Assembly: GCA_003599275.1 (NCBI GenBank)
Contig: QZJG01000060.1
Span: 24,854 to 88,853, forward strand
Direction: 5' to 3'
Length of the DNA: 64,000 bases
DNA from: Nitrospiraceae bacterium
GTDB lineage: Bacteria; Nitrospirota; Thermodesulfovibrionia; UBA6902
Each line of letters starts with the position of its first letter. Within the stretch, counting starts at the first letter, position 1. Under the pieces are notes generated by a model. The model worked only from the letters and a program-made list of their open reading frames with translations. It was not told the origin of the DNA and did no database searches. Below, one piece after another: positions 1 to 64,000 of the stretch. The translations under genes and the position numbers were made by a program.

Positions 1-582
1 GTTTCTTTCATTGAATTTAAAATCATCTTTCTGTGCAGTAATCAAGTGATCAAATACTCCGAAATAAGTATTTGCCGACTCACCTTCTATCCCGCGCAGG
101 ACTTCCAAATCTGACTCAATCTGCAAACTTCTCAATGCGCTGTTGCATTTATTGACCGCCCTTGTGATTTCTCCGGTATCAACCTTCTCAGGATGATCAC
201 GCAGCACACGTGAAAGCACGGTGCGGCAGTTGGCGATCTTGCCGGTCAATATTGCTTTTGCAATTTCTACTGATGATTTACAATCGTCTGCACGGCGGTA
301 CTGCTCACGTCTCAAAAGAACATTGCCGGATACAGGTCCCTGGACCTTTGCAAGGAATCTGCCGTTTTCCGTCATGAAGCTTATTGCTACACCGCTCTCA
401 GCACAAAAGCCCATCAGGAAAGGGCTGCACGATACTTGTCCAAAGCAGACAATCCCGCCGAGCGTATGAATTGGAACACGCAGACGGACGTCGTCCTCGA
501 CCTTGACGACAACCGTTTCACCTTCTTTGAAAAGATACGACCCCTGAGTTGTGATAAATAATGTGTTGAGATGTTTTTTCAT
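1..582 (-). CDS. cas1: CRISPR-associated endonuclease Cas1, type I-C (5' part; runs off the window edge)
   Basis: Not in the ORF track. Manual minus-strand translation from ATG at 582 gives MKKHLNTLFITTQGSYLFKEGE...FLAKVQGPVSGNVLLRREQY...LRGIEGESANTYFGVF, open to base 1. Typical I-C Cas1 N-terminus and LRGIEG motif. Confidence 0.95.
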   Translation of the reverse strand, partial: MKKHLNTLFITTQGSYLFKEGETVVVKVEDDVRLRVPIHTLGGIVCFGQVSCSPFLMGFCAESGVAISFMTENGRFLAKVQGPVSGNVLLRREQYRRADDCKSSVEIAKAILTGKIANCRTVLSRVLRDHPEKVDTGEITRAVNKCNSALRSLQIESDLEVLRGIEGESANTYFGVFDHLITAQKDDFKFNERN

Positions 583-583
583 A

Positions 584-1627
584 TTATTTGTGTCTCTGTT
601 TCTTCTTTTTTTCTATAGCCGCTTCTATCTTTTTCAACTCTTCATCATCAGCAAGAGCTTCCTCCTCCGCCTCTATTGCAAGCCGGTTACGGTTAAAGAC
701 CTCAAAGTGATCAAGAGCCAACTTACCCGCTACTTCTTTGGCGACCTTGCCGGCGTTAGTCAGAATGTCCCTTTCGTTAAACTGCAGGAAAGCATCCAGT
801 TTTTTCCGCCAGTCGCGCATGAAAATCTGCCTACGGCGTTTGGCCTGATCTTCGGCATAATTCAGGTACATTTCAACAATGCGGTTGAGATGCTCGATCT
901 CATTATGATTCAGATAATTTTTAGCAATGGTCACATCCCCCCTGCGGACTTTGGCCCCCTTCCATGAGGTCAATCCCATATTGGGCTTCGATGCATCCGC
1001 CCGATCAGAGATTATTTCCGCCGCAGTCTTGCCGGATACTGCAAAGTGCAGCTTGTTCTGAACAATGCTGAAAAATTCCAGGGTTTCCTCTGCAGTCGGA
1101 TCATAATCTGCCGCAAGTTTATAGATGTCGCGGATTTTCTGGTAGAAGCGCTTCTCGCTGGACCGGATGTCCCGTATCCGCTCAAGCATCTCATCAAAGT
1201 AATCGGAACCAATGTTATTTATTTCTTTCAGCCGCTCATCGTCCATGGTGAAACCCTTGATTATGTATTCCCTCAGGCGCTGGGTCGCCCAGATACGGAA
1301 CTGTGTGCCGTTGAGAGATTTCACCCGATAGCCTACGGAAATGATCACATCGAGGTTGTAGTGAGCTGTGTCGTAAGTTTTGCCGTCAATGGCAGTTATC
1401 CGGAATTTCCGGATAACTGATCCAGACACAAGCTCGCCCTCTTCAAAGATATTCTTAATATGTTCGTTAATTGTCCTGACATCTTTTTGAAACAGATCAG
1501 CCATAAGCTTCTGAGTTAACCAGACAGTCTCATCCTGCAATTTCACTTCAATACGAGTCTTGCCGTCTTCTGTCTGATACAGAATCAATTCGCTTTGAAT
1601 TGGAACTTGTTCTTTATTCTTTTTCAT
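584..1627 (-). CDS. RhuM-family (Virulence_RhuM) putative DNA-binding protein
   Basis: 347 aa; ILYQTEDGKTRIEV...VWLTQKLMADLF...YNLDVIISVGYRVKS..GTQFRIWAT..LREYIIKGF signature of the RhuM family. Start overlaps the cas4 stop (ATGA); stop lies 1 nt before the cas1 ATG. Confidence 0.85.
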   Translation of the reverse strand: MKKNKEQVPIQSELILYQTEDGKTRIEVKLQDETVWLTQKLMADLFQKDVRTINEHIKNIFEEGELVSGSVIRKFRITAIDGKTYDTAHYNLDVIISVGYRVKSLNGTQFRIWATQRLREYIIKGFTMDDERLKEINNIGSDYFDEMLERIRDIRSSEKRFYQKIRDIYKLAADYDPTAEETLEFFSIVQNKLHFAVSGKTAAEIISDRADASKPNMGLTSWKGAKVRRGDVTIAKNYLNHNEIEHLNRIVEMYLNYAEDQAKRRRQIFMRDWRKKLDAFLQFNERDILTNAGKVAKEVAGKLALDHFEVFNRNRLAIEAEEEALADDEELKKIEAAIEKKKKQRHK

Positions 1628-2241
1628 TCTTCCACCACCTTCAAAAGATAATTACTCGCCTTTTTACTCATCTTCGGCAGGCATAGCTCAATCAGCGAAC
1701 ATTTCTTGCACTTTGCCGAATACTCAGCCTTCGGAGTAATGCCCGATTTAATAAGCTCACGCAATCGCATCGCTGCATCCTCCGTCTCCTTCCGTAATGC
1801 ACTATCAAAGTTCACATCATACCTGTGACGTGTCTGCCCGTAAAATAGCGCGCCCTCCGATATCTCAATGTCCATCATCTCCTCAAGGCACATCGCCTGT
1901 GCGCAGAGTTGGACCTTATCACAGTCATCCAGCTTGGGCTTGCCCCTCTTGTATTCAACGGGAAAGGGAATCCATTGCTCACCCGTTTTATGGAACTCAA
2001 CCACATCCGCCTTGCCGATCAATCCAAGCCGGAGAGAACGCATCGGCACACCGTACTCAATCCGAATCTTACCCCGTGATTCCCTGTTTGCAGTATCAAC
2101 TTTCTCATGCATGATCTTCCCCTCGGCAGTTAGTATGTTTTCAGACCATAGTTGCTCAATATGGATTAACGCACACTGCCTCTCGCAGAATATTATATGC
2201 TGTAAAGCTGAAAGCTGAATGAGTTCGTCTTCGGAATACAT
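1624..2241 (-). CDS. cas4: CRISPR-associated protein Cas4
   Basis: LSALQH..FCERQCALIHIEQ.W.EN, RecB-like ADVVEF/PVEYKRG, C-terminal CKKCSLIELC Fe-S cysteines. Start moved from 2313 to ATG 2241 (MYSEDE). Confidence 0.95.
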   Translation of the reverse strand: MYSEDELIQLSALQHIIFCERQCALIHIEQLWSENILTAEGKIMHEKVDTANRESRGKIRIEYGVPMRSLRLGLIGKADVVEFHKTGEQWIPFPVEYKRGKPKLDDCDKVQLCAQAMCLEEMMDIEISEGALFYGQTRHRYDVNFDSALRKETEDAAMRLRELIKSGITPKAEYSAKCKKCSLIELCLPKMSKKASNYLLKVVEE

Positions 2242-2243
2242 AG

Positions 2244-2549
2244 TTATTTTTTCCCCTCTAAAAAGAGGGGAATGGATTGGATTATGCGGAATATGCCTTC
2301 GGTATTGGCGCAATCGGTTTCATAGCTCTTGCCATCAGGCGCTTCCAATTTCAGTTGTCGACAAAATGTCAACAACTCAGCGCCCTCTTCAGTTTTAACT
2401 CTGATTTTCATTTTGTACCAGTAATCCCGAGGATTCACGCTATCGGTTAACACTGAAACGACATCTACCACAGAAAACCACCATTCGTTGTTATGAATTA
2501 TTCTCCTGACTTCTTTTCCTCTAAAGACAGCGATATTTAATTCTGTCAT
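2244..2549 (-). pseudogene. Bro-N domain protein, C-terminally truncated
   Basis: VRRIIHNNEWWFSVVDVVSVLTDS.NPRDYW.KMK...QLKLEAPDGKSYETDCANTEGIFRIIQSIP is a Bro-N domain. It stops just after IQSIP, where family members normally continue (SPKAEPFK.WLA). AGGAGG RBS upstream. Confidence 0.7.
2251..2272. repeat. 9-bp perfect hairpin TTCCCCTCT-AAAA-AGAGGGGAA
   Basis: Read directly. It lies at the point where Bro-N is truncated, just upstream of cas4. Confidence 0.8.
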
Positions 2550-2641
2550 CTTACCTCCTTGCCCAATTTACGTGCCACTCTATTTGTCTCATTCTCGCTG
2601 TGAGACGGGATGAGTTGCGGGAAGTCTTTTTGGTTGGTCAT
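2546..2641 (-). CDS. Putative 31-aa small ORF (MTNQKDFPQLIPSHSENETNRVARKLGKEVR)
   Basis: GAGGGGG RBS-like sequence upstream; its TGA overlaps the Bro-N ATG (ATGA). No homology recognised. Confidence 0.3.
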   Translation of the reverse strand: MTNQKDFPQLIPSHSENETNRVARKLGKEVR

Positions 2642-2673
2642 TGTGTGTTGTCCCCCTCTGTGATTTCTTGAAA

Positions 2674-4881
2674 TTATATTATGCTGCCTACCTGTGAAAC
2701 TGATATTGTTTGTAGAATCCCTCTCATATACCCCAAGAAGTCATTGTAAAAGTCTGGATAGCAGAAGTACAAATCTTCGTATCTACCAATCCTCGGTAAA
2801 CGCAATGCATCAATCTGGTCTCTGCGCATTCTAACGGTCAAAGTCTGCATTTCCCTTCTTGTCGGCTTCTCCCTATTTTCAAGTCTTATTTTAAATCCCT
2901 CATCAACAATAACCGTAACCATCTCATTGTCTTCTATAACTTGAAACAAGTTAGCGACACTTGGATAATTGGCTCGGTTCTCAGCTTGTACTATCAAATC
3001 ATCAATAGCCATGCCGGTATTTTTTTCACGAATTTCCCTCAGCAATGCTTCTGTGCAGAAATCAGGGCCGATTTTCCCCTCGTCAAAAAGCTTTGCCAAA
3101 ACAGCAGCAGAGGTCTTGAAATGTTTGTGATCCCTGAGAACCTCATCTTTTTTAATATAAAAACACCATAACTCACAATCCGCACCATACTCACACTGCC
3201 TATTTACCCGTCCGCCAAGCTGTATTGTGCTCCCAAGGCTGCTCATCTCCCTTGCGCCAGAACGAAACGAGAAGTTTAGCCCTGCCTCAGCGCAGGTAGT
3301 AGCTACAAGTGTCCAATCCGTATCCTTCTTGTCTTTTAGTCTCAACTTGATTTTTTTAAGCGTATTTTCTCGGTCAATAGGGGTAAGTGCTGTTGAGAGA
3401 TGCTCAACCACATCTCGGCCTCTATTGTTCTCAATCTTATCAGCTAAGGCTGCCGCAGACTGAACCGTGTTCATAACAACGATTCGCGGACCTTGCAGGT
3501 CATGCACCCACTGATACAGCTCATCAAGACTCATAGGATTTTTCTTCAGACGATATGCAATTCTGGTCTGCTCATGTTGTGCAGCCTTCATGTAAAGAGT
3601 GTCCCCTGCAATTTCTGGAACAATAGTTTTTGTATCTGAGAATTCTTTCAGGTGCCAAAAATGAGAAAGCGAGCCGGAACCAAGAACAACATGGCACCCC
3701 CAGTTTTCTACCAAGGCTTGTAACCATTTCCATGCCTGAGGCCAAAGATGTGCTGGAAGAGCGGCATGTGCCTCATCAATAAAAATCGCAGCACCTGGGA
3801 GGTTGTGAAGTTTTCTGAGTGATGAGGGTCTATTACCTGCAAGTGTCTCAAAGAACTGAACAGCAGTTGTCACTGTGATTGGGGCACTCCAGCGAAACGA
3901 AGAAGCCATTAACAATTGATTCTTGTATTCAGCTTTGTGATGATGAGCAGCCACTATAGCTTCAGTGTCTTCACCGGGGAGAATCAGTGCTTTGCGGTAC
4001 GTTTCTACAGACTGATCAATAATATTGGTAAACGGCAGCACAACAAAGACTCGGCGAAGGCTGAATTGCTCTGCCACTCTCAAGAGATGAGCCATCACAG
4101 AGGTTGTCTTGCCGGTTCCAACAGGCATGCTGCAAGCATTAACCCCTCTATTCTTTGGTTCTGTACTTTTGCAAATATGATAAAACTCTTGCCTTACAGC
4201 AAGCCTTTCAGGGGTAACTTCTTCTGTTGGAAGTGAATGGATATGTGCATCAAGACATTCAAGCCTTTTTGCCGGATAAAGAGGAATGTCAGCTGCAAGG
4301 ACCTCCCCTCCGTAATGCCTTGCTGTATCAGAATGATCCGCATCAACAAGACAGGAAAGGGCCATCCGGTAGAAAAGAGTATCCTTCGGCTTCCCGCCCT
4401 CTGACAGTTCATTCACTGAATTCTTTATTTCTGATGCGTGTTTTGTGAGATAATCCCTCAGATTTTCATTGGTAATATCCATTAACGTTTTATTAGAAGA
4501 GATGACTCGATTAACGTTCCTAAATTTATGCTCCTTTGATAGCTCCTCCCATATCGAGGGAATACCTCCATGATGTGCGAACACAGAGAGAGCTGCGGGC
4601 AGATGGCTTTTTAAGAGAAGAGCCGTACCAGCATCCTCATGTTTTACAGGAAGTTTCTTCTGTGGCTTATCCGAAAGGACTTTTTGATTTGCCGCATCAA
4701 TCTTCCCTAAGTCGTGATACTCAGCAGATGTGCATACTGACGACATGAACAGTTCACCACATGCAATGTGCGGAAGTACGCCCGACGCAAAAACCTTAGC
4801 CATTCGCATTACCTCCGACACATGCTCCAGATATGACTGTTTCGGATAGCCATAGCGTGCACTGTGTGCTAAAAGCTCCAT
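2674..4881 (-). CDS. cas3: CRISPR-associated helicase/nuclease Cas3 (HD + SF2 helicase), compact I-C type
   Basis: HD motifs LAHS, EH, YHDLGK, KHE, AHHG, LVDAD; helicase motifs PVGTGKT, VLPFTNIIDQ, DEAH, EAG, QLGGRVNR; 735 aa. Confidence 0.95.
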   Translation of the reverse strand: MELLAHSARYGYPKQSYLEHVSEVMRMAKVFASGVLPHIACGELFMSSVCTSAEYHDLGKIDAANQKVLSDKPQKKLPVKHEDAGTALLLKSHLPAALSVFAHHGGIPSIWEELSKEHKFRNVNRVISSNKTLMDITNENLRDYLTKHASEIKNSVNELSEGGKPKDTLFYRMALSCLVDADHSDTARHYGGEVLAADIPLYPAKRLECLDAHIHSLPTEEVTPERLAVRQEFYHICKSTEPKNRGVNACSMPVGTGKTTSVMAHLLRVAEQFSLRRVFVVLPFTNIIDQSVETYRKALILPGEDTEAIVAAHHHKAEYKNQLLMASSFRWSAPITVTTAVQFFETLAGNRPSSLRKLHNLPGAAIFIDEAHAALPAHLWPQAWKWLQALVENWGCHVVLGSGSLSHFWHLKEFSDTKTIVPEIAGDTLYMKAAQHEQTRIAYRLKKNPMSLDELYQWVHDLQGPRIVVMNTVQSAAALADKIENNRGRDVVEHLSTALTPIDRENTLKKIKLRLKDKKDTDWTLVATTCAEAGLNFSFRSGAREMSSLGSTIQLGGRVNRQCEYGADCELWCFYIKKDEVLRDHKHFKTSAAVLAKLFDEGKIGPDFCTEALLREIREKNTGMAIDDLIVQAENRANYPSVANLFQVIEDNEMVTVIVDEGFKIRLENREKPTRREMQTLTVRMRRDQIDALRLPRIGRYEDLYFCYPDFYNDFLGYMRGILQTISVSQVGSII

Positions 4882-4887
4882 GTCTTT

Positions 4888-5883
4888 CTACCTCATCCGA
4901 TCCATAAGGTCTTCTATCGTGACCCTGCCATCGAACTGTTTGAAAATGTCTGGATGATCCTTCTTATTCGGGATAGTGTATTCACTTCGCACAGCAGACG
5001 GCTTATCTTTAGCCTCTCTTTTTTTAGGCATTAGCGCATCAATCAGATCAAAATCATTACAAGAGCCTCTCTGATTGTTATGCTCTGCGTACCAAGCGTG
5101 CAATACCTCAACCTGTGTCCGAATGGAAGATGGATTGTGCGAATATACATAAGGAATGAGTTCCAGAGCAACATCCACATCCTGCTTTGTACAGCCTGTT
5201 ACGCTGGCTGGTGTTGGGCTAACAAAAAAAGGAATGGCGTAAATTCCATGCTCAACGAATTTAAATGCACCCGGCGCCATGCCAGCAGTTTTTCCCGCTT
5301 CCACACCAGCCTTGTTCGTCATGGTAAAGTCAGTGCGAACACTAACCGGAGCGACCGAAAGTCCGAGCCCAAAGTGAACTACGCCTGTTTTAATATTTTT
5401 TTTGAGAGCAAGCGCTTCTTCTGCTTTTTTATTCTTACCGTTATCCGCCTTTGACGGTTTTTCTGCAGTTGAACTTTTTTTAGGTTCGTCCTCTGCTTCT
5501 TCCAAAAATGTGTTCCCAAAAACACGCCCGTCCCAATATGTCTTAACAAACCGTTTTTCTTCAAGAGGCTTAGAATCATCCTCTATAATCGTTTTTTTAA
5601 TTTCACCGCGTTTTCTATCACGTTCCTCAAGGATTTGAAAACGAGTCGCATCCAGGCTGAATTTATTTTGCAAGTAGAGCCAGATAGGTCCTTTTTTATT
5701 CCCAACAAGGTCTCTCATTTTACGCCTGACGGATACATGTGAGATTTCCCCAATATCTCCTCTACGCTTTCTGGGGGCTCCGTCACGTTCTGGGTCACCG
5801 TTAGGATTTGAGTTCCGCACTTCAACAATAATCAACCCTGTTGCTCTCTGAATGTCATTGCTTTTTGCCGTATCGCTTGTCAT
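4888..5883 (-). CDS. cas7: Cas7 (Csd2/Cas7c-like) Cascade backbone subunit
   Basis: VRNSNPNGDPERDGAPR, GEISHVSVRRKMRD and WDGRVFG motifs; lies between cas8 and cas3. Confidence 0.88.
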   Translation of the reverse strand: MTSDTAKSNDIQRATGLIIVEVRNSNPNGDPERDGAPRKRRGDIGEISHVSVRRKMRDLVGNKKGPIWLYLQNKFSLDATRFQILEERDRKRGEIKKTIIEDDSKPLEEKRFVKTYWDGRVFGNTFLEEAEDEPKKSSTAEKPSKADNGKNKKAEEALALKKNIKTGVVHFGLGLSVAPVSVRTDFTMTNKAGVEAGKTAGMAPGAFKFVEHGIYAIPFFVSPTPASVTGCTKQDVDVALELIPYVYSHNPSSIRTQVEVLHAWYAEHNNQRGSCNDFDLIDALMPKKREAKDKPSAVRSEYTIPNKKDHPDIFKQFDGRVTIEDLMDRMR

Positions 5884-5885
5884 AG

Positions 5886-6302
5886 CTATTCTCCTCCTTC
5901 ATTTTTTTGTTCATGGTTATAATCTGAACTATAATCTTTCTTTGATCCATAAGAAAGATACCCCAGCAACACCTTAGCCTTTTCTGAATCAGTAATCTCC
6001 GTGGGAAGCTGTGCCTTCGATAACTCGTCCGTTAATTCCGCAATTCTCCTGATACAATTCTTTGCTATTTGACCAGGTTTTTCATCCGTACTAACACGTT
6101 TTGCCCAAGAAAGATATGGATGTGCAAGCCTGCTGCTCAAAGTCAAGAATGCCTCCAATGGGTTCTGTAATGCCAGTTTCATGTTATCATTCCCCAAAAG
6201 ACTGATAGGAACATTCCCTGATCTTACATCCATATGATATTGGATGTAGAGGTCATCAACCACTGCAAAATATCTTCCGAGATAAAACAAATTTTCATTC
6301 AT
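5886..6302 (-). CDS. cas11: Putative Cas11 small subunit translated in frame from inside cas8c (138 aa, MNENLFYLGRY...)
   Basis: AAGGAAGGAGG-attac-ATG: perfect Shine-Dalgarno 5 nt before an in-frame ATG at 6302. Internal Cas11 translation is established for I-B/I-C/I-D. Confidence 0.65.
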   Translation of the reverse strand: MNENLFYLGRYFAVVDDLYIQYHMDVRSGNVPISLLGNDNMKLALQNPLEAFLTLSSRLAHPYLSWAKRVSTDEKPGQIAKNCIRRIAELTDELSKAQLPTEITDSEKAKVLLGYLSYGSKKDYSSDYNHEQKNEGGE

Positions 6303-8084
6303 GTAATCCTCCTTCCTTATTCCTTTCTTAAATAAAAGTAGTCCGTATAGAGATGGAAGCATGTGCAGATAAGATGTGTCCTTGAACTTAATCTTTGCTC
6401 CCGTTTTATGGTAATCATGGCAAGCCTTTAATGCTGCCGAAATAATAACATTAGAAGTTATTTCAACAATAAGAGTGAGCCCCGTTTCAATACGTTGACC
6501 AATAATCTCATCTCCTTCAAAAAGAAAATCCAGCGCCTCATCAGCCGCGAATCGCCGCGATTGAGTACGTAGTGTTCCGTCTTGATCCCAATCGCTGTTA
6601 AGAAGTTTGATGGCTTCTATGGGGTAAAGAGGGATGGCATCTCTCGTACTTCTCTTCTCACCCCCATCCTTCTTCTTATTAAGAGAGATCCACGGCAGGC
6701 TTACACTTGGGATGTTAGCATTACATGCTTGCCATCGGGACGCCCCCTCTGTGAGTTGGGGCAATGAATACTTGCGGCTGGCAAGAATTTTAGTATTGCC
6801 ACGGTCTACGGCAGCCAAAACATAAAATGATATTTTTGCATCCGGCTTTTGCTGAGCTACTCCATCAAAAGGTGTCAATGCAAGTTTTGTAGCCGCTTCG
6901 CTTCGATATATATCCTTGTCGGAATCATCTTCCTCCCTGTCAAAAAACTGCAAAGCATTTGCATCTTTCAATTCTGTGCAATAGGCAACGACAACAGTTT
7001 TGCGGCTATTCTTCTTGGGCTCATACCGCGTAAGGCTTCTCCATGTAGTTCCTTCCATTTTTTGATTCAGGATATAATCCATGCCTTTGGATGCCATCTT
7101 TCTAATTTCGGAACCTGCAGAAAATAAAGAAGGCCCTTCAAGACCATAACGGCTAAGACACGGAATTTGAGGGTTTGCCGAAAAAGGAACTATAGGACCG
7201 AGTCCACCTACACTAATGGGAGAAAAAATCTCGACAGCCCCAGCAGAGTCTCTCCCATATGCATCGGGCTGACCAGTCGGAACATAGTGCATTTCACTAT
7301 AAGACTCAAACCGCGTTCTCATCCAATTCTGAATTTTCGTAGAATATGGTGGATATTTCTCTATCTCAGGGTCAGGAGGATATTCATTCCAGTCCTCAAT
7401 AGTCAGAAGGTAAAGAAAATCTTTTCCATGCTCCTTACCTCTCCGTTTCTTCTTTCCCTTGTCCTTAACTGCAAAGAGAGCTTCGGCATAAACCTTTTCA
7501 CCTGTTTCTATTAATTTCTGCATTAGTATAGAGCAGACGCTTTTTTGTAGTTCCTCTGGTTCACATGCACGTGAGCGATTGATAAGCTCCTCCAGCACTT
7601 GGTAGGGTTTAGGAATTTCTCCGATCATTGTTTTTATGATATCGGGCGTATCCTTGAGACACTTGCCAAGCCAGTCCATATCATCACGCCAAAGGTTATT
7701 ACATTTGGTCATCAGTTCATTTAACACAAGGTCTTTGACCGGTTTTATTGCTCTTGTGCGTGAATTCGTCAAGTTTCCTATAAACGAATGGATGTCGTTT
7801 TTATTATCCGATGAGAAAGCAGGTAGAGGATCTGGTATTTCAAATAAAGCTCTGACATTGAACGCTGGAAAAGTAGGTGTATGATTATCCTCTTGCCATC
7901 TATAAACCTCCTCAATTTTAAAGTCTGTCAGTGCACTTATGTCGCTAATCTTGCCAGATTCGTCCAAAGACAAACTAAACGCAGCCTTCCCTTTGGGACA
8001 CTTTCTAAAATGAGGATACGGAGTGTTGAAATCGCATCCGAGTTTCTTGAGTGCGCCGTAAATATCCACCAATTCATTCAGCAT
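5886..8084 (-). CDS. cas8c: Cas8c-like large subunit (divergent, 732 aa)
   Basis: Lies between cas5 and cas7. The C-terminal helical segment (FYLGRYFAV.D.L...ALQNP...F..L...LLGYL) resembles the Cas11-like tail of Cas8c. The N-terminal part is divergent. Confidence 0.75.
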   Translation of the reverse strand: MLNELVDIYGALKKLGCDFNTPYPHFRKCPKGKAAFSLSLDESGKISDISALTDFKIEEVYRWQEDNHTPTFPAFNVRALFEIPDPLPAFSSDNKNDIHSFIGNLTNSRTRAIKPVKDLVLNELMTKCNNLWRDDMDWLGKCLKDTPDIIKTMIGEIPKPYQVLEELINRSRACEPEELQKSVCSILMQKLIETGEKVYAEALFAVKDKGKKKRRGKEHGKDFLYLLTIEDWNEYPPDPEIEKYPPYSTKIQNWMRTRFESYSEMHYVPTGQPDAYGRDSAGAVEIFSPISVGGLGPIVPFSANPQIPCLSRYGLEGPSLFSAGSEIRKMASKGMDYILNQKMEGTTWRSLTRYEPKKNSRKTVVVAYCTELKDANALQFFDREEDDSDKDIYRSEAATKLALTPFDGVAQQKPDAKISFYVLAAVDRGNTKILASRKYSLPQLTEGASRWQACNANIPSVSLPWISLNKKKDGGEKRSTRDAIPLYPIEAIKLLNSDWDQDGTLRTQSRRFAADEALDFLFEGDEIIGQRIETGLTLIVEITSNVIISAALKACHDYHKTGAKIKFKDTSYLHMLPSLYGLLLFKKGIRKEDYMNENLFYLGRYFAVVDDLYIQYHMDVRSGNVPISLLGNDNMKLALQNPLEAFLTLSSRLAHPYLSWAKRVSTDEKPGQIAKNCIRRIAELTDELSKAQLPTEITDSEKAKVLLGYLSYGSKKDYSSDYNHEQKNEGGE

Positions 8085-8721
8085 ATTCGAGCCTTCCTTT
8101 CACGATGTTGCGACCGCTCTCGTTCTGGACATATCTTGGAGAACGAACCCCAGTGACTTGGTCGTATACGGAGTACAGAAACGACGACAGGACTTCATTT
8201 GCCGAAGTCTGGACTTCCGTATTATTCCTGAATGGACCTATGTAATTGGGCACAAATTCACGCCATCCAAGACAAGGAGTGTCATGAAACTGACCTCTAA
8301 TCAACCGCCTTTTGAAACGTTCTTGCCCATAATGACATGAATTGACTTCGGCAAGTTGTCCCGCTTCTTTGAGAGTTTTTGGAACATACTTGAAATCCTC
8401 AATCCTCGCGTAAAGTCTATAACAAACATTAATGAGAACTGTTGCCTTATGCTGAAAAAGATTCCCTTTTCTTATAGACTCGTCCTTTCTCAGCGGGCCT
8501 CCATAGTTTGTAGTGTAGTCGTGATAGACGATTGGAGCGCAGAGTTCCACGGCTGTAGGGATGATGATCGCATTCTTCAAACGTGATATCGATTCAAATA
8601 GTCCTTTTGCGGCCGACCATGTCGGCACGGGATAGCTGATCGGTGTCGCTCCTGTGTCCGGTCTTGTCCACATAGCTGTTGGCCCCGCGATTTCAAATGA
8701 AACCTCGTATGATTTTTCCAT
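8074..8721 (-). CDS. cas5: Cas5 (Cas5c/Cas5d-like)
   Basis: EIAGPTAMWTRPD...SYPVPTWSAAKGLFESI and RRL.RGQF...PCLGWREF motifs of I-C Cas5. No cas6 in the locus, consistent with I-C. Confidence 0.88.
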   Translation of the reverse strand: MEKSYEVSFEIAGPTAMWTRPDTGATPISYPVPTWSAAKGLFESISRLKNAIIIPTAVELCAPIVYHDYTTNYGGPLRKDESIRKGNLFQHKATVLINVCYRLYARIEDFKYVPKTLKEAGQLAEVNSCHYGQERFKRRLIRGQFHDTPCLGWREFVPNYIGPFRNNTEVQTSANEVLSSFLYSVYDQVTGVRSPRYVQNESGRNIVKGRLEYAE

Positions 8722-8752
8722 TTACAAGCCCTCCCTTCTTTGTAGCTTTTTG

Positions 8753-8781
8753 ATTTTATGCTATCCTGTCAGCTTATACAA
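8753..8781 (-). promoter_or_regulatory. Putative sigma70 promoter for cas5 (TTGTAT-N17-TAAAAT)
   Basis: Read on the minus strand, 17-nt spacer, about 30 nt upstream of the cas5 ATG. Overlaps the stop of the cas3 remnant. Confidence 0.45.
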
Positions 8782-8957
8782 ACAAAAAAACACTTCCCCA
8801 CATCATGCAACACCCCCGCCAGATATCCCCATTCCCCCGATCCAAACGCATCCGCAAATGACCTCGCAAGTTCCGCCGACCCCTTCAAATGCTCCTCAAG
8901 TAAATGCCATTCACCAACCGGCTTTCCGTCAACACTGTGTGCGTAATATAGTTTCAC
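8769..8957 (-). pseudogene. cas3: Remnant of a second Cas3 HD nuclease N-terminus (62 aa)
   Basis: YYAHS...WHLLEEHL...AELARSFA..FG.GEWGYLAGVLHDVGK, the canonical I-C Cas3 start. It breaks immediately after HDVGK into T-rich unrelated sequence. Confidence 0.85.
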
Positions 8958-9020
8958 AAAATCTCCCCTGTCACCTGCTTAAGGCACCTACTGTTGGTCT
9001 TTGCCAAAGAGGTTTATATT

Positions 9021-9554
9021 TCAGACCTCTTTCTCCCTCTTAAACCCGATCTTTTTTTTCTTCGTCTCCGACGGAATCATCAACTGCCTTATGGCATCGA
9101 AAATCAATTTAATCTCTCCATCATGTTTCTCTATCTTCCGCTCAAGCTGCGTCAGATTGCGGGCAAGCTCCTTATGTGTTATCAGCATTTCTCGAAGTCT
9201 TGTGAATGTTCTCATTATCTGGATGTTTACTGTTATCGCCCGTTCACTATTAAGAACACTTGATAACATTGCAACGCCATTTTCAGTAAAAGCAAACGGC
9301 ATTTTTCTTAATCCCATCTTTTCTTTATTGGATATCACAATTTGTGATGTCCAATTTTTCATTTCTTCTTTTGTTAATTGAAACATAAAATCCGGAGGAA
9401 ATCTCTTGAGGTTTCTCTTGACAGCCTGATTTAATGCTCTTGTCTCAACTCCGTAAAGGATGGCGAGGTCTTTGTCCAACATTACCTTTTTCCCTCTGAA
9501 AAAAAGTATTTTGCTTTCTACAACTTCCGGTGGAATGATTGCCAATGTCCCCAT
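9021..9554 (-). CDS. ORF6N-domain (KilA-N-like) DNA-binding protein
   Basis: KILFFRGKKVMLDKDLAILYGVETRALNQAVKRN..RFP.DFMFQL...PFAFTENGVAMLSSVLNS, with a KKKIGF C-terminus. Confidence 0.9.
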   Translation of the reverse strand: MGTLAIIPPEVVESKILFFRGKKVMLDKDLAILYGVETRALNQAVKRNLKRFPPDFMFQLTKEEMKNWTSQIVISNKEKMGLRKMPFAFTENGVAMLSSVLNSERAITVNIQIMRTFTRLREMLITHKELARNLTQLERKIEKHDGEIKLIFDAIRQLMIPSETKKKKIGFKREKEV

Positions 9555-9584
9555 TTTTATCCCCTTTTATTACACGATGTCCCC

Positions 9585-9620
9585 TCATCTTGAAGTTCCG
9601 GGGATGGAACTTCAAGATGA
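9585..9620. repeat. 15-bp perfect inverted repeat TCATCTTGAAGTTCC-N6-GGAACTTCAAGATGA
   Basis: Read directly, between the larC stop and the ORF6N start. Confidence 0.85.
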
Positions 9621-9650
9621 TTCCCGGATTCCCACTTTCGTGGGAATGAC
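9621..9650. repeat. Half copy of the GTCATT...AATGAC palindromic element (ATTCCC-N8-GGGAATGAC)
   Basis: ATTCCCACTTTCGTGGGAATGAC, same arm as the copies at 11.7, 32.0 and 47.9 kb. Confidence 0.75.
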
Positions 9651-9663
9651 AGATTTAGAATCT

Positions 9664-10866
9664 TTACAGTTTGATGGCCTTCATAACTTCCAAAAGCGGC
9701 ATATTAAACTTTTTCGCTATCTTTTTGCAGTCCTCGTACTCAACGGATGACTTTTGCTTTTTATTTCCAATCCGCGCAAGCTTGACGTTAACATTGCCGA
9801 ACTTCGTCTTCACTGATTTAATCTCTCTCTGAAGCACTTTTCTTTCCGTGCTGTAGAATCTGACGCCGATGCTCGTGGTTTCACTCAGAATTATGTTTAT
9901 TAGCTTGTCTCTGTCACCTTCATCGCAGAGCACGCTCAGCTTGGTCCCCGGCCTTCCCTTCTTCATGACAAGCTGCGTTAAAAAGACATCGAGCGCCCCG
10001 GCATTGAAAAGTCTCTCCATGACGTATTCATAAACCTGCGGATTCATGTCGTCGATGTTGGTTTCGATGACCGTCACGGCATTTCCCTTTTTTTGTTTTT
10101 CTTCTTCTGACTTTTCTCCGACCATCACCATCAGCACATTCGGCTGTCCCTTGAAATCATGACCGCCTGCGCCTGCGCCTGTTTTAACAATATTCATGTT
10201 CGGGACGGGACCAAAGCCTTTTGCAAGCGACGAAACAAGCACAGCGCCGGTGGGAGTAGTGAGTTCGCATAAAATATCAGATGAGTAAACGGGGATGCCT
10301 TCCAGTAATTGAGCGGTCGCAGGGGCCGGGACAGGCAGTATCCCGTGCTCCGTTTTTATTGTCCCGCCGCCGAGATTTAAAGCTGATGAATAGATCGTAT
10401 CTATTCCAAGGATATCAAGTCCTGTCAATGTCCCAAAGATGTCAACGATACAATCAACTGCGCCTAATTCATGAAGGTGAACATCCTGCATTCTCTCGCC
10501 GTGGACCTTTGCCTCTGCCTCAAAGAGTCTCCTGAAAATGAGCAGACCTTTCTGTTTTATCTCTTTTGAGAGTGAAGACGTTTTAATTATCTTTTCTATG
10601 TCCTTCCATCTTCTGACTTTTGACTTCTGACCCCCCTTACGTCCCCCCTTGATAAGGGGGGATTTAGAGGGGTTTCTTATTTCAACATTCACCTTTGTCG
10701 CACGAATTCCCGCCCGCTTCACTTTCCTTGCCTTTAATTCATATCCGCGAATTGGAAGGAGGGACAGTCGTTTTTTTAATTCCTCAAGCGACACGCCTGC
10801 GTCAACCAGCGCCCCAAGGATCATGTCTCCGCTTATGCCTGAAAAACAATTGAAGTATGCGATCAT
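9664..10866 (-). CDS. larC: Nickel-pincer cofactor biosynthesis protein LarC
   Basis: MIAYFNCFSGISGDMILGALVDAG, HLHELGAVDCIVDI, PVPAPAT, TPTGA, ETNIDDMNPQ, MKKGRPG. Confidence 0.95.
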   Translation of the reverse strand: MIAYFNCFSGISGDMILGALVDAGVSLEELKKRLSLLPIRGYELKARKVKRAGIRATKVNVEIRNPSKSPLIKGGRKGGQKSKVRRWKDIEKIIKTSSLSKEIKQKGLLIFRRLFEAEAKVHGERMQDVHLHELGAVDCIVDIFGTLTGLDILGIDTIYSSALNLGGGTIKTEHGILPVPAPATAQLLEGIPVYSSDILCELTTPTGAVLVSSLAKGFGPVPNMNIVKTGAGAGGHDFKGQPNVLMVMVGEKSEEEKQKKGNAVTVIETNIDDMNPQVYEYVMERLFNAGALDVFLTQLVMKKGRPGTKLSVLCDEGDRDKLINIILSETTSIGVRFYSTERKVLQREIKSVKTKFGNVNVKLARIGNKKQKSSVEYEDCKKIAKKFNMPLLEVMKAIKL

Positions 10867-11597
10867 AACGTATTTATTTTATGCGCAAGCACTCCTGCGC
10901 CGAAGCCGTTGTCGATATTCATGACCGCGATGCCGGGAACGCAGGAATTGAGCATTGAGAAAAGCGCGGTGATTCCGCCGAAACTTGTTCCGTAACCGAC
11001 TGAGGTAGGGACCGCGATCACAGGCTTGTCCGTCATCCCGCCTACAACTGATGGAAGCGCCCCTTCCATTCCGGCCACGACAATAATAACGCGGGACTCT
11101 TTGATAAGGTCCTTATTGCCCATCAATCTGTGAAGACCTGCAACCCCGACGTCATACACGGTATTCACTTTACTGCCTAAAAACGATGCGGTCACCGCAG
11201 CCTCTTCAGCCACGGGGATATCCGATGTTCCTGCCGTGAGCACAAGTATATTGCCGCTCTTTTTCTTTTCTTCGCCTATCGAGATAATGCCGGATGCGGG
11301 ATGAAATACGGCATTTTTGATCTTCAGAGAAATGCAGATTTTCTTCGTTGCCCTCGTGATGAGAAAGCTCCTGCTCTTTTTAAACATCGCCCTTGCGATC
11401 TTTATGACCTGTTCATCCGTCTTGCCGGATGCAAAGATCACCTCAGGCACACCCTGTCTGAGATGCCTGTGGTGGTCAACCTTGGCAAATGAAATATCTT
11501 CGTAGGGAAGGTGCTTTAATTTTCTTACGGCTGTTTCAACGGAAACGCCGCCTGATTTTACTTCACTCAATATTTGTTGCAGTTTCCTGGTGTTCAT
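10863..11597 (-). CDS. larB: Nickel-pincer cofactor biosynthesis protein LarB (AIR carboxylase-like)
   Basis: DHHRHLRQGVPEVIF, AGTSDIPVAEEA, DVGVAGLHRL, AGMEGALPSVV, NIDNGFGA. Confidence 0.95.
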   Translation of the reverse strand: MNTRKLQQILSEVKSGGVSVETAVRKLKHLPYEDISFAKVDHHRHLRQGVPEVIFASGKTDEQVIKIARAMFKKSRSFLITRATKKICISLKIKNAVFHPASGIISIGEEKKKSGNILVLTAGTSDIPVAEEAAVTASFLGSKVNTVYDVGVAGLHRLMGNKDLIKESRVIIVVAGMEGALPSVVGGMTDKPVIAVPTSVGYGTSFGGITALFSMLNSCVPGIAVMNIDNGFGAGVLAHKINTL

Positions 11598-11618
11598 AAA
11601 ATATTTATTCTCATTGAC

Positions 11619-11717
11619 GTCATTCCGGCGGTTCCGTCCGTCCTACTGTTGGCCCGCCCGGAATCCTTCCTGTACAAACTTCATTCAAAAGATAGATTCC
11701 CGACAAGCGGGAATGAC
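11619..11717. repeat. Palindromic REP/RPE-like element GTCATTCCGGC...CCGGAATCC...GATTCCCGACAAGCGGGAATGAC
   Basis: Terminal inverted repeats GTCATT/AATGAC and two internal hairpins; intergenic (gpsA-larB). Confidence 0.8.
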
Positions 11718-11749
11718 GATTTTACTCAGAATAATTTGTGTTCCCGTTT

Positions 11750-12739
11750 TTAAAACTCCGACTTCAATGCCCTGTTCATCAGCAGTCTGACAGCCTCGGC
11801 AGGGTGCTTGTCTTTGTATACGACCTCATAAACCTGTTCGATTATCGGCATTTCCACACCGTATTTTCTGGAGAGCTCAAACGCGGAAAGGGCGGTCGCA
11901 ACTCCTTCCGCAACGCTCCTTGTCGATGAAAGTATATCTTTGAGCGTCATTCCCTTGCCGAGATTTACGCCCACTGTATAATTCCTCGAAAGCGGTCCTG
12001 TGCATGTAAGCACAAGGTCGCCAAGGCCGCTCAATCCCGAAAACGTCTCCGGATTGGCGCCCATCGCCTTCCCCAGGCGTACAATTTCGGCAAGCCCTCT
12101 TGTTATAAGGGCGGCCCTTGAGTTGTGCCCCAGTCCGAGACCGTCGGATATGCCGGAGGCTATCGCGATGACGTTTTTCAGTGCGCCGCCAAGCTCAACG
12201 CCAAGCACATCGGCGTGGGTGTAGACCCTGAAATGTCCGGTGTTGAAGATTTCCTGCAGATGAACGCCTGTGTCCGCATTTTCTGTTGCAAGTGTAACGG
12301 CGGTCGGAAGTTTTTTTATTACCTCCTTTGCGAAGCTCGGCCCTGAAAGCACTGCGGCCTGATGTCCGGTTACCTCTTTTAAAATTGAAGACACTGTGAG
12401 CAACGTCCCCTGTTCAATGCCTTTTGACGCGCTGATTATGACTGCTTCGTCCAGGACAACGTCCTTAGCTTCTTTGAATATTGAACGGGTAAATTGTGTC
12501 GGCACGACGTTCAGTATGTAGCGGGCATTTTTTACGGCGTCCCGGATGTTGCTCGTTGCTGTCATATTGGGCGACAGTTGAACGCCCGGCAGGTAAATGC
12601 TGTTCTCATGTGAATGGTTTATCTCCCCGGAAAGCTTTTCTTCAAGGGCCCAGAGAGTAACGTCGAACTCCTTTTCCGCAAGAAGATTCGCGAGTGTCGT
12701 TCCCCAACTGCCGGCGCCTATGACGGATATGTAACTCAT
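11750..12739 (-). CDS. gpsA: NAD(P)H-dependent glycerol-3-phosphate dehydrogenase
   Basis: VIGAGSWGTTLA, GGALKNVIAI, GLGDLVLTC..SRN. Start set at ATG 12739 (MSYISV). Confidence 0.95.
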   Translation of the reverse strand: MSYISVIGAGSWGTTLANLLAEKEFDVTLWALEEKLSGEINHSHENSIYLPGVQLSPNMTATSNIRDAVKNARYILNVVPTQFTRSIFKEAKDVVLDEAVIISASKGIEQGTLLTVSSILKEVTGHQAAVLSGPSFAKEVIKKLPTAVTLATENADTGVHLQEIFNTGHFRVYTHADVLGVELGGALKNVIAIASGISDGLGLGHNSRAALITRGLAEIVRLGKAMGANPETFSGLSGLGDLVLTCTGPLSRNYTVGVNLGKGMTLKDILSSTRSVAEGVATALSAFELSRKYGVEMPIIEQVYEVVYKDKHPAEAVRLLMNRALKSEF

Positions 12740-12750
12740 AATTTGACCCT

Positions 12751-14442
12751 CTATTTCCCCTTTTTCCGGACCTTCGCCCACGTATCCTTCAGGGTGACTG
12801 TGCGGTTGAAAACAGGTTTACCGCCTGACGAGTCAGGGTCCACGCAGAAATATCCCATCCGCTCGAACTGGAACCTGTCACCGGGTTTTGCGTCTGAAAG
12901 ACACGGTTCAGCCCGCGCCGCCAGGGTCTCCAGTGAATCCGGATTCATATTGGATCTAAAATCCTGTCCCTCTTCCACGTCGTCAGGGTCTGCTTTTAAA
13001 AACAGAGTATTATATAACCGCGCTTCGATTTCGATCGCATGCGCCGCGGAAACCCAGTGCAGGGTCGCCTTGACCTTCCGGCCATCCGGTGAATCCCCGC
13101 CTCTTGTGGCAGGGTCATAAGTGCAGTGGACTTCGACGACTTCACCGGTCTTTTCATCTTTCACAACTCCCACACAGGTTAAGTAATAGGCATACCGCAG
13201 TCTTACCTCGCGCCCTGGCGACAGACGGAAAAACTGTTTTTGCGGGACTTCCTGAAAATCATCCCGCTCGATATATATAATGCGGGAAAAAGGAACGGTC
13301 CGTGTCCCCATTCCGGGGTCTTCGGGGTTATTAACGGCAGTCAGCTCTTCTGATTTATTTTCAGGATAGTTGACGATAACGACCTTAAGCGGTCTCAGGA
13401 CTGCCATAACGCGCGGCGACCTTTTATTCAAGTCCTCGCGTATGCAAAACTCGAGGAGCGCCATGTCCACCATGCTGTCTCTTTTTGCGACCCCGATACG
13501 GTCACAAAAGTTCCTGATGGACTCCGGCGTATATCCGCGCCTTCGCAGACCGGATATTGCGGGCATACGTGGGTCGTCCCATCCTTTAACATGCCCGCCT
13601 TCGACCAACTGCAGGAGCTTTCGTTTGCTCATGATTGTATAGCTTAAATTAAGGCGGGCAAACTCTATCTGCTGCGGGTGGCATTCGACCTTAAGCTCAT
13701 CGAGAAACCAGTCGTACAAAGGACGGTGGTCTTCAAATTCGAGGGTGCAAATCGAGTGAGTGATCCCTTCGATTGAATCCGAGACGCAATGCGCATAATC
13801 ATACATCGGGTAAATGCACCACTTGTCGCCAGTCCTGTGATGTTCCGCATGAAGTATGCGATACATGACCGGGTCGCGCATATTTATATTTCCTGAGGTC
13901 ATATCTATTTTGGCCCGGAGAGTACGGGAACCGTCAGGAAATTCTCCAGCCTTCATGCGTTCAAACAGCTCCAGATTCTCCGCGGCTGAACGGTCCCGGT
14001 ACGGGCTGTTCCTGCCCGGCTGGGTCAAAGTGCCCCGGTGCTCCCTGATTTCCTCAGCGCTTAAATCGCACACATAGGCCTTTCCCATCCTGATCAACTC
14101 TACGGCATACGCATACATCTGATCAAAATAGTCGGACGCATAATACATCCGGTCTCCCCAGTCGTATCCGATCCAGAGGACGTCCTCTTTGATGGATTCC
14201 ACGTACTCGACTTCTTCTTTTGCGGGGTTTGTGTCGTCGAAGCGCAGATTGCAAAGCCCCCTGAACTCATCGGCAACACCGAAATTCAGGCATATGGACT
14301 TTGCGTGTCCGATATGGAGGTAGCCGTTAGGCTCAGGCGGAAAGCGCGTATGTACCCTTCCTCCGTATTTGCCGGTCTCCATATCTTCTTTTATGATGTC
14401 CCTGATAAAATCAGAGGGACGCGGCGTTTCAGGCCCGGTCAT
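12751..14442 (-). CDS. glnS: Glutamine--tRNA ligase
   Basis: [38 protein letters not shown]-terminal [11 protein letters not shown]. Confidence 0.97.
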
Positions 14443-14591
14443 TCACTTCTCCTGTAATCCATATTATATAACCACTGAGACACAGAGGCACTGAGACAAA
14501 AGTAACTTAAATCATTTATAAGATCTTTGATGATTAATAACATAGCGAACTCCGTTCCAATTACCCTTCTCAGGGAGTTATTTTACCACAT

Positions 14592-16004
14592 TCACATGCA
14601 GGCCTTTATCGCTTTTTCCAATCTCCTGATCGTCTTTTCTTTCCCGACAATCTCAAGCACCTCGAATATCCCCGGACTTTCCGTGCCGCCGGTCATGGCA
14701 ACGCGCACAGGCTGCGCGAGGTCTTTGAGTTTTACTCCATGCTTTTCAACGACAGACTTGAAGGCCTTTTCAAGTCCCTCATGTGAAAATCCGGGAAGGG
14801 AGTCCAGACCGTCTTTCAGTTCAGTCAGAAGGCCACGGCTCTTTTCATTCAGGAATTTCTCTTTCGCCTTTTCATTGTATTCCACTTCTTCAGCTATATA
14901 GTACCTGAGCGAATTTGCAAGCTCCACCAGCGTCTTGGAGCGTTCCTTCAATGTGCCGATTGCCTTCGAGAGCCATGCCATATCGATATCCTGTCCTTCG
15001 CCTGCAGTCTTTTCCCTGATGAGAAACGGCATGACCAGTTCTGCGAGTTTTTCAGACGGTGAATTGATAATATACTGGCCGTTCAGCCAGAGGAGTTTCT
15101 CGGGATTGAATACCGCCGCGGCCTTGCCGACATTTTCAAAGGAAAAATATTTTACGAGTTCTTCCCGCGAAAATACCTCCTGATCGCCGTAAGACCATCC
15201 CAGTCTCACAAGATAGTTCACAAGCGCATCAGGCAGGTATCCCATTTCGTAATACGCCATGACCGACGTGGCGCCGTGTCTTTTTGAGAGACGGGTCTTG
15301 TCGGAGCCTAATATCATGGGAAGGTGTGCAAACTTCGGGACCTCATAGCCCAACGCCTTATAAACGTGTATCTGTTTCGGGGTGTTGTTCAGGTGGTCGT
15401 CGCCCCTGATGACGTGAGTAATCTTCATGTCCACGTCGTCAACTACGACCGTAAGGTTATATGTCGGCGTCCCGTCAGACCTCAAAATTATCAGGTCGTC
15501 AAGCTGAGCATTGTCGAAAGTTACAGGGCCCCTTATCAGGTCGTCGACTATTGTCTGCCCTGACTGCGGCATCCTGAATCTTACCGCAGGCGTGACCCCG
15601 GGCACAGGCCCTTTGAGGTCCCTGCACCTGCCGTCATATTTAGGCGGTTTCCCCATCGCCATCGCAAGCTTGCGTCTTTCATCCAGTTCTTCAGCGGAAC
15701 AGTAGCAGTAATACGCCTTGCCTTCCTTAATGAACCTGTCAACGTAGCTTCTGTATACATCAAACCTGTCAGTCTGCCTGAAAGGGCCTTCATCCCAGCC
15801 GAGCCCAAGCCATTTCATACCCTCGATGATCGCTTCTATGTATTCGTCTGTAGAACGGGTCCTGTCGGTATCTTCAATCCTTAATATGAATGTGCCGTTA
15901 TTATGTCTCGCGTAAAGATAGTTGAAAAGCGCCGTCCTCGCTCCGCCTATGTGAAGATGCCCGGTAGGACTCGGCGCAAAACGTACTCTGATTTTTTCAG
16001 TCAA
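14592..16004 (-). CDS. gltX: Glutamate--tRNA ligase
   Basis: RVRFAPSPTGHLHIGGARTALFN, RLSKRHGA, RVAMTGGTESPGIF. Confidence 0.97.
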   Translation of the reverse strand: MTEKIRVRFAPSPTGHLHIGGARTALFNYLYARHNNGTFILRIEDTDRTRSTDEYIEAIIEGMKWLGLGWDEGPFRQTDRFDVYRSYVDRFIKEGKAYYCYCSAEELDERRKLAMAMGKPPKYDGRCRDLKGPVPGVTPAVRFRMPQSGQTIVDDLIRGPVTFDNAQLDDLIILRSDGTPTYNLTVVVDDVDMKITHVIRGDDHLNNTPKQIHVYKALGYEVPKFAHLPMILGSDKTRLSKRHGATSVMAYYEMGYLPDALVNYLVRLGWSYGDQEVFSREELVKYFSFENVGKAAAVFNPEKLLWLNGQYIINSPSEKLAELVMPFLIREKTAGEGQDIDMAWLSKAIGTLKERSKTLVELANSLRYYIAEEVEYNEKAKEKFLNEKSRGLLTELKDGLDSLPGFSHEGLEKAFKSVVEKHGVKLKDLAQPVRVAMTGGTESPGIFEVLEIVGKEKTIRRLEKAIKACM

Positions 16005-16016
16005 GACAACCTCCTT

Positions 16017-17408
16017 TTAGCCCGATATTATAAGCCTTAAAAAATTTTTCGTCTTGTCCGTTGCCTTAAATCTTTCATCAGCCCTGTACCCTGCTATCCA
16101 GACTATATCATTTCCCGACAGCACTATGGGGACACTGTCCCGCTCATCTCTGGGGACCTTCTCGTCCACAAAAAAGTCCTGGAGCTTCTTCCTCCTGCCG
16201 AACCCGGCAGGATAAAAGCAGTCGCCTTCTTGCCGCGACCTTATGGTAAGAGGACAGTGTATTTTATCTGCGTCAATAACAACATCGGATTTCCCGTCTC
16301 CATAATCCTCTGCATTGTCCGCCAAAGATGCCTTAATTACGATTCCCGCCTCTTTTAAAGCAACCTCTCCGGGGACATGGATGCTGTGAGCGCCTGTCTT
16401 TACGGGAGGGGCCGACGTCAGTTTTAAAGTAGAATACGACTTGACAACTCTTATGTCCTTCGGCAGGTAAATCCTGTCGCCCGAGGCGCCTGTCTTTATG
16501 AGATCGATGATGTCCTCAATATGAACGAAGCCTATGCCTCTCAGTCCTTCAGTTGCATTGAGAGCCCTCCTGAGAACGCGCCTCAGGAGCGGTTTCTCCA
16601 TGGTCACCAACGGGGAAAGGAAAAGCTCTATCGTGTCCATGCTCTTTCTGCTTATCAGCCTCATGAGGGTCTTTGTTACGATAATTTCGAGATACTCGTC
16701 TTCCTCCCTGAGGATGTCCATCGTGCGGCAGATGTTTTGAATCAGGGCCGGGTTTTTCTTACTTAGTTCAGGGATGACACTCAGCCTTATCCAGTTTCTG
16801 AAATAGTCTTTCTTAAGGTTGGATGAATCCATAACGTAAGGCAATTCGTAATTCTTGATTCGTAATTCGTGATGCGCAAGAAAATCTTCGATTTCTTTTC
16901 TCTCAACCTCAATAAGAGGTCTGATTATCCTGCCTCTCACAGGAGGAATTCCTGAAAGTCCCTTTCTGCCCGCGCCTCTTAAAAGCATCATTAGAAGGGT
17001 CTCTGCCTGATCGCTGGCGGTATGGCCGAGGGCGATCTTCGCTGCGTTTATCTTTTTTGCGACCTCATCAAACACCCCGTATCTTAATTCTCTCGCGGCC
17101 TCCTGCCGGTTCAATCTTCTGTCCTTTGCGTGTCCTCGGACATCCACCTGTTCATAGAGGAAATTGATCCCGAGCGCATCGCAAAATTCTTTGCAGAAGG
17201 CCTTCTCTCCCTCGACCTCTTCGGGCCTTAATCCGTGATCGACATATACGGCGTGAAGCGAAAGATTGAAATCCTTTTTGAGTTTGTCTAAAATAACCGC
17301 AAGACAAACTGAGTCAGGGCCTCCGGAAAGCCCGACAAGAACACAGTCACCTTCAGAAAGCATAGTGTATCTGTTGATTGTTTCTTTGACCTTTTTCAGG
17401 AGTTCCAT
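16017..17408 (-). CDS. tilS: tRNA(Ile)-lysidine synthetase
   Basis: VGLSGGPDS, ALGHTASDQAET, DSSN, C-terminal KKLQDFFVDEKVP. Confidence 0.95.
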   Translation of the reverse strand: MELLKKVKETINRYTMLSEGDCVLVGLSGGPDSVCLAVILDKLKKDFNLSLHAVYVDHGLRPEEVEGEKAFCKEFCDALGINFLYEQVDVRGHAKDRRLNRQEAARELRYGVFDEVAKKINAAKIALGHTASDQAETLLMMLLRGAGRKGLSGIPPVRGRIIRPLIEVERKEIEDFLAHHELRIKNYELPYVMDSSNLKKDYFRNWIRLSVIPELSKKNPALIQNICRTMDILREEDEYLEIIVTKTLMRLISRKSMDTIELFLSPLVTMEKPLLRRVLRRALNATEGLRGIGFVHIEDIIDLIKTGASGDRIYLPKDIRVVKSYSTLKLTSAPPVKTGAHSIHVPGEVALKEAGIVIKASLADNAEDYGDGKSDVVIDADKIHCPLTIRSRQEGDCFYPAGFGRRKKLQDFFVDEKVPRDERDSVPIVLSGNDIVWIAGYRADERFKATDKTKNFLRLIISG

Positions 17409-17524
17409 AGCGGATTTAATTATAACTTAAAAAACTGGATTAACCACAGAGGTCACAGAGGATGAGCCAACATCCGGACTTCTTGTCCTCTTAACTTCTT
17501 TTTATTCTCTGTGGTAAAAAAATC

Positions 17525-18784
17525 ATGCACGATTTCATTTACAGAAAATCAGAACTTTACGCAGAGGATGTGCCTGTCAGGAAGATAGTGGAAAAAGCGG
17601 GCACGCCCCTGTACATTTACAGTTACAATACACTTGTCAGACATTACAGCGCTTACAAAGAGGCGTTTGACGGCTATCCCAATATTATCTGTTTTGCGCT
17701 TAAGGCGAATTCGAATCCGGCCCTGTTGAAAATCCTTGCCAAAGAAGGCAGCGGCGCGGATGTTGTCTCCGGCGGCGAGCTTTTCTTTGCATTGAAGGCC
17801 GGCATCCCCGCCAAAAATATTGTATATGCAGGAGTAGGAAAAACAGAGCAGGAAATCGAATATGCGCTGAAGTCCCGTATCCTCATGTTCAATATTGAGT
17901 CCTCCGATGAATTAGCGGCAATCGATAAAGTAGCGGGGAGACTGAAGGTAAAAGCGCCGATAGCCCTGAGAGTGAACCCGGACATAAGCGCATCGACCCA
18001 TCCATACATATCAACCGGACTGAAGAAACACAAATTCGGCATTCCGATTAATAAGGCGCTTGAATATTACAGCCTTGCAAACAGCCTTCGCAACGTCGAG
18101 GTCGTGGGTATCCACAAACACATTGGTTCTCAGATAACGAGGACCACCCCCTTTGTCGACGCCTTAAAAAAGGTTCTTGTGCTTGCGGACAGTCTCAAAT
18201 CGAGGGGCATAGAGATAAGATACCTTGACATGGGCGGCGGCCTCGGCATCCCATATAATAATGAAGAAGATCTGCCTAAGCCCGGGGACCTGGCAAAGGC
18301 GATCATGCCGCTCATAAAGCTCCATAACTTCACCCTGATCATCGAGCCCGGCAGGTCGATTGTCGGTAATGCAGGCATACTCGTTACCAAAGTTCTTTAT
18401 CTCAAAAAACATCTCAGGAAGGAGTTCGTCATCGTGGACGCGGGGATGAACGACCTCATAAGGCCGAGCCTGTACGATGCCTATCACCATATACAGCCAG
18501 TAAAAAAGAATGCCCGCCGGATTGTCTATGCCGATGTAGTCGGTCCGATATGCGAGTCGGGTGACTTCTTCGCCAAAGGCAGAAAGATGAACAGCCCCCG
18601 GCATGAGGATTTATTGGCCGTCATGAGCGCCGGCGCATACGGGTTCTCCATGAGCTCCAATTATAACGGAAGGAAGAAGGCAGCGGAGGTGCTGGTGAAG
18701 GGGAAGGAATTTTTTGTGGTCCGTGAAAGGGAAGAATATAAGGACCTGATAAAGGGAACAAGTATACCCGGGTTTTTGAAATGA
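17525..18784 (+). CDS. lysA: Diaminopimelate decarboxylase
   Basis: CFALKANSN, DVVSGGE, HIGSQI, EPGRSIV, VVGPICESGD, GAYG..MSSNYN. Confidence 0.97.
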   Translation: MHDFIYRKSELYAEDVPVRKIVEKAGTPLYIYSYNTLVRHYSAYKEAFDGYPNIICFALKANSNPALLKILAKEGSGADVVSGGELFFALKAGIPAKNIVYAGVGKTEQEIEYALKSRILMFNIESSDELAAIDKVAGRLKVKAPIALRVNPDISASTHPYISTGLKKHKFGIPINKALEYYSLANSLRNVEVVGIHKHIGSQITRTTPFVDALKKVLVLADSLKSRGIEIRYLDMGGGLGIPYNNEEDLPKPGDLAKAIMPLIKLHNFTLIIEPGRSIVGNAGILVTKVLYLKKHLRKEFVIVDAGMNDLIRPSLYDAYHHIQPVKKNARRIVYADVVGPICESGDFFAKGRKMNSPRHEDLLAVMSAGAYGFSMSSNYNGRKKAAEVLVKGKEFFVVREREEYKDLIKGTSIPGFLK

Positions 18785-19671
18785 AACTTCAATTCACAAA
18801 AATGCATTCCCTCGGCAATGATTTTGTGCTTATTGACGACAGGAGCGAAAAATTAGAGCAGCTCCCCCAGCTTGCAATAAAACTCTGTGACCGGAGATTC
18901 GGCATCGGCGCCGACCAGTTGCTGCTGATGCGGCATTCCCTGATAGCGGACTTTAACATGCGGATTTTCAATGCTGACGGCTCCGAGGTCGAGATGTGCG
19001 GCAACGGGATAAGGTGTCTGGGACAGTACATATGGCATGAAATACTGCGGAGCAGGACGACACAAAAAAACAAACTGTTCATTGACACCATTGCGATAGA
19101 GACCCTCGCCGGCATCAAGCACCTGAAAAAAACGGGCAGCCTCATAGAAGTTGACATGGGAGAGCCTGTGCTGGAGGCGGAGAAGATATCGGTTGAAACA
19201 GGGCAAAGGGCAAAGGGTGAAGGGCGAAGGGTAAAGAATGCAGAGCAGGGTGTCATCAATTATCCTTTAAAAATAAATGGCAAGATTTTTAAAATCACCT
19301 GCGTCTCGATGGGCAATCCTCACGCGGTGATCGTTGTCAAGGATGTCATGAAAGTCCCTTTGGAGAATTACGGGCCTGTTATTGAAAACAATAAAATCTT
19401 TCCAAAGAGGACCAATGTCGAATTCATACAGATATTGGACCGTCGCAATATTAAAATGCGGGTATGGGAGAGAGGGGCGGGGGAGACAATGGCCTGCGGC
19501 ACGGGCGCTTCTGCTTCCGCAGTTGCATCCGCCCTGCTCGGTTTGACCGGCAGAAAGGTCACAGTCCATCTTCCGGGCGGCAAACTGCAAATCGACTGGC
19601 CGGCAAAAGACAATCATGTTTTTATGACAGGTGATGCCGTGAAGGTCTTTGACGGAATTATTGAATTGTAA
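18781..19671 (+). CDS. dapF: Diaminopimelate epimerase
   Basis: FTKMHSLGNDF, EMCGNGIRC, SMGNPH, ERGAGETMACGTGA. Confidence 0.96.
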   Translation: MKLQFTKMHSLGNDFVLIDDRSEKLEQLPQLAIKLCDRRFGIGADQLLLMRHSLIADFNMRIFNADGSEVEMCGNGIRCLGQYIWHEILRSRTTQKNKLFIDTIAIETLAGIKHLKKTGSLIEVDMGEPVLEAEKISVETGQRAKGEGRRVKNAEQGVINYPLKINGKIFKITCVSMGNPHAVIVVKDVMKVPLENYGPVIENNKIFPKRTNVEFIQILDRRNIKMRVWERGAGETMACGTGASASAVASALLGLTGRKVTVHLPGGKLQIDWPAKDNHVFMTGDAVKVFDGIIEL

Positions 19672-19689
19672 ATTTCAAATTTAAAATTT

Positions 19690-19869
19690 ATGAAGATTAA
19701 ATGCCCGACCTGTAAAAAATGGACTGAATGGAAGGACAACCCCTTCAGGCCGTTCTGCTCCGAGAGGTGCAAACTTATAGACCTCGGGGCATGGGCATCG
19801 GATGAATATAAGATTGAAGGCAGGCCTGAAGATGAGGCTGGTCCGATGCCTTCGGAAAAGGAGAACTGA
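19690..19869 (+). CDS. yacG: DNA gyrase inhibitor YacG (59 aa zinc-binding protein)
   Basis: Not in the ORF track. Manual translation: [10 protein letters not shown]...[24 protein letters not shown]. Confidence 0.92.
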
Positions 19870-19870
19870 A

Positions 19871-20674
19871 ATGCTTAACATGATCGTATCAGGCGCAACG
19901 GGGAGAATGGGAAGCCGTATTATCGCGCTTTCGAGGGAAGTCGAAAAAATAAAATTGTCCGGCGCATTGGAGAGCAAAAACCACAAAGACCTGGGAAAAG
20001 ACATCGGGGAAGTAATCGGCATAGGGACGACCGGCGTCAGGATTGCCGGCGACATCAACAATATCACTGAAAAGTCGGACGTGCTCATTGATTTTTCATC
20101 ACCATCCGCAACGATAGAATGTCTTAAGTCTCTTTCCGGCAAACCCATGCCCGTAGTCATAGGCACAACGGGTTTCAGCAGGGATGAACTGGATTTTGTA
20201 AGCTTGTACGCCCAGAAAGTCCCATGTGTCCTTGCCCCGAACATGAGCGTCGGGGTCAACCTCCTCCTGAAAGTATTAGCGGATATAGCAAAGGTCACAG
20301 GCGACGACTACGACGTTGAGATAGTCGAGGCACATCACAGGATGAAGAAGGACGCCCCATCCGGCACGGCCATGAAAATGGCCCAGGTCATCGCTGCCGC
20401 GCTTGACCGTAATCTGGAAGAGACCGCCGTATATGCAAGGCACGGCCTCATAGGAGAAAGGGGCCGCAAAGAGATAGGCATCCAGACCATCCGGGCAGGC
20501 GATATCGTAGGAGAACACACCGTAATCTTCGGCACACCGGGTGAGAGGATCGAGATAACACACAAGGCCTCCAGCAGGGACACGTTTGCACGAGGCGCGT
20601 TAAAGGCCGCCCAGTGGGTATACAAACAGACCCCGGGACTTTATGACATGCAGGATGTGCTCGGACTGAAGTAA
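19871..20674 (+). CDS. dapB: 4-hydroxy-tetrahydrodipicolinate reductase
   Basis: GATGRMG, VIGTTG, EAHHRMKKDAPSGTA, RAGDIVGEH. Start set at ATG 19871. Confidence 0.96.
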   Translation: MLNMIVSGATGRMGSRIIALSREVEKIKLSGALESKNHKDLGKDIGEVIGIGTTGVRIAGDINNITEKSDVLIDFSSPSATIECLKSLSGKPMPVVIGTTGFSRDELDFVSLYAQKVPCVLAPNMSVGVNLLLKVLADIAKVTGDDYDVEIVEAHHRMKKDAPSGTAMKMAQVIAAALDRNLEETAVYARHGLIGERGRKEIGIQTIRAGDIVGEHTVIFGTPGERIEITHKASSRDTFARGALKAAQWVYKQTPGLYDMQDVLGLK

Positions 20675-20751
20675 AGTCCGGAAAATCTCTCCCGGTCCAT
20701 TCCGGACATTTGACGGCTGCTCATCTCCATTTCGATGCTATAATTTTTATT

Positions 20752-22479
20752 ATGCGCAATCAGGAAGTCGCCAGGATCTTCAACGACATCGCCGACATTC
20801 TCGAAATCAAAGGTGACAATCCCTTCAGGATACGAGCGTACAGGCGTGCTGCGCAAAATGTCGATGGGCTTGCAAAGGACGTCGCGGAAATATCCCCGGA
20901 AGAATTGCAGAAAATCCCCGGCATCGGCGCTGATCTCGCAGGAAAGGTCCATGAGTATGTCGAGACAGGCGGCATGAAATTCTACGATGAATTGAAGAAA
21001 GAAGTGCCTTCAGGCCTTGTTAATATCCTCTCCGTGCCGGGGCTTGGTCCGAAGACTGCCAGGCTTCTCTATGACAAACTTCACATCAAGGATGTGGACG
21101 ACCTTGAAAAATACGCGAAGGAAGGAAAGCTGAAAGGCCTTCCCGGCATTCAGGCAAAGACGGAAGAGAACATCCTCAAGGGGATTGCGATGATCAGGCG
21201 GCACACGGGACGTTTCCCCCTGGGACGCGTACTGCCTGTTGCCGAAGGGATTTTAGAAAAGCTGAAAGAAAAAGCCCCGGTCATCAAACTGAGCATCGCC
21301 GGAAGCCTCAGGCGGTGGAAGGAAACGATACAGGACATCGACATACTTGCAACTTCAAAAGACCCTCATAAAGTGATGGATGTGTTCGTCCATCTGCCAC
21401 AGGTGAAAGATGTGATCATGAAGGGGCCGACGAAATCAAGCATTATCACCACTGAAGGGACACAGGTGGACTTGAGGGTTGTGGAGGAGGCATCGTTCGG
21501 CGCGGCGCTGGCTTATTTCACAGGGAGCAAAGAGCATAACATTCGGCTCCGTGAAATGGCTGTAAAAAAAGGACTGAAGATAAATGAGTACGGCATCTTC
21601 GACGTCAAGACGGACAGGAAGCTTGGCGGAGAGCATGAGGAGGATGTTTATCAAATACTTGGTATGCCGTACATCCCTCCTGAAATCCGTGAGGACACCG
21701 GAGAAATTGAGGCGGCCCTTGAAGGCAATCTGCCGAAGCTTATCGGGATGAAAGACATAAAAGGCGACCTCCATGTGCACACAAAATCCAGTGACGGAAG
21801 CCATGACATACAGGAGCTCATTGAAGCCGCGAAGGCGAGGGGCTACGAATATATTGCGATCACCGACCATTCAAAGGGGCTCGGCGTGGCCGGGGGCTTA
21901 AGCGTCGAGCAGGTCCTTGAGCAGAACAGGAAGATACAGGCGCTGAATAAAAAATTAAGAGGCTTCAAACTCCTTTCCGGCACCGAGATGGATATTAAAA
22001 GTGACGGCTCACCGGACTTTCCCGACGATGTCTTAAAACGGCTCGATATAGTCATCGCCTCCATACATTCCGGTTTCAGGCAGTCGAAAGAACAGATAAC
22101 AAAGAGGATTGTGTCTGCTATGAAAAACCCGTATGTCTCCATTATCGCCCATCCGACCGGAAGGCTTATCGGGGAGCGCGACGCTTATGAAGTTGACCTC
22201 GAAGAGGTCCTGAAGGCGGCAAAAGAGACCGGCACTGCGATAGAGATAAACGCCTATCCGCTGAGACTTGACTTGAGTGACATGTATGTCAGGAAGGCAA
22301 AAGAAATGGGGGTCGCGCTTGCAATCAATACCGATACCCATGTGATTTATCAATTTGATTTTATGACCTACGGCATCGGCACCGCACGAAGGGGCTGGGC
22401 CGGGAAGAAGGATGTCCTGAATACGCTGGGCTATAATGCGTTGATGAAGAGGCTGAAAGGCAAAGCCGGCTTCCCATAA
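20752..22479 (+). CDS. polX: DNA polymerase X family / PHP 3'-5' exonuclease
   Basis: MRNQEVARIF.DIADILE, GSLRRWKET..DIDIL, VDLRVV, YFTGSKEHN, PHP motifs DLHVHT and TDHS. Start set at ATG 20752. Confidence 0.93.
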   Translation: MRNQEVARIFNDIADILEIKGDNPFRIRAYRRAAQNVDGLAKDVAEISPEELQKIPGIGADLAGKVHEYVETGGMKFYDELKKEVPSGLVNILSVPGLGPKTARLLYDKLHIKDVDDLEKYAKEGKLKGLPGIQAKTEENILKGIAMIRRHTGRFPLGRVLPVAEGILEKLKEKAPVIKLSIAGSLRRWKETIQDIDILATSKDPHKVMDVFVHLPQVKDVIMKGPTKSSIITTEGTQVDLRVVEEASFGAALAYFTGSKEHNIRLREMAVKKGLKINEYGIFDVKTDRKLGGEHEEDVYQILGMPYIPPEIREDTGEIEAALEGNLPKLIGMKDIKGDLHVHTKSSDGSHDIQELIEAAKARGYEYIAITDHSKGLGVAGGLSVEQVLEQNRKIQALNKKLRGFKLLSGTEMDIKSDGSPDFPDDVLKRLDIVIASIHSGFRQSKEQITKRIVSAMKNPYVSIIAHPTGRLIGERDAYEVDLEEVLKAAKETGTAIEINAYPLRLDLSDMYVRKAKEMGVALAINTDTHVIYQFDFMTYGIGTARRGWAGKKDVLNTLGYNALMKRLKGKAGFP

Positions 22480-22506
22480 TTTCCCCTAAGAGTTAAAATA
22501 GCCGAT

Positions 22507-23454
22507 ATGTTTCCGGCGATGAATGTGAAAGCTCTCAGACCGTTCCTGATACTCGTCTGTCTCTTCTTCCTGATATCTTTGGGATGCGTAAAGGAAGAGA
22601 AGCCCAAAAAGGTGACCCTCAGACAGAAGACAGTCGGGACCGGAACGGAGATTGAGTACCCCCGGAAAGACACCCTCTGGTTCGGGTTTGACCTCAGGCT
22701 CGGGCCCAAAGAGGACGTCATGATTTATATTCCCTTTTTGAAATACCTTGAGAAGGCCACCGGCATGCGCTTCCGCATAAAGTTTACCGAAAGGTATGAA
22801 GACACCGTCCAGAATCTCGGCAGCGGCGTCACACAGTTTGCGGCCATCGGCGCTCTCAGCTATGCTGCCGGCGAGGCTGAATATGGAATAAGCTACCTGG
22901 TGAGCGGTGTTAATAAAGACGGCAGTCCCACCTATCATTCCGTAATCTTCACAAGGCCTGAGAGCGGCATACGTGATCTGAAAGACCTGAAAGGAAGATG
23001 TTTCGCGTTTGGATCGAGGATGTCGACACAGGGGCACATTATACCAAGGAAGATGCTGGAGGATGAGGGGGTCACACTGAGAGACATGGGGAAGCATATC
23101 TATACCGGATCTCATCTTGATACGTTAAAAGAGGTCCTCAACGGGGAATGCGACGCAGGCGGGATACAGGACACGCTTGCGGAAAGAATGGCTTCAGAAG
23201 GAAAGATAAGGATATTGAAGACGTCGGGCCCTTACCCCGGCAGTCTTATAGCGTACAGCAGCGCAGTGGACGTTAAAACAGTCGAGGCAGTGAAGGCCGC
23301 GCTCCTTGCCCTTGAGCCGATGGGCAAGCACAAGGGAATACTTTTTGACTGGGACAAAACAGAGATGCCCCTGGGTTTTATGGAAGTTGATCAACCTGAG
23401 CTGGACAAGGTGAAAACATTGGCAAGGAACTATGGATTGCTGAAAGGGAATTGA
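22507..23454 (+). CDS. PhnD/SsuA-like periplasmic substrate-binding lipoprotein
   Basis: Signal/lipobox (ISLGC), YHSVIF, DLKGRCFAFG...STQGH..P, GECDAG. No ABC permease follows; a kinase does. Confidence 0.75.
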   Translation: MFPAMNVKALRPFLILVCLFFLISLGCVKEEKPKKVTLRQKTVGTGTEIEYPRKDTLWFGFDLRLGPKEDVMIYIPFLKYLEKATGMRFRIKFTERYEDTVQNLGSGVTQFAAIGALSYAAGEAEYGISYLVSGVNKDGSPTYHSVIFTRPESGIRDLKDLKGRCFAFGSRMSTQGHIIPRKMLEDEGVTLRDMGKHIYTGSHLDTLKEVLNGECDAGGIQDTLAERMASEGKIRILKTSGPYPGSLIAYSSAVDVKTVEAVKAALLALEPMGKHKGILFDWDKTEMPLGFMEVDQPELDKVKTLARNYGLLKGN

Positions 23455-23477
23455 CCTCTGTGGTTTAAATTATTTAT

Positions 23478-24872
23478 ATGAAATTACGGACCAAGATAAC
23501 CCTTCTCACAACTGCAATCGCCGTCAGCGTTGTATTCTTCACCCTCCTTTCCGTCAGGGGGACAATCATCAATGCCTTCAGGGGAGAGCTCGAAAAGAGG
23601 GCGTTCTCGATCGCGGGCAACCTCTCCGACAGGATCGCCAATCATGTTTTGCTGAAAGACTATTTTCAGACAACGAGGGCCGTCAATGAGGTCCTTGCCC
23701 AGGAAAACGATCTGGAATACATTTATGTCACCAACGAGGAAGGCGCAATGGCCGCCCACACTTTTAATGACGGGGTCCCTTCCGGCATTTTGTCCTGGAA
23801 CCCGCTTGCTGACAGGACGATGGGGGTCCAGCTTCTTGATACGGAAAAGGGTCACATCAGGGACGTGGGCGTAAAAATTTTCAACGGCACAAAGTCGGAG
23901 CTCCATCTGGGGATCAGAGAGGACGATCTGAAACAGACCCTTTCAACAATGAGGACCATAACTTTTCCGCTCATAATCGCCGTAACGCTTTTAGGCGTTG
24001 TGGCCTCATTTGTTTTCAGCCGGCTTATTACGGGGCCGCTCGATAAATTCGTGGAGTTTACGAAAGTCCTCGGCAGGGGAGAGTTCGGCAGTCGGGTCGA
24101 TGTCCCTTACGACGGTGAAACGGGTTACCTCGCCCGGAGCTTCAACAGGCTTTCCATGGAGCTCAAGACAGTCAGGGACAAAATGGAGGAGGCGTATACT
24201 TACACTCATCTGCTCCAGGCTGAAAAACTCTCGACCATCGGACAGATTTCAGCCGGTCTCGCACATGAGCTGAAAAACCCCCTGACAACTCTCAAGATGC
24301 TCTTCCAGGCATTCAGGGAGCAGCCCGATATGACGAAGGAAGACGCTGAAATCATCGGCAGAGAGATAGAGAAAATAGACGGCATCATTACGAAGTTTTC
24401 GGGCTTCGTTAAAGAGAAGGAATTCCACGTCTCGGAGATAAATTTAAATGCGATGATGGACAGAGTCATTTCCCTTGCGGCCTTCGATATACGCAATCAC
24501 GGCATAGAAGTCCATATGGACAATATTGAGACCCTTCCGTCAATAAAGGGGGACCGTCCTCTCCTCGAACACGTATTTCTCAATCTTGTCCTTAATGCGG
24601 TCCAGGCGACGCCCGGGGGAGGAGACATCAGGATATCGGGTAAAAAGGATGACAGGTCGGTTGAGGTAATTATAAAGGACAGGGGAACGGGCATTTCGCC
24701 CGACATACGCTCGAAAGTTTTTGAACCGTTTTTTACGACAAAGGAAAACGGGACGGGGCTTGGGCTTTCAATCGCGTATAATATCGTCAAATCCCACGGC
24801 GGCTCAATGTTCTTTCACAGCAACAAAGGAGACGGGACGGTGTTTACCGTGAGATTGCCGAGAGGGGAGTGA
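23478..24872 (+). CDS. Membrane sensor histidine kinase (HAMP-HisKA-HATPase)
   Basis: Two TM segments, HAMP, SAGLAHELKNP, FEPFFTTK..GTGLGL. Confidence 0.92.
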   Translation: MKLRTKITLLTTAIAVSVVFFTLLSVRGTIINAFRGELEKRAFSIAGNLSDRIANHVLLKDYFQTTRAVNEVLAQENDLEYIYVTNEEGAMAAHTFNDGVPSGILSWNPLADRTMGVQLLDTEKGHIRDVGVKIFNGTKSELHLGIREDDLKQTLSTMRTITFPLIIAVTLLGVVASFVFSRLITGPLDKFVEFTKVLGRGEFGSRVDVPYDGETGYLARSFNRLSMELKTVRDKMEEAYTYTHLLQAEKLSTIGQISAGLAHELKNPLTTLKMLFQAFREQPDMTKEDAEIIGREIEKIDGIITKFSGFVKEKEFHVSEINLNAMMDRVISLAAFDIRNHGIEVHMDNIETLPSIKGDRPLLEHVFLNLVLNAVQATPGGGDIRISGKKDDRSVEVIIKDRGTGISPDIRSKVFEPFFTTKENGTGLGLSIAYNIVKSHGGSMFFHSNKGDGTVFTVRLPRGE

Positions 24873-24882
24873 GAGAATTTAA

Positions 24883-26277
24883 ATGGACACTATCCTTGTA
24901 GTCGACGACGAAGCAGGCATACTTCATTCATTTAAAAAAATCCTGGGCAGGTACGATTACGCCGTCATCACGGCCTCAAGCGGTGAGGAGGCTGTGGAAG
25001 CGGTTAAGAAGGAGCGTCCTCAACTCGTCATCATGGACGTTAACATGCCCGGTATGGACGGGCTTGAGACGCTCAGGAAACTGAGGTCTGTCTGTCCTTC
25101 TCTCACTGTGATAATAATGACCGCGTTCAGCACGTCCGAAAAGGCCATCACTGCCATGAAGTCCGGCGCGTATGATTACATAACAAAGCCGGTAGACAAC
25201 GCGCAATTAATTTCACTTGTCGAAAAAGCTATTGCAGCAGGGAAAATGAATATGCCGGTCAGCTTTGAAGGAGAAGCGGAAGAAGGCGACATGATTATCG
25301 GCAGAAGCGCGGTCATGATCGAGATATTCAAGAAGATCGGGCAGATTGCGGAAAGCGATGTCACAGTGCTTTTAAGGGGAGAAACAGGAACTGGAAAAGA
25401 GCTGGTAGCGCGGGCGGTTTACCAGCACAGCAAAAGACTGAACAGCCCCTTTCTGCCGGTCAATTGCGCCGCCATTCCGGAAGACCTTCTTGAGAGTGAG
25501 CTCTTCGGACATGAACGAGGCGCGTTTACAGGTGCCGATACAAGAAAGATGGGCAAATTTGAACAGTGCGACGGCGGCACAATGTTCCTCGATGAGATCG
25601 GTGATATGCCGCTTTCTCTTCAGGCAAAGATGCTCAGGGTGCTTCAGGACGGGTTTGTCCGGCGGCTTGGCGGAAGCGAATTGATAAAGACCGATGTCAG
25701 GACCATCGCCGCCACCAACAGAGACATCGAGGCATTGATGAAAGCCGGCAAGTTCAGGGAGGACCTTTACTGGCGTTTGAATGTGGTAAACATTAACGTC
25801 CCCCCGCTGAGGGAAAGGAAAGCCGATCTTGAAGATCTGGTCCTGTATTTTATCAGGAAGTTCAACAGGGAATTCGGCAAAGGAGTTACGGGTATCTCAC
25901 CTGAAATACTTGACGTATTCAATAAATATGACTGGCCCGGGAACGTGAGAGAGATGAAAAACGTCATTCAGAGGGGGATGGTCTTATGTCCTGGAAATTA
26001 CCTTTCAGCAAAAGACTGCGAATGGCTGCCACAGGCAAAATTCTCCGGTCAGGCTGCCGATATTGAAAGGGCGCTTTCCGGCGCGGCGGATGAAATCATG
26101 CGAAGAGGCGGAGCGGATGTGTACAGAGAAGCGGTCTCCGGGTTCGAGCGTATCCTGGTCAGGAAGGCCCTTGAGCTTTCAAACAACAATCAGGTCCTTG
26201 CAGCAAGGCTTCTGGGCATATCAAGAAATACCCTTCGGGAAAAAAATGGCCCGGATAAAAAGGACCGGGAAACCTGA
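24883..26277 (+). CDS. Sigma54-dependent response regulator (REC-AAA+-HTH)
   Basis: REC domain, [33 protein letters not shown]. Confidence 0.93.
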
Positions 26278-26295
26278 AAGAAGACGATCGGCCCT

Positions 26296-27714
26296 TCATT
26301 CCTGCGCGTCCTCTTTGCGTTTTATGCGTTTGTTCAGTGCCTGACGAGTGATGCCGAGGAGGGACGCAGCTATTCCCTGGTTGCCTTGCGCGCGTTTCAG
26401 CGCCTCGGATATTAAAATATCTTCAGCCTCTCCGAGGGTAGGCAGCCGTCCGTTGTTTTTGAAGAGGGAAAGATTCCCGTCAGCCTGCGCTGTAACGACG
26501 GTCCTTACGGTCAGGTTCTTATGCTTCATGAACTGCCTGAAACCGTTCAGCGAAAGCATTCCGGATTCATGCTGCGCAACAGCGTCAAAGACCATTGCCT
26601 GCAATTCACGCACGTTCCCCGGGAAGGAATAGCTTGTGAGCATGGTCAGCAGCTCTTTGGGACAAGAGGGTCTTTTCTTTCCCAGAGAATTTGAGGCAAG
26701 CTCAAGAAAGTGCTCAAGCAGCAGCGGGACGTCCTCCGGACGCTCGCGCAGCGGCGGTATATATATCGAATGGGCGCAGAGGCGATAATAAAGGTCCCTG
26801 CGGAAATTCCCGGCTGCGATCTGATTTTCGATGTCTCTGTTGGTGGCGGCAATAATGCGGACGTCGCTCCTTTCCGCTGTATCGGAACCCAGCGGATAAT
26901 ACTTCTGTTCCTCGATAAGACGCAGGAGCTTAAGCTGGGAAGACTCGTTGAGGTCGCCGAATTCATCGAGGAGCAGGACCCCTCCCGCTGCCTTTGCGAC
27001 CAGACCTTTCCTGGACTGGTCGGCCCCGGTAAACGCGCCTTTTTTATGCCCGAACAGCGTGTCGGAAAACATTGTGTCGTCAAGTCCCGCGACGTTTACA
27101 GCCACAAAGTCACCTTTGAGCCCGCTGACCGTATGTATGATCCCGGCAAGCAGCTCCTTGCCCACTCCTGTCTCGCCGCAAATACACACGGGTCTTTTCA
27201 ATTCAGCAATTGCCTCGACATACCGGAAGACAGCGTGTATTTTTTTACTGTTGGAAATATAAGGGGAAAAGGCTTCCCTGTTTTTCAGGGAATCGCTGAG
27301 CAGGTGTTTTTTTAAAGAAGTTATCTCGTCCCGCAGCGCCCTGACCTCCAGCGCCTTCTGGACACTCGATACAAATCTGCTCTTCTCGACCGGTTTGACA
27401 AGATAATCGAACGCCCCCCCCTTCATGCAGTCTATGGCCATTTCAAGCTCATTCGTCGCAGTCATTACAATTACGGGGATTTGCGGATAGTCGTGGGTGA
27501 TCTTAACAAGCAGTTCGGTCCCGGAAACATACGGCATTACCAGGTCCAGTACAACTGCCGAGATATCCTGTTTGTCCAAATGATTAAACACCTGACGGCT
27601 GTCGTTGACGGTCAGAACGTCATCGATCCCCGAAGTCCTCAGTATGAGACTGTAGCTCAGCAGGATTTGGTCTTCATCGTCTACTAAAAGAACGGGGCGT
27701 TTGCTGTTGCTCAT
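26296..27714 (-). CDS. Sigma54-dependent response regulator (REC-AAA+-HTH)
   Basis: GETGVGKE, HKKGAFTGA, FPGNVREL, LGITRQALNKR. Confidence 0.93.
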   Translation of the reverse strand: MSNSKRPVLLVDDEDQILLSYSLILRTSGIDDVLTVNDSRQVFNHLDKQDISAVVLDLVMPYVSGTELLVKITHDYPQIPVIVMTATNELEMAIDCMKGGAFDYLVKPVEKSRFVSSVQKALEVRALRDEITSLKKHLLSDSLKNREAFSPYISNSKKIHAVFRYVEAIAELKRPVCICGETGVGKELLAGIIHTVSGLKGDFVAVNVAGLDDTMFSDTLFGHKKGAFTGADQSRKGLVAKAAGGVLLLDEFGDLNESSQLKLLRLIEEQKYYPLGSDTAERSDVRIIAATNRDIENQIAAGNFRRDLYYRLCAHSIYIPPLRERPEDVPLLLEHFLELASNSLGKKRPSCPKELLTMLTSYSFPGNVRELQAMVFDAVAQHESGMLSLNGFRQFMKHKNLTVRTVVTAQADGNLSLFKNNGRLPTLGEAEDILISEALKRAQGNQGIAASLLGITRQALNKRIKRKEDAQE

Positions 27715-27726
27715 TTAAGACCCCTC

Positions 27727-29196
27727 TTAATTCCCATACGACGGCAGCTTCATAAAGACACTGGTGCCTTTGCCGGGTTTTGATTTGAATTCAAGCGAGC
27801 CTTTAAGCTCTTTTACGATCCCGTAAGAGATGGAAAGACCGAGACCTGTGCCGCCGCTGTCAAGCCTTGTGGTAAAGAACGGCTCGGTTATCCTCTCAAG
27901 GATGTCTTCGGGTATTCCGGAGCCTTCGTCATTCACCTCAACGGTGACATGTCCTGATTTCCTGTCATAGCAGGTAGAAACATCTATGCCTTTAGTTTTG
28001 TTCGGCAGGGCCTGCAGTGAGTTCATGATCAGGTTGACGAGCACCTGCTCCAGTTGCTGGGAGCTTCCTTTCACAACAGGCATGCCCTCGGAACAAAGCA
28101 TTTTGAAATGGTCGGTGCATTTTTTTATTTGCGGCTCAAGGATCGTGGCGGCATTCCTTACGATCTTATTGACGTCCACTCTTTCGTCCTGTTTAACGCT
28201 CTCAGGTTTTGCAAAGTTCCTTAAGTTGTCGACGATATTCTTTATCCTCGTTGCGCCTTCGTTTATGCCGTCCAGCAATTTAGGCGCTATATCGTTTAAT
28301 TCGGAAAAAGGGACCCCGCCCAGCATGAAGTCTCCGTCTTTCCCGTATTTTTCGGACAAAAGACGGAAGGCGTCTTCCCATATCCCGCTGAAGAGGCCGG
28401 CATTGGACATGATATAACTGTTAGGGTTGTTGATCTCATGGGCCACCCCGGATACGAGCGTGCCGAGGGACGTCATTTTATTGGTATGAACGAGCTTTGC
28501 CCGGATGAGCCCGGCCTCCTGCTCCAACTGCTTCTTCTCGGTAATGTCGATAATGGAAAACAATATCTTCTTATAACTGCCCTCGTATTGTTTGGGTATC
28601 TGCCACCTGACCATAATATTATTGGGCTCGCCGTCGAACTTTAAAGTCACGGCCTCGCCTTCGCGCTTGCCTTGACCCTCGGCGACATAAATGCATTCCT
28701 GCATAAAACAGTCCCAGGTCTCTTCGCAGAAGATTTTATAAATATTGTTCATGAAATCCGGCTTGTCTTTTGCGCGGTAATTCCTGACAGTGGTCTCATT
28801 GACGTCCGTCACTTTTATCAAAGAGGCGCAGTGTTCGAGGGCCGCGCGGTTTTCGCTGAAATATTTTTTGAAGTCCGTTATCCCTTTCTCCTTTTTCAAC
28901 TGCTCGGTGTATTCCCTTATCCCCGAATAATCCTTGTCCCAGAGGGAGATCGGCGACTCCTCAAACCTGATCCGGTACAGCTCCTCGCTTTCCCTTAACG
29001 CCTGCTCTGCTTTTTTCCTTTCCGCAATCTCGTTCTTCAGCTCAAAATTCGTCTTCTCAAGCTCCAGCATATACTCTCTTACCTTTTTTTCGAGCAGGTC
29101 ATGAGACCTCTTCAGATCTTTTTCAGCGATCTTGCGCTCCGTAATGTCGTGGGCGACGCCGTGTGTCGGCCTCTTTTTCACTTTGTCATGGTCCAT
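27727..29196 (-). CDS. Cytoplasmic PAS sensor histidine kinase
   Basis: DITE PAS C-terminal motifs, [25 protein letters not shown]. Confidence 0.9.
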
Positions 29197-29403
29197 ATAG
29201 TTTCTCCTCTAATGAAAAGACAGGATTTTGAGGCATCCGGAACTTTCTTATTTTACTATTTTCCCCTGCCGTCTTTGGGAAATATTTTACCTCCTGTTCC
29301 CGATTTTAAAACTTCAGCCGTGCCCCTCTTTCCTCCGCCTATGGCGGCCCTGACAAGTTTCACTGTTTTGCCTTCATTAAAATAACCGTCTCACTCATGG
29401 TCG

Positions 29404-31860
29404 TTAGTCCGGAATCAAAACGCCGGTGTAGGTCAGAATACAGGGCCGGTAATACAATGGATTGCCGTTTTCAGGGCAAAGGACGTCGTAAGACCGGCTG
29501 CCGTATTGATGCAATTCATCGATGCCTGTGCCGCTGATACTTATAATGGCCTGTGACCTGTTGTCCGCTTCAAGAATCAGGTCATAAAGGCCGTTGCCGC
29601 TTATGACGTCGCCGTTGAAATTAAAGTCCGACGTCTGCGCCATGTCCGGATCGATATTAATGCTCACCCCCCCGCCGTTTGATACATTTGCATATGCGCT
29701 GCAGGCGGAAGGCACTTCGTTGCCGGTGATCGTATTGTTTGAAGAATTCAGGGTGGTCCTTGCATCACACGGACCCGTGCAGCCGCTCCAGTGTTGTACG
29801 CCCAGGAACAACCCCGCGCCGGTCACGGCCTGATTGCCAGAGATCATATTGCCTTCAAGGATGATATCTGCGGTATTCTCCCGTCTCGTTATTACCGACA
29901 ATCCTCCTCCATATGCAGGACCGCCGAAGTCGGCATTGGCGAAGCAGTCTTCGGCATAATTGTTTGAGATGATATTGTTCACAATATTTGCGTTTACATG
30001 GGCAGGGTTGGACTGACGTCCGTCACTGAACAGCATAACTCCCGCCCCGAAGCTGGAAGTATTGTCATGTATGTTGTTGCCGTCCATTGTAACGTCGAAA
30101 ACTTTTCCGTCAGTATAGTTGATAAGCAGAACACCTCCTGAGTCCGCGTCTGCATGGTTATTATGTATCTCGTTACCTCTCAGCACCGCCGTGATATTCT
30201 CCTGCTTCGCCATTATTGCAACGGCCGCGTCTGCGTAATAACCCGTTGTCAGGTTGTTTTTTATTACATTGTCGAGGAGTGTCAGAGTTATTCTGTATGG
30301 ATTATTATTGATTGCCAGAAGGCCGCTGCCGATATTATAGGCTGGCTGGCCGTCCCCATACGCTTTGCTGCCGTTTTGTATGGTCAGGCCCTTTATGGTC
30401 AGGTCAAGGTCTGCATCTGCAGGATCGATGTAAAAGACCCTCTCTGTCCCGCTTCCGTCTATAATGGTAAGCGCCGGATCGTCGCTCCGGTCGCCGGTTG
30501 TAAAATCCCATCCTCCTTCCAGTGTGATTGCTCCGCCCTTCGCAATGTTTATACTTTCGTAATATGTCCCCTGAGCTATCCGGACAGCATCGCCGTCAAG
30601 TGCGGCATCGACGGCAGACTGAATCGTTGAATGTTCTGCAGGCACGCAAAGGACGTCACTGCTGCTGCAACCGGCGTCGGAAGGCAGTGTTCCAAAGCTG
30701 AAGTTGTCAAAATGCGCATGGCTCCAGCGAACACCGAGCCCTATCTGCCCGGTCCCCATTGAGCTGAAATCCGCCCCGGCCTTGAATACAAATCCACTTC
30801 CATCCCGGTCGTCGTCTACGTACAGATTTACCGTATTGCCGCTTATCTCCACCCTCATCCTGTACCATCGGGAAGTGTCTATGTTCTCACTGAATGACGC
30901 TATGTCATGCCATGAGCCGTCTCCGTTGCTGTAACCTATCACCCACAGATTGGCCCCGTCTTTGGCTGCCGCGTATTTGAAATCATTGGGGCCGTTGTAA
31001 TCGAATATGATCAGTCCATTGAGATATGTGCCGTCAGGCCGGCTGAAAAGATCCGATTCAATCATCATGGAGCCCGAAGTCTGTGCATTATTAAGAAGCG
31101 AGATGCCGAACGGCCCTGCTGTGTCCGTGCCGCTGTATTCGTCATTCTCCATTGCCCATGTGCCGGAGACAGGGGTCCAGATTATATTCGTTGCGTATTT
31201 GAGGTCGCCATTTGACCAGTCATAATAACTGATATGTATATTGTTAGTTGAATTTACAACTATAGATGCATAAAAACCTACATTCCCTGCTGAATCTAAT
31301 GTTGATGTGACCCAGTCGCCTGAGGCATTAGTAGCATAGTTGAGATCATAATCCGGATACTCCGCATAATAACTAATATGGACATTATTGTTTGAATCTA
31401 TGGCTATTGAAGAAGAATCTCCCGAGCTCCGGCCATCTATCACGGACGTGATCCATTCTCCTGAGGCATTAGTGGCATACTTGAGGTCATAATTGGGATA
31501 ACCATCATAATAACTGATATGCGCCTTGTTGTTTGAATCTATAGCTATCGAGGTAAATGTCCCTACGTTTCCTGACGAATCTATCGTGGATGCAGTCCAT
31601 GAGCCGGATGCATTTGTCGCATACTTGAGATCATTGTTGTCTTCATCAAGATAACCGATATGCGTCTTGCCGTTTGAATCTTCGGCTATTGAAGTAAATG
31701 AACCCACGTTTCCTGTCGAATCAATTGTTGATGTATTCCATTCGGCAAAAGAGACCGCAGGTAATGCCGCTGCCAAACTCAGAAGCGAAAGGATAAACGT
31801 TAACCATGCAAAACTTTTCCCTGAAAATCTTTTACTCTTCATCATGTCTTTCATGCCCAT
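29404..31860 (-). CDS. Secreted mosaic protein: signal peptide, four ~48-aa repeats, lectin/LamG-like segment, right-handed beta-helix
   Basis: Signal peptide; repeats W.TSTIDS.GNVG...SIA.DSN...HISYY....DLKYATNASG; VPAEHSTIQSAVDAA..GD.V.IAQGTY start and N/G-rich parallel beta-helix repeats. Confidence 0.75.
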   Translation of the reverse strand: MGMKDMMKSKRFSGKSFAWLTFILSLLSLAAALPAVSFAEWNTSTIDSTGNVGSFTSIAEDSNGKTHIGYLDEDNNDLKYATNASGSWTASTIDSSGNVGTFTSIAIDSNNKAHISYYDGYPNYDLKYATNASGEWITSVIDGRSSGDSSSIAIDSNNNVHISYYAEYPDYDLNYATNASGDWVTSTLDSAGNVGFYASIVVNSTNNIHISYYDWSNGDLKYATNIIWTPVSGTWAMENDEYSGTDTAGPFGISLLNNAQTSGSMMIESDLFSRPDGTYLNGLIIFDYNGPNDFKYAAAKDGANLWVIGYSNGDGSWHDIASFSENIDTSRWYRMRVEISGNTVNLYVDDDRDGSGFVFKAGADFSSMGTGQIGLGVRWSHAHFDNFSFGTLPSDAGCSSSDVLCVPAEHSTIQSAVDAALDGDAVRIAQGTYYESINIAKGGAITLEGGWDFTTGDRSDDPALTIIDGSGTERVFYIDPADADLDLTIKGLTIQNGSKAYGDGQPAYNIGSGLLAINNNPYRITLTLLDNVIKNNLTTGYYADAAVAIMAKQENITAVLRGNEIHNNHADADSGGVLLINYTDGKVFDVTMDGNNIHDNTSSFGAGVMLFSDGRQSNPAHVNANIVNNIISNNYAEDCFANADFGGPAYGGGLSVITRRENTADIILEGNMISGNQAVTGAGLFLGVQHWSGCTGPCDARTTLNSSNNTITGNEVPSACSAYANVSNGGGVSINIDPDMAQTSDFNFNGDVISGNGLYDLILEADNRSQAIISISGTGIDELHQYGSRSYDVLCPENGNPLYYRPCILTYTGVLIPD

Positions 31861-31992
31861 CCTCCTTCTTGAATGATTGATGATGTTTTTGTTTGAAATT
31901 GATTTTCCTTATCCATTTGTTTTTGGACTGATATTTTTTAACCGTCGGCTACGTTCTTATACTAAGAACTAACATGATAAAACCTCATTGTC

Positions 31993-32063
31993 GTCATTCC
32001 GGGCTTGACCCGGAATCCAATATTTTCCTGATGCTTATAGATTCCCGCCTTCGCGGGAATGAC
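31993..32063. repeat. Palindromic element GTCATTCCGGGCTTGACCCGGAATCC...ATTCCCGCCTTCGCGGGAATGAC
   Basis: Terminal GTCATT/AATGAC inverted repeats and two hairpins. Confidence 0.85.
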
Positions 32064-32102
32064 GTAAATTAAGGTGTTTTTCAATATATAGTCATTTCCA
32101 AA

Positions 32103-32118
32103 TGCAAGTCATATGCCA
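32103..32118 (-). promoter_or_regulatory. Sigma54 (-24/-12) promoter TGGCAT-ATGAC-TTGCA
   Basis: GG-N10-GC spacing is exact; oriented toward the 31860 gene; two sigma54 activators are encoded nearby. Confidence 0.7.
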
Positions 32119-32335
32119 CAATTAAACGAAACGTTTTTATGCTTTATGATTAAGGAGTTGTAAGGCTTTGAAGTCTGTTTGAAGATTTGATAGGGTTGCA
32201 ACCTTAGTTGACTGGAAATTAAGATGATTGAATTTAACCGGCTGGAATTAAATAATTATATCGGCGATGCAACTTTTGTCCAAATGCAAAAATCGTCGCA
32301 TCCCTTTTTTGATGCTGAAGAAGTCGGTTTTCAGT

Positions 32336-32478
32336 GTCATTGCGAGGAACGTTAGTGACGAAGCAATCTCAAATATATTGATTAATACAGAAGCGGATTG
32401 CTTCATGGAGTTTACCCAGAGCTTAAAGACGAGATTCTTCGCTTCGCTCAGAATGACCCGCGAAGGGTCCGCAATGAC
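32336..32478. repeat. Composite palindromic element GTCATTGCGAG...GCAATGAC with a nested GATTCTTCGCTTCGCTCAGAATGAC arm
   Basis: Read directly; related to the 57245-57319 copy. Confidence 0.8.
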
Positions 32479-32549
32479 AGCCAAAATACTTTTTCTGCAG
32501 CCTGTTAGCAGGTGATGGTTTCTGCAGGGAAAAAAAGCAGGTTTTCCGG

Positions 32550-33668
32550 TTACCTTGCCTGCTCTTTGTGATTGAAGATGTCTTTTATCTTGTCCACGAA
32601 ATTTTTGGAAGGCTCTTCGCCGCTTAATTCGGCGAATTCCATAAGCAGCTCTTTTTGTCTCGGTGTGAGTTTTTTGGGCACGTCTATAAAGACTGTTATA
32701 AACTGGTCCCCCTTTCCATAACCGCCCAGTCTCGGGGCGCCTTTGCCTTTCAAATGGAAGACCTTGCCCGAAGGAGTGCCTGCAGGGACCTTGATGGCTG
32801 CCGGTCCTTCGAGAGTGGGCACTTCAATTTCGGCGCCCAGCGCAGCCTGCACAAAAGATATCGGGACCTCACAGAGGATGTCGTTGCCTTTGCGTTTAAA
32901 AAACGGGTGCGGCGCGACATTCATTACAACATACAGGTCCCCATGCGGGCCTCCATAAGTTCCCGGCTCCCCTTCGCCCGTGACTTTCAGTCTTATTCCC
33001 GTATCGACCCCGGCGGGTATTTTCAGCGACAGGGTGCGGTCCTTTCTGACCTTGCCCTGGCCCCTGCATTCAGCGCACGGGTCCGTGATAATCTTGCCGT
33101 GGCCACCGCACTTTCCACAGGTTTTCGAGATCGTGAAGAAACCCTGCTGTATCCTGACTTGCCCGGTGCCCCTGCAGTGCTGGCAGGCAACGGGTCCTTT
33201 ACCGGGCTGAGAACCGGTCCCGCCGCAGCCGGAGCAATTTTCCCATTTCGGGATGGTTATTTCTTTTTCCGTTCCTGATACGGCCTCATGCAGTGATATA
33301 TCGAGGTCGTAACGGAGGTCCTCTCCCTTTGTCGGCCGCGTTCTTCTCCTGCCGGAGAACTCGCCGAATATGTCTCCGAAGACGTCTCCGAATATATCTC
33401 CGAAATTCGTGGAAGAGAAGCCGCCTGCGCCAAAATCAAAGCCCGCGCCTGCGCCTTCAGCAGTACCGAACCTGTCATAGTTGGAGCGTTTCCCGGCATC
33501 ACTCAGACATGCATATGCTTCATTTATTTCTTTGAACGTTTCTTCACTGGCTTTGTCCCCGGGATTCCTGTCGGGGTGGTGTTTTAAGGCGAGCTTACGG
33601 TAGGCCTTTTTTAAGTCGTCCTCTGAAGCATTTCTGTCAACGCCGAGTATCTGGTAGTAGTCTTTCAT
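32550..33668 (-). CDS. dnaJ: Chaperone DnaJ
   Basis: J domain with HPD, four CxxCxGxG repeats. Confidence 0.97.
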
Positions 33669-33671
33669 ATA

Positions 33672-33769
33672 AGTAGTCAGTAGTCAGTAGTCAGTAGTTA
33701 GTAGTAAAAAGGAACGAAAAGGTGGAATCCTGCTATCCTTAACTACCAACTACTTGCTACTTACTACCT
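33672..33769. repeat. Inverted pair of heptamer tandem arrays: (AGTAGTC)x3-AGTAGTT-AGTAGTA ... ACTACCA-ACTACTT-GCTACTT-ACTACCT
   Basis: Fills most of the dnaK-dnaJ intergenic space. Confidence 0.85.
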
Positions 33770-35690
33770 ATTCTTTCTTGTCCGTTTCTTCGAATTCAGC
33801 TTCGACAACGTCCTCTTTTTCTTTCTGGCCGCCGTCTGATGCTGCTGCGCCTGCTCCGGCTTCTGCCTGCTGCGCTCCGGCGCCTTGTGACTTGTACATC
33901 TCTTCGGCGATCTTGTGCGACGCTGTTGTCAGCGCCTCGGTTGCCTTCTTAAGCTCATCCGGCTCGGTTGCAGAGTCCTTTGCCTTTTTGCATTTTTCAA
34001 GCGCCTCTTCTATCTTTTGCCTGTCCTCAAGCGACACCTTGTCTCCATAATCCTTTAAGGATTTTTCAACCGTGTATATAAGCGTGTCCGCCTCATTTCT
34101 CGCCTCTGCAAGCTGGCGCTTCCTGTGGTCTTCAGTCGCGTGGGCTTCAGCTTCGCCAGTTGTCCTCTTTATTTCTTCTTCGGTCAGGCCGCTTGATGCG
34201 GTTATCCTGATGGACTGCTCTTTTCCGGTGCCCTTGTCTTTTGCGGACACATGAAGTATCCCGTTTGCGTCAATGTCAAAGGTGACTTCAACCTGCGGGA
34301 CCCCTCTTGGCGCCGGTGGGATGCCGACGAGCTCGAAATTTCCAAGGAGCTTGTTGTCCGCCGCCATTTCCCTCTCGCCCTGGCATATTCTGATTGTCAC
34401 AGCCGGTTGATTATCTGATGCTGTGGAAAATACCTGGCTCTTTTTTGTCGGGATCGTTGTGTTGCGCTCGATGAGCTTGGTAAATATCCCACCGAGGGTT
34501 TCAATGCCCAGAGAAAGAGGCGTGACGTCAAGAAGGAGCACGTCTTTGACCTCTCCTTTTAAAACGCCTGCCTGGATCGCTGCGCCTGCGGCAACTACTT
34601 CATCGGGGTTGACTTCCTTTGAAGGCTCTTTGCCGAAAAATTCCTTTACCGCCTGCACGACCTTCGGGGTCCTGGTCTGCCCGCCGACGAGGATTACTTC
34701 GTCAATGTCCTTTGCGCTCAATCCCGCATCGGCAAGCGCGCGTTTGCAAGGCCCAACCGTCCTTTGAATCAGGTCGTCAACAAGCTGTTCAAACTGTGCA
34801 CGGGACAGTTTCTTGACCAGATGCTTGGGACCCGTTGCATCAGCAGTGATGAAGGGCAGATTGATCTCCGTCTCCATTGCGGAGGACAATTCGATCTTCG
34901 CCTTCTCTGCGCTTTCCTTTAATCTCTGAAGCGCCATTTTATCGTTGCGGAGGTCAATGAAAGATTCTTTTTTAAATTCTGTAACAAGCCAGTCCATTAT
35001 CTTGATGTCGAAATCGTCTCCGCCGAGGTAGGTGTCGCCGTTTGTTGATTTCACCTCGACAACGCCTTCACCGATTTCAAGTATCGATATATCGAATGTT
35101 CCGCCGCCGAGATCGTAAACGGCGATTTTTTCTTCCTTCTTTTTGTCCATTCCGTACGCGAGAGACGCGGCGGTCGGCTCGTTGATGATTCTCAATACGT
35201 TCAGGCCCGCGATCCTGCCCGCGTCCTTTGTCGCCTGACGCTGGCTGTCGTCAAAATACGCCGGCACGGTTATGACCGCGTCCGTGACGGGCTCACCTAA
35301 ATAATCTTCCGCAGCCTGTTTTAATTTCTGCAGGATCATTGCCGAGACTTCAGGGGGCGAATAAGTCTTCCCGTGCGCCTCGACATGGGCGTCTCCGTTT
35401 GGCGCGCCCACTAATTTGTAGGGAAGTTTTTTCTTTGCCTCTTCAGCTTCTCTTGAATTGGACTTTCTCCCCATCAATCTCTTTATGGAGAAGATGGTAT
35501 TTTCAGGATTTGTGATTGCCTGTCTTTTTGCGACCTGCCCGACAAGTCTCTCGCCTTTATCAGTGAAAGCCACAACAGAGGGCGTTGTTCTTGTGCCCTC
35601 CTGATTGGCGATGATGGTCGGTTCTCCTCCCTGCATTACGGCTACTACCGAGTTGGTAGTCCCAAGATCAATTCCAACTACCTTTCCCAT
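33768..35690 (-). CDS. dnaK: Chaperone DnaK
   Basis: [33 protein letters not shown]. Confidence 0.98.
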
Positions 35691-35732
35691 AAATATATTC
35701 CTCCTGTTTAAATCTGTTTTATGTGTTTGATA

Positions 35733-36290
35733 TCAGCTTTCTTCTGTTGTAACGGCCTGGTCTTGTGAGACTCCCGCTTTGGTGGCGGACGGCTTCTTTG
35801 CAACGCCGACGAGCGACGCCCTTAAAACCCTGTCCTTAAACATGTACCCTTTTCTGAATTCCCTGACCACGGTGTTATCTTCGGCATCTTCCGATTCTAT
35901 CTGCGACATTGCATGATGAACGGAGGGATCAAAGGGTTTATTCAAAGCGTCAATGCCGGTAAGCCCGTATTTTTCAAGCGTGGTTTTTATTTCCTTCAAG
36001 GTCAACTGTACTCCCTCGGCGAGCGGGCCTGATGTTTCGTTGTCGGAAGAATGCTGAAGGGCCAGCTCCAGATGGTCGATAACGGTAAGGAGGTCTTTAA
36101 GAAGACTTTCGTTTGCGTATTTCAGCTGGTCTTCTTTTTGCCTTGACGCAAACCTTTTGTAGTTTTCAAATTCAGCGTAAAGCCTGACATATTTATCGTT
36201 GGCCTCGGACAGAGATTTATTTAATGCCTCGATCTCCTCGCCGGTATTTTGTTCCGGCCCTTTTGGCCCTGTATCCTGATTTTCAGTCAT
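35733..36290 (-). CDS. grpE: Nucleotide exchange factor GrpE
   Basis: RLYAEFENYKR, FDPSVHHAM, KGYMFKDRVLR; operon position. Confidence 0.96.
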   Translation of the reverse strand: MTENQDTGPKGPEQNTGEEIEALNKSLSEANDKYVRLYAEFENYKRFASRQKEDQLKYANESLLKDLLTVIDHLELALQHSSDNETSGPLAEGVQLTLKEIKTTLEKYGLTGIDALNKPFDPSVHHAMSQIESEDAEDNTVVREFRKGYMFKDRVLRASLVGVAKKPSATKAGVSQDQAVTTEES

Positions 36291-36305
36291 TAATGCAATG
36301 CTCCC

Positions 36306-37340
36306 TCAGATTTCGGTCAATATCCGCGTTAAAGTCTTTGCCGTATAATCAACTACGGGAATTAATTTCTTGTAATTCATCCTCGTCGGCCCGATTATCC
36401 CGATGGCCCCGTTAGCGGATTTTTTATCATTGTACGTTGAAATGACCATACTGAGCTCATTTAACGCCGGGACAATATTGTTCATACCTACAAATACCTG
36501 GATCCCGTTTGACCCGCTGATTTGATTAAGCAATTTTAGCATAAATTGCCTGTCTTCAATAGCCCTCAAAATTTCCTTTATCTGTTTCATCGTTGCGAAG
36601 TCCGGCAGGTTCGATGCGCCGGAAAGCTCGTCGAAAGCGAAATTGCATGCTTCCTGGGCAATCATTTCCCTGCAAAATGCCAGCAGGCTGGCTATTAATT
36701 GATCGCAAACAATTCTGTCCGAACGCAACTGGTGCGTTATATACTCCTGCACTTTTTTTATCGTTAATCCGCGAAATTGACTGTTCAGGCAGACGGCTGC
36801 CTTGTCCAGTTGTTTCTGGGTATATATTTTGTCCAGTGTAATTATTTTATTGCTTATCGTCCCTTCATCTGAAATCAGGACGACTAAAACCTTTTTCCCT
36901 TCATATCTGACAAACTTGATGCGCCTGAGTGTTATATCTTCCGTTTTGGGCGGAATGGCGATCGCAAGGTAATGTGAATATAATGAGAGTGTCTGGGCGG
37001 CAGCCTTGACTATTTTGCCGTTATCTTTTCCGGGGACCTGCAGTTTGTCGGACAATTCCAGCGGCAGTGAGATATTTACGGACAAGGCCTGCTCTTCCAG
37101 AAGGGTGTCCACATAAAATCTGTATCCCTTTTCGGTAGGCACCCTCCCGGCGGACGTATGCGGCTGCATGATATAACCGAGATCTTCCAGATTTGCCATT
37201 GTATTGCGTATGGTGGCCGGCGATACGCCGATAGAAAAGTTTTGTGTAATAAAGAATGACCCTATCGGGACATTCAGCTCAATATGACTTTGTATTATCG
37301 AGCAGAGTATTTTTTTACGTCTTTCGTCAAGGTGTTCCAT
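36306..37340 (-). CDS. hrcA: Heat-inducible transcription repressor HrcA
   Basis: SPATIRN.MA.LE..GYI.QPHTSAGRVPT.KGYR.YVD, GIIGPTRMNY. Start set at ATG 37340. Confidence 0.95.
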   Translation of the reverse strand: MEHLDERRKKILCSIIQSHIELNVPIGSFFITQNFSIGVSPATIRNTMANLEDLGYIMQPHTSAGRVPTEKGYRFYVDTLLEEQALSVNISLPLELSDKLQVPGKDNGKIVKAAAQTLSLYSHYLAIAIPPKTEDITLRRIKFVRYEGKKVLVVLISDEGTISNKIITLDKIYTQKQLDKAAVCLNSQFRGLTIKKVQEYITHQLRSDRIVCDQLIASLLAFCREMIAQEACNFAFDELSGASNLPDFATMKQIKEILRAIEDRQFMLKLLNQISGSNGIQVFVGMNNIVPALNELSMVISTYNDKKSANGAIGIIGPTRMNYKKLIPVVDYTAKTLTRILTEI

Positions 37341-37345
37341 CTTGG

Positions 37346-37372
37346 TTAGCACTCAAAAGTGAAGAGTGCTAT
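37346..37372. promoter_or_regulatory. CIRCE element TTAGCACTC-N9-GAGTGCTAT
   Basis: One mismatch to the TTAGCACTC-N9-GAGTGCTAA consensus; directly upstream of the hrcA ATG. Confidence 0.92.
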
Positions 37373-37373
37373 T

Positions 37374-37403
37374 AATATAGCAACAAATATTATTCTGTGT
37401 CAA
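37374..37403 (-). promoter_or_regulatory. Sigma70 promoter of the hrcA operon (TTGACA-N18-TATATT with extended -10 TG)
   Basis: Read on the minus strand immediately upstream of CIRCE. Confidence 0.6.
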
Positions 37404-37501
37404 TGTTGAATGCCCGGTTCGTTTCTATTGATTTTTGACAATGCTTAATTTAAATTAAACGGAGTTGATGCTGAATTTTAATTGACCTCTGTATTGATCC
37501 T

Positions 37502-38383
37502 TTGAACACTGCTATGACACTTATTAAGAAAATTCCTGACTATCTGAGGCTTATAAAATTCTCGCACTCCGTATTTGCGCTTCCCTTTGCGTTTACGTCG
37601 GCGCTTATAGCGGCCGGGGGCGTCCCTTCCCCATATCAGATTTTCTGGATTGCCGTCGCCATGGTCAGCGGAAGATCAGGCGCAATGGGGATGAACAGAA
37701 TAGTCGACAGGGACATCGACGCTCTCAATCCCAGAACAAAGGGCAGGGAAATACCGAAGGGCGTTATCAGTACGTGGGAGGCATTTGTCTTTACCGGTGT
37801 CTCTTTTACCTTTTTGATATTCGCGGCTTACAAACTCAATCCGCTCTGCTTAAAGATATCGCCTCTGTTTATACTGGTCCTTCTCACTTATTCCTATACG
37901 AAAAGATTTACATGGCTTTGCCACATATTCCTCGGGTTCGCCCTTTCATTAGCGCCCCTCGGCGCATGGATAGCGGTGAAAGGGACGGTTGATCCTGAAA
38001 TCCTGCCGCTCTGTTTTGCCGTAATGTTCTGGGTAGCGGGGTTCGACGCGCTCTACGGCCTGCAGGACCTGGATTTTGACAGGAAGCACGGGATATATTC
38101 CATACCGAGCATCTTCGGCGTAAGGACGTCGCTCTGGGCCGCGAGGATATTTCATATCATGACCATTGCGCTTCTTTTCAGCCTTACTCTCATATTCAGG
38201 CTGGGCGGGCTATATCTTTCGGGCATCATAATAGCATCGGGGCTTCTGCTTTACGAGCATGCCCTTGTAAAACCTGCCGATCTCAGCAGGCTGAACATCG
38301 CCTTTTTCAACATGAACGGATACATAAGCATAACGGTCTTTGTGTTTACCCTGTTTAATTATCTTGTGCCGTTGAATTTCTGA
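37502..38383 (+). CDS. UbiA-family prenyltransferase (MqnP-like, quinone biosynthesis)
   Basis: IKFSHSVFALPFA, NRIVDRDIDALNPRT..REIP.G, WVAGFD..YGLQD.DFD. Confidence 0.85.
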   Translation: MNTAMTLIKKIPDYLRLIKFSHSVFALPFAFTSALIAAGGVPSPYQIFWIAVAMVSGRSGAMGMNRIVDRDIDALNPRTKGREIPKGVISTWEAFVFTGVSFTFLIFAAYKLNPLCLKISPLFILVLLTYSYTKRFTWLCHIFLGFALSLAPLGAWIAVKGTVDPEILPLCFAVMFWVAGFDALYGLQDLDFDRKHGIYSIPSIFGVRTSLWAARIFHIMTIALLFSLTLIFRLGGLYLSGIIIASGLLLYEHALVKPADLSRLNIAFFNMNGYISITVFVFTLFNYLVPLNF

Positions 38384-38430
38384 GATGCCGGAGTGACCTG
38401 CTTTCCTGTTGTAAAAAAGAGGCGAAGGTC

Positions 38431-39501
38431 TCAGTCCCTTATTTTTAAATACATGAAGCTACCTGCAAGAGTAAACAACGCAGGCGTTATCCATGTGGCA
38501 AGCCACGGAGACAGGACCCCCGTATTGCCCAGGGATATGTTTATCGAATAAAGCAGCCAGTACACCACGCTTACAAGCACCCCGAGGCCCGCAGCCTTGA
38601 TGCCGCCGCCCCATCTCGAATTCAGCGCGAGGGAAATACCGAACAGCATCATGATGAAATTTATTGCGGGATAGGAAAGTTTTTCATAAAGACGCACGAC
38701 GTATTTAAGGTTTTTAAACCCGGCCTTTTCAAGCCTCGAATAATATTCGTAGAGCTCGATGAAATTCATCTCCGCCGGTTTCTGCATCTCTTCATTGAAT
38801 ATCCGGGGGTCCTCAAGAGCGACGGACGTCAACGAGTCGTATCTTTTCGTCGTATTGTTGACGAAATCAAAAACGGTCACGTTTTTCAGGCTCCATACGC
38901 CGTTGGCCCACGTGGCCTCATCCGCCTCAGTCCTTTTTTCGAGGCCGAAGGCAGGATTGAAACTGAAAATGCTTGTCTTCACGACCCTGTTTTCACCCTC
39001 CACGAAACCGCCGATGCGTATGAGGCTCTTATCAAGCCCTTTAAGCCACAAGGCGCCTTCCCTGTAAGCGATCTTCGGGGACTCATTCAGTATTTTTACT
39101 TTCCTTACCCACGCTGCTTTTCTTACGGCAGCGGGGACAAGCGTTTCACCGAGAAGCAGGGCGGAAAGGGACAGTATCAGACCTACCGTAAGGAAATTGG
39201 AAAACAGTCTTTTTGTGCTGCTTCCCGAGGCCTTGATGACTATTATCTCCCGCCATTTTGAGGCTATTCCGATAGTGATGAGGACCGAAAAAAGCGAGGC
39301 AAAGGGCAGGGCGTACAGCATAACGCCGGGGGTCTGCAGCAGCAGGTATTGGGCAATTACGAAAAATGGCGGCTTGTGGGCGTAAAATTCATTCATCTTG
39401 TCGAAGAATTCCGCAATAACGGCAATGGACGTAAAGCCTGCAAGGAGAAAGAGGAAATACTTGATAAATTCCCTGAGAAAATATTGTCTGATAATTTTCA
39501 T
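38431..39501 (-). CDS. lptG: LPS export ABC permease LptG
   Basis: LptF/G permease pattern (EIIVIKASG.S; six TMs); second gene of the pair. Confidence 0.85.
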   Translation of the reverse strand: MKIIRQYFLREFIKYFLFLLAGFTSIAVIAEFFDKMNEFYAHKPPFFVIAQYLLLQTPGVMLYALPFASLFSVLITIGIASKWREIIVIKASGSSTKRLFSNFLTVGLILSLSALLLGETLVPAAVRKAAWVRKVKILNESPKIAYREGALWLKGLDKSLIRIGGFVEGENRVVKTSIFSFNPAFGLEKRTEADEATWANGVWSLKNVTVFDFVNNTTKRYDSLTSVALEDPRIFNEEMQKPAEMNFIELYEYYSRLEKAGFKNLKYVVRLYEKLSYPAINFIMMLFGISLALNSRWGGGIKAAGLGVLVSVVYWLLYSINISLGNTGVLSPWLATWITPALFTLAGSFMYLKIRD

Positions 39502-39528
39502 CGTCTTATAATTAACGGGCTGCTCCGG

Positions 39529-40611
39529 CTAAAATTTTTTTATGGGTTTGTCCCTGTAAGCCCTGTAGAAAAAAAGTATCGCCAGGGCGCCAAAAAATAC
39601 GTTTGGCATCCAGCCTCCGATTAAGGCGGGAATTTTCCCCGTCTTTGTAACGGACTCCCCTGTGATCAGGAGCAGATAATAAAGCACAAGGAGTGACAGG
39701 CTGAGAGAGAACCCTCCAAGCCGTCCTATCCTGCCGACCCTGTTGGAAAGGGCGGGGCCGAGAACGCCGAATATTATGCACGCAAAGGGAAGGGCTATCC
39801 TCCGGTGCAATTCAATCCCCCATGCCGTCAAATTACTGCTTCCCTTCCAGAGCTCGGAAGTCCTGATCTCATCGGGTTTGGTCTTGTCTATTGCGCCGAG
39901 CCCGGATGTAAGCACCAGATCATATTTGTTGAAGGTTATTTCCGACGAGCTCTTTCCGCTGTAGGAATGGATAAGGCCGTTGTTCATGGTAAGTTTTATC
40001 AGGCCTTCCTCTGCGCTGGAAGTGATGGTCCCGCTTTCCGAGACAATCGTCAGGGGCGCTTTTACAGAGTTGTCCGCATCCCTGTAAACAAATATCCCCC
40101 TGAACTCGCCGCTGGACGGAATATCTTTTACATAGATGACCGTGCCTTTGAATACATCGGAAAAGCTCTCCTCCTCAAAGGTCATGGAGGCCTTCCTGAC
40201 TATCGTTTCATACAGCGTCTTCTTGAAGGCATGCATGCCCCGGGGCAGCAGATAGAGGCTGATAAACAGGAGGACAATGCAGAGCGCCGCCGAAAGCACT
40301 ATGGCGGGCCCGGATATCCCGAAGAAGCTCATGCCGCTTGCCTTCAGTACGACTGTCTCGCTGTCGGTCCCCATCCTGCCGTAGGTAAGGAAAATTGCTA
40401 TGAGTATCGACATGGGAATGGACAGCAGCAGGATAGACGGCTGCAGGTATACAAATATCCTGACGATGTCCGCCAGGTCAGCCCCCTTTCCCATGAAAAG
40501 CCTTGTCAGCCTGACAAACTTTTCCATAAAAAGAATGACGGAAAGGGAAACTATAATAACGACCGTGTTGGCAAGCAATTCTCTGAATATTGTTTTATGG
40601 ATTATCATCAC
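39529..40611 (-). CDS. lptF: LPS export ABC permease LptF
   Basis: YGRMGTDSETVVLKASG.S; ELHRRIALPFAC; first gene of the pair. Confidence 0.85.
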   Translation of the reverse strand: MMIIHKTIFRELLANTVVIIVSLSVILFMEKFVRLTRLFMGKGADLADIVRIFVYLQPSILLLSIPMSILIAIFLTYGRMGTDSETVVLKASGMSFFGISGPAIVLSAALCIVLLFISLYLLPRGMHAFKKTLYETIVRKASMTFEEESFSDVFKGTVIYVKDIPSSGEFRGIFVYRDADNSVKAPLTIVSESGTITSSAEEGLIKLTMNNGLIHSYSGKSSSEITFNKYDLVLTSGLGAIDKTKPDEIRTSELWKGSSNLTAWGIELHRRIALPFACIIFGVLGPALSNRVGRIGRLGGFSLSLSLLVLYYLLLITGESVTKTGKIPALIGGWMPNVFFGALAILFFYRAYRDKPIKKF

Positions 40612-40848
40612 TTGATGTCTTGTAATTTAGTTGTCATCAGGGACCGGTCAGTTAAAAAAAAGGGTGTACCCGACACTGATTATAACAACTAATGAAGGCA
40701 AAAGGTAGGCACAGCACGGCACTGAAACCTGCCTGGAATTATGCTGAAACGGCCCCCGGTTGCCGTCATAAATCGGAATCAAGTATAATAATCAAACCAA
40801 ATTTTATTCCATTCCCGTATCTCATAACAGTATTCAGGAGGTGCCTGT

Positions 40849-41451
40849 ATGAACGTCTCGTCAGAAAAAAGAAAATCAGGAATAGCCTTGATCGGCGATG
40901 TGCCGTGGGGCACGCATTTCTGCCAGTTCTATAAAACGAAACAGGACCTTCTCGACATGCTTGTCCCTTACTTCAAGGCAGGACTGGAACATAACGAATT
41001 CTGCATGTGGGTCACTTCAGAGCCTTTAAGCGTTGAGGATGCCAGGCGGGCCATGAAAAAGGCAGTGCCCCATTTTGAAGAGCATTTAAGGAAGGGGCAG
41101 ATAGAAATCATTCCCTATGATCAATGGTACACAAAGGGCGGGAAATTCAAGGAAAAAAGAGTGCTGAATGGATGGGTAAGCAGGCTTAACAGCGCTCTCA
41201 AAAAAGGCTTTGACGGCTTGAGGCTGACAGGCAACACCTTCTGGATTGAAAAGAAAGACTGGCAGGCATTTACAGACTACGAAGCTACTGTAAACAACGT
41301 GCTTGGCAATTATAAGATGCTTGCAATCTGCACCTACTCACTCAGGAAGTGCGGCGTGATGGAGATCGTGGACGTGGTCAAGAACCACGAGTTCGCGCTT
41401 GCCATGAACCAGGGCGAGTGGCAAATCGTCAGCAATCCGGCGAGCTCATAA
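40849..41451 (+). CDS. Stand-alone MEDS-domain protein
   Basis: [63 protein letters not shown]. Confidence 0.85.
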   Translation: MNVSSEKRKSGIALIGDVPWGTHFCQFYKTKQDLLDMLVPYFKAGLEHNEFCMWVTSEPLSVEDARRAMKKAVPHFEEHLRKGQIEIIPYDQWYTKGGKFKEKRVLNGWVSRLNSALKKGFDGLRLTGNTFWIEKKDWQAFTDYEATVNNVLGNYKMLAICTYSLRKCGVMEIVDVVKNHEFALAMNQGEWQIVSNPASS

Positions 41452-41485
41452 GTCTTATAAGGCATATCTGACCTATAAGACTTAT
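41448..41485. terminator. 12-bp perfect inverted repeat ATAAGTCTTATA-N14-TATAAGACTTAT
   Basis: Overlaps the MEDS stop codon. Terminator versus mRNA-stabilising hairpin is uncertain. Confidence 0.45.
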
Positions 41486-41495
41486 AAAAATCATT

Positions 41496-43604
41496 ATGTA
41501 CACTGTACACTCTGATAAACGCAAATCGGGCATTTCGCTGATCGGCGATCTGCCGTGGGGCACCCACTTCTGTCAGTTCTATCAGACGAAGCAGGACCTG
41601 TTGGATATACTTGTCCCTTATTTCAGGGCGGGACTGGAGAACAACGAGTTTTGCGTATGGGTCACTTCAGAGCCTCTAAGCGTTGAGGATGCGAAAAGGG
41701 CCTTAAAGAAAGCCGTGCCTCATTTTGAGAAATACGCAAAGAAAGGGCAGATGCAGTTGGTCCCTTCCACCCGCTGTCATAACACAAAGGGGCAAGGGCC
41801 AAGTGGCAAGTCGATACGATCGGAGATTCGTGCCGAACTCGATTCCGAGGGTCAAAGGAACAGTGCAATACTCACAATGCTTGACAAGGCTGTATTGGGC
41901 GGCTTTGAAGGTCTCAGGCTTGCATGCAGCGCCTTCCCTGCAAAAGAGGGCGGCAAGGTCTTCGCATGTGGGGCCGATGCAATAGTCGGACATAATGCCC
42001 TTGCGGTCTTTGCGTATCCCCGCGACAGGTTCGATGCTATATCCTTAATGGAAGTGGTGAAGGACCACCGGTTTGCGCTCGTTCGGAATGCCGGCAGGTG
42101 GGAGGTCATCGAGAGCTCCGAGGCGCGGACAGTTAAAGACGCCTTAAAAAGGAGCGAGGAAAAGCTTCGTTCCCTTTTCAGCAACATGTCTGAAGGGTTC
42201 GCCTATCACAGGATAGTGCTGGATGAAAAAGGCAAGCCCTGCGATTATGTCTTTCTCGAAGTCAACGAATCATTCGGGAGACTGACCGGCTTTGAAGGGA
42301 AAGACATCATCGGCAAAAAGGTAACGGAAGCCCTTCCGGGAATAGAGAAAGACCCCGCTGACTTGATAGGGAAATACGGGAAGGTCGCTATGACCGGAGA
42401 GCCGATACAGTTTGAGAGTTATTCGGGACCTCTGAATAAATGGTTTTCGATCTCGGCCTTCAGCCCGCACAAGGGTTATTTCGCCGTGACGTTCAGCGAC
42501 ATCACGGAGCGCAAGTGTGCGGAGCAGGAGCTTGTCCGTGCCAAAGAGGAATGGGAGCGCACCTTCGACAGCGTGCCTGATTTGATCGCCATCCTTGATA
42601 ATCAGCACCGGATAGTCCGGGTCAACAAGGCGATGGCAGAACGGCTGGGACATGACGCTGAAGAATGCGTTGGCATGCCCTGTTACAGGTACGTGCATGG
42701 ATTGTCGTCTCCGCCGGGATGTTGTCCCCATTCAGTCACAATGAAGGACGGGTGTCAGCATATCGCCGAGCTGCACGAGGACCGGCTTGGGGGAGACTTT
42801 CTTGTGAGCACGACCCCTCTTTTTGATGAGCGTGGACAACTGATCGGCTCCGTGCACGTGGCGAGGGACATCACGGAGCGCAAAAAGGCTGAAGAGCAGT
42901 TGAAAATGACCATGACCGACCTGGAGCGCTCAAACAAAGAGCTGGAGCAGTTTGCGTATATCTCTTCCCATGACCTGCAGGAGCCCCTGCGCACAATCTC
43001 AAATTATGTGCAGCTTATCGGGAGGCGGTATAAGAACAGGCTTGACAGCGACGCGGATGAATTCATTGATTATATAGTGGGCGGGGCCGTCCATATGCAG
43101 ACCCTCCTGAATGACCTTTTGACTTATTCCCGCGTGGGCTCGGGGCAAAAGTCTTTCAGTCTGACGGATCTCAATTCCGTTCTCGAAAGGGCCGTGGCCA
43201 ATCTCAAAGATGCAATCGACCGGAACAATGCTGAAATAAACTGGACGGGCTTACCTTCGGTGCATGCCGATGGAACCCGGATGGCGCAGTTGTTCCAGAA
43301 TCTGGTAAGCAATGCCGTCAAGTTCCGGGGCAGTGATCTGCCCCGCGTACAAATAACCGCGGAGCATAAAGATAAAGAATGGGTGGTCCGGGTCAGCGAT
43401 AACGGCATCGGGATAGACCCGAAATATTTCGACAGGATTTTCCTGATATTCAAGCGCCTTCATTCAAGGGGGGAATACGAGGGCTCCGGGATAGGACTCG
43501 CTATCTGCAAAAAGATAGTTGAGACACACGGAGGGCGCATATGGGTCGAATCAGGGCCGGGCAAAGGAACGACGTTTTATTTCACGATACCGGAGAAAAG
43601 ATAA
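41496..43604 (+). CDS. MEDS-PAS-PAS histidine kinase (phytochrome-like HisKA)
   Basis: Degenerate MEDS, two PAS domains, [41 protein letters not shown]. Confidence 0.9.
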
Positions 43605-43618
43605 AGGAGAGAACAAAT

Positions 43619-44077
43619 ATGAACAATGTACCAGGAGACCCGATTGAAGTCCTTCTTGTGGAGGACAACCCCGCAGACGTGCGCCTGATGAAGGAGTCTC
43701 TCAGGGACTCAAAGGTGCGCAATAACCTCCATGTGGTGAATGACGGAGAAGCGGCAATGTCCTTTCTGCGGCGTGAAGGAAAATACTCCGGCGTTCCCCA
43801 GCCGGACCTCATTATGTTGGACCTGAACCTCCCGAAAAAAGACGGCCGCGAGGTGCTTCAGGAGATCAAGACGGACCCTGCTCTGAAGCATATTCCGGTC
43901 GTTGTCGTCACCACGTCTTCGGCTGACGAAGACATCATCAAAAGCTATTGCCTCCATGCAAACTGCTTTGTTACAAAGCCGGTCGATCTCGACCAGTTCA
44001 TAAAGGTTGTGCAGGCGATCGAAGACTTCTGGTTTACAATAGTAAAACTGCCGAGGGAAGGGTGTGACAGAAAATAA
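43619..44077 (+). CDS. Single-domain response regulator (Rcp1-like)
   Basis: [34 protein letters not shown]. Start set at ATG 43619. Confidence 0.9.
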
Positions 44078-45623
44078 ACTCCATATCCTTCTGATCGAAG
44101 ACAATCCGGGAGACGCCCGATTGATAAAAGAGATGCTCTCCGAGTCAACCCTGCAATACTCAGTCGGGCATTCACAGACACTTTCAGACGGGCTTGAGAA
44201 ATTGAACAGCACCCATTTTGACGCGATCTTTCTCGATTTCAACCTCCCGGACTGCGAAGGCCTCGACTCTATTCCGAGGATCAAAAAAGCGGCCCCGAAG
44301 ACGCCCATCGTGATGCTCACAGGGCTTGACGATGAAAATACGGCTGTTTGCGCGCTGAGGACCGGCGCTCAGGACTACCTTGTCAAGGGGAAGATAGACA
44401 TTGACGCCCTTGCCCGGTCGCTGCGGTATTCAATAGAGCGCAAGCGGGCGGAGGGAGAGATCGAAACGTATAATAAGCGCCTTGAGATACTGGTCCATGA
44501 ACGTACAAAAGAGCTTGTGTCCGCAAACGAGGAGATACAGACTGCCAATGAGCTGCTGGAAAATATTTTTTCCAACGTACACGTCCTGCTTGCGTATATG
44601 GACACGGACTTCAACTTCATCAGGGTGAACAACAGGTATGCCGAGGCCGACGGTCATGTGCCGGAATTTTTCATCGGCAAAAACCATTTTGCCCTGTATC
44701 CGAATGAGGAGAATGAGGCTATTTTCCGGAAGGTGGCCGAGACCGGCGAAACTTTTTTTGTAAGGGCAAAACCCTTCAGGTATGCGGAGCATCCCGAGCG
44801 CGGCACGACCTTCCGGGACTGGAGCCTGAGAGCCGTTAAGGATGAATACGGTAAAGTCAGCGGACTGGTGCTCAGTCTTATCGACGTGACGCAGAACATA
44901 ATGCTTTACGAGGAACTTCTGCGGACCGACCACCTGGCGTCCATCGGAAAGCTTGCTGCGGGCGTGGCGCATGAGATCAACAACCCGATAAACGGGGTCA
45001 TAAATTATGCGCAGATATTGCTGAACAGGTGCGATACAGAGAGTAAAGAGCACGAGATTGCAGGCCGGATCATAAAGGAGAGCGACCGGATAGCGGGTAT
45101 TGTCAGCAATCTCCTTACCTTCGCAAGAGACAAAAAAGAGGCAAAGCGGCCCACTGATCTCAAGGCAGTGCTGTCAGACTCCCTCGCGCTTATGGAGACA
45201 CAATTAAGAAAGAACGGGGCGAGACTGAACGTGCATCTGCCCGATGATCTGCGGGAGGTCGTTGCCAATCACCAGCAGATACAGCAGGTATTTCTCAATG
45301 TCATCTCCAATGCGAGCTATGCCCTCAACCGGAAATATCCCTCGGCGCATGAGGACAAGGTGCTTGAGATAACGGGCATGAGGACGGAGCTTGAGGACAA
45401 GCCATACGTGCGGATGATATTCCATGACCACGGCTCAGGCATACCGGCCGGGATATTGGACAGGATAATGGCCCCGTTCTTTACGACAAAGAGCGGAGAT
45501 GATGGCACCGGCCTGGGGCTCAGCATCTGCCACGGCATAATAAACGACCACGAAGGAAAAATAAGGGTGGAGAGTGTCGAGGGTGCATTTACCAGGATCA
45601 TTATAGACCTTCCGGCCCTCTGA
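44064..45623 (+). CDS. REC-PAS histidine kinase
   Basis: REC ([16 protein letters not shown]), [25 protein letters not shown]. Confidence 0.9.
44545..45621 (+). repeat. Direct repeat copy 1 (~1.08 kb PAS-HisKA-HATPase module)
   Basis: Begins CCAATGAGCTGCTGGAAAATATTTTTTCC and ends GACCTTCCGGCCCTCT; collinear with 49331-50407. Confidence 0.9.
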
Positions 45624-45758
45624 ATTAGCGCCTCCATAAATTTCCCCTTTTCTCTGCCCCCACAATTTCACAGGTGACAAAAAAGCATATTTTAGGTTAT
45701 AAATATACCCTCGATAACTTAAGAGGCGTCGGGGAAGGCGTCGCAGTAAAGGGACAAA

Positions 45759-47789
45759 ATGAAAATGGGCCTGATATTCTTTTTGCTGTTTTGCAATCTT
45801 TTTTTATCAATAACCAAAGCTGATGCAGGTGATACTCTGCCCGGCCCTCCTTCAGACCTCACTAAGCTCAGTCTTGAAGAGCTTATGGAGATGCGGGTAG
45901 AAACAGTATACGGCGCTTCGAAATATGAACAGAAGCTGACGGAGGCGCCGTCATCCGTAAGCATTGTTACCTCCGATGAGATAAAAAAATACGGCTACCG
46001 CAGCTTTGCGGAGGTCCTGCGGAGTATAAGGGGATTTCAGACCACAAATGACAGGAATTACAGTTACCTCAATGTAAGGGGGTTCGGGCTGCCCGGTGAT
46101 TACAACTCACGGATACTTCTTTTAATAGACGGACACCGTATAAACGACAACATATACAACGCGGCGGCGCTCGGCAGGGAGTTCCCTCTCGAGATCGACC
46201 TTATCGACAGGATAGAAGTTGTGCGCGGGCCGGGTTCTTCATTGTACGGAAGCAATGCCTTCTTTGCGGTAATCAATGTCATCACAAGGCGCGGCAGGGA
46301 CCTCAAGGGCGTTGAGGTGTCCGGTGAGGCCGGCAGCTTCAGCTCGTATAAAGGGCGCCTGAGTTACGGCAATACGTTCGACAACGGCCCGGAGATGCTG
46401 TTTTCCGGCTCCTATTATGACAGTAAAGGTAACAGACGTCTGTTCTACAGTGAATTTGACGACCCTTCGACAAACAACGGCATTGCAGAGGACCTGGATT
46501 ACGAGCGATACGGAAACCTCTTCGGAGAGATGACCTTTCAGGATTTCACCCTGCAGGGCAATTATAATTACAGGAAGAAAGGCGTGCCCACCGCGTCCTA
46601 CGAAACATTGTTCAACAACAGCAGGTTCTTTACGGTCGATGAGCAGTTCTGGGCGGACTTGAAGTATGCGCATACTTATCCGGAGCATTTAAATGTCCTG
46701 GCGCGTGTTAACTATAACTACTACAAATATTACGGCGACTATCCACTTGAAGGCGACCCGGCTGCAGGAGAGCCTGAGGTCCTTATAAACAAGGATTATA
46801 CAAGAGGCGAATGGTTTGACAGCGAGCTTCAATTCGTCAAATCCTTTGCGGACAGGAACAAGGTCATTCTTGGAGCATATCTCCAGTACGACCCGAAGCA
46901 GGTGCAGAGAAATTTCTATATCAATTCCGGCAGGGACGGGTTCAGGGACAAACGCAATTCACACAACTGGGCGCTTTACACCCAGGGTGAAATAGAAATG
47001 GCGCACAATCTGGTCCTGAACGCCGGGCTCCGCTATGATCACTACAAGACCTTCGGAGGTACAATCAATCCCCGCGCTGCGCTGATTTATTCACCTTTTG
47101 ACATGACGGCTTTCAAGCTGGTCTATGGACGCGCCTTCCGCGCCCCCAATGTCTATGAGCTTTATTACCATGACGGGTCCAATACGCAGAAGCCGGGGCT
47201 TGATCTGGAGCCGGAGGTCATCAATACTTATGAGGCGATTTACGAACAGTATCTTGGGGAAAATTATCGCGCAACAGTGACGGGGTTTTTCTACAGGATA
47301 GATGACCTGATAGCCCTGCAGACTGATTCTTCCGACGGCCTCCTTGTCTTCAGGAACGTCGATGAGGTCGAGGCAAAGGGCATGGAGTTCGAGCTTGGCG
47401 GCGAATGGAAGTGCGGGACTGAAGGCCGCGTCAGTTACACATTCCAGGAAACCGAAAACAGGCAGACAGGCGACGTCCTGCCCAATTCCGCAAAACACCT
47501 TGCAAAGCTCAATGTGGTCCTGCCACTGATAAAAGATAAATTGTTTCTGGGACTTGAAGAGCAGTATACGAGCAGGAGGAGAAATGTGTCCGGTGATTTT
47601 ACCGGCGGGTTTTTCATTACGAATCTGACTTTTTTCAGCAGGGACCTGACAGAGGGGCTGGAGCTCTCGGCGAGCGTGTACAACGTCTTTGATAAAAAGT
47701 ACGTCGACCCTGCTTCGGAAACGCACAGACAGGGGAACATAGAGCAGGACGGCGCGACCGGACGTGTGAAAGCGACATATAAGTTTTGA
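45759..47789 (+). CDS. TonB-dependent receptor (plug + barrel)
   Basis: Signal peptide, LSLEELM, ASKYEQ...APSSV, LLLIDG.RIND, RIEVVRGPGSSLYG.NAF, C-terminal YKF. Confidence 0.9.
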   Translation: MKMGLIFFLLFCNLFLSITKADAGDTLPGPPSDLTKLSLEELMEMRVETVYGASKYEQKLTEAPSSVSIVTSDEIKKYGYRSFAEVLRSIRGFQTTNDRNYSYLNVRGFGLPGDYNSRILLLIDGHRINDNIYNAAALGREFPLEIDLIDRIEVVRGPGSSLYGSNAFFAVINVITRRGRDLKGVEVSGEAGSFSSYKGRLSYGNTFDNGPEMLFSGSYYDSKGNRRLFYSEFDDPSTNNGIAEDLDYERYGNLFGEMTFQDFTLQGNYNYRKKGVPTASYETLFNNSRFFTVDEQFWADLKYAHTYPEHLNVLARVNYNYYKYYGDYPLEGDPAAGEPEVLINKDYTRGEWFDSELQFVKSFADRNKVILGAYLQYDPKQVQRNFYINSGRDGFRDKRNSHNWALYTQGEIEMAHNLVLNAGLRYDHYKTFGGTINPRAALIYSPFDMTAFKLVYGRAFRAPNVYELYYHDGSNTQKPGLDLEPEVINTYEAIYEQYLGENYRATVTGFFYRIDDLIALQTDSSDGLLVFRNVDEVEAKGMEFELGGEWKCGTEGRVSYTFQETENRQTGDVLPNSAKHLAKLNVVLPLIKDKLFLGLEEQYTSRRRNVSGDFTGGFFITNLTFFSRDLTEGLELSASVYNVFDKKYVDPASETHRQGNIEQDGATGRVKATYKF

Positions 47790-47817
47790 TAACCCGGCAA
47801 GCTAATATTCTGACTTT

Positions 47818-47893
47818 GTCATTCCGGCTCGTCCGGAATCTTTCTTTATTCTCAGTCAGATAAGCCGGTAGATTCCCGACAAGCGGGAATGAC
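47818..47893. repeat. Palindromic element GTCATTCCGGCTCGTCCGGAATC...GATTCCCGACAAGCGGGAATGAC
   Basis: Right arm identical to the 11.7 kb copy. Confidence 0.85.
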
Positions 47894-47936
47894 GGATTGC
47901 AGAATTTGTTTGCCGGTTTAATAGGCGGCCCATGAG

Positions 47937-48512
47937 ATGAAAAAAATAATTTTATTCATCCTGTTTTTCATATCACCATTTTACATTATCTTTGCGCCGG
48001 ACAATGCCCGGTCGGAAGAGCTGAAACCGGGTGAATATCAGGTCAAGGCCGCGTTCCTGTATAATTTCCTGAAGTTCATCGAATGGCCTGAAGGACCGGT
48101 CAAGACTGCCGATGCCGTTACTCTGTGCATACTCGGTGAGGACCCCTTTGGCCGGGACATCGATATAATCCGGGGGAAGGCCGTCAGGGACAGGGTATTG
48201 TCGGTCAGAAATATCGGGTCTGTCCAGGAGGCCGGGGAGTGCCGGATACTTTTTATAAGCCCTTCGGAGAGAAAAAATATAGCCCATATACTGGAAAAGG
48301 CCCGGGGCAGCGGCGTTGTTACAATCGGAGATACTGAAGGCTTTGCGCAGCAGGGAGTAATTATTAATTTTTTTCTGGAAAATGACAGGGTGCGTTTTGA
48401 GATAAACATCGAGGCCGCAAAAAAGGCGGACCTCCAGATAAGCTCGAAACTGCTCAAACTTGCAAGGATTGTCGAAAACACGGGACCGACGATAACAGGT
48501 ACTGGAAGATAA
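47937..48512 (+). CDS. YfiR/HmsC-family periplasmic protein (DUF4154)
   Basis: EYQVKAAFLYNFLKFIEWP, CRILFIS, INF.....RVRFEIN..AA..A.L.ISSKLLKLA. Confidence 0.9.
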   Translation: MKKIILFILFFISPFYIIFAPDNARSEELKPGEYQVKAAFLYNFLKFIEWPEGPVKTADAVTLCILGEDPFGRDIDIIRGKAVRDRVLSVRNIGSVQEAGECRILFISPSERKNIAHILEKARGSGVVTIGDTEGFAQQGVIINFFLENDRVRFEINIEAAKKADLQISSKLLKLARIVENTGPTITGTGR

Positions 48513-48516
48513 GTCC

Positions 48517-50427
48517 ATGAAAGCAGTCATACAAAATTCCGTCAGGCATAATCTGATACGCATTGTCGCAATTGCTGCAGGCGCTGCTTTGCTCATTCTG
48601 GTCCTTTCCGAAAGCATATACAACTTCCTGAGTTATCGTAATACAATGGCCGATAATCTCCTGACCCAGGCAAAGATCATGGGCTTAAACAGCACTGCCG
48701 CCATACTCTTTGAAGACCGGATGGACGCCGAAGAAACGCTTTCGGCGCTCGATGCAGTACCCGGTGTAGTCTATGCGGCGATCTACACAGCAAACGGTAA
48801 AACATTTGCGACATACCAAAAGAAGCGCTCTGAAGGCGTCCCTGTCCAACCGTCGCCTCAAGCGGAGGGCCACTTTTTTGAAGTCAATTATTTATCGGTG
48901 ATCCAGCCCATTATTGTCAAAAATGAGAGCATCGGCCGGATATATATACGCTCTATTCTGAAAGAGTTATATATGGATATGGCAATGCATGTGCTTATTA
49001 TAGTTGCAATCGGAATTGTGTCCCTGTCGATAGGAATACTGCTTCTGACAAGGCTGCATAAAATCATCACCGGTCCCCTCCTGCATCTGGTAAGTGTAAT
49101 GAAGACCGTTTCAGAAGGGAAAGATTATTCTCTCCGTGCCCGGGTGCAGGGACCTTCGGAGATGCGATACCTGTCTGAAGGATTCAACGAGATGCTTGGT
49201 CAAATCAGGGAAAGGGATTCAGAGCTTGAGTGGAACCGCCGCCATCTCGAAGAAACCGTCCGTATCCGGACACTGGAGCTGACGGAGACAAACGAAGAGC
49301 TGGGGAAAGAAGTTGCCCTGCGCCGGGAGACCAATGAGCTGCTGGAAAATATTTTTTCCAACGTACACGTCCTGCTCGCGTATATGGACACGGACTTCAA
49401 CTTAATCAGGGTGAACAACAGGTATGCCGAGGCCGACGGCCGTGGGCCGGAATTTTTCATCGGCAAAAACCATTTTGCCCTGTATCCGAATGAGGAGAAT
49501 GAGGCTATTTTCCGGAAGGTGGTCGAGACCGGCGAAACTTTTTTTGTAAGGGCAAAACCCTTCAGGTATGCGGAGCATCCCGAGCGCGGCACGACCTTCT
49601 GGGACTGGAGTCTGAGGCCTGTTAAGGATGAATATGGCAAAGTCACCGGACTGGTGCTCAGCCTTATCGACGTGACGCAGAATATAATGCTTTATGCGGA
49701 GCTTATGCGTGCCGACCACCTGGCGTCCATCGGAAAGCTTGCTGCGGGCGTGGCGCATGAGATCAACAACCCGATAAACGGCGTCATAAATTATGCGCAG
49801 ATATTGCTGAACAGGAGCGATACAGAGAGTAAGGAGCACGAGATCGCAGGCCGGATCATAAAGGAGAGCGACCGCATAGCGGGCATCGTCAGGAACCTCC
49901 TTTCCTTTGCCTGCGATAAGAAGGAGGAAAAGCGGCCCACGGACCTCAGGGCCGTATTGGCGGATTCACTTGCGCTTACGGAAACACAACTGATAAATGA
50001 CGGGACGAGACTGAATGTGCATATGCCCGATGATCTGCCGGAGGTCGTTGCCAATCACCAGCAGATACAGCAGGTATTTCTCAACGTCATCTCCAATGCG
50101 AGTTACGCCCTCAACCTGAAATACCCACCGGCGCATGAGGAAAAGGTGCTTGAGATAACGGGCACGAGGACGGAGCTTGAGGACAAACCATATGTGCGGA
50201 TGATATTTCATGACCACGGCACCGGCATTCCCGCCGGTATATTAGTCAGGATAATGGACCCCTTCTTTACGACCAAATACGGAGATAAAGGCTCAGGCCT
50301 GGGACTGAGCATATGCCACGGTATAATAAGCGACCACGGCGGAAGGATAAGGGTGGAGAGTACGGAAGGAGAGTATACGAAGGTCATTATCGACCTTCCG
50401 GCCCTCTTAGGGGAAGGAATATGCTGA
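48517..50427 (+). CDS. Membrane sensor histidine kinase (periplasmic sensor-HAMP-PAS-HisKA-HATPase)
   Basis: N-terminal AAILFED..AEETL.AL sensor typical of genes after yfiR; HAMP; C-terminal module duplicated from 44545-45621. Confidence 0.9.
   Translation: MKAVIQNSVRHNLIRIVAIAAGAALLILVLSESIYNFLSYRNTMADNLLTQAKIMGLNSTAAILFEDRMDAEETLSALDAVPGVVYAAIYTANGKTFATYQKKRSEGVPVQPSPQAEGHFFEVNYLSVIQPIIVKNESIGRIYIRSILKELYMDMAMHVLIIVAIGIVSLSIGILLLTRLHKIITGPLLHLVSVMKTVSEGKDYSLRARVQGPSEMRYLSEGFNEMLGQIRERDSELEWNRRHLEETVRIRTLELTETNEELGKEVALRRETNELLENIFSNVHVLLAYMDTDFNLIRVNNRYAEADGRGPEFFIGKNHFALYPNEENEAIFRKVVETGETFFVRAKPFRYAEHPERGTTFWDWSLRPVKDEYGKVTGLVLSLIDVTQNIMLYAELMRADHLASIGKLAAGVAHEINNPINGVINYAQILLNRSDTESKEHEIAGRIIKESDRIAGIVRNLLSFACDKKEEKRPTDLRAVLADSLALTETQLINDGTRLNVHMPDDLPEVVANHQQIQQVFLNVISNASYALNLKYPPAHEEKVLEITGTRTELEDKPYVRMIFHDHGTGIPAGILVRIMDPFFTTKYGDKGSGLGLSICHGIISDHGGRIRVESTEGEYTKVIIDLPALLGEGIC
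49331..50407 (+). repeat. Direct repeat copy 2 (~1.08 kb PAS-HisKA-HATPase module)
   Basis: Same length and ends as copy 1; high identity by eye (not computed). Confidence 0.9.
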
Positions 50428-51961
50428 ACGTAGTCCCCTGCCCCGGGCCGCTGTCTGCAAGCAGATAACCTTTGTGCTCCTTGATGATCCCAAATACGAT
50501 GGATAATCCGAGCCCTGTCCCTAATCCGGCCTTTTTTGTAGTAAAGAACGGGTCGAACATCTTGTCTTTTGTGTCCTGGTCCATGCCGGTCCCGGTGTCG
50601 GTGATGCTGATTTCCGCGTAATCGGCGGCAGCCGGTCTTTCATTACTCTCAACTCTTAACTCATGACTCCGGATTTTTCTTGTCCGTATGGTCAAGGTCC
50701 CGCCATCCGGCATTGCGTCCCTTGCATTTGTTGCAAGGTTCATCAGGACCTGCTCTATTTGTCCGGGGTCTGCCGTCACAATTAAATCCTCTCCCGCGGT
50801 CTCGACTGTAAATTCCATGTCTTCTTTCAGGAGCCTCCGCAATATCTCTTCCATATTGCGGATGAGGTCGTTGAGGTTTACGGCCTCGGGAAAGCTCATC
50901 CGTTTTCTTGTGTATGTGAGAAGGCCCTTTGTGAGGGCTTCTCCCTTGTCCGCAACAGACAATATCTGTCGCACGCAGTGTCCCGCAAATTCCTCGTCAT
51001 TATTTTTTTTCTGCAGGAGCTCTGCATAACCTATTATCGCGCCAAGTATGTTGTTGAAGTCGTGGGCAATGCCTCCCGCGAAGATGCCCATCGCCTCCAC
51101 TTTCCGGGTGTGCCTGAGCTGTTCTTCAATTATCTGTTTTTCCTCCTCCCTCTTTTTCAGGGATTCGGCCATGCCGTTAAATGCCTGCGCGAGCCTGCCT
51201 ATTTCATCGTCTCTTCCAGCGTATATCTTTTTGACCGAAGACCCGGCCCCCAGCGCCTTTACCTCCCCGGTCAGCCTTTTCAGCGGCCTTGTGGCCCCTT
51301 TTACCATGAAATAAGTGATGAGCCACGCGGGTATTATGAAGAACCCGAGCACTGTGAGGCTTTTGAACAATAGCTCTCTCAGATTCCTGTTCAGTATTTC
51401 CGTGGTGAGTACGGTCCGCACAAACCCTGTTACAATTTCTTTCTGAGGCGTTGGTCCCCTGTTTAAAAGCAGGTCCTCTTCGCCGGCATTATTCACGCGG
51501 GAAGTCACGGGAGCCCAGAATTCTATCCAGCCCTCTGTTTCTGAATAAAATGCCGGGCCGGACGCGCTGAGCATGTCCATCGTCTCCTTACTCATGTGCC
51601 GCAGGCCCACGGGACGCTTTTTACTGGCCGAGATCGCGGGGCTTTCTTCCGTCTTCAATTCCCTGCCGTCAACTGTAAATACCTGGACCAGTATCACTTC
51701 GTCATTTTGCAGGATCCCTCCGACGGGATATTTGAGCAGATCTTCGTTTTCCGCAAAGACGCCGAGCCTCGAATTATAGGCAAGCAGCCCCGACAGTTGT
51801 TCTCCTTCATCTATAAGGTGCTGTCTTAACAGTTGCCCCTGATTGTAGACCAGGAGTGCGGTGAAAGAGATATGGATGACTACGATGAGGCAGGTGAACA
51901 GGAGAAATATCTTTGCGCCGAAGCTTTCGCGGATGTATTTTATGAGTTTTAAATATGGCAT
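50387..51961 (-). CDS. Membrane sensor histidine kinase (HAMP-HisKA-HATPase)
   Basis: Two TMs, HAMP, AGGIAHDFNNIL, DTGTGM, FDPFFTTK..G.GTGLGL. Confidence 0.9.
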   Translation of the reverse strand: MPYLKLIKYIRESFGAKIFLLFTCLIVVIHISFTALLVYNQGQLLRQHLIDEGEQLSGLLAYNSRLGVFAENEDLLKYPVGGILQNDEVILVQVFTVDGRELKTEESPAISASKKRPVGLRHMSKETMDMLSASGPAFYSETEGWIEFWAPVTSRVNNAGEEDLLLNRGPTPQKEIVTGFVRTVLTTEILNRNLRELLFKSLTVLGFFIIPAWLITYFMVKGATRPLKRLTGEVKALGAGSSVKKIYAGRDDEIGRLAQAFNGMAESLKKREEEKQIIEEQLRHTRKVEAMGIFAGGIAHDFNNILGAIIGYAELLQKKNNDEEFAGHCVRQILSVADKGEALTKGLLTYTRKRMSFPEAVNLNDLIRNMEEILRRLLKEDMEFTVETAGEDLIVTADPGQIEQVLMNLATNARDAMPDGGTLTIRTRKIRSHELRVESNERPAAADYAEISITDTGTGMDQDTKDKMFDPFFTTKKAGLGTGLGLSIVFGIIKEHKGYLLADSGPGQGTTFSIFLPLRGPEGR

Positions 51962-51964
51962 GTT

Positions 51965-52963
51965 CTATTCCTCTCTGATTGTCTTTGTCCTCTCCGGGAC
52001 CTCTTTACCCATATTGACGCCCAGTTTTTTTGCCGTCTTCCCGTTGACCGTGACAATGGCGTCTTCTGTGTAAGTCTCTTCGATCTCTTCTGCCTCAACG
52101 CCGGACAGGACCTTCCTTGTCACGTCCCATGCATGTCTTCCCATGTCGCGGGCATCCGCCTCAAGCGATATCAGGGCCCCCATTGCGAGATATTTTTCTG
52201 AAAACGTTATCACCGGCATTCCCTGTTCAAGCGAGTAAAGCAACAGGAATTCGGTTGTCTCCGGGGTAACTACTGTAACGTCCGGCAGCATCCACAGGGC
52301 GTTTATTTTCCCGTTCATGCTGTTCAAAATTGCGGGGACGTCCTTTGAGCTCCGGACTTCCCGCGCAATCAATTCCAGGCCTGACCGGGCCGAGGCCTGC
52401 TGCGCCCTTTTTACAAAGCCGCCCGTATTGCGCGGATCAAAAAGCAGGCCGATGCTCTTTACGCCGGGCAGCGCCCTCCGTATGACGGCCAACTGTCTTT
52501 CAGGCGACGGCTGCATGCTTACTCCCGCGATATTGTCATGGCCCCGTGTCAATGTTCCGGGGTTCAGGACCATGGCATAGACGATGGGGATGTTTTTAAT
52601 GCTTCTGATTGTATTGAGCGCATCGAAGCCTATTGCAAGAATGACCCGGGGTTTGGCTTCAAGGACTTCTTTTGCGACGTCCCGGTCTTTCATCTCAGAG
52701 AGAATAAACCGCTCCACCTCGCAGTTGCAGGAGGCCGAATAGCCTTCGAGCGCGTCGTTATAGGGTTTAATATTGATGCTCTGGACAGAGACGATATTGA
52801 AGGCGGACGCGGATGACGGGAAGCTCAAAAAAAGCAGCAGAAAAGCCGCATGGAAATTCTTCCACAGCCTTTTATGTTTGCAGAATTGTAACAGATAAGA
52901 ATTATTCATGACCTGATTTAATAATAGACAAAAGGCGATACTTTCTTTAATATATTTCACCAT
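51965..52963 (-). CDS. ABC_sub_bind-type periplasmic substrate-binding protein (true start probably downstream of 52963)
   Basis: YNDALEG, LAIGFDAL, PIVYAMVLNP, IGLLFDP, ALWMLPD.TV, GALISL, VNGKTAKKLG. Followed by a kinase rather than a permease. Confidence 0.8.
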   Translation of the reverse strand: MVKYIKESIAFCLLLNQVMNNSYLLQFCKHKRLWKNFHAAFLLLFLSFPSSASAFNIVSVQSINIKPYNDALEGYSASCNCEVERFILSEMKDRDVAKEVLEAKPRVILAIGFDALNTIRSIKNIPIVYAMVLNPGTLTRGHDNIAGVSMQPSPERQLAVIRRALPGVKSIGLLFDPRNTGGFVKRAQQASARSGLELIAREVRSSKDVPAILNSMNGKINALWMLPDVTVVTPETTEFLLLYSLEQGMPVITFSEKYLAMGALISLEADARDMGRHAWDVTRKVLSGVEAEEIEETYTEDAIVTVNGKTAKKLGVNMGKEVPERTKTIREE

Positions 52964-53080
52964 GGATTGAGTTACTCTCCAAAATGAAAAAGAGCTTACT
53001 CATACTGTAAAAGACAGACTCAATAAAAAGATAGCTGTCAAAATTGACAGGTACCCCGCTGAAAGGAGAGAGAAGCAGAT

Positions 53081-55066
53081 ATGGATGTGAAAAGGACCTG
53101 CCGCGCTGATTCAGTCTGTTCCCGTCTTCTGAAATTCTTTTTTTTGTTATCTGTGATAACTCTGCCCGCCGTTGTCTTTGCCCAGTCTGAAGAGGAGAGC
53201 AGGATGCTTCAGATGTACTTCAAAGAAGATGAACTTGTCGAAGCTCCCACAAGGACCCCGAAGCCGCTCTCGAAGGTCGCCGAAAATATCAGTATAATCA
53301 CCTCGGAGGAGATAGAGGCGATGAACGCGCATACCGTCACTGAGATACTGGAAAGGGTGACAGGCTTGTTTGTCGAATTCTTCGGGCATGACTTTGGAAG
53401 CGGTTCAAATCTTTATATCGAGGGGTCCAATGAAACTCACGTCCTTGTGCTGGTGGACGGGACCCCGTGGAATTTCCTCAGCGGAGGGAATGCTGCGGTC
53501 AATTCGGTCCCTGTAAGGACAATCAAGCGCATCGAGGTCATAAAAGGCCCTGCTTCATCGGCATGGGGATCATCATTGGGAGGCGTGATAAATATAGTGA
53601 CAAAGGACACCGGGGACGATACGGTCCCGTCAGGCTCGCTGGGCGCATCCATAGGGGAAAGAGATACACATGATTACACTGCTGAAGTCACGGGCAGAGC
53701 GGGAATTGCCGGATACTATTTATACGCAGGCAGGCAGGGCTCGAACGGCTTGAGAGACGAGAGGTTTTTTGAAAACGACAGTTTTTACGGAAAGATCGAT
53801 GTCCCCTTTTCCTCAGATATAAAGCTCCTGCTGACTTCCGGATATAGCGGGCCTCGTTTAAATACCGGTGATCTCATAAGCTCTGATTTGACGTCAATCG
53901 ATATCACCCGCGCATTTTTTACGACAGCGTCTGTTGCTGCCGGTATCACCGATGAGCTCAGGTTCGAGGCGTCCGTTTACAGGTTTGAACAGAAATTTGT
54001 GCAGGACAATGTCGTCCTCGGAACAGGGCTATTGGACCCTGCCGAATCTGCCGGAGACAGGTTTTCAAAAATTATATACGATGAAAAGACCGATGGTGGA
54101 AGCGCAAAGCTGGTCTGGACCGATGCCGTTCACACTGCCGTCATCGGCGCAGATGTCAGCCACGGCAAGCTGGACCAGACCATCAGGGCCGGGACTGTCC
54201 TGCAGTCCATGGGTGTGCCGGAGGTGGACAGAACGCATCCCGGCATCAGTAAATGGGCGGTCTTCTTTAATGACACAATGTCATTCGGAGATTTTTCAGT
54301 TACCCCCGGCATCAGGTACGATGAAAACAATGTCAGCGGAGAGTTTACGAGCCCGAGCCTCGGGGCCACATATAAAGCCGGCAAACGCACGGTACTCAGG
54401 GCCTCTGTTGCAAAGGGCTTTACCTCGCCGCCCCTTTCTTTTACTTCGGGAGGCGGGGTGTTTCTTGACCCTAATCCAAATTTAAAACCGGAGAAGGTCT
54501 GGTCTTATCAGGCCGGGGCCGAGTCACAGGTGACGGATTTTTTACGCGCAAGGGTCACAGTCTTTCATCACGACATGAAGAATGCGCAGGTGAAAGTATT
54601 ATACGCTGCGGGCGCCCCTACATATAACGACCTGTACTTTAATCTGGGTGAGATTAAACGGAACGGCGTGGAACTCGATGCGGAGACAGCTCAATTTTAT
54701 AACGTGTCCATGAAGGCTGGGTTTGCGTATGTCCGCAAAGAATCTTATCTTGAAACTGACACCTCCGAAGAAAGTACGATATATAACTATATGTATAATC
54801 TTTCTGCAAGATACGATGACAGGAAAACCTTTTCAGCGCAGCTTGACGGACACTATGTTTGGTGGGACTATAGCTCCTCATACATGGCAAAATATGATAC
54901 GTTTATCTGGGACCTAAACCTCAGGAAGAAAATTTATTCCGGAGGCAGTATGAATACGGACATATTCATGACAGCCCATAATCTCTTCAACGGCTCCCAT
55001 TATACACTCGGTGAGAGGCAGAACCCGCGCAGATGGATCGAGGCGGGATTGAGTTTGAAGTTTTAA
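53081..55066 (+). CDS. TonB-dependent receptor (plug + barrel)
   Basis: Signal peptide, ENISIIT.EEIEAMNAHT, VLVLVDG, RIEVIKGPASSAWGSSLGGVINI, C-terminal LKF. Confidence 0.9.
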   Translation: MDVKRTCRADSVCSRLLKFFFLLSVITLPAVVFAQSEEESRMLQMYFKEDELVEAPTRTPKPLSKVAENISIITSEEIEAMNAHTVTEILERVTGLFVEFFGHDFGSGSNLYIEGSNETHVLVLVDGTPWNFLSGGNAAVNSVPVRTIKRIEVIKGPASSAWGSSLGGVINIVTKDTGDDTVPSGSLGASIGERDTHDYTAEVTGRAGIAGYYLYAGRQGSNGLRDERFFENDSFYGKIDVPFSSDIKLLLTSGYSGPRLNTGDLISSDLTSIDITRAFFTTASVAAGITDELRFEASVYRFEQKFVQDNVVLGTGLLDPAESAGDRFSKIIYDEKTDGGSAKLVWTDAVHTAVIGADVSHGKLDQTIRAGTVLQSMGVPEVDRTHPGISKWAVFFNDTMSFGDFSVTPGIRYDENNVSGEFTSPSLGATYKAGKRTVLRASVAKGFTSPPLSFTSGGGVFLDPNPNLKPEKVWSYQAGAESQVTDFLRARVTVFHHDMKNAQVKVLYAAGAPTYNDLYFNLGEIKRNGVELDAETAQFYNVSMKAGFAYVRKESYLETDTSEESTIYNYMYNLSARYDDRKTFSAQLDGHYVWWDYSSSYMAKYDTFIWDLNLRKKIYSGGSMNTDIFMTAHNLFNGSHYTLGERQNPRRWIEAGLSLKF

Positions 55067-55078
55067 CCGTCTGTTTTC

Positions 55079-55681
55079 TTGTTAAGGTCAAATATGACTC
55101 CGACGAGCAGAAAAAATCTCCGGACCTTTGCTGCTGCCAATTCGATCTGGGCAATCGTTGGAGGTATTATGGGGCCCTTTTACATCCTGCAGGTAAACAA
55201 CCTTAGCGATGGGATGGAAAAGATGGGCTTTGCATTCAGCATAATGATACTCTTCAGGTCTGCGTCCTCATATGTCACGGGCCGGGTATCGGACAGGTGC
55301 GGACGAAAGGTTTTTCTGTTCCTTGCGGCTTATATCCAGGCGATTGTCATTTTCCTGTATACCGTTATTACAACAACCTCTCACCTGTTTATCCTCCAGG
55401 CGCTGATGGGTGTGACCGATGGGTCTCTTACTACCATTAAAACCTGTCTTCTGGGCGATATTACCAGGAAAGAAAAACGGGGGACCGTTGTCGGCGGGTT
55501 TGATGCAGTTGTCAGTTTGTCGTCCGCAATAGGGTTGGCACTGGGGGGGTATATTGTGAAATTTTACGGATTGAAATCGGTCTTTTACATAACATCGGTA
55601 GTCATTGTGCTCTCAACGGCAGTATTGTTTTTTATTAAAGAAGACGCTGAGGCAGCAGTTCCCCCTGAAAAAACTTCTTGA
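55079..55681 (+). CDS. Half-size (about 6 TM) MFS transporter
   Basis: MFS motif A-like GRVSDRCGRK, six hydrophobic segments, 200 aa. Confidence 0.7.
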   Translation: MLRSNMTPTSRKNLRTFAAANSIWAIVGGIMGPFYILQVNNLSDGMEKMGFAFSIMILFRSASSYVTGRVSDRCGRKVFLFLAAYIQAIVIFLYTVITTTSHLFILQALMGVTDGSLTTIKTCLLGDITRKEKRGTVVGGFDAVVSLSSAIGLALGGYIVKFYGLKSVFYITSVVIVLSTAVLFFIKEDAEAAVPPEKTS

Positions 55682-55706
55682 CATCCAATTACTACCTTAT
55701 TAATAT
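55678..55706 (+). promoter_or_regulatory. Putative sigma70 promoter of the precursor peptide (TTGACA-N17-TAATAT)
   Basis: Perfect -35 overlapping the MFS stop codon, 17-nt spacer. Confidence 0.55.
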
Positions 55707-55756
55707 AAGTAACCTGCCTTAGCAGGGGATCGGTATTTCCATAAAAGGAGGGAGCC

Positions 55757-55858
55757 ATGGAAAGAGAAGAGATCATAATTCTGGATGAAGGTATTGACTT
55801 GCGGGAGGTAGGGCCTGACGGCCCGTGTTGTTCTACTACAACCGCACCTATAAGATAG
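55757..55858 (+). CDS. RiPP precursor peptide, geopeptide-like (MEREEIIILDEGIDLREVGPDGPCCSTTTAPIR)
   Basis: Not in the ORF track. Strong RBS AGGAGGGAG; acidic leader I-I-L-D-E-G-I; CC core; directly upstream of a radical SAM/SPASM gene. Confidence 0.85.
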   Translation: MEREEIIILDEGIDLREVGPDGPCCSTTTAPIR

Positions 55859-55862
55859 TACG

Positions 55863-55894
55863 AAAGTGGGAGGGAGGAAGCTCTCTCCCACTTT
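55863..55894 (+). terminator. 14-bp hairpin (AAAGTGGGAGGGAG-GAAG-CTCTCTCCCACTTT) between precursor and maturase
   Basis: Read directly; one G-U pair, short U tract. Confidence 0.65.
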
Positions 55895-55915
55895 TAGCAG
55901 GTTTCTCCAAAAAAG

Positions 55916-57229
55916 ATGAAACTCTCCCGATACCTTAAAATCTACCCCTTCGACGAAAGACCCGGCTATCTCCTGCTTTACTCCACAAAAAAGTCATCAA
56001 AGATACTTCTCAGGGAGGAGACTTACGATTCAATAATCAACGGCACGCTGTCTCCTGAAAACGAGGCAACACTGTCGAGACTCGGGATGATCGTTTCAGA
56101 CCTTGAACTCGAAAGAAGGGAAGTCCTCGGCCTGATCGATGAGATCAATGCAAAGAATGCCAGGCTGAACCTGAGCGTTATCATGAACCTCGACTGCAAC
56201 TTCAACTGCGTGTACTGTTACGAAGGCGGCATGAAGGGCAAGTTCTATATGACCGATGAGACGGCGGGGCTCCTTCTTGATTTTGTTAAGGACCGGTTCA
56301 CTCCCGGCAAGAAAACCATACATATGGATTTTTACGGCGGAGAGCCGTTGCTGAGCGCAAACCTCATCAAATCCATCTCGATGGAGATGAAGTCTTTTGC
56401 AGAAAGCAGAGGCGCAAGATACACTTTCACTCTTGTTACCAACGGCTCTCTTTTAAAAAGGCGCATCGCGGAAGAGCTGACCTCGCTGGGACTTAAGGGA
56501 GTAAAGATGACCCTTGACGGCCCGCCTGAAATTCACAACTCCTGCCGTCCCTTTAAATCAGGCGCGGGCAGCTTTGACGCCATTGTCGAAAACATTAAAG
56601 AGACACATGATCTCCTGAAAATCGGCATAGGCGGCAATTACCGCAAAGATAACTTTGAAAAATTTCCGCTGCTGTTCGATTATCTCGAAAGGGAAGGGCT
56701 CACTCCCGGCAGGATACACGAATTGAAATTCGAGCCTGTAATGAACAGGCCCGTGGATGAAAACTCGCCTGATTATATGGACGGCCTCATGTCCGTAAAT
56801 GAGCCGTGGGTGATAAGCGCAGGCGCGTTTTTGAGGGGAGAAGTTTTGCGAAGGGGCTACGGTACTCCGAAGATCAACCCCTCGCCCTGTCAGGTTGAGA
56901 TTAATGACTCTTATGTAGTGAATTTCGACGGCGTCATCTATAAGTGTCCTGTCTTTATCGGAAAGAAGGGTTTTGAGACAGGAGACCTCCGGAACGGCGT
57001 TACGGATTACAGCGATTCGCACAGGCCCGGCATTTACAAAAATGATGAATGCGCTGAATGCGGGTATCTGCCGCTCTGCTTCGGCGGCTGCCGTTATATG
57101 TCGTATGTCAGAAACGGGAATGTAGAGAGCGTTGACTGCAAGAGACCTTACTTCGACGCCGTCCTTGAGACGATGATAAAACAGGACATAAAGTTTCTCT
57201 CCTCCCGGTCAACCAAATCCAGCGATTAA
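55916..57229 (+). CDS. Radical SAM/SPASM peptide maturase (geopeptide-maturase-like)
   Basis: MKLSRYLKIYP...GYLLLYST N-terminal extension (possible RRE), CNFNCVYC, FYGGEPLL, SPASM cysteines PC...YKC...CAECGYLPLCFGGC...DC. Confidence 0.9.
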   Translation: MKLSRYLKIYPFDERPGYLLLYSTKKSSKILLREETYDSIINGTLSPENEATLSRLGMIVSDLELERREVLGLIDEINAKNARLNLSVIMNLDCNFNCVYCYEGGMKGKFYMTDETAGLLLDFVKDRFTPGKKTIHMDFYGGEPLLSANLIKSISMEMKSFAESRGARYTFTLVTNGSLLKRRIAEELTSLGLKGVKMTLDGPPEIHNSCRPFKSGAGSFDAIVENIKETHDLLKIGIGGNYRKDNFEKFPLLFDYLEREGLTPGRIHELKFEPVMNRPVDENSPDYMDGLMSVNEPWVISAGAFLRGEVLRRGYGTPKINPSPCQVEINDSYVVNFDGVIYKCPVFIGKKGFETGDLRNGVTDYSDSHRPGIYKNDECAECGYLPLCFGGCRYMSYVRNGNVESVDCKRPYFDAVLETMIKQDIKFLSSRSTKSSD

Positions 57230-57244
57230 TTGCACCCCTCCATT

Positions 57245-57319
57245 GTCATTGCGAGGTCGATACGACCGTGGCAATCTACATATAAAAAGGCAGGATTGCT
57301 TCGCTTCACCCGCAATGAC
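57245..57319. repeat. Palindromic element GTCATTGCGAG...GGCAATCT...GATTGCTTCGC...GCAATGAC
   Basis: Same family as 32336-32478. Confidence 0.8.
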
Positions 57320-57347
57320 AATCTTTATCTCTAAATTTGAGATCAGC

Positions 57348-57375
57348 TTGATTTAATACGACAGTTACTTATAAT
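57348..57375 (+). promoter_or_regulatory. Putative sigma70 promoter (TTGATT-N16-TATAAT)
   Basis: Perfect -10; 26 nt upstream of ATG 57402. Confidence 0.5.
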
Positions 57376-57401
57376 AAACGTATTGATCTTTCTTGCTGCA
57401 T

Positions 57402-57977
57402 ATGGAAAAAATCCTCATCATTGACGACGACAGTGAGATGCAGTCAGTCCTTTCGGACATCCTGAAATCGGAAGGATACGAACCTCTCGTTTCAGGCGAC
57501 GGAAGGAAGGCCCTCAGGTATATCACGGACCTTTCCCCTGCCCTTGTTCTGCTGGATATAAGACTTCCCGGCATGGACGGTATGAAGGTGTTAGAGAAAA
57601 TCAGGCAGACGGACAAGAGACTTATCGTAATCATGCTCACCGGATACGGGGACATCAAGGACGCGGTCCAGGCGATAAAGATGGGCGCGTTCGACTATAT
57701 CACAAAGCCCTTCAGGAACCAGGAGATAGTATCGACCGTAAGAGACGCCCTTCTGGCCCGGCTCAGTTGTGACGCCCACGCGGTTACGCCACGGGAGAAA
57801 GAGGTGCTTGCATGGCTCAAGGAGGGGAAAAGCTCACGGGACATTTCTTTGATCCTTGGTATCAGCGACAGGACAGTAAATTTTCATATCAATAATGTCA
57901 TGCATAAACTTAACGCGGTAAGCAGGATGCATGCTGTAGCCATAGCGGTCGAAAAGGCAATAATAGATACGAGATAA
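57402..57977 (+). CDS. Response regulator, REC + LuxR-type HTH
   Basis: IIDDD, LLDIRLPGMDG, GAFDYITKPF; TPREKEVLAWLKEGKSS.DIS.ILGISDRTVNFH. Confidence 0.9.
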   Translation: MEKILIIDDDSEMQSVLSDILKSEGYEPLVSGDGRKALRYITDLSPALVLLDIRLPGMDGMKVLEKIRQTDKRLIVIMLTGYGDIKDAVQAIKMGAFDYITKPFRNQEIVSTVRDALLARLSCDAHAVTPREKEVLAWLKEGKSSRDISLILGISDRTVNFHINNVMHKLNAVSRMHAVAIAVEKAIIDTR

Positions 57978-57985
57978 AACAGGGG

Positions 57986-59236
57986 TCAAACAAGCAGGAC
58001 CTGAAGCACCTGATCGATCCTCTTCAAATTTCCCAGGACCTTTTCGCAAGCATCGCGCCCGACTTTGTGCGCCCTCGTCAGGGCAACAAATCCTGCAAGT
58101 CTGCTTTCGATTTCATCAACGGCCCCTTTTACATCGAGATCGTCGTTCATTTTCCGCTCAAATGCATTTGTAAGCTTATCGGGCGTCGCGGTTGTATCTG
58201 CTCCGCCTTTGGTCTTCCGGCAATTGCGGATCTCCTGCGTCATACTTCTGATCGAATCGATCCGTCCGGCGGCTTCCCTCAACCTGTCTCCGGTAAGGTC
58301 CAGTTTTTTCCTGTAGTGCTCCCGGACAAGGAAAAAGCGGACATGTTCAGCGCTAAACCCCTGCTTCAAAAGCTCCTGGAGATAGACTATATTGCCCTTG
58401 CTTTTGGACATCTTCGCGCCGTTGACGATCACATGCTCGCCGTGGAGCCAGTAGTGGGCAAACTCCCTTCCAAGGAGCGAGTCCATAATCGCCAGGGTAT
58501 AGTCATGGTGCCGGTAAAGATTGTCCACGCCCCCGCAGCAGATATCGATTTCGCAGCCGAGGTGTTTGGTGATCATGGCCGCGTCCTGGATGTTCCATGC
58601 TGGCCTGCCCCGACCAATGGCCGTGTCCCATGAAAAGCCTTCATTTCCCCTGCTCTTATCGTCGTGCCACAGAATGAAATCTCCCAGGTTCCAGCGCATG
58701 CCGGTGTAGGTGTCTCTCCGAAAGCGTCTTTTCTCTTTGGGCCAGCGGCCCATATCGAGGCCGAAGAGCCTGCCGAAGCCCTTGAATTTCAGGGGATCAA
58801 AGAATACATCGCCTTTATGCCTGTAAGCGTAACCCTTCTCTATCAGGCGTTCGATGAGATGGACCGCCTGGTCTACGCTTGTGGAAGATCTGGCGATATG
58901 CGGCGGAAGTTTTATTTTTAATGCTGCGGCATCAGTCATAAATTGTTCGGCATTGGGGGTGATAAGTTTTTCACGGGTCAGATTCTTTTCCCGTGCTTTG
59001 ACGATGGCCTTGTCCTCGACGTCGGTAAAATTGATAAGGCGCTGGACGTTGTATCCCAGATATTCCAGGTAACGCTGCAGGACGTCTTCGTAAAGGAAAG
59101 AACGGTAGTTTCCCACGTGGGGTCTTGCATAGATGGAAGGGCCGCATGTAAACATCTTTACCTCTTTGTCCCTGCGCGGCTTAAAGAGCTCTTTTTTTCC
59201 GGTAAGAGTGTTATAAAGATAAAGACTGTTTCTCAA
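57986..59236 (-). CDS. Cysteinyl-tRNA synthetase-like protein with altered active site and no anticodon-binding domain
   Basis: YNTLT..KE.F, CGPSIY, PHVGN, TDVEDK, DFILW and KMSKSKGN are present. GRPGWHIECSAM is replaced by GRPAWNIQDAAM and PHHENE by RHHDYT. The protein ends after the DALR helices (416 aa). Confidence 0.8.
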   Translation of the reverse strand: MRNSLYLYNTLTGKKELFKPRRDKEVKMFTCGPSIYARPHVGNYRSFLYEDVLQRYLEYLGYNVQRLINFTDVEDKAIVKAREKNLTREKLITPNAEQFMTDAAALKIKLPPHIARSSTSVDQAVHLIERLIEKGYAYRHKGDVFFDPLKFKGFGRLFGLDMGRWPKEKRRFRRDTYTGMRWNLGDFILWHDDKSRGNEGFSWDTAIGRGRPAWNIQDAAMITKHLGCEIDICCGGVDNLYRHHDYTLAIMDSLLGREFAHYWLHGEHVIVNGAKMSKSKGNIVYLQELLKQGFSAEHVRFFLVREHYRKKLDLTGDRLREAAGRIDSIRSMTQEIRNCRKTKGGADTTATPDKLTNAFERKMNDDLDVKGAVDEIESRLAGFVALTRAHKVGRDACEKVLGNLKRIDQVLQVLLV

Positions 59237-60048
59237 GCGCGCCTCCTGTTCATATAAATAAGATATTCCACATTCCCTTTGGGTCCTTTGATCGGGGACG
59301 GGGTCAGCCCCCTGACTTCAAGCCCCATTTCCTCCGATCCGCTCTTTATTGCTTCAACGACCTCAAGACGTTTGTCTTCGTCTCTGACCACTCCTTTGCC
59401 CACGTCTTTTTTCCCGACTTCAAACTGTGGCTTGATGAGGGCGATTATTTCGCCCTGCGGCGCGAGGAATTCCAGGACCTTAGGGAGGACCTTCAGGAGC
59501 GAAATGAATGATACGTCAATTGTTGCAAAATCAATGTTGCGATTGAGTAAGTCTTTTAATTTTTCAACTCTTGACTCCTGACTCTTGACTCCTGACTTTT
59601 CTTCTGCCCTCTGCCCCCCAATAATTTCCTCAAGATAACGTATATTCGTTTTCTCTAACAAAATAACGCGCGGGTCGTTTCTCAGACGCCAGTCCAATTG
59701 ACCGTAGCCGACGTCGATTGCGTAAACTTTTTTCGCACCGCGCTGCAGGAGGCAGTCAGTGAAGCCGCCCGTTGAAGCTCCGACGTCCATAGCGATTTTG
59801 TCTTTAACATCTATATCGAAAGTATTCAGCGCATGTTCAAGCTTGAGTCCGCCCCGGCTGACAAAGGGCATTTTGTTTTCTATTGCCAATGTATTGTCGG
59901 GGGCCATCAGCGCGCCTGCCTTGTCGGCAACAATCCCGTTTACAAGGACATTGCCTTCCATTATCAGGGCCTTTGCCTTTTCCCTGCTTTCGACAAGACC
60001 TTTGTCGAAGAGCAGTTTGTCGAGACGGATTTTTTTCACGGAAGACAT
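59233..60048 (-). CDS. tlyA: TlyA-family rRNA methyltransferase
   Basis: S4 domain RLDKLL..KGL.ESREKA, FVSRGGLKL, DVGASTGGFTDCLLQ, DVSFISL, LIKPQFE, GPKGNVEY. Confidence 0.93.
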   Translation of the reverse strand: MSSVKKIRLDKLLFDKGLVESREKAKALIMEGNVLVNGIVADKAGALMAPDNTLAIENKMPFVSRGGLKLEHALNTFDIDVKDKIAMDVGASTGGFTDCLLQRGAKKVYAIDVGYGQLDWRLRNDPRVILLEKTNIRYLEEIIGGQRAEEKSGVKSQESRVEKLKDLLNRNIDFATIDVSFISLLKVLPKVLEFLAPQGEIIALIKPQFEVGKKDVGKGVVRDEDKRLEVVEAIKSGSEEMGLEVRGLTPSPIKGPKGNVEYLIYMNRRRA

Positions 60049-60105
60049 AGAGACATTATAATTGCATAAAACGCGAATATAAAGGGGGACGTCCGGAGCT
60101 CCTGT

Positions 60106-62034
60106 TTATCTGCGGAAATCTGCGTAATCCGTGGATTTCTTCATCAGCGCCGTCGCTTCTCTTGCGATACCTTCTGCGTCGATCCCGAGTTTTTTTCTCA
60201 GCAGATTTTGCGGCCCCTGTTCTATGAACCTGTCGGGAAGACCCAGGAGTTTTATTTTCAATCCTTCAATGCCTGATTGAGCAAGCTCTTCCAGCACTGC
60301 GCTCCCGAAGCCGCCTGAGACGGTATTTTCTTCAACAGTAAGAACGCATTTGGTATTTCCTGCGAGGCGGAAAATCAATTCCGTATCCAACGGTTTTACA
60401 AAACGCGCATTGACCACGCAGGCGTTGAGGCCCGCATCTGCAAGAAGCTGAGCGGCATTGACAGCGGGGGCGACCGTATTCCCGATCGCGATGATGAGTA
60501 TGTCGTCGCCTTCTCTCATGACCTCAGCCTTTCCTGCGGGGATGTTTTCCAATTCAACGTTCTCCGGACTTTCAATTGCCGTTCCCCTCGGATATCTTAT
60601 CGCGGAGGCGCCGTCAAGGGACAGCGCTGTTTTCAGCATACACTTGAGCTCATGACCGTCTTTCGGGGCCATGACGGTCAGATTCGGAATGTGTCTGAGG
60701 TAAGACAGGTCGAAGGTCCCGTTGTGCGTAGGACCGTCGTCGCCGACTATTCCGCTCCTGTCGATTGCGAACACAACCGGTAAATTTTGCAGGCATACGT
60801 CATGGATGATTTCATCATAAGACCTCTGCAGAAAGGTGGAATAAATGGCCACGACGGGTCTCAGTCCACGGGCGGCGAGTCCCGCCGCGAAGGTGACCGC
60901 ATGAGGCTCGGCTATGCCTACGTCATAAAATCTCTTCGGGAAATTATTTACAAATTCCGTAAGCCCGGTGCCCTCGGTCATTGCAGCGGTTATGGCGACA
61001 ATACGCCTGTCCTCTCTTGCAAGCTTCGCAAGACAGTTCCCGAAAATTTCGCTGTATGATTTTTTGCCTGAGGAATGCTGCTCGCCTGTTTCTATATCGA
61101 AAGGCCCGACGCCGTGAAATATCCCCGGGCTTTTCTCTGCCGGTGCATATCCTTTCCCTTTTCTGGTAATGGTATGTATCAAAACCGGTCCGGGGAACTC
61201 CCTGAAAGTTTTAAGGGTCTCTATAAGTGAATCTATCCTGTGGCCGTCTACGGGACCGACATATTCAAACCCGAGCTCTTCAAATAAAAGCCCCGGGACA
61301 ATGAGGCCCTTTACCGTGTCTTCCGCCTTTTGCGCGATCTTGAGGACCGGCTCGCCGAAAGTCGGTATACGCCCAAGCAGGGATTTTGTTTCTTTTTTAA
61401 ATTTCGTATACAGGTCGCCCATCATTATCCTGCGGAGGTACGCGGAGAGCGCCCCTACATTGGGAGAGATCGACATCTCGTTATCATTGAGTATCACGAT
61501 CAGGTCTTTCTTTAAATGTCCTGCGTGGTTTAATCCCTCAAACGCAAGCCCTGCGGTCATGGCGCCGTCGCCGATTACGGCTATTACCTTATTAGCGGGC
61601 AGGTGTGGGGTGTCAGGGGTTTGCGGTTTGAGATTTCTGATAATATCTCTTGCTTCGAGTATCCCGAGCGCGGCAGATATTGAAGTGGAACTGTGGCCGG
61701 TGCCGAAGGCGTCATGCGGGCTCTCCGTTATTTTGGGAAAGCCTGAAATACCGCCATACTGCCTGATGGTCGGGAATGCTTTTAATCTTCCGGTCAAAAG
61801 TTTGTGCGCGTAAGACTGGTGCCCCACATCCCAGATTATTTTGTCATCGGGGGAATTGAAGACATAATGCAGCGCGACAGTGAGGTCCACGGTCCCGAGG
61901 TTCGATGCGAGATGTCCGCCGTTGGTCGCAACCGTCCCGATTATTAAATCCCTCAATTCCTCTGCAAGGTCTTTCAGTTCAGCAATTGAAAGACCTTTGA
62001 GGTCCTGGGGTGAATTTATTTTTTCTATAAACAT
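60106..62034 (-). CDS. dxs: 1-deoxy-D-xylulose-5-phosphate synthase
   Basis: GGHLASNLG, WDVGHQSY.HK, GHSSTSIS, GDGAMTAG, NDNEMSIS, DVGIAEPHA, DGPTH. Confidence 0.97.
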   Translation of the reverse strand: MFIEKINSPQDLKGLSIAELKDLAEELRDLIIGTVATNGGHLASNLGTVDLTVALHYVFNSPDDKIIWDVGHQSYAHKLLTGRLKAFPTIRQYGGISGFPKITESPHDAFGTGHSSTSISAALGILEARDIIRNLKPQTPDTPHLPANKVIAVIGDGAMTAGLAFEGLNHAGHLKKDLIVILNDNEMSISPNVGALSAYLRRIMMGDLYTKFKKETKSLLGRIPTFGEPVLKIAQKAEDTVKGLIVPGLLFEELGFEYVGPVDGHRIDSLIETLKTFREFPGPVLIHTITRKGKGYAPAEKSPGIFHGVGPFDIETGEQHSSGKKSYSEIFGNCLAKLAREDRRIVAITAAMTEGTGLTEFVNNFPKRFYDVGIAEPHAVTFAAGLAARGLRPVVAIYSTFLQRSYDEIIHDVCLQNLPVVFAIDRSGIVGDDGPTHNGTFDLSYLRHIPNLTVMAPKDGHELKCMLKTALSLDGASAIRYPRGTAIESPENVELENIPAGKAEVMREGDDILIIAIGNTVAPAVNAAQLLADAGLNACVVNARFVKPLDTELIFRLAGNTKCVLTVEENTVSGGFGSAVLEELAQSGIEGLKIKLLGLPDRFIEQGPQNLLRKKLGIDAEGIAREATALMKKSTDYADFRR

Positions 62035-62043
62035 GGGTAACCT

Positions 62044-62931
62044 CTAATTCCGTCTCAATAGAATATATTTAGCGATCTCCCTTAATGGATCGGCCTTTGC
62101 GCTGAATTCTTTCAGGGCATTCAGCGACTCATGTATAAGCTGTTCCGCTATTTTCTCTGATTTTTTCAGTCCTAATGCTGAAGGGTATGTATTTTTCCCT
62201 CTTGCGGTGTCCGCGCCTGTTGATTTCCCCATCTCTTCTTTTGTGCCTGTTATATCAAGAATATCATCAATAATCTGGAATGCAAGACCGGTTTTCTCGC
62301 CGTATTCCGTCAGCGAACCGAGCTTGTCGGGGGCAGGGCCTGCCATGATCGCGCCGGTCCGGACAGCTCCCCGTATGAGTGCACCTGTCTTGTGTGTATG
62401 GATATAAACAATGTCCTTCTTTTTCGCCTTTTTCCCCTCAAGTATGATATCTGCCGTCTGGCCTCCAACCATGCCTTCAGGACCGCCTGCGTGTGCGAGT
62501 TCACGGATTACCTGCAGGAGTCTTGCCGGGTTTGCGTTCGTATTGGAAATTAAATTAAAGGCATCGGTGAGCAGGGCATCGCCGGCAAGTATCGCGAGGG
62601 CCTCTCCGAAGACTTTGTGGTTTGTCGGTTTATTTCTCCTGAAATCATCATTGTCCATTGCAGGAAGATCATCATGTATTAATGAATAGGTATGGACCAG
62701 TTCAAGAGATGCGGCAACAGGCAGAATGCCGTCTGATTTGCCTCCTGCCGCCTCATAGGCTGCAATGCACAGGACAGGTCTGACCCTCTTCCCGCCGGCC
62801 ATTAATGAATACCCCATTGCTTCACTTAACTGTCGGGGGCAGTCCTTCTGTTTTTTCTTGCCTGCAATATAGTCTTTAAGAAAACTGTCTATCGTTTTTC
62901 TTTTATCTTCGAGATAATCGCTTAGATTCAT
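62044..62931 (-). CDS. ispA: Polyprenyl (farnesyl) diphosphate synthase
   Basis: GGKRVRP, SLIHDDLPAMDNDDFRR, HKTGAL, GLAFQIIDDILD. Start set at ATG 62931. Confidence 0.93.
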   Translation of the reverse strand: MNLSDYLEDKRKTIDSFLKDYIAGKKKQKDCPRQLSEAMGYSLMAGGKRVRPVLCIAAYEAAGGKSDGILPVAASLELVHTYSLIHDDLPAMDNDDFRRNKPTNHKVFGEALAILAGDALLTDAFNLISNTNANPARLLQVIRELAHAGGPEGMVGGQTADIILEGKKAKKKDIVYIHTHKTGALIRGAVRTGAIMAGPAPDKLGSLTEYGEKTGLAFQIIDDILDITGTKEEMGKSTGADTARGKNTYPSALGLKKSEKIAEQLIHESLNALKEFSAKADPLREIAKYILLRRN

Positions 62932-63026
62932 AGTGGATTTTATTTGTTCCGGTCCCAAAATTGCAAATTACATTCAACAGGCTTTGCGAGGATATAGTAT
63001 ACAAAATAATTCCTGTTTTGAGACAA

Positions 63027-63803
63027 TCAGGGAATCGGGGGATTTTTCCGGGGACCGAGGAGCCCGTCAAAGAGGGCGGTAAGCCTGGTTACTTCATCCG
63101 ATATGATATTTATAAACTCTTTCCGCTCTTCTGCGGAGACTTCTTCTCCCCTGAGGTAATAAGCGGCCCCGGTGATCGAGTTCAGAGGGGTCCTGAGCTC
63201 GTGAGACATTGCAGCAACAAATTCGCTCTTTGCCCTGTCGCTTTCAATGATTGCCCTGTTTTTTTCATCCAGTTCACAGGTCTTTGAAAGCAATTCGGCG
63301 GTCAGGCGTGCATATTCCAGAGACAAAGCCGTCTGGCTTGAGAGGATCTCGAGCAATTCGAAGTCGTCTTCCGAGAAGGGGCCGCCGTCTGTTTTATCGG
63401 ATACGTTTATAACGCCAAGCAGTCTCTCCTTCATCAGGACAGGACAGCTTATGAATGAACCGGTTTTATATCTGTTATTTTTTCTGCTTTTGATCTCCTC
63501 GTCACGGGCTATGTCTTTTACCAGCATGGGGAGTCTCTCTTTTGCGACCCTTCCGCATATTTTCTCTCCCATCCGTATCCTGATGGAAGGAATTATCCCG
63601 TAATCTATCCCTCTGGCGGCTTTTATGACGAGATGTCCTTTCTGATCCAGCAACATGACCGAGCCACGCCGGGCCTTCGTATAAACGAGGGAGAGATCGA
63701 GGACGAGGTTTGTCAGTGAGTCTGCGTTATCAGCAGAGGTAATGGAGCCGGCTATCTCTTTTATAATAGCGGCCTTTGATCCGGGTGAATATTTTTTTTT
63801 CAT
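63027..63803 (-). CDS. GAF + HisKA protein lacking the HATPase domain (possibly truncated kinase)
   Basis: GAF (GSVMLL, SFISCPV, GVINVSDK, PFSEDD.ELL), then MSHELRTPLNSI; stop soon after the HisKA helices. Confidence 0.7.
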   Translation of the reverse strand: MKKKYSPGSKAAIIKEIAGSITSADNADSLTNLVLDLSLVYTKARRGSVMLLDQKGHLVIKAARGIDYGIIPSIRIRMGEKICGRVAKERLPMLVKDIARDEEIKSRKNNRYKTGSFISCPVLMKERLLGVINVSDKTDGGPFSEDDFELLEILSSQTALSLEYARLTAELLSKTCELDEKNRAIIESDRAKSEFVAAMSHELRTPLNSITGAAYYLRGEEVSAEERKEFINIISDEVTRLTALFDGLLGPRKNPPIP

Positions 63804-63831
63804 ATTAACACGTCAATAAAGCCTCATAGCC

Positions 63832-63940
63832 GTCATTCCGGGCCTGTCGGAACGACTCGTGCCGAGACCCCGAATCCAGTGTTTCCTTGAAGGTTTCTTG
63901 ATTCCTGCCCTCGAATGTTGTAGTCGGGGGCGGGGATGAC
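63832..63940. repeat. Palindromic element GTCATTCCGGGC...CCCGAATCC...GATTCCTGC...GCGGGGATGAC
   Basis: Degenerate member of the GTCATT/AATGAC family with inserted internal hairpins. Confidence 0.7.
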
Positions 63941-64000
63941 GAACAAGGTGTCTTTCAAAATGTAGTTCGTAATATATTGGTTGTTTTGTAATACCTGAAA

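Follow-up and report, generated by a model that had tools for sequence, protein, structure and literature searches.

A distinct family of CysRS-derived proteins with a remodelled amino-acid pocket, a basic CP loop and no anticodon-binding domain, represented in a Nitrospiraceae genome

The CysRS-derived paralogue encoded in a 64,000-nucleotide stretch of contig QZJG01000060.1 of a Nitrospiraceae bacterium (the whole stretch analysed, referred to here as the window) is very probably an intact member of a distinct, monophyletic and uncharacterised family that arose from archaeal-type CysRS, was gained horizontally and shares the genome with a normal CysRS. Judged from sequence features, this protein is probably an adenylating aminoacyl ligase that acts on a polyanionic acceptor, most likely an RNA; as an overall account of the paralogue this is the best explanation available, and it is proposed tentatively, with somewhat less than even confidence. 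No description of the family was found in the full-text literature searched. Roles have been assigned to only a handful of synthetase paralogues, MshC, GluQRS, CysRS* and HisZ among them, and in every case new chemistry or biology came to light.

The gene (57986..59236, minus strand) encodes 416 amino acids in an open reading frame that runs from a TTG start to a TGA stop. As read from the sequence, the TTG overlaps the stop codon of tlyA (TTGA) and a Shine-Dalgarno AGGAGG is placed 5 nt upstream of it (59233..59249, minus strand), which indicates that the paralogue is positioned for translation by coupling to tlyA, the upstream neighbour (59233..60048, minus strand) assigned by Pfam as an S4 plus FtsJ rRNA 2'-O-methyltransferase. 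The protein matches the CysRS catalytic domain (Pfam PF01406; 262 bits, residues 18-322) and scores 316.2 bits against TIGR00435 cysS, under the 340-bit cut-off, over model positions 1-400 of 466. Its AF2 model (pLDDT 91.6) has a predicted helical C-terminal end and finds its best fold match in CysRS 8qhp (TM 0.89). The MNDDLDV helix-bundle motif (residues 363-369) is followed by two more helices and then by the stop (57986..58150, minus strand), leaving only 47 residues beyond the motif versus about 115 beyond the equivalent MNDDFNT of the canonical CysRS of the same genome; by this comparison, the roughly 70 residues that are missing from the paralogue correspond to the anticodon-binding domain, as the preliminary description of this DNA had proposed. 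That description had also allowed for the gene being the only cysS of the genome. An intact canonical cysS is present on another contig (572 bits, with WHIEC, HHENE and KMSKS motifs and the C-terminal domain), so the paralogue is not the sole cysS and is not the housekeeping CysRS of this cell.

The motifs of the catalytic core, all on the minus strand and with coordinates checked via translation, combine conserved ATP-handling elements with a rebuilt amino-acid pocket. The HVGN form of the HIGH motif (residues 40-43; 59108..59119, by translation and alignment) and the KMSKS loop (residues 275-279; 58400..58414) are intact, as had been claimed, and TDVEDK (59009..59026) aligns, as T71-DVEDK, with the alpha-amino-binding T68-DIDDK of E. 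coli CysRS, T71, E74, D75 and K76 being invariant in the family. In the alignment with E. coli CysRS 1li5, the zinc-site residues C28, C209, H234 and E238 correspond to C31, D218, H243 and T247 of the paralogue, confirming that two of the four ligands are changed (C to D, E to T). Cys31 (59144..59146), the equivalent of C28, is invariant in the family. W205-HIEC209 aligns with W214-NIQD218, so that WHIEC is replaced by WNIQD (58583..58597) with the Trp kept and with H206N, E208Q and C209D; in canonical sequences C209, H206 and E208 are each present in 100%. H234-HENE238 aligns with H243-HDYT247, RHHDYT standing for PHHENE (58496..58513) with H234 kept and with P233R, E236D, N237Y and E238T; both of these replacements had been read correctly at first sight. 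In addition, DIHGGG is replaced by DICCGG (residues 231-236; 58529..58546), with loss of H224. Ordinary archaeal-type CysRS already have HIGN and DIHCGG. Thus, among the changes first listed, the pocket and zinc-site substitutions are specific to the family, but HVGN and the Cys of DICCGG are normal in archaeal-type enzymes. A degenerate HIGH motif was accordingly rejected, HIGN being usual in archaeal-type CysRS, and so was the new Cys as a replacement zinc ligand, it being common there.

The same substitutions recur well beyond this genome. WN[IV]QD, D[IV]xCGG, HHDY[TN] and KMSKS are found in almost all of the 120 nearest homologues, and a 50-sequence alignment across Bacteria and Archaea has 68 invariant columns, every one of which is matched by the paralogue. 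The family signature comprises CGPS..HxGN, TDVEDK, WP(K/R)3xRFRKDTYPGxRWNLGDF, GRGRP[AS]WN[IV]QD, DIxCGG, RHHDY[TN] and KMSKS, without an anticodon-binding domain. Ten pocket positions that are invariant in canonical CysRS are switched (Y26F, T31S, Y152F, H206N, E208Q, C209D, P233R, E236D, N237Y and E238T/N), the first nine to another residue that is itself invariant in the family and E238 to T or N, while C31, H243 and W214 are invariant across the family. The family forms a clade (SH-aLRT 100, stem 0.76) distinct from both canonical CysRS and the other short groups of CysRS-like proteins, with the paralogue inside it, 54-63% identical to 119 members within a family range of 45-63%. The concern that the substitutions might be unique to this sequence, with relaxed selection, has thus been settled: this conservation indicates that they are family-wide and under purifying selection rather than products of decay. 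A divergent offshoot (P0152) has lost CGP, HxGN and KMSKS, so catalysis is sometimes lost in this lineage, and a non-catalytic or decaying remnant, that is a pseudo-enzyme or a regulator, might be imagined here as well; this is highly unlikely for a protein with every family-invariant residue, intact ATP motifs, 68 columns held across two domains of life and a confident, compact AF2 model.

Family members are carried commonly by Desulfobacterota, by other anaerobic bacteria and by archaea such as Bathyarchaeia and Methanoperedens; the family is confined to anaerobes, and one orthologue (P0118) comes from Desulforhabdus amnigena, which is in culture. At least hundreds of metagenomic loci match both family signature motifs; in annotations the members go under 'class I tRNA ligase family protein' or are mislabelled cysteinyl-tRNA synthetase. 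A canonical CysRS above cut-off is present in 17 of 20 carrier genomes.

A second copy of this kind could be a back-up CysRS that charges tRNA-Cys with cysteine when oxidant or metal stress disables the zinc site of the main enzyme. The protein retains the catalytic motifs together with C31, H243 and W214, an Asp in place of a thiolate would presumably make the metal site less oxidisable, stress genes lie beside the gene in some lineages, and full-length CysRS variants with WHIED and HHECE exist, so that the Cys-to-Asp change alone is not diagnostic. Nevertheless, seven to eight further invariant pocket residues and the CP loop that reads the acceptor are also changed, which is more than a ligand swap needs; the protein is without the anticodon domain, a major reader of tRNA-Cys identity (PMC5389517); and carriers are scattered (5% of the phylum and none of 40 close relatives). 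Taken together, these points make a back-up enzyme improbable.

The question of substrate is affected by the residues that remain. It had been suggested at the outset that the protein is an adenylating ligase for a different substrate. The first part of this claim is reasonable, the ATP motifs being intact; the second is conjectural. Aspartate is a competent metal ligand, and the equivalent of W214 is presumably the Trp that hydrogen-bonds the cysteine thiolate in the E. coli CysRS structure. With C31, H243 and W214 invariant and an Asp able to ligate metal, a Cys/Asp/His metal site may still bind a thiol.

The history of the locus points to acquisition from elsewhere. The gene is absent from all 40 relatives surveyed, from genus to class, and 16 of 300 phylum members (5%) have a version, 45-49% identical, with the best database matches at 55-63%. 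In same-genus genomes other genes fill the slot. The GC content of the gene is 51.5% vs 47.6% for the genome, and the last six codons of tlyA (MNRRRA) differ from those of relatives (LKKKT), which places the junction of the acquired DNA within the 3' end of tlyA. The other edge of the variable slot is the LuxR-type response regulator of a geopeptide cassette (57393..57977, plus strand), which is convergent with the paralogue, the two stop codons lying 8 nt apart. These comparisons indicate that the gene entered horizontally at a variable slot flanked by tlyA and the geopeptide regulator; its absence from relatives together with the variability of the slot marks its linkages to tlyA and to the geopeptide genes as local accidents of that transfer. 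In agreement with this, tlyA is a neighbour at this locus only (a singleton neighbour cluster), neither tlyA nor the geopeptide cassette stands beside the gene at any of about 135 homologous loci, and a conserved tlyA link was rejected. Membership in the geopeptide RiPP pathway, for example as the source of an activated amino acid for the peptide, would explain the adjacency of 8 nt to the cassette regulator, which is all that speaks for it; the paralogue lies on the opposite strand, coupled to tlyA, two same-genus genomes (G005 and G008) have both tlyA and the complete cassette but carry other genes in the slot and no paralogue, and the cassette is missing from all homologous loci. This reading is extremely improbable and was rejected, and the initial caution that a RiPP link was unproven proved right. 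The paralogue at this locus is thus a lone horizontal acquisition that is uninformative on the neighbouring RiPP system.

Besides the pocket, the family has a distinctive basic and aromatic CP loop, WPKEKRRFRRDTYTGMRWNLGDF in the paralogue (58676..58744, minus strand), which was recognised as family-specific from loop alignment and specificity-determining positions (W165, P166, F172, T176, G179, an insertion, R181 and W182). It replaces the acidic '..SGARVEVDE..' loop and reads EKRRFRRD. The 20-residue segment 161-180 carries a charge of +6.9 relative to canonical CysRS, and half of the excess charge is located at these CP residues. The family median pI is 9.0 with a net charge of +8.6, the canonical CysRS values being 6.1 and -6.9, and in same-genome pairs the family member is more positive than the canonical enzyme in 13 of 14 (median +16.7). 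Other CysRS-type proteins without the anticodon-binding domain are also very basic. [quoted passage not shown] These charge features speak for a polyanionic or RNA acceptor.

An altered CP1 loop and a missing anticodon-binding domain are also features of CysRS* (PMC5389517), the enzyme of some Desulfobacterales that charges selC* tRNA-Cys(UCA) for SelB*-dependent Cys at UGA, and Desulfobacterota are common carriers of the present family. That the paralogue is such an enzyme is, however, very unlikely: the window contains no tRNA, neither the window nor any of 39 homologous loci has a selC*-like tRNA or a selB copy adjacent to the gene, the neighbour tallies contain no selB-like cluster, the genome has only one tRNA-Cys(GCA) and one tRNA-Sec, the PTVS motif of CP1 is absent from all 270 sequences retrieved, of which about 135 belong to the family, and the family reaches archaea such as Bathyarchaeia. 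More generally, in about 40 loci the family gene has no linked tRNA gene, bar one tRNA-Gly (39 loci), and neither selB nor a translation factor nearby, a result that counts against an RNA acceptor.

In the mechanism that is proposed for the paralogue, the protein would bind ATP and an alpha-amino acid and form an aminoacyl-adenylate, adenylation being expected from the invariance of the HIGH-type, TD.EDK and KMSKS elements. The side chain would be held by a remodelled site, in which the Cys2-His-Glu zinc site of CysRS is predicted to have become Cys31/Asp218/His243, flanked by the new invariant residues Asn215, Gln217, Arg242, Asp245 and Tyr246; such a site with such neighbours suggests that the substrate may be either cysteine in a different binding mode or an amino acid closely similar to it. 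The activated residue would then go to a polyanionic acceptor docked on the basic CP loop, at the entrance to the active site; the likeliest such acceptor is the 3' terminus of a tRNA-like stem, recognised without an anticodon. One gene moving between Bacteria and Archaea at about 50% identity fits a universal acceptor. Transfer to RNA in particular is a provisional proposal, one that we would not yet put at an even chance, and the function would be accessory rather than part of core translation; a relation to stress is a slender possibility. A basic surface of this kind might equally bind anionic lipids or a phosphorylated metabolite.

The genomic neighbours of the family (transporters and antioxidant genes) suit a small-molecule or membrane role better than an RNA role. 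Of 15 loci from this phylum, 12 have a MATE gene beside the family gene, at a distance of 12-82 bp; CNNM/CorC, which can lie directly upstream, is a tight neighbour in 7-8 of about 57 dereplicated groups; and an ABC-2 ATPase and permease, an exporter pair, lies directly downstream at some loci. Scattered antioxidant genes include one for a Bcp peroxiredoxin, which in Bathyarchaeia precedes the family gene by 6-8 bp and in Methanoperedens follows it; the genes for SOD and a DinB_2 protein each share a 4-bp overlap with the family gene, and rubrerythrin also occurs. An unbiased Pfam tally of 150 near vs 150 far ORFs gave support for CNNM/CorC alone and, weakly, for AhpC/TSA (3 of 150 near ORFs), OsmC being equally frequent in both sets, and the oxidative-stress theme, weak after dereplication, is retained as no more than a hint. 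No shared Fur/PerR-like inverted repeat was found upstream of monocistronic copies. The neighbour tally contains two GT4 matches.

Such neighbours are relevant to a MshC-like, tRNA-independent ligase, which would couple an amine-bearing small molecule or lipid head group to cysteine or a similar amino acid; its product would be exported or serve in redox or oxidative-stress defence, for example as an unrecognised low-molecular-weight thiol of strict anaerobes. MshC offers a precedent with the same domain layout (fold TM about 0.80), operon-like exporter partners (MATE, the ABC-2 pair, CNNM/CorC) and antioxidant or thiol-linked partners (Bcp peroxiredoxin, SOD, DinB_2, rubrerythrin) occur in separate lineages, C31, H243 and W214 are retained, and the low-molecular-weight thiols of most archaea are still unidentified (PMC7278568). 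On the other side, no glycosyltransferase, deacetylase or acetyltransferase partner recurs in the neighbour tallies, the gene moves between genomes by itself, dereplication leaves a weak association with antioxidant genes, and the paralogue reaches 175.9 bits on the TIGR03447 MshC model vs a 485-bit cut-off. The basic CP loop and the pI are, moreover, unlike those of canonical CysRS and of two (P0161 and P0236, both about -3) among the three short CysRS-like proteins with the best MshC-model scores, which are themselves under the cut-off. Those short proteins (P0161, P0215 and P0236) were tried as MshC and rejected at 216-279 bits vs 485. On balance, a MshC-like ligase is rather unlikely but is the main alternative.

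A broader reading would regard the family as an extra aminoacylating activity of strict anaerobes, either switched to a non-canonical sulfur amino acid and loading a tRNA-like stem without an anticodon, or acting as the committed ligase of an undiscovered cysteine-derived thiol; candidate substrates would be cysteine persulfide, S-sulfocysteine, cysteine sulfinate or homocysteine, held by Asp218, Arg242, Asp245 and Tyr246. This joint reading is distinctly doubtful. The sharp signatures of the pocket and CP loop make the family directly testable. Genome annotation and completeness estimates ought to leave any 'cysS' call of about 415 amino acids with WNIQD/HHDY[TN] out of the CysRS count.

Several known systems stand close to the paralogue. 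Glutamyl-Q tRNA(Asp) synthetase (YadB/GluQRS) derives from GluRS and places its amino acid at a non-canonical position in RNA; like the paralogue it is a truncated class I enzyme without an anticodon domain, encoded by a lone and patchy gene, and it serves as an analogy for mechanism only. For the paralogue family we know of no modified-nucleoside target, established or proposed. MshC (L-cysteine:GlcN-Ins ligase of mycothiol synthesis; TIGR03447; 3C8Z) is likewise CysRS-derived, without the anticodon-binding domain and of about 410 amino acids (TM about 0.80); it adenylates an amino acid and has no part in translation, as is predicted for the paralogue. However, it keeps both Cys ligands, one of which is Asp in the paralogue, and the paralogue family is a separate clade (in a tree of canonical CysRS and short CysRS-like groups) that is carried by anaerobic Bacteria and Archaea rather than Actinobacteria and has no recurrent partners of the mshA/B/D type among its neighbours.

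CysRS* of Desulfococcus biacutus is a second CysRS copy without the anticodon-binding domain in Desulfobacterales and has a mutated CP1 loop (PMC5389517). Its gene belongs to a selC*-selB*-cysS* locus, and the published change is confined to CP1, PTVS replacing MSGA (PMC5389517); the paralogue has no such locus and no PTVS, and its pocket is remodelled, the two being set apart here through the published description. Canonical CysRS (CysS; TIGR00435; 1LI5/1U0B, 8QHP) differs in having the anticodon-binding domain, in C209 (D in the family) and E238 (T/N), and in its CP loop, the family being basic there and about +17 higher in net charge; the paralogue also falls under the TIGR00435 cut-off, and the family occurs mostly in genomes that also have a real CysRS, in a sporadic pattern driven by horizontal transfer. 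With canonical CysRS, especially the archaeal type, the paralogue shares the fold (TM 0.83-0.89), 30-37% identity, CGP, HxGN, TD(V/I)(D/E)DK, GRP.W, DIxCGG, HH, KMSKS, the stem-contact fold and the helical bundle.

The gene at window positions 57986-59236 on the minus strand is one open frame of 416 amino acids, in which the CysRS catalytic domain of Pfam (PF01406) covers residues 18-322 at 262 bits and the NCBIfam cysS equivalog TIGR00435 (cut-off 340 bits) reaches 316 bits over model positions 1-400 of 466 only. The top sequence match among solved structures is CysRS 8qhp (E 8e-72), followed by E. coli CysRS 1li5, and a confident AlphaFold2 model computed from a 50-sequence family alignment (pLDDT 91.6, pTM 0.92) matches CysRS structures with a TM of 0.83-0.89. 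[quoted passage not shown] Alignment to E. coli CysRS with re-derived numbering, together with a translation check, placed all motifs quoted in the preliminary description where it had put them, and the missing ABD is likewise confirmed. C28 corresponds to C31, HIGH to HVGN, T68-DIDDK to T71-DVEDK, W205-HIEC209 to WNIQD, DIHGGG to DICCGG and H234-HENE238 to HHDYT, with KMSKS unchanged.

This protein is a paralogue and not the housekeeping CysRS. An intact canonical cysS lies on contig 71 of the same genome, which is 88.6% complete; it scores 572 bits, carries CGITAY..HLGH, NITDIDDK, WHIEC, DIHGGG, HHENE, KMSKS and a full C-terminal domain, and is 33% identical to the paralogue. The genome holds one tRNA-Cys(GCA) and one tRNA-Sec. 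A further CysRS above the cut-off was present in 17 of 20 other carrier genomes, the remainder being incomplete assemblies, and it is improbable that the paralogue is a back-up CysRS. In several Desulfobacterales carriers, an open frame of 760-785 amino acids also gives a third match of CysRS type, at 321-376 bits over model positions 1-457; these matches are situated at 1103-2467 of contig C21 in genome G049, 28458-29822 of C6 in G053, 23585-24946 of C178 in G059 and 117-1481 of C117 in G050.

The window gene is intact and belongs to a well-defined family of uncharacterised CysRS derivatives, on which a full-text literature search found no publication. In the 120 closest database proteins, which are about 415 amino acids long and 54-63% identical to the window protein, P[AS]WN[IV]QD, D[IV]xCGG, HHDY[TN] and KMSKS are near-universal, and when 1.84 billion representative proteins were scanned the WNIQD/HHDY[TN] sequences ranked top, followed by a sharp fall to ordinary CysRS. 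The 50-sequence alignment, drawn from Desulfobacterota, Spirochaetota, Zixibacteria, Bathyarchaeia, Methanoperedens, Hadarchaeota and one Asgard archaeon, contains 68 invariant columns, with a mean column identity of 58%, and a maximum-likelihood tree resolves the family as a single clade (SH-aLRT 100, stem 0.76) apart from bacterial CysRS, archaeal CysRS and other short CysRS-like groups. This conservation within one supported clade refutes the idea that the substitutions are unique to this sequence and reflect relaxed selection. One degenerate, long-branched member of the clade, P0152 (430 amino acids), reads SGP, HLGQ, FCIQE, RHEAS and RMTAR; as it has lost both ATP motifs and pocket, it is likely a pseudo-enzyme offshoot. 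Other ABD-less CysRS-type lineages (P0139, P0140, P0146, P0154 and P0158; 405-413 amino acids) have canonical or near-canonical pockets and are extremely basic, with net charges of +26 to +44; the two that were scored, P0139 and P0140, exceed the TIGR00435 cut-off.

Judged from the alignments, the amino-acid pocket of the family is thoroughly remodelled. Comparison of 70 family members with 98 canonical CysRS, counting residues found in at least 90% of the former and at most 5% of the latter, yielded the switches Y26F, T31S, Y152F, H206N, E208Q, C209D, P233R, E236D and N237Y, and a family-specific block in the CP domain (W165, P166, F172, T176, an inserted G179, R181 and W182); in addition, E238 is replaced by T or N and H224 by S, A or C. 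The rebuilt pocket proposed earlier is thus borne out at ten-odd positions, except for the cysteine of DIxCGG: canonical CysRS of the same archaeal genomes show CGPTVY..HIGN and DIHCGG, so both this cysteine and the asparagine of the HIGH motif are an archaeal-type inheritance. C31, H243 and W214 are invariant, the last corresponding to E. coli W205, which reportedly hydrogen-bonds the substrate thiolate, and the pocket may still form a metal site with three ligands (Cys/Asp/His). Since full-length CysRS with WHIED and HHECE or HHDCE exist (P0174, P0242 and P0264), a CysRS-type site is not lost through C209D alone. In these three proteins the zinc-ligand cysteine seems to have moved, lying at position 237 instead of 209. 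P0174 reaches 487 bits on TIGR00435, and an Asgard canonical CysRS from Freyarchaeia (locus L156) combines WHMEC with HHECE. Hence, while the ligand and pocket changes from which a ligase for a different substrate had been proposed are real, another amino acid is only plausible. We infer that the window protein would adenylate cysteine or a close analogue at the remodelled Cys/Asp/His site and hand the activated residue to an acceptor picked without an anticodon.

The nature of this acceptor is suggested by charge. The median pI is 9.0 in the family and 6.1 in canonical CysRS, and the median net charges are +8.6 and -6.9, respectively. In 13 of 14 same-genome pairs the paralogue carries more positive charge than the canonical enzyme (median difference +16.7); the window protein has +18 and its genome's own CysRS -3.5. 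[quoted passage not shown] Because the positive patch is concentrated at the mouth of the active site, it argues for a polyanionic acceptor, of which an RNA 3' end would be the simplest candidate. The strong basicity of other ABD-less CysRS-type proteins and the ability of a lone gene to work after transfer between domains both support RNA, a reading held tentatively, at somewhat less than even probability.

Clustering of neighbours from about 135 family loci revealed no universal partner gene, and many copies are monocistronic; tight same-strand partners are lineage-specific. In 8 dereplicated groups the gene immediately upstream codes for a CNNM/CorC-type transporter, and in Desulfobacterales an ABC-2 ATPase and permease follow immediately downstream. 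For the 16 carrier genomes of this genome's phylum (loci L176-L191), the paralogue was located at 15 loci, and in 12 of these it forms a conserved two-gene unit with a MATE transporter immediately upstream, at gaps of 12-82 bp and with differing outer flanks. A Bcp-type peroxiredoxin lies upstream in Bathyarchaeia, at a distance of 6-8 bp, and downstream in Methanoperedens, and single cases involve Fe/Mn SOD and a DinB_2 protein (4-bp overlap each), rubrerythrin, Usp, a diiron ODP protein and DNA polymerase IV. In an unbiased Pfam tally of 150 ORFs at most two genes away against 150 at least four genes away, CNNM/CorC was enriched (7-8 versus fewer than 2) and AhpC/TSA weakly so (3 versus fewer than 2), whereas OsmC was equally common in the far control; this context is suggestive of export and stress but not decisive. 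The transporters favour an anionic lipid or phosphorylated metabolite as acceptor, and an MshC-like transfer to a small molecule or lipid is the leading alternative, somewhat less probable than the RNA end. P0002, the homologue most similar to the window protein (63%; L172:8683-9831), belongs to a series of genes on one strand that also encodes DNA polymerase X, LigA, DUF72, an isochorismatase and a bacterial eRF1-like (baeRF) protein.

The paralogue gene was horizontally acquired: none of 40 genomes related at genus to class level has it, and their only CysRS is canonical (32-37% identity); versions in 16 of 300 sampled phylum genomes are just 45-49% identical to the window copy; the best matches overall (55-63%) belong to other lineages; and its GC content of 51.5% exceeds the 47.6% of the genome. 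Its TTG start codon overlaps the TGA of tlyA (TTGA), with AGGAGG 5 nt upstream, and its stop lies 8 nt from that of a convergent LuxR-type regulator. The coupling to tlyA described previously is accordingly real as read from the sequence, but local, as tlyA adjoins the paralogue in no other of the roughly 135 loci collected. The final six codons of tlyA (59233-60048) are unlike those of relatives and encode residues unique to this genome; the protein also has an insert of low complexity, about 23 residues long and located near residues 142-165, which is shared with four same-genus genomes and absent from six others. In two genomes of the same genus, G005 and G008, ispA-dxs-tlyA is retained ahead of the LuxR regulator and the complete geopeptide (RiPP) cassette, and the paralogue is absent. 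Their slot between tlyA and the regulator, which the paralogue fills in the present genome, contains three unrelated genes, all on the other strand from tlyA (L068:5551-7299 and L070:4922-6715), namely those for a protein of 200 residues with a double zinc ribbon and for another response regulator of the LuxR type, and a Cys-rich ORF of 105-111 residues; in G003 and G004 synteny stops after tlyA. The earlier doubt about a RiPP link was thus justified: the paralogue is not tied to the adjoining cassette, and service in that pathway is exceedingly improbable.

As regards known ABD-less relatives, the window protein is not MshC, given that it scores 176 bits on TIGR03447 (cut-off 485 bits) and the family forms its own clade, although the MshC structure and the window-protein model match at a TM of about 0.80. 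CysRS* of Desulfococcus biacutus, a second CysRS that lacks the ABD, is encoded downstream of selC* and selB* and has its CP1 loop changed to PTVS (PMC5389517). Neither a tRNA nor selB was found near the paralogue, whether in the window or at 39 homologous loci, and PTVS is absent from all 270 retrieved sequences, of which about 135 belong to the family. The paralogue is therefore not in a CysRS* locus, and a slight chance that it is CysRS* persists since the comparison rests on the published description: both proteins lack the ABD, whereas the selC*/selB* locus and the PTVS loop belong to CysRS* alone.
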